Shown: positions 1-64,000 of the stretch, in pieces
Position numbering within the stretch: position 1 is the first letter of the stretch
How the letters are laid out: every line of letters starts with the position of its first letter
Origin: Eledone cirrhosa
Taxonomy: Eukaryota
Assembly: GCA_964016885.1 (NCBI GenBank)
Contig: OZ024763.1
Coordinates: forward strand, 5,022,001 to 5,086,000
Direction of reading: 5' to 3'
DNA length: 64,000 nucleotides
Notes under the pieces: generated by a model
Databases searched by the model: none
Seen by the model: only the letters and a program-made list of their open reading frames with translations
What the model was told of the DNA's origin: nothing
Position numbers and translations under genes: made by a program

Positions 1-399
1 CTTTTTAAGATTTACTTCCATTTCCTCTTGGATAGAAGCCACCACCGAGCTTGTCTATAAGACAGGAAAGAGTGACAGGCGTAGGTAGGACAAAGTTGAA
101 GACAGGGGCCGACTGTTTTAAGGTACTCCTGTAGTTTAAGTTGTACAAAAGTACTTAATGAGACATTTCTAAAATCTACTCGTTTCCTTCTTCTTCATTT
201 TTCAGAGTATTTCTGACCGAACGGTAACTTATCCCGAATAAAGAAAAGAAATGAACAACTTTTTAACTCAAGCATGGGTTGCTACAACGAAGCAGAGACT
301 AGAAAACTAGTAGGGCCATACATAGTAGGAAAACTAAGCAACATGCCCAACCTCAGTAGAATATTGGGATTTTAAATGTGGCAGAGCTCATCTACTCTT

Positions 400-549
400 C
401 TGGTCTGAACACAACCGATTTCTTCCAAAGAAGGATAGAAAATGAGAGAATAGAAGCGAAAAAGAGACATAGAGGAAGAATTAACCCAGTACTAGACTGG
501 TATTTTTTTTTATCGACCTCGAAAGGATGAAAGGTAAATTTGACCTCGA
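400..549 (-). mobile_element. 3' part of tRNA-derived SINE family S1, long-tail variant
   Basis: Reverse complement reads GAGGTCAAATTTACCTTTCATCC...GATAAAAAA..TACCAGTC plus a tail (TTCTTCCTCTATGTCTC...) shared with copies at ~54.9k, 59.1k and 60.2-61.3k. Confidence 0.75.
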
Positions 550-639
550 TATGTGTATAATCAAACATATATTATATTGATAAAGAAACATTACACCTAG
601 CCACCTTCCATAATAAAGAGTTGAGTTGGAAACATATAA

Positions 640-743
640 TATGAAATTATTGTGCATAGTGTTTAGGTGCACTACAACTCATCAAAGGTGCATGTATAGT
701 AGATAGAATAATGTACAAATGTCAGGAAAGTGAACAGTGTATG
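640..743 (-). repeat. Dispersed ~100-bp repeat, probably a retroelement 3' end
   Basis: Near-identical inverted copy at 50746-50850 (CATACACTGTTCACTTTCCTGACATTTGTA...GCACCTTTGATGAGTTGTAGTGCACC). Confidence 0.7.
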
Positions 744-874
744 TTGGAAATCTCTACAATATCTCACGGAATTAACCATTTTACCACTGAGAACTCTTCT
801 AAAATAAACCTCTAACATTGAATGAATTAAAAACAAATTTCATATACAGAAGCATACAGAATAATTATAAACCA

Positions 875-1040
875 AACAGAAACAAAAAGAGGAATATCAT
901 CTGATTCACTCAACACGTCTCTTCAAAAAGCTAACATCAATCACCAAGCATACGTCCCAACTGACTATAGATAAGGTATTCAACAGAAACAACACAAAAG
1001 TAAGCTACACCTGCACAAACAACACTCAAAATAAATAAAT
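875..1040 (+). pseudogene. Decayed Penelope-like retroelement (PLE) ORF fragment, RT to GIY-YIG linker region
   Basis: Manual translation gives NRNKKRNII*F (875-907) and, after a frameshift, DKVFNRNNTKVSYTCTNN (970-1023). These match the recalled PLE linker motifs RKRNIIWFNPP...HKIFNRNTVKVSYSCMPN. Confidence 0.75.
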
Positions 1041-1315
1041 GACTATATAAATAAATAAACACGCCCTAAAAGTTTTAAAGAATGAAATATCGAGAAAACT
1101 ACAGACCATAATACATATATATCTATATATTTGCATGTGTGGTTCGAAATACACACACACACACACTCACACACGCACACACACACACACACGCACGCCC
1201 CCCCCACATATATAAATGTTTTGCTACTATTCTATGAGAAAATTCCAATAGCATTTTCTAATATAAATATATGAAGGTGTGTGTGTGTAATAAATACATA
1301 TATATATATTATGAG

Positions 1316-1490
1316 TACAGCTTAAGCAAAGAATTTCTGCTTTCAAGCCTATTACGGCATATTTTGAAACTTTAATCTGTATTAATAATAAATATTTGCT
1401 CTACGGGTTTATATATACTTTTTTTTTAATTCATATATATAATCCTTATTGAATCCTCATCAGATTTTAGTTTTCGTAATTATTATTATT
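1316..1490 (+). mobile_element. Fold-back family C, degenerate copy
   Basis: Homologous to 2257-2486; inverted arm joined directly to the tail at AAACT. Confidence 0.7.
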
Positions 1491-1688
1491 GGTGAATTGA
1501 CAGTATCGATAGAGGGTTGGACGCCATGCTTTCTAGCATAGTTACGTCCCTTTACAGTCTGAGTTCAAATCCCGCCTAGGTTAACTTTGCCTTTCATCCT
1601 TACGGGGGTCGATAAAATAAAAAAAAGTACCAATAATGCACTGGGTTATTGCTGGCCTTGTGCCTAAAGTAGAAACAATTATTATTAT
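1490..1688 (+). mobile_element. SINE S1, near full length
   Basis: A-box-like TGACAGTATCG, B box GAGTTCAAATCC, central AACTTTGCCTTTCATCC..GGGGTCGATAAAATAA, 3' GGCCTTGTGCC..GTAGAAAC and (ATT)n tail. Confidence 0.85.
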
Positions 1689-1778
1689 TATATATATAAA
1701 TATACATACATACATACACACACACATATATATATATATATATAAACATACATACACACACATATATATATAAGTTTA

Positions 1779-1832
1779 TCCCAGGTTCAATCGGGGGTAA
1801 CCACAGTAAGTAAGGAACTCAATACGTAAACA
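1779..1832 (-). mobile_element. Family B tail fragment
   Basis: Reverse complement GTATTGAGTTCCTTACTTACTGTGGTTACCCCCGATTGAACCTGGG matches 41092-41137. Confidence 0.7.
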
Positions 1833-1847
1833 TTATTACATGATGCT

Positions 1848-1903
<56 letters not shown>

Positions 1904-2225
1904 AGCATCATGTCATTTTTACAGTTCTAAAGCTTCATGAATAAATCTAACACTACATATTTTCAAAAAATTTTTTGCTGGGTATTCCGACCATTGAGTT
2001 CAGGCGTTTCCGGTGGGAAATTATTGCATTTCTAATTGCAAGGAACTTGTCAAACTGTTTACCGTAAAAAACAGTCAGTTTGTGTTAATAAAAGTAAAAT
2101 CCCCCAGGGAATTAAAGTTTATATCACGGTTTAGATTTTAGACTTAATACTCTTAGTTTTTTACAGTTATTCTATATAACACAAAATATGAAACGTTAAA
2201 ATGAGAGGGTCCAAAGTATGTATGC

Positions 2226-2256
<31 letters not shown>

Positions 2257-2264
<8 letters not shown>

Positions 2265-2482
2265 TAACAGACTAAAGTTTAAGCAAAGAATCGCTGCTTT
2301 CACCCTTAACGGGATCTTCTGAAACTAACCAGAAGATCCCGTTAAGGGTGAAAGCAGCGATTCTTTGCTTAAACTTTAATCTGTTATTTTAATAAATATT
2401 TGCTCTACGGTTCTTATATATTTGATATATATTTATCCTTATCGAGCCCTCTTTGGATTTTAGTCTTCAAATTTATTATTAT

Positions 2483-2486
<4 letters not shown>
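2257..2486. mobile_element. Fold-back element family C (about 65-bp inverted arms plus tail) between TA arrays
   Basis: Arms 2257-2321 and 2330-2393, 8-nt spacer, ~90-bp unpaired tail, TA microsatellite on both sides. Confidence 0.85.
2276..2326 (-). ncRNA. Hammerhead-like fold with variant core (CAGAAGA)
   Basis: AGUUU-CAGAAGA-U-CCC(guuaa)GGG-U-GAA-AGCA(gcgauucuu)UGCU-U-AAACU; stems I, II and III all pair; U4 is replaced by A. Confidence 0.55.
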
Positions 2487-2545
<59 letters not shown>

Positions 2546-2569
2546 CATATATATATATATTTGTAAATG

Positions 2570-2608
<39 letters not shown>

Positions 2609-3055
2609 AAATGTATGTATATATATATAGGAAAATGCATGTATTTATATATATATATATACATATATATATACATATATATATATATACATATATATAT
2701 ATATGTAAATGAATATATATATATATACATACATTTATGTATATATTTATGTGTGTAATATTCTGGTCTTTCTTTCCTCTGTTGGGGATTTTTTCCTGTA
2801 CCCAACTGTTGCAGCGGCGCCAGACCTCTCAGATGTATGGCGTTTGTCGGTGCCTTGTTAATTATATATCCTTTTTCTCCCCCAGCCCTAGAGATCACAC
2901 ATGTTACAAGATAAATGGTTAACACGCTGGCATCAAATAGACAACACATGGAGGTCACATTTACACTACTTTCAGAATGGAACAGTAAAGCGTCACATAT
3001 TTCTTAACCCAGGTTAAACACATCTACACAAATGTTAAATATAATCATATTATTA

Positions 3056-3505
3056 CCCGCGGTTAACTTTGCCTTTCATCCTTACGGGGTCGGTCGAGAA
3101 AATAAAGTACCAGTAATGCACTGGGGTAATTGCTGGCCTTGTGCCAAAAGTAGAAACAATTATTACCATCAGGCAGTAGATTGACAGTATTGGTAGAGCG
3201 TCGGACACCATGTCCTGCAGCCTAGAGTTACGGTCCTTTACGTTCTGAGTTCAAAACCCGCTGAGGTGAGCTTTGCCTTTCATTCTCCTAGGGTCGATAA
3301 AATAAAGTACCAGTAATACATTGATGGGGTCAGTTTCATCGACATTCAAATCGCTGGCTTCGTGCCCAGATCAGAAACCCCTTTTTAAGGTCGGTGGCTT
3401 GGTAGTATCGGCAGAGTGTTGGACAACATTCTTTGTGGCATAGTGTTACGTCTCTTTACGTTCTAAGTTCAAATCCCACCGAGGTCAACTTTGCCTTTCA
3501 TCTAT
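3056..3505 (+). mobile_element. Three head-to-tail SINE S1 copies
   Basis: Central domain CTTTGCCTTTCAT repeats at ~3067, 3271 and 3489; two have B boxes GAGTTCAAA/AAGTTCAAA. Confidence 0.85.
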
Positions 3506-3513
3506 TCGATATA

Positions 3514-3592
<79 letters not shown>

Positions 3593-3596
<4 letters not shown>

Positions 3597-3729
3597 AAAA
3601 TGTTTAACCCCGACGGCAGAGCTCAAGCCGTTTCGACGGCTATTTCTGGACGCCCACTCTACTACCCTAAGTATTGAGTACTCTGGTCCGTTATGGTCCA
3701 TCTGGTTCCTTACCACACTTCCTTCGTTA
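3593..3729 (+). mobile_element. Fold-back family A, internally deleted copy
   Basis: One inverted arm fused to the family A tail; TA flanks. Confidence 0.8.
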
Positions 3730-3806
3730 TATATGGCTATCATCGAAATATATATAGCAGTAAATAAAGGATTATGAGTTCATGCAATTGACTTATGTTT
3801 CGTCAC

Positions 3807-3843
<37 letters not shown>

Positions 3844-3849
3844 GCACAT

Positions 3850-4025
3850 ACAAGAGGGTCGGCTAAAAAGTTCATAGGCTGATAATGAAGGAGTGAGGCT
3901 AGAGCTGCATTAATTTCAACTCTTCTTATTAATAACTGAAGTGTTTCTTTCCAGGGGTCAATGTTGAAAGAAAAAAAGAAAGCCACGAGAGTGTCTTGGT
4001 CAGCCTGTGAACTTTTCAGTCAACC

Positions 4026-4031
<6 letters not shown>
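3850..4031. mobile_element. Mariner/Tc1-type MITE (~180 bp)
   Basis: TIR AGGGTCGGCTAAAAAGTTCATAGGCTGA ... TCAGCCTGTGAACTTTTCAGTCAACCCT with TA flanks; homologs at 43.1k, 51.3k, 53.2k and 58.9k. Confidence 0.85.
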
Positions 4032-4083
<52 letters not shown>

Positions 4084-4086
<3 letters not shown>

Positions 4087-4278
4087 CGAAGGAAATGTGG
4101 TAAGGAACCAGGTGGACCATAACGCACCAAAGTACTCAATACTTAGGGTAGTAGAGTGGGTAATAGGAACCAGTAAGACCCCGACGGCTGAGCTCAAGCC
4201 GTTTCGACGGCTAATTCTGGACTGTCCAGAATTAGCCGTCGAAACGGCTTGAGCTCAGCCGTCGGGGTCTTACTGGTT

Positions 4279-4282
<4 letters not shown>
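4084..4282 (-). mobile_element. Fold-back family A, full copy
   Basis: ~59-bp perfect inverted arms centred at ~4223 plus ~80-bp tail, embedded in (TA)n. Confidence 0.9.
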
Positions 4283-4349
<67 letters not shown>

Positions 4350-4381
4350 GGGGGGAGTTAGAGATAGATAGATAGAGAGAT

Positions 4382-4432
<51 letters not shown>

Positions 4433-4727
4433 AAGAGAGGAGGGGGGAGATATATAGATAGATAGAGAGATACACACACATATATATATATACACACACA
4501 CATATATATACACACACACACATAGACACATATATATACACACACACAGACACACATATATATACAACACACAGACACACATGACGCATTTCAAAAGAGC
4601 TAAGTAAATTCCTTATGAAATTTGTGTAGGAGTCGTTTTCTTTCTTTCTTTTGTTATTTTTCTTCCTCGACGAAAGAGGGTTGGGTGTGCGCATGCGTGT
4701 GAGAGAGAGAGAGATAGAGATAGAGAG

Positions 4728-4771
<44 letters not shown>

Positions 4772-4928
4772 AGGAAGAAGAAGAAGAAGAAGAAGAGTCA
4801 TTTAAAAACAATATGTTGATGAGAATTTTGTCTAAAAGAACATTCAGCATTTTTCTGTTTTTTGGTGTCTTGTTCTTGTTTTTTTTGGAGGTGTTTTTGT
4901 TTTGTCTGTCACTTCTTTTCGTCTGCTT

Positions 4929-4964
<36 letters not shown>

Positions 4965-5156
4965 GTTTTAGTAGTGGTGGTAGTGGTAGTAGTGGTAGTA
5001 GTAGTAGTAGTAGTAGTAGTAGTAATGGTGGTGGTGGTGGTAGTAGTAGTAGTTTTAGTAGTGGTGGTAGTGGTAGTAGTGGTAGTAGTAGTAGTAGTAA
5101 TAATGGTGGTGGTGGTGGTAGTAGTAGTAGTAGTTTTAGTAGTCGTGGTAGTAGTG

Positions 5157-5195
<39 letters not shown>

Positions 5196-5661
5196 ATAAT
5201 GGTGGTGGTGGTGGTAGTAGTAGTAGTAGTAGTATTTGTTGTAGTGTTGTAGTAGTTATTGCTGGTGTTGTATTTATTGTTGTAGTAGTAGTAGTGGTAG
5301 TTGTATTTGCAGTAGTTATTGTAGTTGTAGTTTTTGTTGTAGTGGTCGTTTTCGTTGTCGTTTGAGTATTGTGTAGTAGTAGTAGTAGTTGTAGTAGTAG
5401 TAGTATAAGTAGTATAAGTAGTAGTAGTAGTAGTATAAGTAGTAATAGTAGTAGTAGTAGTAGTAGTATTTGTAGTAGTAGTAGTTGTGTTAGTAGTTGT
5501 AGTAGTAGTAGTATAAGTAGTATAAGTAGTTGTAGTAGTAGTAGTAGTATAAGTAGTAATAGTAGTAGTAGTAGTAGTAGTAGTATTTGTAGTAGTAGTA
5601 GTTGTGTTAGTAGTTGTAGTAGTAGTAGTATAAGTAGTATAAGTAGTTGTAGTAGTAGTAT

Positions 5662-5707
<46 letters not shown>

Positions 5708-5728
5708 TGTAATTGTTGTTGTTGTAGC
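4929..5728. repeat. Compound (GTA)n/(GGT)n/(GTT)n microsatellite with higher-order duplications
   Basis: Visible triplet periodicity with repeated interruption blocks. Confidence 0.95.
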
Positions 5729-5908
5729 TATAGATGGGACGGTTGACTTTAAAATATGTCAGCATCAATATTCAAAGCAGCTGTGATAAGTCTGCTAATG
5801 AAACACACAGAAAGACATCTACTATATATATACATATATACATATATATATATAGAGAGAGAAATAGACATACACACACACACACACACATACATAGAAA
5901 GACATCTA

Positions 5909-5939
<31 letters not shown>

Positions 5940-5942
<3 letters not shown>

Positions 5943-6157
5943 CGAAGGAAATGTGGTAAGGAACCAGATGGACCATAACGCACCAGAGTACTCAATACTT
6001 AGGGTAGTAGAGTGGGTAATAGGAGAGAGTATGATCCCCGACGGCAGAGCTCAAGCCGTTTCGACGGCTATTTCAGGACTTTTTTTTTTTTTTTAGTCCA
6101 GAAATAGCCGTCGAAACGGCTTGAGCTCTGCCGTCGGGGTCATACTTTCTCCTATTA
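5940..6157 (-). mobile_element. Fold-back family A copy with poly-T spacer
   Basis: Same tail and arms; spacer is a ~15-nt T run. Confidence 0.9.
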
Positions 6158-6186
6158 CATATATATATAGAGGGAGATAGAGACAT

Positions 6187-6227
<41 letters not shown>

Positions 6228-6405
6228 CACAGACTTACAGAGACACACAGAAAGACATCTAGTGTATATATATATATAAATAAACTATATATACATATAT
6301 ATATAGATAGATAGAGACATACACACATATACACACACACACACACATCTATATATTACACACACAGATATTACACAAACACACACACATTATACACGGA
6401 CGAAG

Positions 6406-6512
6406 AAAAATAAAAATAAAAATAAAAATAAAAATAAAAATAAAAATAAAAATAAAAATAAAAATAAAAATAAAAATAAAAATAAAAATAAAAATAAAAA
6501 TAAAAATAAAAA
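6406..6512. repeat. (AAAAAT)n hexamer microsatellite
   Basis: Direct reading. Confidence 0.95.
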
Positions 6513-6942
6513 GAAGAAAAATCAGGAGGAGAATAAAAAGAAAAAGAATAAAAAGAAAAAAAGAAAAAAAAGATGAAGAAAAAGACGAAGAAGAAAGAAA
6601 GAAAGCAGGACTGACATGGTTTGATAAGATACCCAAAAGAGATGGGACTGGGGGTGGTGACAGGAGGTGGTATGGGGGAATGTTACATTTTTGGGTGTGT
6701 CGTAAAATAGTTAAATCTGCCCAGGGGAATGCTGGGTACACTAAATAGAAATGCGGTAGGGTCTCACATACGTCATATCAGGTCTTGAAAAACCCCGATT
6801 ATATTAAGATCGTACGTGCAATTAGTAGATAAAATCTCCCTTAAAAAGGGGCTGAAAAACAAGAGTATCTGGAGTGTTTGATTAAAGATGGGCTTTACTT
6901 CTCGTATATGTTTCTTTTTCTTGGTTTTATTACTGTGTATTT

Positions 6943-6996
<54 letters not shown>

Positions 6997-6999
<3 letters not shown>

Positions 7000-7395
7000 G
7001 TTTCTACTTTTCTACTTTTGGCACAAGGCCAGCGCATTGGTGGTACTTTATTTTATCGACCCGACCCCGTAAGGATGAAAGGCAAAATATATATATATTG
7101 TATATATATATTATATTCCTATTACCCACTCTACTACCCTAAGTATTGAGTACTCTGGTGCGTTATGGTCCATCTGGTTCCTTACCACATTTCCTTCGTT
7201 ATAAGGGCGGTGGCTTGGCAGTATCGGTAAAGAGTCGGACACCATGCTTTGAAGCATAGAGTTACGTCCCTTTATGATCTGAGTTCAAATCCCGCCGAGG
7301 TTAACTTTGCCTTTCATCCTTACGGGGTCGATAAAACAAAGTACCAGTAATACACTGGGGTAATTTCTGGTCTTGTGCCAAAAGTAGAAACAATT
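6997..7395. mobile_element. Cluster: SINE S1 3' half (-, 6997-7087), family A tail (+, 7117-7202), full SINE S1 (+, 7205-7395)
   Basis: Each block matches other copies in the window. Confidence 0.8.
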
Positions 7396-7430
7396 AACAT
7401 TAGTTTCACGCTTGAGAGTGGGGGGTGGGG

Positions 7431-7461
7431 GACGACGTTTCGGGCATAAGCCCTTCATCAG
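7431..7461 (-). ncRNA. Minimal hammerhead core, family D
   Basis: CUGAUGA-A-GGGC(uuau)GCCC-GAAAC-GUC; second copy at 57190-57220; stem I not evident. Confidence 0.65.
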
Positions 7462-7955
7462 GAGAAAAGTGGGTAGGAAGATAGGAAGAGAGTTCCAAGG
7501 GTGTGTGGAGGAGTGGTGGAAAGACATTTAAAAAAATGATAAAAAAAAGGGAGGAAAAACATTTTTTTTTAGAGAGTAAAACATTTTTTTAAAGTAAAAG
7601 GGTGTATTTAAATAAAAATGATTTTAAAATGGGGTGTGAGGCGTGTAGGGGTGGTGGTGGGAGAAGGGGCGGAGAGGAGAGAGGGAGATGGGGGGTCCGA
7701 GCGGGGAGGGCTGAAGGTGGTGTGCGTGTAGGTGTACGTGTGTGTGTATGTGTGTATGTGAATGTGAGAGTTGGGGGAAGAACGAGGTTCCATGTTCAGG
7801 TAAAAGGGAAACCGGTGTGTACATGGCGTGGGGTGTAAGTCGGTGTGTGTGCGCGTGTGGATGGAGAGGGGTCAGAGGGGTGGTTATATATACATATATA
7901 CATTCACACACACACATACATATATATAAATATATATATATACATATATATTTAT

Positions 7956-8027
<72 letters not shown>

Positions 8028-8032
<5 letters not shown>

Positions 8033-8108
8033 AAGTTGCCTACACTTTACCAATATATTGAATACCTTTTTTAACTGGTTATCCCTGACACAACTCGGGA
8101 ATCTACAT
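8028..8108 (+). mobile_element. Family B tail, diverged, between TA arrays
   Basis: ATATTGAATACC...CTGGTTATCCCTGACACAACTCGGGA resembles 41092-41140. Confidence 0.55.
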
Positions 8109-9179
8109 TATATATATATAGGACAAAGAGAATGGAAAACTCCACTGAAAGACTGACAGTCCCATCTCATCAGCCAACCTTAGGAAATCACCACAGTTTC
8201 GGTTCACTAAAGTTGATACTACTTATTCCAATAAACATAAGAACCTAACAAAAGAGGTAGAGACAAAGACAGGACAAAAGCTATTGGTATCAATATCAAC
8301 ATTAATGTAGACAACGATGTAAATGTTGTTACAGGTATTGCTGAAGACGTTGCTATAGGTATTATATATATAGTGAAAGTTAGAAGTCTTTCTTGAGCTG
8401 ATGGCTGTATGTGACTGGAACTTATCCATGGTTCTCGTAGCGTTAAGCAATTGATGGATGCTACACCATCGCACAGCTAACTTCCAACAGTTGTTGTTGG
8501 CATTCACTCCTCTCAGTTGAATTATGACTGGAGATCTGTGAAATAAAGAACCTTGCTCAAGGAGATACGATAACGGACTGTATGACCGATTAAGAGAAGC
8601 CCCAAACTCACCCCCGAAACACTCGCCACGTGCCTTCAATAAATTTCAAATATTTCTTTAATCAAATAAGCTTGAACTTTCTTTAATGCGCGGAAGAGGA
8701 TCTACCTTAAGTAAAATTACATTTCTTGTAATCTTTCCAACATTTGAATATAATTTTCGGATAGGTTACACACACACACACACACACACACTCAAGCACA
8801 CACACAAGCACACACACAAGCACACACACACACACTCACACGTGCGTGTAAACCCCTACACCATAACCATTACCATCATATCACACACAAACAGACATAA
8901 GCAAACACATCAACCATATATAACAGACACCACCACCACACCCCACCACAATCACCACACCACATCCCACCACCACCACCACCATCACCACCACACCACA
9001 TCCCACCACCACCACCGCCATCACAACCACCACCACCACCATCACGACTACATAGACGAACAAACACGCAATACCGAACGCCATACATACACACACGCGT
9101 GCGCAATACCACACAAATTACACACGAACTACACCATAGATACACGTACCACACCCCATTGCACACTTTACCGCACACC

Positions 9180-9344
9180 ACCACAATAAACACGCACACA
9201 CACACACACACCACAATAAACACACACAGACACACACCACCATAAACACACACACACACATACACACTCAGACACAGACACACACACACACACAGACAGA
9301 TAGACATACAGAGAGAGAGAGACACACACACACAGAGACAGAGA

Positions 9345-9388
<44 letters not shown>

Positions 9389-9680
9389 GACACACACACA
9401 CACACACACAGACACACACACACACAGACAGAGACAGAGAGACACACACACACAGAGACAGAGACACACACACACACGCAGACACACACACACACAGACA
9501 CACACACACACACACAGACACACACACACAGACACACACACACACAGACAGAGAGAGACACACACACACATAGACAGAGACACACACACACACGCAGACA
9601 CACACACACAGACACACACACACACACACACAGACACACACACACAACCAGACAGAGAGAGAGACACACACACACACAGA

Positions 9681-9717
<37 letters not shown>

Positions 9718-9748
9718 ACAGAGAGAGAGAGAGACACACACACACCAC
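9180..9748. repeat. (CA)n/(GA) compound microsatellite
   Basis: Direct reading. Confidence 0.95.
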
Positions 9749-9849
9749 ACTCCTGTTTATGTTAAATGATATTATGTCTATTGACAGAACAGCACGAGTA
9801 ACTCAATAGCGAGGGAATCCTACCGTAACCTCTTGGTAATCGAAACCTT

Positions 9850-9880
<31 letters not shown>

Positions 9881-9942
9881 TATATATATGCACACACATA
9901 TGTATTTTATATACACACACATATGTATTTTATATACACACT

Positions 9943-9973
<31 letters not shown>

Positions 9974-9994
9974 GCACACACATATGTATTTTAT

Positions 9995-10030
<36 letters not shown>

Positions 10031-10053
10031 GCACACACATATGTATTTTATAT

Positions 10054-10085
<32 letters not shown>

Positions 10086-10734
10086 GCACACACATATGTA
10101 TTTTATATGCACACACACACACACATATACACAACCGTTAGATAAACTGGTAGATGTAATAGTTTGCACCTGTTTATCGTATTAGCTAAGCCAGGAGATA
10201 GATATATAATCAATCACACGTGTGATATATACAGTTTCAATATCCGCCTAGCGCCATTTTGAATATGGAAGACGTCCATTAAAATATTGGTTTGAGAGAT
10301 ATAAGTTTCTCTTCCGCCGTCGTGACGTCACCATCAAAGGGGCCTGTCTCTGTTGGGGGTGGTGGCGGCGGCGGTGGTGGTGGTGGTGGTGGTGGTGAGG
10401 GGCTTCAGTTTAATGTATCTTGTCAGCTTAAGTACACATATGATGTTACACGCACATATACAGACGTACACACATAGACACACAGACACACACAGACACA
10501 CACATATACACACACACCTATACAGACACACACACAGACACACAACATATACACACACACACACATATATATACACACACACACAAACTCACTAACACAC
10601 ACACAGAAACACACTTTCTCTCTCTCACACACACATCCACATACTGTCTCTCAAACACACACAACGACACACTATCAACCGCCACAACCCTCTCAGGAAT
10701 AAGTGGGCGAAGAATACAAGAAGAGTAATACAAA

Positions 10735-10806
<72 letters not shown>

Positions 10807-10813
<7 letters not shown>

Positions 10814-11256
10814 AATGGTGTCTGCAAGACTAGAAATATTTTATTCGAAGGAAATCACAAGGAAAGCTTTCCCGAGGTTTATTTCGAAGGAAACAGTTCT
10901 AGTCCTGTAGAAGCTATTTCTATATTAAATTTGTTGTTTAAACTCTACTAATGTATTGTTTCTACTTTTTGGCACAAGGCCAGCAATTACCCAGCGCATT
11001 ACTGGTACTTTATTCTATCGACCCCGGAAGGATGAAAGGCAAAGTTAACCTCGGCGGGATTTGAACTCAGATCATACAGGGAGGTAACTCTATGCTTCAA
11101 AGCATGGCATCCGACCCTCTACCGATACTGCCAATCCACCGCCTTTACTAATGTATCTCAACCGCCACAACCCTCTCAAGAATAAGTGGACGAAGACTAA
11201 TGTATTGCGTACTTTACATACTGTGGTTACATCCGATGTTAACCCAGGACTCATAT
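10807..11256 (+). mobile_element. Old family B fold-back element interrupted by SINE S1 (-, ~10956-11195)
   Basis: GAAACAGTTCTAGTCCTGTAGAAGC matches family B; target ACTAATGTATTG duplicated at 10947-10958 and 11196-11207; the B tail resumes after it. Confidence 0.8.
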
Positions 11257-11504
11257 ACCTGTATGTAAAAACAAATAAATAATCGAGAATCGGAATCTCA
11301 GCCCACGAAATCAGGAAACACAATCTTCGAAATGTGTGGCAAAGGGCTCAATAGTTTGGATAAACCAGAGCTATAACTATCGTTTAAATACCAACACATA
11401 GAGACAATGCTTAAAATCATTCGCACAGCCGAAAAAACGACCAGGAAAATTCGGGTCACACAAATAATATATTAATAAATTAATAAATTAAATGAATGTA
11501 AAAT

Positions 11505-11554
<50 letters not shown>

Positions 11555-11770
11555 AAATTAACTTAAGGGTGTCATGTCCGAGTGACATTCGGCATATCCA
11601 CTGTAGAATATGGTCAAACTTTAATTAGTTACCTACCTAGCTGTGTGTGCTTACACACTTTACAAATTATCCCCTGTGATTGTTTCATATGTTTATTTTA
11701 TATATATATATATATATGTCAATCAATTTCTAGTTGATATATATATATATATATATACATATATATATAC

Positions 11771-11948
<178 letters not shown>

Positions 11949-12471
11949 CCACAGACACATAAATATAGTCATTTATTTAAACAGTAACTTATGTTCTAGA
12001 AGAAAAAAGCAAAAAAAAAAAAGCAAAGGTGACTAGAACTTTTAGGTTTGTAAGTCCCGTGAGAATTCGATGTATCGTAACTTCCGACTTCCGATTGGCC
12101 ACCATGTTATCTCAAGTATGAGAGAGTTCATCAGAAAATACACCCATATTACAGATTCTTCAACATCAGTTCCTCTGCTACAAGAAATATTGTTTGGTTC
12201 TCAGGAATCGGTGATAAACATCATTCCTTGTGGACTAACAACATACGTTCTGTTGAATTCATTTCTTTCTCGTCTCTTCTCAAATATACAAAGACACTTC
12301 GTCAAATATTTCGATTTAAAGTAGATAAAAATATAGGAAGGTATAAATTTTACTCGAGAGAATTAGGACAGAGAAGAAGATAAATTTAATTTCAATATTT
12401 CTCAATGTCCAATGGCAGAAGTTGGGCATAGAGTTATGGTTTTACTCAGTAAGTAGATATATGCATACTTC

Positions 12472-12515
<44 letters not shown>

Positions 12516-12537
12516 AAATATATATATACACACACAC

Positions 12538-12568
<31 letters not shown>

Positions 12569-12767
12569 CACTTTTTGTTATTTTCAACAATTTTTATTCA
12601 TTACCCATTGTAGTGAATTACACAGTAGAAGCTACTTAGCTGATAATTTGACCTGAATATTCAAGATTTTTTTTTTGTCTTATATGATAGGTCTAGAGTT
12701 GTGGGATAGAATATCAAAATTCGAGAGGTGCCGTGATAGAAACATCTTAAGATTCCCTGGTCTAAAG

Positions 12768-44171: not shown

Positions 44172-44311
44172 ACACACATACAAATATATACACAGACACA
44201 TACATATTTACACACACATACATACATACACACACATATATATATATATATATACCCACACAAAAATATATACATGCAAACATACATACACAGACACATA
44301 CATATTTACAC

Positions 44312-44368
<57 letters not shown>

Positions 44369-44421
44369 CCCACACAAAAATATATACATGCAAACATACA
44401 TACACAGAGACACATACACAT

Positions 44422-44456
<35 letters not shown>

Positions 44457-44527
44457 CCCACACAAAAATATATACATGTAAACATACATACACAGACACA
44501 TACATATTTACACACACATACATACAT

Positions 44528-44560
<33 letters not shown>

Positions 44561-44637
44561 CCCACACAAAAATATATACATGCAAACATACATACACAGA
44601 GACACATACACATACACACACACGCACATACATACAT

Positions 44638-44672
<35 letters not shown>

Positions 44673-44851
44673 CCCACACAAAAATATATACATGCAAACA
44701 TACATACACAGACACATACATATTTACACACACATACATACATACACGCACACACACACATATATATATATATACTCACACAAAAATATATACATGCAAA
44801 CATACATACACAGAGACACATACACATACACACACACGCACATACATACAT

Positions 44852-44886
<35 letters not shown>

Positions 44887-44961
44887 CCCACACAAAAATA
44901 TATACATGCAAACATACATACACAGACACATACATATTTACACACACATACATACATACAT

Positions 44962-45006
<45 letters not shown>

Positions 45007-45135
45007 CACACAAAAATATATACATGCAAACATACATACACAGACACATACATATTTACACACACATACATACATACACGCACACACACACACATATATA
45101 TATATCCACACAAAAATATATACATGCATACACAC
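44172..45135. repeat. Higher-order repeat of CA/TA microsatellite (~90-115-bp units)
   Basis: Anchor TACCCACACAAAAATATATACATGCAAACATAC recurs about 9 times. Confidence 0.9.
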
Positions 45136-45442
45136 AAACATACATACACATACTAACAGAAAGATATACACATATACACATATATACTCACACAAACACA
45201 TACACACATACATACACATACATACACATACATACACATATACACACACAAACATAGGCATACACATATACACTCACAAACATACACACCCACAAACATA
45301 TACACATACAGACACATGCACAAACAGACATGCCCTCACACACAAACATATAAACACCCAAAGAAAGCCATTACAATAAATGTGACCACGAGAGCTACAC
45401 GGGAGTTACTCGAGAGTTACTCGAGAGTCTAACCCTCACCAC

Positions 45443-45716
45443 AAAATCGGTCATTTTTCTAGGTTGACTTCGTTGACTTTTAAAAACCAGAATTACTCGT
45501 TTAGTTTACATAGTCGTTTAGTTTACCCATCCTATTTATTTTATAACGTATGGGATTTCCAGTAATGTACTTTTTATTTGTCATGTATAATGTTTTTTAA
45601 TGTCTAAAGAAAATTAATTGTCGCAGGAATGCTACTATTTAAAATAAAATTTCGTTGGGGATAGATTAGCAATAATAAACGGGAGGGGGTCGGGCATTAT
45701 TCGAGACCCAAGAGTA
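45443..45716 (-). mobile_element. Partial copy of the 33-kb DNA-transposon-like element
   Basis: Homology over ~240 bp; terminus TACTCTTGGGTCTCGAATAAT. Confidence 0.65.
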
Positions 45717-45862
45717 CAAGTTTTCATCTGTAGAATACTGTGATAAATAAAGGAGTTAGATGTTGGAATTTCTTCCTAAACATTCCCAAAATCCGTTGCA
45801 AAAGGAATTCTCTGAACCCCACTATCATTGAGGTGTATGATGAGCTCAGTATTGCAAATGAT

Positions 45863-46147
45863 GAGAACGCCAGTCGACAATACATTGCTCTTCTGAGGAC
45901 AGTGTGGCTGTGTCGCCTCGTGGTAAGGGTGTTGGACTTACAGTCGTAATGTCAGGGGTTTAATTCCTGTACATGGCTCTTCTGGGGGCAGTGGAGGCGT
46001 GTGGCCTAGTGGTCAGGGGGTTGGTCTTGCGATCGTAATGTCGTGGGTTTGAATACTGTGAGAATACCAGCCGACAATACATGGCTATTCTGGGGGAAGT
46101 GGAGGCGTGTGGCCTAGTGGTCAGGGTGTTGGACGTACGGTCGTAAA
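45863..46147 (+). mobile_element. Three tandem tRNA-like SINE S2 heads
   Basis: GTGGAGGCGTGTGGCCTAGTGGTCAGGG.GTTGG repeated with a shared upstream flank. Confidence 0.75.
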
Positions 46148-46281
46148 TTTGAAGGACCTACTGATTTTACTGAACATTTGTTCAATTTTTTGGTCAAATA
46201 GCAACTAAAGTAATAATAAGCTGTTACTTCCGGTTTCCAATTATGTCAAGCAGCAATTTGGAAATAAAGAAGCGAGAGAGA

Positions 46282-46361
<80 letters not shown>

Positions 46362-46535
46362 TACTTAGAAAAGACGGACGTGCCTTACTTTTTATTAGGA
46401 CTTCGAATGCTTGAAATATGAAGAACTTTCGTTTTAAGGAAGAAACAGGCGAAGCAAATATACAATCATTTCTCTTACACACACGCACAATATATATATA
46501 TATATATATTGTGTGTGTGTGTGTGTGTGTGTGTC

Positions 46536-46595
<60 letters not shown>

Positions 46596-46945
46596 GTGCT
46601 GCTGTACGGCTTTGAGACTTGGACACTGACCAAGAAACTCACTCAGATGGTGGATGGGTGCTACACGAGAATGCTGAGGATGGCTCTGAACATTAATCAG
46701 TATACACTGAGGATGAAGAATTCAGAGATGTACGGGAGCCTCTCAAAAGTCAGCTCGAGAGTGACACAGAGGAGACTGAGGTTAGCTGGACATGCTCACC
46801 GACATCCAGAGTTGACACTGCACTCAGTCTTCCTGTGGAAGCCCCTGCATGGACACACTGGAAGAGTAAGACCGAAGTTAACATGTGTTGATGCCCTAAG
46901 GACAGACACTGGTCTGATGGAGACGCAAGCCATGGCTGACAATAT
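46596..46945 (+). pseudogene. RTE-clade LINE reverse transcriptase C-terminal region, 5'-truncated at a TA array
   Basis: VLLYGFETWTLTK...DGCYTRMLRMALN...RRLRLAGHAHRHPE...LWKPLHG..GRVRP...DALRTDTG. Confidence 0.9.
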
Positions 46946-47304
46946 GAGTGAACATTTATTTAAACTTCAATACCGGAGTCCTGTTTATGTTTAAGCACGA
47001 CACGGCAAGGTACAGTACGGATAAAAAGAGAGAAATCAGCGATGAAAGTTCACCTCAGCTTGAACCTGTTTATTTCGTCATTGTCAGGCCGAACCCCCTC
47101 TTCAAAGTGAAACATAAAAACAAAAATCGACCCCCCCCCCCAGAAAACTCTCCCCCCAAACCAAAATAAAACTGGGATATGAAAACATAGAAGATAAGGG
47201 AAGGAACAAATGTATTAAATGTCGACATCTAAGACGGCAGATGATAGTTTAGGTTGGATCTTCAGGTGAATCAACGGCTCAACACAAACCTCTCTTTTCT
47301 TCTG

Positions 47305-47387
47305 GACGACGACGGCGACGACAACAACCACGACAGCAGCAGCAGCGACAGCAACAACAACAACAACAGCAACAACAACAACAGCAG

Positions 47388-47419
<32 letters not shown>

Positions 47420-47522
47420 ACAGCAACAACGACAACAACAACAACAAAAACAACAGCAACAACAACAACAGCAACAACAATAGCAACAACGACGACAACA
47501 ACAACATCAACAACAACAAGAA
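47305..47522. repeat. (CAA/CAG/GAC)n triplet microsatellite
   Basis: Direct reading. Confidence 0.95.
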
Positions 47523-47960
47523 ACAATAAAAAGTATACTAAAAACATAGAAACAAAATGGAGACTGTTTCTGTTGTCAATTTCGTTTTACCTAGTATTAG
47601 TAATTTAATATCAACTATTCACTTCTCTCCAACACCACCTCCTTTTACCCCCTCTTTCCATACATCATTCTCTGTCTCTTCCTCTCTTTCTCTCCAACTC
47701 CCCCTCTTCTACTTGGTCCCTTCCCCCTCTCTCTATCTATCTAATACCCTCTCTCCCTCCTAAAACCATCTCTCTCATCTATCCATCTATTTAACTATAT
47801 ATCTTCCTCTCCTCATCCTCTCCTCCTCTCTCTATCCTTCTCTCTCTCCCCCCTCTCTCTCTGTCACTCTAAACCAGAGATAAGCCTCTACAATATTCTA
47901 TAGTTTATCAGACAAGGTCCAGTACACTTGCATCTATCTGTAACAATCAGAAATCACAAA

Positions 47961-48467
47961 TGTCGTGAGGGAGTCCCTGAGTTGGTGTGGTGTCGTGAGG
48001 GAGTCCTTGAGTTGGTGTGGTGGTGGGAGGGGGTCCCTGAGTTGGTGTGGTGGTGTGAGGGAGTCTCTGAGTTGGTGTGGTGGTGTGAGGGGCTCCCTGA
48101 GTTGGTGTGGTGGTGTGAGGGGGTCCCTGGGATGGCGTGGTGGTGTGAGGGGGGTCCATGAGTTGGTGTGGTGGTGTGAGGGGGGTCCTTGAGTTGGTGT
48201 GGTGGTGTGAGGGGGTCCCTGAGTTGGTGTGGTGGTGTGAGGGGGTCCCTGAGTTGGTGTGGTGGTGTGACGGGGTCCCTGAGTTGGTGTGGTGGTGTGA
48301 GGGGGTCCTTGAGTTGGTGTAGTGGTGTGAGGGAGTCCCTGAGTTGGTGTGGTGGTGTGAGGGGGTCCCTGAGTTGGTGTAGTGGTGTGAGGGGGGGTCC
48401 CTGAGTTGGTGTAGTGGTGTGAGGGAGTCCCTGAGTTGGTGTGGTGGTGCGAGGGGGGGTCCCTGAG
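47961..48467. repeat. 30-bp G-rich minisatellite, ~16 copies
   Basis: Unit TGAGGGGGTCCCTGAGTTGGTGTGGTGGTG. Confidence 0.95.
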
Positions 48468-48782
48468 AAGGTCAAGCGAGCATAATTACACGACATACAC
48501 CTATGGCATACCTCCACCTCCACCCCGAACCCTGACCCCAACTTTAATTCTTATCTCAACAGATGGTATGTATGTACACGCACACACACACACACATATA
48601 TACACACATATATACATACATACACACATGTATATATACATATAGACACATATATATGATTTGCAAATTTTTTCTATGTTACACAGTGTCATTTTAAAAC
48701 TTGCCTATGTATATATATACATACATACACACTCACATATATATATATATATATATACATACATACACACTCACACATATAT

Positions 48783-48828
<46 letters not shown>

Positions 48829-49730
48829 GTAACTTTATTTCCGTGACTTATAATCTTTACTGGGGTGAGGAGGGGGGGGGGAGATTAAAAATTGAGAAAA
48901 TAAAACAAAGAAAACAAAATTAAAAAAACGAAAAAGAAAAAGAAGGAATCAACTCTCAAACCTTATATCAAACATTTCCATAGCAACGTGTTGTAATCAA
49001 TTATATTAAGGTTAAAAGTTTATACAAAGTATATACACATACATATACACATATATATATACATATACACACACATACTCATAAAATATATACACACATA
49101 CACACATATATATATATATACACACATATATAAATATACATATACACTCACATATAAATATACACATATATATACATATACACACACACATATATATAAA
49201 TATATATACACATATATATATAAATATACATATACACTCACATAAATATACACATATATATATATACATATACACACACATATATATATATATATATTTA
49301 TATATACATATATATAAATATACATATACAGTCACACATATTAATATACATATATATATACATATACACACACACACATATATATATATATACACACATA
49401 TATATATATATACATATATATATATGTACATATACACTCACACATATAAATATACACATATATATATATACATATACACACATACACATATATAAATATA
49501 CACACACACATATATAATATAAAGACCATTATCTTATTTATAGATAGGGCGGAAGTTCCAGTGCTGTTTATTTACACATAAATGTAGTTTAAGTAATTTG
49601 ATGTAACTGATACCAAGATAAAACGTAAAGGTTTTTATTTTAATCAGCAAAAGATATTTTCCTGGGATCAAAATTACTTGAAATAATAAAGAATTTAATA
49701 TTTTGTGAAACAGAAAAAGAAAGTTTTGTT

Positions 49731-50566
49731 GGAAAGTACTATAAATGCTGTAAAAATAATGAAGGATTTTATATTGAGTCAAATATATAGAAAAATAAAG
49801 TAATGGAAAGTACTATAAATGCTGTAAAACTAATGAAGGATTTTATATTGAGTCAAATATATAGAAAAATAAAGTAATGGAAAGTAATATAAATGCTGTA
49901 AAAATAATGAAGGATTTTATATTGAGTCAAATATATAGAAAAATAAAGTAATGGAAAGTACTATAAATGCTGTAAAAATAATGAAGGATTTTATATTGAG
50001 TCAAATATATAGAAAAATAAAGTAATGGAAAGTACTATAAATGCTGTAAAAATAATGAAGGATTTTATATTGAGTCAAATATATAGAAAAATAAAGTAAT
50101 GGAAAGTACTATAAATGCTGTAAAAATAATGAAGGATTTTATATTGAGTCAAATATATAGAAAAATAAAGTAATGGAAAGTACTATAAATGCTGTAAAAA
50201 TAATGAAAGATTTTATATTGAGTCAAATATATAGAAAAAAAAAGTAATGGAAAGTACTATAAATGCTGTAAAAATAATGAAGGATTTTATATTGAGTCAA
50301 ATATATAGAAAAATAAAGTAATGGAAAGTACTATAAATGCTGTAAAAATAATGAAGGATTTTATATTGAGTCAAATATATAGAAAAATAAAGTAATGGAA
50401 AGTACTATAAATGCTGTAAAAATAATGAAGGATTTTATATTGAGTCAAATATATAGAAAAAAAAAGTAATGGAAAGTACTATAAATGCTGTAAAAATAAT
50501 GAAGGATTTTATATTGAGTCAAATATATAGAAAAATAAAGTAATGGAAAGTACTATAAATGCTATA
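49731..50566. repeat. 74-bp satellite, 11 units plus a partial
   Basis: GGAAAGTACTATAAATGCTG... recurs at 49731, 49805 ... 50545. Confidence 0.95.
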
Positions 50567-50873
50567 AATGGGAAGAAAAGGTGGGAAAGAGCAAGGATTA
50601 TTAGGCAATGAAAGAAAGGAGAAAGGAGAGAGGTTGACAGACTCCCAAATATATACAACATACAGGAAATATTATTTACTCGGTACTAAATATGACTTAA
50701 ATACAATAATAGCGCATGCGTGTGTCTGTGTGTATATCATGACTCATACACTGTTCACTTTCCTGACATTTGTATATTATTCTATGTACTATATATGCAC
50801 CTTTGATGAGTTGTAGTGCACCTGAGCACTGTACACAATAATTTTCATTATTTTTATTATAACCAAAGTCACA

Positions 50874-51125
50874 AAGAATATTTCAGTTCGTTGCCCGACA
50901 GTTCTTGCTTTTCCCTCCTTTTCCTCTCATTTGCAGCATTTATAGTACTTTCCAATTTGTTTGACTAAATATTAAATTCTTTACTATTTCTATGACAAAA
51001 TTAGATAAAAATAGTAAAGAATTTAATATTTAGTCAAACAAATTGGAAAGTACTATAAATGCTGCAAATGAGAGGAAAAGGAGGGAAAAAGCAAGAACTG
51101 TCGGGCAACGAACTGAAATATTCTT
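50874..51125. repeat. ~115-bp near-perfect inverted repeat (fold-back/MITE-like)
   Basis: AAGAATATTTCAGTTCGTTGCCCGACAG... / ...CTGTCGGGCAACGAACTGAAATATTCTT. Confidence 0.9.
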
Positions 51126-51337
51126 AGGTTTCTTTGCTTTTCACAAAAAAGATTCTAAAGATTTTAATTAAAGAAAATTCCTGTAAAAGAGGAGAAATAT
51201 TGACGTGTTACCTTACACTTTGGTATGAGGATATATTTCAATAATAACATTTGTGTTATATTAATATATGAAATATATACATGGCATTTAGACTTAATAG
51301 TTGGCAAGGATGACGAACTTGAAACAGGTGAAGAAGA

Positions 51338-52392
51338 TACCAGAGTCGGCTGAATATTTCATAGGCTGACCAAGATACTCTCATGGAATGACAAAATGAG
51401 GTTTATTTTTCAACATGCAAGATTTCACAGCTCTAGCATCACTCCTTCATAGGCTGACCAAGATACTCTCATGGAATGACAAAATGAGGTTTATTTTTCA
51501 ACATGCAAGATTTCACAGCTCTAGCATCACTCCTTCATAGGCTGACCAAGATACTCTCATGGAATGACAAAATGAGGTTTATTTTTCAACATGCAAGATT
51601 TCACAGCTCTAGCATCACTCCTTCATAGGCTAACCAAGATACTCTCATGGAATGACCAAATGAGGTTTATTTTTCAACATGCAAGATTTCACAGCTCTAG
51701 CATCACTCCTTCATAGGCTGACCAAGATACTCTCATGGAATGACAAAATGAGGTTTATTTTTCAACATGCAAGATTTCACAGCTCTAGCATCACTCCTTC
51801 ATAGGCTGACCAAGATACTCTCATGGAATGACCAAATGAGGTTTATTTTTCAACATGCAAGATTTCACAGCTCTAGCATCACTCCTTCATAGGCTAACCA
51901 AGATACTCTCATGGAATGACCAAATGAGGTTTATTTTTCAACATGCAAGATTTCACAGCTCTAGCATCACTCCTTCATAGGCTGACCAAGATACTCTCAT
52001 GGAATGACAAAATGAGGTTTATTTTTCAACATGCAAGATTTCACAGCTCTAGCATCACTCCTTCATAGGCTGACCAAGATACTCTCATGGAATGACAAAA
52101 TGAGGTTTATTTTTCAACATGCAAGATTTCACAGCTCTAGCATCACTCCTTCATAGGCTGACCAAGATACTCTCATGGAATGACAAAATGAGGTTTATTT
52201 TTCAACATGCAAGATTTCACAGCTCTAGCATCACTCCTTCATAGGCTAACCAAGATACTCTCATGGAATGACCAAATGAGGTTTATTTTTCAACATAGTT
52301 AATAAGATTAGTTGAAATTAATGGCATGGAAGATTTCACAGCCCTAGCATCATTCCATAGTCAGCCTATGAACCTTTCAGCCGACCCTCGTA
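51338..52392. mobile_element. Mariner-type MITE containing ~10.5 tandem 88-bp units
   Basis: ATAGGCTGACCAAGATACTCTC... period 88 from 51361; right TIR ...CAGCCGACCCTCGTA. Confidence 0.9.
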
Positions 52393-52404
52393 TGTATGTG
52401 TATA

Positions 52405-52449
52405 TAGCTGTCGAAACAGCCGGAGCTCAGCCGTTGGGGTCCTGAAAAT

Positions 52450-52456
<7 letters not shown>
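52405..52456 (+). mobile_element. Single diverged family A arm ending in a TA array
   Basis: TAGCTGTCGAAACAGCCGGAGCTCAGCCGTTGGGGTC. Confidence 0.7.
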
Positions 52457-52526
<70 letters not shown>

Positions 52527-52690
52527 ATATTATATATATATATTATATATATATATTATATATATATATTATATATATATATTATATATATATATTATAT
52601 ATATATATTATATATATATATTATATATATATATTATATATATATATTATATATATATATTATATATATATTATATATATATATATATAT

Positions 52691-52747
<57 letters not shown>

Positions 52748-52785
52748 ATATATTATTTATATATATATATATAATATATATATAT

Positions 52786-52819
<34 letters not shown>

Positions 52820-52890
52820 ATTATATATATATATTATATATATATATTATATATATATATTATATATATATATTATATATATATATTATG

Positions 52891-52970
<80 letters not shown>

Positions 52971-53016
52971 TATATATCACGATAGACTATCACCATAGAC
53001 TCTCGCTATCCCCTGT

Positions 53017-53070
<54 letters not shown>

Positions 53071-53144
53071 TATATTCATACACGGAACAAAATCTCTGCT
53101 TAAGATTTCACGGCCAAATATTGACCATATCTCTAGAATGTAAG

Positions 53145-53233
53145 AGTTGAAATTAATAGCGTGCAAGATTTCACAGCCCTAGCATCACTCTTTCATAGCC
53201 AGCCCATGAACCTTTTCCCGCCGACCTTCGTAT
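53145..53233. mobile_element. Mariner MITE right end
   Basis: GCAAGATTTCACAGCCCTAGCATC...CCGACCTTCGTA. Confidence 0.75.
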
Positions 53234-53533
53234 TTGACGTCTCTACCTGATGAGCTGGAAGGAGAGACCAGGTGCCAAACGAAGCGTAGAATTTCAAACT
53301 AGAACTGTAAAGATATATTCTCTGGTACGTTTAGTGTTAGATATCAAGATTCTAAGATAAGATAATATTTAAAAAACATCTGGTAGTAATGTAGCCAGCT
53401 TATTAAAATATATCAAATCAACACAGCTACACTTTTGGAAGCAATCTAAGATTATTTTAAAATGTATGCTTAATGTTAATGATGATGATGTTGTTGATGA
53501 TGTTGATTTTGGTTTCATAGATGAGCATAACGC

Positions 53534-53622
<89 letters not shown>

Positions 53623-53786
53623 AAATACATATGTATATATATATATACATATATATGTATATATATATGTGTATATATATATATGTAAATACATATGTAC
53701 ATATATATACACATATATATATATATATATGTGTATATATATATATGTGTAAATACATATGTATATATATATACATATATATATAT

Positions 53787-53832
<46 letters not shown>

Positions 53833-53868
53833 GTGTATATATATATACATATATATATATGTATATAC

Positions 53869-53911
<43 letters not shown>

Positions 53912-54252
53912 CATATGTGTATATATATATATGTGTAAATACATATGTATATATGTAAATACATATATATATATATGTAAATACATATATATATATGTAA
54001 ATACATATATATATATGTAAAGACATATGTATATACATGTGTATATATATATATATGTAAATACATATGTATATATATATATATATACATATGTGTATAT
54101 ATATATATGTAAATACATATGTATATATATATGTAAATACATATGTATATATATATATATAAATACATATGTATATATATATATATATATAAATACATAT
54201 GTATATATATATATATATATAAATACATATGTATATATATATATATAAATAC

Positions 54253-54294
<42 letters not shown>

Positions 54295-54299
54295 GTATT

Positions 54300-54357
<58 letters not shown>

Positions 54358-54443
54358 CATATGTATTTACACATATATATATATACACATATTTATATAC
54401 ATATATGTCTATACATATATATACATATATATATACATATATG

Positions 54444-54477
<34 letters not shown>

Positions 54478-54552
54478 CATATATGTATATATATATACAT
54501 ATATATATATATATACATATAAATAACATATAAACAATAAATAACACGAATT

Positions 54553-55045
54553 CAGGTGGATGAAAGGTAAGATTAACTTCGATTTCAGAACATCTAGGGA
54601 CGTAATTAAACACTACAAGGTATTTATTTGTCCGAGACAGTCTGTAAATCAATTTCCCCTTTTAATAACAATAATAATTGTTTCTATTTTAGGCACAAGG
54701 CCAGCAATTTTGTGGGAAGGGAAAGTCGATTAAATCGACCCCAGTGAATTACTGGTGCTTTATTTTGTCGAGTAAAGGGCCATACCTCTATGCTGAAAAA
54801 GCATCGTGTCTGACGCTCTACCGATTCCGCTGCCAATGTACAGACTTTTTGCTGATTTAGGCACAAGACCAACAATTTGAGAAAGACATATAGAGGAAGA
54901 ATTAACCCCAGTACTAGACTGGTACTTTTTTTATCGCCCTCGAATGGATGAAAGGCAAAGTTGATTTCGATGGGGTTTGAACTCAGAGAGCAGAGAGAAA
55001 AATAGGAATATTTTACCTGACTTTCTAATGACTCTGCCGACTCCC
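54553..55045 (-). mobile_element. Cluster of diverged SINE S1 copies
   Basis: GGATGAAAGG(C/T)AA, TTTGAACTCAG and GGCACAAGGCCAGCAAT motifs. Confidence 0.75.
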
Positions 55046-55157
55046 TGACTTTTGAATTTAATATTTAATATGATGGAAGAAATAAAATATAAAGCAAGAT
55101 TTGATGATATGGCAGTGAAACAGATAAACGTGAAAATTAGTAATATATATATATATA

Positions 55158-55468
<311 letters not shown>

Positions 55469-55831
55469 GCACCGGGTCACTTTGGGGCTCAATGAAAAGT
55501 TAATAAATTAAATAATCAGAGCTATATATCATAAAACATGCCTATAGAATCACCAGATAAAATATATACCATTTCCTCTCCCAATTAGCATAATTAACCA
55601 TATAAAAAAAATCGATTAGACCAAGCTATAAGAATAAAGGCTTCTATGAAGAAATCTCCGACAAATAACCGAAATCAGCCCTTCGCGCCGGCCGCGACGG
55701 AATATTTATCGAGTATTTCGACAGCGTGTATGAATCGCCCAGATATACAGTCAACTAAACAGAATTAGGTGTAAAATAAACTAGGAGAAAAGTGAACACA
55801 TTTAGTTACCTCTACCATATATATTACATTG

Positions 55832-55871
<40 letters not shown>

Positions 55872-56327
55872 AAGTGAGTCCTTCATCAGTGACCCTCCAA
55901 CCGTCCTCGGCATTTCATCGCTTTAAGGGCCATATGCCTCAGGTTGGTGCGAACAACGGCTAAAAAAAGTCGTTGGGACACGTAAATAAAGGGGGACGCT
56001 AGAGTAACAACAAAAAGGGTTTAAGCAACGGAAAGTGAGTAGAAATAGACAAGTCCCAGATCTCTATGAATATAAACTCTGTGAAATCGTGAACAAGAGA
56101 CGAAAGACCATCGAACCTGGTAGAAATGTGAGCAAGGAAAGAATTTCGCCCAAGTTTGACGGGGGAAAAAAGAGAGAGAGAGAGAGAGAGACAGAGAAAG
56201 GAGAGAAGAGGAAGAAGAAGAAGAAGAAGAAGAAGAATATATATATATATATATAAAGAAAAAGGGATGAAATCGAAAATGCAACTGAAGTCTTATTTTT
56301 TTTAAAAATATATATATTTATTTGGTT

Positions 56328-56365
56328 CCTTTACCGGTTTCGCAGTTCTTCTGCTTTTCAAAAGG
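56328..56365 (-). ncRNA. Minimal type I hammerhead, U3-A8 variant
   Basis: CCUU-UUGAAAA-GCAG(aagaa)CUGC-GAAAC-CG-GUA-AAGG; all three stems pair. Confidence 0.7.
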
Positions 56366-56454
56366 TGAGTTGAGATGGAGGGTCTGTGGTTTTTCTCACA
56401 TCTGGTTGGTCTCTAAATGTTACTTGTTTTATATGGAAAAACAGATTTATATAT

Positions 56455-56496
56455 AAATAACAGATTAAAGTTTAAGCAAAGAATCGCTGCTTTCAC
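56455..56496 (-). mobile_element. Family C arm fragment
   Basis: AAATAACAGATTAAAGTTTAAGCAAAGAATCGCTGCTTTCAC nearly identical to 2262-2303. Confidence 0.8.
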
Positions 56497-57025
56497 AGGA
56501 AAACTGCTATTGTAAATGATACTCGCAATTCTCTACATATTTTCTTATACGGTCAGTCCAATCTGACCCTATAATATATTCAGTGGCCTGAGGTGTTTTT
56601 AATAGATAAGGAATATAAGATTTTTAAGATAACCATAGGACATTGGGCGTTAAGATATCAGATACAGTTGGATATAAAATACGAAAAAGAATTTTTGTTT
56701 TAAACTAAGCTACAGGAGCAGCCATGTTTGTGTGGCTGGTCGAGAAGTCATCGTCCTCAAGTTTCTTCTACAATAACCTCGGTTTAACGAATGGAATTTC
56801 CTAGAATGAAAGTAAATTTCACTGACAAGGAACTGGTGAAATCAAAGCTAGAGTAGATGACGTTTTTTTTTACCTAAGATACCACGCAGTGAGACTGACC
56901 CCAAAACCATATCGTGGTGCTGTGAAGCGAATTTCTTAGACACAGCCACGTGTACTTCAAACCTGAAAATTTGACGTAACATTAAAGAGTTTCAACATGA
57001 ATTTACCAACAATGATTCTATGTAA

Positions 57026-57100
<75 letters not shown>

Positions 57101-57104
<4 letters not shown>

Positions 57105-57262
57105 GAAAAATTGAACAGGGACAGAACAGAGAGGCAGTACGATAAATGTTTATTAAATTCACGCTCAGGAGAGTGGGGGGTAGGTGGGGGACGACGTTTC
57201 GGGCATAAGCCCTTCTTCAGGTGAGAGTTCAAAAGGTGTGTAGGGGAGTGGTGGAGAGACAT
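57101..57262 (-). mobile_element. Family D element with minimal hammerhead core (57190-57220), ending in a TA array
   Basis: CUGAAGA-A-GGGC(uuau)GCCC-GAAACGUC; homologous to 7400-7530 and 26131-26206. Confidence 0.75.
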
Positions 57263-57366
57263 ATAGCGAAAGGAAACGGTGCGAATGAAAAATTAACAAA
57301 TAAAGACAAAAATATAATAAATAATAAATAAAAATAAAGCATGATCAAAATACAAGGAATGAGAAA

Positions 57367-57440
<74 letters not shown>

Positions 57441-57666
57441 ACTTAGAGGATAGTGTAAAAAGGTAACATGTAGATTTATCTAAAGTAAACATCTGGATAG
57501 GAGGAAAAAAAGTGGAAAAAAAACAAAAGTCTCCATAACATTTTCTGGCTGACATAATTTTAAAGAAAGTTCCTTTGTTTAACTAACTTAAAAATACCAA
57601 CAACTGTTGTAAATGTGTTAGTTTAACTACAGATATGTGCATGGGACACATATCTAAAGCAAGTGA

Positions 57667-57741
<75 letters not shown>

Positions 57742-57816
57742 TATACATACACATATATATACATACACATATATATATATGTATATATATATATATCCAC
57801 ATATATATATATACAC

Positions 57817-57847
<31 letters not shown>

Positions 57848-57862
57848 CACATATACATACCC

Positions 57863-57897
<35 letters not shown>

Positions 57898-57926
57898 TAT
57901 ATATATCCACATATATATATATACAC

Positions 57927-57957
<31 letters not shown>

Positions 57958-57970
57958 CACATATACATAC

Positions 57971-58019
<49 letters not shown>

Positions 58020-58022
58020 TAC

Positions 58023-58087
<65 letters not shown>

Positions 58088-58509
58088 GAAGGAAAGTGGT
58101 ACAAAGAGAATTAAATTGAAGAGAAGAAGAACGACTATTTATTGTATGTAATTCTGAGTTGTAATTAAACGTCTGGTCTGATGGTGAGGCGACCCAGTAA
58201 CTGAGTAAATGTCAGCCGAGTCTGGAATAAATGTTGACATTACATCTCTACAGACAAACCAACATGAGACCCAAACATCCTCTTTAACATATACAAACAC
58301 TCATAAACTTTTCTCTTCAAATAATGTAGAATATGATAGAAAATAGAAGATAAAATAAAATGAAATGAAATAAAATAAGAATAAAAATGTGTTTTGTATT
58401 TGGAGATATTTTGGAAGTTCCGTGCTGAGAAAGACACACCCCAGTCATTTAGAAATAATTCTTCACACTAAACGGTCAAGCTATTAAGAAGTGTTTGTAT
58501 ATATATATA

Positions 58510-58871
58510 TATACTTGGGGAGGGTCATATTTGTGTAATAATATTGCCAGAATTAATAACAGAACACACTCACTGTTTGGTTGGTTTTCGCTTCTGTGTC
58601 TTTTATATCGGTTAATTTAATTTATTCGGTCCTCAATGTTACCATATCTGTATTTTTTATCGTTAGTCAGTCAATGGTAACATTGAGGACCGAATAAATT
58701 AAATTAACCGATATAAAAGACACAGAAGCGAAAACCAACCAAACAGTGAGTGTGTTCTCTTATTAATTCTGGCAATATTATTACAACAATATGACCCTCC
58801 CCAAGTATAACAATATTTGTTTCGACACACGATTTCATATAAAAAACCTCGCAAAACTAATTCATCGCCGT

Positions 58872-58872
<1 letters not shown>
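58510..58872. mobile_element. Fold-back element family E (~135-bp arms) between TA runs
   Basis: Arms ~58510-58644 and ~58674-58809; the same terminus occurs at 27783-27838. Confidence 0.85.
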
Positions 58873-58907
<35 letters not shown>

Positions 58908-58912
58908 TACAC

Positions 58913-59278
58913 ACGAGGATCGGCTAAAACGTTCATAGGCTGACTATGAAGGATTGACGCTAGAGCTGTGAAATCTTGCATGCATTAATTTCAACTCTTC
59001 TTATTAATAACTGCAATGTTCCTTTCCAGGGAATGTGTTGAAAAATAAACCTCATTTGGTCATTCCATGAAAGTATCTTGGTTAGCTTATGAAGTGAGAG
59101 AATGGAAATGAGAAAGCGACATAGAGGAAGAATCGACCCCAGTACTCGACTGGTATTTTTCTTTTATCATATTCGAATGGATGAAAGACAAAGTTGACAT
59201 CGGCGGGATTTGAACTGAGATAACAGATAACCGAAACTAATACTGCGGTGTCCTAACGACTCTGCCAGTTCCCCGCCT
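58913..59278 (-). mobile_element. SINE S1 long-tail variant fused to mariner MITE
   Basis: MITE 58913-59094 then SINE 59095-59278; junction shared with 43195-43225. Confidence 0.8.
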
Positions 59279-60211
59279 ACAATAATCATAAAAAACATTT
59301 CTAAAAGTAAAGTCTTGTACGTGATATAAATAACATCAGAAGAAACGAGACTCACAATACAACCATATGGCTTTCAGTATTAATATTGGAGCGAGGATAA
59401 TTTCACCTATGGGACATTTTCCAACACTAAACTTCTTTAAATACTAAATTAGTCGCGGTTGGCTATTTTATTAATACAGTACAGTCTTTGAGGTTTTCAA
59501 CTAAATATGGAATAGAATCTTAAAGGTTACATCGCCATCAGATGTAACCTTTAAGTATGGAGATTGAATAACCGACGAGAAGTCTGAAAGAAAAAAAAAT
59601 CTGTAAAATCAGCGAAACAGCAGGATGCTATTTTGAAAGTTTCTAGGCGATGAGTTGTACTTGATTCCAGGTTTTACGTTCTTGCGTTTGAGTTAACACA
59701 TGGATCAAAGAGAGACCTTATGTCTTCTAAGCAACAGAAACTAGGTCAAGGTTGAGCTGAGTTCAGTTGAATTGTAACGTGAATTAACGTGATACCTTAT
59801 GTCTTCTAAACAATAGAAACTGGGTCTTATGTTCACGCATTTGACACGTAGATCAGGGTGAGACCTTATATAATTTAACCAACGGAAACTGGGTCTGAGA
59901 TGAGTTGTTTAAATAAAATTGTAATTTCCAAAAACATTACCCTCATCATTAAGATGCATATATATAATTAATGATGCTGCTGTCATTTAATAGCTGCCAA
60001 GTTAAACCAGCGGTATATGTAAATGAACTTATCTACTGGAACTACAACACATTGTTTCAAAATTTATGACACACTGAAACTGAGGTAGCTGTGACATGAT
60101 CACAGCTTAAAATATTCACAGCGAGACATATGTTCATTATACATAAACATAGCATGTATACCCCCATATACACCCTCATTAGTAATATTTACAATATCTA
60201 TATCTACATTA

Positions 60212-61285
60212 AGGCAGCGAATTGGCAGAGTCGTTGGGAACGTCGGATAGAATCCTTTATGGTATTCATATCTGCTCTGAGTTCAAATCGAGCAGAGGTC
60301 AACTTTGCCTTTCATCCATTCAAAATCGATAAAAAAAAGTACCAGTCAAGTACTGGGGTTGATTCTTCCTCTATATCTCTTTCTCGCTTTCATTCTCTCA
60401 TATCTGCTCTCTTCTCCCTGAGTTCAAATCGAGCAGAGGTCAACTTTGCCTTTCATCCATTCAAAATCGATAAAAAAAGTACCAGTCAAGTACTGGGGTT
60501 GATTCTTCCTCTATATCTCTTTCTCGCTTTCATTCTCTCATATCTGCTCTCTTCTCCCTGAGTTCAAATCGAGCAGAGGTCAACTTTGCCTTTCATCCAT
60601 TCAAAATCGATAAAAAAAAGTACCAGTCAAGTACTGGGGTTGATTCTTCCTCTATATCTCTTTCTCGCTTTCATTCTCTCATATCTGCTCTCTTCTCCCT
60701 GAGTTCAAATCGAGCAGAGGTCAACTTTGCCTTTCATCCATTGAAAATCGATAAAAAAAGTACCAGTCAAGTACTGGGGTTGATTCTTCCTCTATATCTC
60801 TTTCTCGCTTTCATTCTCTCATATCTGCTCTCTTCTCCCTGAGTTCAAATCGAGCAGAGGTCAACTTTGCCTTTCATCCATTCAAAATCGATAAAAAAAA
60901 GTACCAGTCAAGTACTGGGTTTGATTCTTCCTCTATATCTCTTTCTCGCTTTCATTCTCTCATATCTGCTCTCTTCTCCCTGAGTTCAAATCGAGCAGAG
61001 GTCAACTTTGCCTTTCATCCATTCAAAATCGATAAAAAAAAGTACCAGTCAAGTACTGGGTTTGATTCTTCCTCTATATCTCTTTCTCGCTTTCATTCTC
61101 TCATATCTGCTCTCTTCTCCCTGAGTTCAAATCGAGCAGAGGTCAACTTTGCCTTTCATCCATTCAAAATCGATAAAAAAAGTACCAGTCAAGTACTGGG
61201 GTTGATTCTTCCTCTATATCTCTTTCTCGCTTTCATTCTCTCACTCTCTCTATCCTTCTCTGGAAGAAATCTGCTGTATTCCGAC
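60212..61285 (+). mobile_element. SINE S1 whose B-box-to-tail segment is tandemly amplified 7 times (140-141 bp)
   Basis: TGAGTTCAAATCGAGCAGAGG at 60278, 60419, 60559, 60700, 60840, 60981 and 61122. Confidence 0.92.
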
Positions 61286-61466
61286 ATTGAAAGGGGATGT
61301 GCTCCACCAGGTTTAAAACAAAAGCCCCAGTAACGCCGTATGTTAATATGGCACCCCTTACGACTCCCTTAGGAAATGCGGGACCTTGCATACATATCTA
61401 CATTACACTGGGCTCTGTTCAATCTGCACCTACCTATACACATAAATGCACATGTAGGAATACGTC

Positions 61467-61507
<41 letters not shown>

Positions 61508-62009
61508 GCATATATATACAAATACAGATGTATATATATACATGCATATATATATATAGAAATACAGATGTATACATATACATGCATATATATACAAATA
61601 CAGATGTATACATATACATGCATACAGATGTATACATATACATGCATATATATACAAATACAGATGTGTACATATACATACATATATATACAAATACAGA
61701 TGTATACATATACATGCATATATACAAATGCGTTGCGAGTGCAACTGCGCACAAAAAACCAAGGACATAGACAGACAAAAGTGCAAAGTTAATATTATTT
61801 TAATGTTAGTGTATTTAGATTTCTAGAATGATGACATGGACGAATGGAAAGCAATCTTATTTCCGGAAGGAAGAGTTTAAAGAAACTACAATGGTGACAT
61901 AAAAAGAATTAACTTCCGGTTCCCTCACATGTCGCTTCTCACTGGAAAAATTTATATAAACAAAGAAGCTCCCAAACTATGGCTAACAACTCCAATTAGT
62001 TCACGACAT

Positions 62010-62376
62010 CTTTTTAGCCCACTTATACCCGAGAGGGTCGAGGGGGCAGAGTCCTCAAACCAGCGGGTCCTGTCACAAGCAACCGGGGTCGATTTAATCA
62101 ACTTCCCCTCCCCACAAAGTTGTTGGTCTTATGCCTAAATCAGAAATTATTATTGTAATGGCGGTGAACTGGCAGTAATCGGTAGAGCGTCTGACATCAT
62201 GCTTTATGGTATATAGTTACGTCCCTTTATGTTCTGAGTTCAAATCCTGCCATGGTTAGCTTTGCCTTTCATCCTTATGGAGTCGATAAAATAAAGTACC
62301 AGTTACACACTGGGGTCGATTTAATCGACTTTCCTCTCCTTTAAAATTGTTGGCCTTCTGCCCTAAATCGGAAACC
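62010..62376 (+). mobile_element. SINE-related element plus full SINE S1 (62160-62376)
   Basis: GGCGGTGAACTGGCAG head, B box, central domain; 62010-62050 resembles the reverse complement of 10674-10712 and 11157-11195. Confidence 0.75.
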
Positions 62377-62618
62377 CTTATAAAACATGACCTAAAGAAT
62401 ACAAAATTATTCAGGGTCTTAAATATTAATTGTTTGTTTATTGTTATCTTTCCACTTGTTCCCTTAAAGATGTCAAGGGAGGGGACATAAAAGGGGCAGA
62501 AAAGGGGCTGTTTGTTCTCCAGTGAGTGTTTGGAAGGTCTTTCTAAGCATGGTGCCAGATATTAAGAAGAAAAAGGAATGTGGAAACAAAGAGAGTGTGT
62601 GTGGGGGGGGGGGGGGGC

Positions 62619-62785
62619 AGAACACGGGTTTGAGGACGAATAAGGGTGTGTGAAGGATCTGGGGTGAGGGAGGAGAACGAACAAGGGTTTGTGAGGGATC
62701 TGGGGTGGAGGAGGAGAACGAACAAGGGTTTGTGAGGGATCTGGGGTGGGGGAGGAGAACGAACAAGGGTTTGTGAGGGATTTGG
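62619..62785. repeat. 41-bp tandem repeat, ~4 copies
   Basis: GAACGAACAAGGGTTTGTGAGGGATCTGGGGTGG.GGAGGA. Confidence 0.9.
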
Positions 62786-63423
62786 AAAAACGAAAGAAGA
62801 AAAATGGAAGAAGAAAAAGGGAAAAAAATGGAGGAAGAAAAATGAAAGAAAAAGGAAAGAAGAAAAGGGAAAGAAGAAAAAGGACAGAAGAAAAATGTAA
62901 GAAAACGAAAGAGGAAAAATGAAAGATGAAAAAGGAAAGAAAAAGGAAAAAAGAAAAAGGAAAGAGGAAAAATGAAAGAAGAAAAATGAAAGAAAGACAA
63001 GCTAGCCAAAATGGAAGTGAGGAAAGAGTGAATGAAGAAGAGTGTAAAGTTATCAGACTTTATGCTTGCGTTGGTTTGGTGAAATAACTTCTTGTTGGTT
63101 TTGGTCGAAGTCGAATGTGATGTAGAAGTAAACTCGAATAATAAATGTTTCAGTGATGATGTCTGTTGATGGTTGATGTAACTTGAAACTAGGAAGGTTT
63201 AGAAGAGGCCGAAAAAAACAAGAAAAAAAAGCAGCAACAAAAAGCACAGAAGCTAAAGTAAAACTAAAGCTAAAGCAACCTTTGTCAGCGTGACATAAAA
63301 ACTTGTCTAGAATTAATTGATGGAGAGGAGGAACGCTAAGAAAGTTAAGAGTTAAGAAGAGTTAGGGTTGCATTAGAAGATTTCGTCCTAGACAACAGGA
63401 TGTCAAAATGGATAAGTAAAAAA

Positions 63424-63559
63424 AAAAAAAAAAAAATGGGGTGGTATGCTAAATACACGTGTGTGTGTATGTGTATATGTATATATATACATGTATATAT
63501 ATACATATACACATACACACACACGTGTATTTAGCATACCACCCCATTTTTTTTTTTTT
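63424..63559. repeat. Perfect loop-less palindrome (~136 bp)
   Basis: Centre CA|TG at 63491/63492; arms AAAATGGGGTGGTATGCTAAATACACG... / ...CGTGTATTTAGCATACCACCCCATTTT. Confidence 0.92.
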
Positions 63560-64000
63560 ATATATACATGTATATATATACATGTATATATATACATGTA
63601 TATATATACAGAGAGAGAGAATGAGACAAAGAGAGACAAAGAGAGAAAGAGAGAGCGAGAGACAGATACACAGAGAGAGAGAGGGAAGAGAGAGAGAGAG
63701 GGAGAGAGAGGGTCAGTACTAACACACAGACATAAGTATTTTAATTAATCAAGACGTTTTTACCGAAGCAAGAGTTTTTTTTCGTACTCAGTAAATTAAT
63801 GATAAAATAATTTTGAAACTGATGCATAATAATTTACACAATTTGGCAAGACAAGATAAAGATAATGACTTAAGGAAATTACCCTGGGACGCCATCTTAA
63901 ACACGTAACAAGTCCAGAGTTATCCTGTGTTTGCCAAATATGATTATAAAATTATGATTATAAAATCTACCAAAGCCCCTTGGTACTAACGCTGTCTTCC

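Follow-up and report, generated by a model that had tools for sequence, protein, structure and literature searches.

Results

A hammerhead-like motif with A at core position 4 lies in an unequal hairpin insertion

Does a hammerhead motif that carries A in place of the canonical U at core position 4 represent a working natural variant of the ribozyme, or an inactivated motif of a lineage that is still mobile? The question is raised by a hairpin insertion at 2259-2485 of a 64,000-base stretch of Eledone cirrhosa DNA (the window, that is, the whole stretch analysed), for which a sequence-only reading had left both answers standing. The window is AT-rich and dense in microsatellites, with 28,705 of its 64,000 bases masked as simple repeats, and the output of a generic repeat finder was swamped by TA runs. 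The insertion, copy 1 of a family that we call C, lies within (TA)n and is laid out as follows. Statements from published work refer throughout to the sections of each paper covered by this analysis.

2229..2258, no strand assigned: (TA)n sequence tract left of copy 1, likely the target site
2259..2326, minus strand: short arm of copy 1, with the complete hammerhead-like motif and 22 bases past the predicted cut
2327..2329, plus strand: three inter-arm junction bases, from upstream template or untemplated
2330..2485, plus strand: long arm of copy 1; its first base is C3, and the predicted cut falls after 2370
2486..2542, no strand assigned: (TA)n sequence tract right of copy 1

The short arm holds the whole motif without the tail and ends 22 bases past the predicted cut, and the long arm, which lacks the helix I 5' strand and thus half of helix I, has the tail that the short arm lacks and ends 115 bases past the cut. 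Because 62 of the 63 bases shared by the arms are identical, the insertion is young. The parts of the motif in the short arm are listed below.

2276..2326, minus strand: type I hammerhead topology found by descriptor scan, with the predicted cut between 2281 and 2280
2322-2326 with 2276-2280, minus strand: helix I, 5' strand AGTTT at 2326-2322 and 3' strand AAACT at 2280-2276
2321-2315, minus strand: first half of the core, CAGAAGA, with A4 at 2320
2320, minus strand: A at core position 4, where the canonical core has U; the equivalent plus-arm base is 2331
2311-2313 with 2303-2305, minus strand: helix II, CCC/GGG, 3 bp, with a closing U.U at 2314/2302
2301-2298, minus strand: GAAA
2294-2298 with 2282-2286, minus strand: helix III, 5 bp
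2283-2281, minus strand: cleavage triplet CUU; H17 is U at 2281, as the NUH requirement demands

Three helices of 5, 3 and 5 pairs surround the core on the minus arm with helix I open, which is the type I topology, and the core CAGAAGA (2321-2315) and triplet CUU (2283-2281) are as the sequence-only reading had given them. Copy 1 is canonical at 10 of 11 core bases, retaining C3, G5, A6, G8, A9, G12, A13, A14 and A15.1-U16.1, and the sole departure is the A at position 4. The G10.1-C11.1 closing pair is absent, and U.U stands there, as in the sister family B described below. Because U10.1-U11.1 is a known tolerated hammerhead variant (PMC3088659) and CUU with a G15.2-C16.2 pair occurs in published Penelope-type hammerheads (PMC4209133), A4 is the only unusual feature of the motif, as judged by the covered sections of these papers. 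All three helices sit inside one arm and not across the hairpin axis and are therefore not supplied by the palindrome.

A descriptor scan allowing one core change returned three matches in the window: copy 1, a canonical motif at 41013 on the plus strand and a match at 21793 on the minus strand. In a control of twenty block-wise dinucleotide shuffles of the window, the mean number of matches per window was 0.45 for the loose descriptor and 0.05 at stricter stem lengths, which copy 1 has. The match at 21793, with an exact CTGATGA...GAAA core, was not taken as evidence: it lies across the axis of a decayed palindrome that provides its helices, and it is probably an artefact. The decayed palindromic element that contains it spans 21600-21822 and is flanked by TA tracts. 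A search of the window with Rfam, by gathering score and also by E-value, gave no hammerhead; the canonical family B motif was missed as well, and the negative is therefore uninformative for copy 1.

It had further been claimed that the minus strand folds with all three stems. This topology can be drawn, but it is not the predicted lowest-energy fold (-5.6 kcal/mol versus minima of -8.8 and -9.4), and the predicted pair probability of helix I is at most 0.07. The canonical family B motif likewise misses its predicted minimum (-6.3 versus -9.4), so that predicted folding does not separate A4 from U4. An RNA spanning the whole copy 1 locus is predicted to form one long hairpin of -114 or -118 kcal/mol, which would bury the motif.

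A4 recurs in a second, older insertion of the same family

Profile searches of the window found a family A at 7 loci, a diverged A2 at 4, family B at 4 and family C at 3. The second and third loci of family C are as follows.

1311-1490: copy 2 as a whole, older than copy 1
1311..1371, minus strand: short arm of copy 2, with core CAAAATA and A4 at 1365
1367..1490, plus strand: long arm of copy 2; it begins at the predicted cut, and 94 of 111 aligned bases are identical to copy 1
1367..1371, plus strand: AAACT junction of copy 2, common to both arms; it complements the 5' strand of helix I and is also the 3' strand of that helix
56445..56496, minus strand: copy 3, a lone short arm that begins just before GAAA, without the first half of the core

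Copy 1 has (TA)n on both sides and copies 2 and 3 on one side, in a window in which TA tracts are very common. Copy 3, which the sequence-only reading had not mentioned, passes uninterrupted through the predicted cut and shares its end point with the short arm of copy 1; AGTTT lies upstream of it and may be there by chance.

Position 4 is A in two insertions, copy 1 (in both arms) and copy 2; copy 3 begins after this position. The C3-A4 reported earlier for copy 2 is present, but its core has also lost G5 and G8. The chance of an independent U-to-A change at position 4 of copy 2 is ∼5% at its divergence, and copies 1 and 2 differ in helix II (GCC/GGC in copy 2 instead of CCC/GGG), which suggests different templates, both with A4. 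With two insertions carrying position 4, A4 is quite probably a lineage-level trait of family C. Copy 2 also keeps 13 of 13 helix pairs; when neutral decay was simulated at 14%, all pairs were kept in 4.9% of runs, a post hoc figure and a weak hint that the fold of copy 2 may have outlasted its chemistry.

No natural U4A hammerhead was found in the freely readable papers and text supplements searched, those of PMC3088659 included. The A4 form is most likely a decay stage. A full mutagenesis found low activity for mutants of the CUGA turn, the C3/G8 swap excepted (PMC9901934), and A4 is therefore likely to weaken the motif; natural U4C remains functional in a viroid (PMC3088659), so that some activity with A4 is possible.

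The break of copy 2 falls at the predicted cut, where helix I supplies an overlap

As the sequence-only reading had noted, the plus arm of copy 2 starts right after the predicted cut: the long arm opens with AAACT (1367), the first bases after the cut, and the short arm ends in the same five. A random blunt break would fall at that one position in ∼1 of 115 cases, so the break is more than chance. What did not stand is its value as a sign of cleavage. AAACT is the helix I 3' strand, and a copy ending at the helix I 5' strand complements the other copy at exactly the cut position; cleavage, pairing of the copies during insertion and later slippage all predict the copy 2 junction, and the break is therefore not diagnostic. 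The same reading had offered AAACT microhomology as an alternative, and the overlap is indeed present: helix I makes the arm ends complementary there over 5 bases, and copy 1 contains AAACT at 2322 and 2371 only.

The predicted cut is crossed by 4 of 5 arms in family C and by all 4 arms of the two hairpins in family B. Most templates were therefore uncut, even those with a canonical core. The distribution of 5' truncation points, which had been proposed as a check, gave truncated long arms in 5 of the 12 two-arm loci of the window, at scattered positions, with only copy 2 at a cut site. Overlap joining is favoured by the older hairpin of family B (10816), whose arms meet at AGCT, a short self-complementary overlap that does not lie near a cut. 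In family A, neither of the two legible truncated junctions has an overlap of at least 3 bases, so that such joins are not the rule.

Sister families share the architecture, and arm starts point to a probable fixed RNA 5' end

The loci of the sister families in the window are given below.

3595-3727, 4086-4280, 5942-6158, 7117-7199, 19580-19776, 25939-26122, 55160-55358: family A
17792-17917, 40706-40791, 42705-42751, 52404-52443: diverged A2
40948..41141, plus strand: young copy of family B, of the same layout, with canonical CTGAAGA at 41013, a GUA site and U.U closing helix II
10816-10925: older copy of family B, with a probable tail at 11200-11250
1779-1827, 8051-8100: tail pieces of family B

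The young family B copy has identical arms and a palindromic loop III. Families A and A2, together the most numerous hairpin family here with 11 loci, retain at the position of helix II a stem-loop that includes one compensatory pair, and have a palindromic GAGCTC; they have no conserved GAAA core and no hammerhead core, and their junction bases are variable, including a T run at about 6081-6094. Their motif regions start C-A-G-A or C-G-G-A, and 9 of 10 family A arms read CAGAA and 1 of 10 CTGAA.

Arm ends cluster at the start of helix I. Among the family A arms that reach the 5' region, 8 of 10 begin at the same A and 2 of 10 one base later, the preceding base being variable, and families A, A2 and C all begin with AGT plus a pyrimidine. 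These starts suggest that the RNA has a fixed 5' end at helix I, perhaps the transcription start. The start of A, A2 and C may resemble an initiator, and an extra G at 2 or 3 junction ends could be a copied cap. We also considered that the AG at the 5' end may be a splice acceptor, as in Drosophila virilis Penelope (PMC4209133); this would not account for copies stopping just there.

Across A, A2, B and C, 12 two-arm loci share the architecture, each with a different junction, and the hairpins were therefore made anew at each insertion. The tails of A and B are firmly related in sequence (p = 0.002), and the corresponding values are p = 0.086 for the C long arm against B and p = 0.01-0.03 for the copy 2 short arm against A (36 comparisons, uncorrected). 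Because the sequence similarity of C to A and B is weak, the kinship of C rests mostly on architecture.

Several other repeats occur in the window. A very abundant SINE-like family (1491-1687, 3055-3502, 7199-7404, 10947-11148, 13355-13554 and many more) is often nested beside hairpin elements; one member abuts the copy 2 tail and one splits the older family B copy. These abundant short repeats resemble a cephalopod SINE. Two other long hairpins, 58510-58809 (with pieces at 19414-19473 and 27787-27846) and 50874-51125, have arms of ∼135 and ∼115 bases, and no hammerhead core was found in them. Tandem arrays lie at 43087-43531, 49681-50552, 51342-52296 and 60277-61243, with units of ∼88, 74, 88 and 140 bases, some derived from SINE pieces. 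Short reading frames at 46596-46991 (plus strand) and 31277-31507 (minus strand), which gave no Pfam match, resemble C-terminal remnants of non-LTR retrotransposon proteins.

Discussion

Overall, copy 1 is likely a Penelope-like insertion in (TA)n, and its A4 likely leaves the ribozyme weak or inactive while the family spreads. Between the two readings left by the earlier note, an inactivated but still mobile lineage fits better than a natural variant ribozyme because A4 occurs in two insertions, most templates were uncut, the family without a core is the most numerous here, and published data on the CUGA turn and on Penelope-type insertion agree (PMC9901934, PMC11167929). Penelope-like elements are known for a 5'-truncated copy in inverted orientation, a tail on one side only and insertion into (TA)n (PMC8557442), and pairs of their hammerheads on opposite strands have been described (PMC4209133). 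In vitro, a purified protein of the Penelope type nicks both strands and extends them from two internal start sites on the RNA, and RNA with a dead ribozyme is inserted no less well than the wild type, so that cleavage is not needed (PMC11167929). The inverted 5'-truncated copy and the one-sided tail were found here as the short and long arms of the 12 two-arm loci, and this layout argues for membership of the Penelope-like elements. Against this explanation count the small number of independent insertions that show position 4, only two, and the other 10 core bases of young copy 1, which are intact as continued selection for cleavage would leave them.

A linked reverse transcriptase or GIY-YIG gene was sought among the translated stretches, and none of the 140 queried (of 142 listed) had a Pfam match; a truncated or non-autonomous piece would lack such a reading frame. 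Octopus Naiad consensus sequences, compared by four short motifs and by eye, gave no match in the portion of PMC8557442 covered; one chance match was to another entry. The window holds no direct tandem of family C, as in a partial-tandem pseudo-LTR. In a scan of bacterial and archaeal genomes the helix III region matched one locus, which is without core or tail and was judged chance, and the phage and plasmid collections gave no match.

The insertion could proceed as follows. An endonuclease would nick a TA tract on each strand, with reverse transcription starting at two internal sites, ∼22 and ∼115 bases past the cut position. Both target strands would prime copies of uncut RNA that run to the fixed 5' end at helix I, and the two copies would be joined end to end, head to head. 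Owing to the self-complementarity of helix I, a copy ending at the 5' end would be able to pair with its partner at precisely the position of the cut. Either such pairing or a later slip between two AAACT repeats might then have given the copy 2 junction without cleavage, and with cleavage dispensable the core would be free to drift.

For the junction alone, it may be that copy 2 began as a complete hairpin of the copy 1 kind, one arm of which was later lost through slippage between AAACT repeats; this is compatible with a dispensable ribozyme and which we hold possible though not probable. Excising the stretch between the AAACT at 2322 and that at 2371 of copy 1 yields the copy 2 layout, copy 2 is old, and palindromes favour such deletions; other old hairpins here (10816, 17792, 21600), however, keep both arms. 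We regard it as quite unlikely that the motif with A4 functions as a natural variant, perhaps as a dimer or with the help of a protein, and that RNA cut at CUU was the template of copy 2. In favour of this, copy 1 is intact in its three helices and in 10 of its 11 core bases, and A4 is found again in copy 2; from a cut template, the copy ends would pair over exactly these 5 bases with no overhang, at a position that a random blunt break would seldom hit (∼1 in 115). Outside this locus, the natural U4C keeps enough activity in a viroid (PMC3088659), and the hammerhead of an anole element cleaves only with protein (PMC11167929). Yet in family C 4 of 5 arms extend across the cut, helix I complementarity alone gives the same copy 2 junction, the core of copy 2 itself lacks G5 and G8, CUGA-turn mutants are low in activity (PMC9901934), and helix II, only 3 bp and closed by U.U, belongs to a fold that is not the predicted minimum. 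The fuller account, in which a working A4 hammerhead leaves in copy 2 an in vivo record of cleavage and B, C and A form a series from canonical through variant to core-less with RNA starting at helix I, is doubtful to the same degree.

It also seems unlikely that the hammerhead of the family is an ordinary U4 one and that A4 arose by mutation, locally or in a small subfamily. In favour of this, no more than two insertions inform on position 4, the arms of copy 1 may stem from one RNA and copy 2 is decayed; position 4 does change, as shown by U4 in family B and by the one CTGAA arm against nine CAGAA in family A. The ∼5% chance of an independent change in copy 2 and the helix II difference, which suggests different templates both with A4, speak against such a mutation. 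A foldback or miniature DNA transposon with a hammerhead likeness by chance is very improbable. It could account for the lack of a linked protein, for the 0.45 chance matches of the loose descriptor per shuffled window and for the lack of an Rfam hammerhead match, although Rfam also misses canonical B. The strict chance rate, however, is 0.05 per window, the helices lie within one arm and not across the axis, and family B has a canonical hammerhead at the same place. Matching terminal inverted repeats around a fixed interior were not found: the inverted repeats are unequal, with arms ending 22 and 115 bases past the cut, and the junctions differ among copies and by locus. The reading that we prefer is a Penelope-like insertion with a dispensable ribozyme, and the abundance of the sister family without any core is counted as support for it.

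Compared with known systems, family C is like the type I hammerheads of Penelope-like pseudo-LTRs (PMC4209133) in its short helix I, core ending GA-U and G15.2-C16.2 with CUU; alike CUU rows in the supplement alignment of that paper come from Philodina roseola and Chrysemys picta. It also shares with that set the opposite-strand pairs, the known ones being mostly solo truncated copies with low activity in vitro. In contrast, every row examined there has U4, which their descriptor requires, whereas family C has A4, a 3-bp helix II closed by U.U, not G-C, and a helix III of 5 bp that is not minimal. Poseidon of the green anole (PMC11167929) is similar in its two internal start sites that define the tail, priming of both strands, AT-rich targets and unneeded cleavage, but its tail is 30-40 bases against ∼93 here; family C differs further in its ∼200-base hairpin products and in that no reading frame was found. 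Neptune and Naiad (PMC8557442) likewise insert into (TA)n and have a 5'-truncated copy in inverted orientation and a tail on one side, and Naiads spread without canonical hammerheads; family C, unlike Naiad, shows no match to the octopus Naiad consensus ends examined, and assignment to a clade would need a protein. Among the natural core variants in the covered sections of PMC3088659, U10.1-U11.1 is shared, and the known variant at position 4 is the viroid U4C, where family C has U4A. Animal non-LTR retrozymes (bioRxiv 10.64898/2026.07.22.740005) are likewise short, non-coding, Penelope-linked and equipped with a type I hammerhead, but they are head-to-tail tandem repeats and copy 1 is a head-to-head hairpin; no head-to-tail tandem units, each with a hammerhead, were found within the window.

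In Penelope-like elements the hammerhead could be a processing signal, a protein-binding fold or a passenger. With three families of one insertion layout and a canonical, A4 or absent core, a single 64-kb window bears on the importance of cleavage for spread. Should the A4 form cleave, the tolerated core is widened and searches that require U4 miss such motifs; if it does not, A4 is an ordinary step in ribozyme decay. The final, poorly understood step of Penelope-type insertion could also be approached through the fixed 5' end at helix I.
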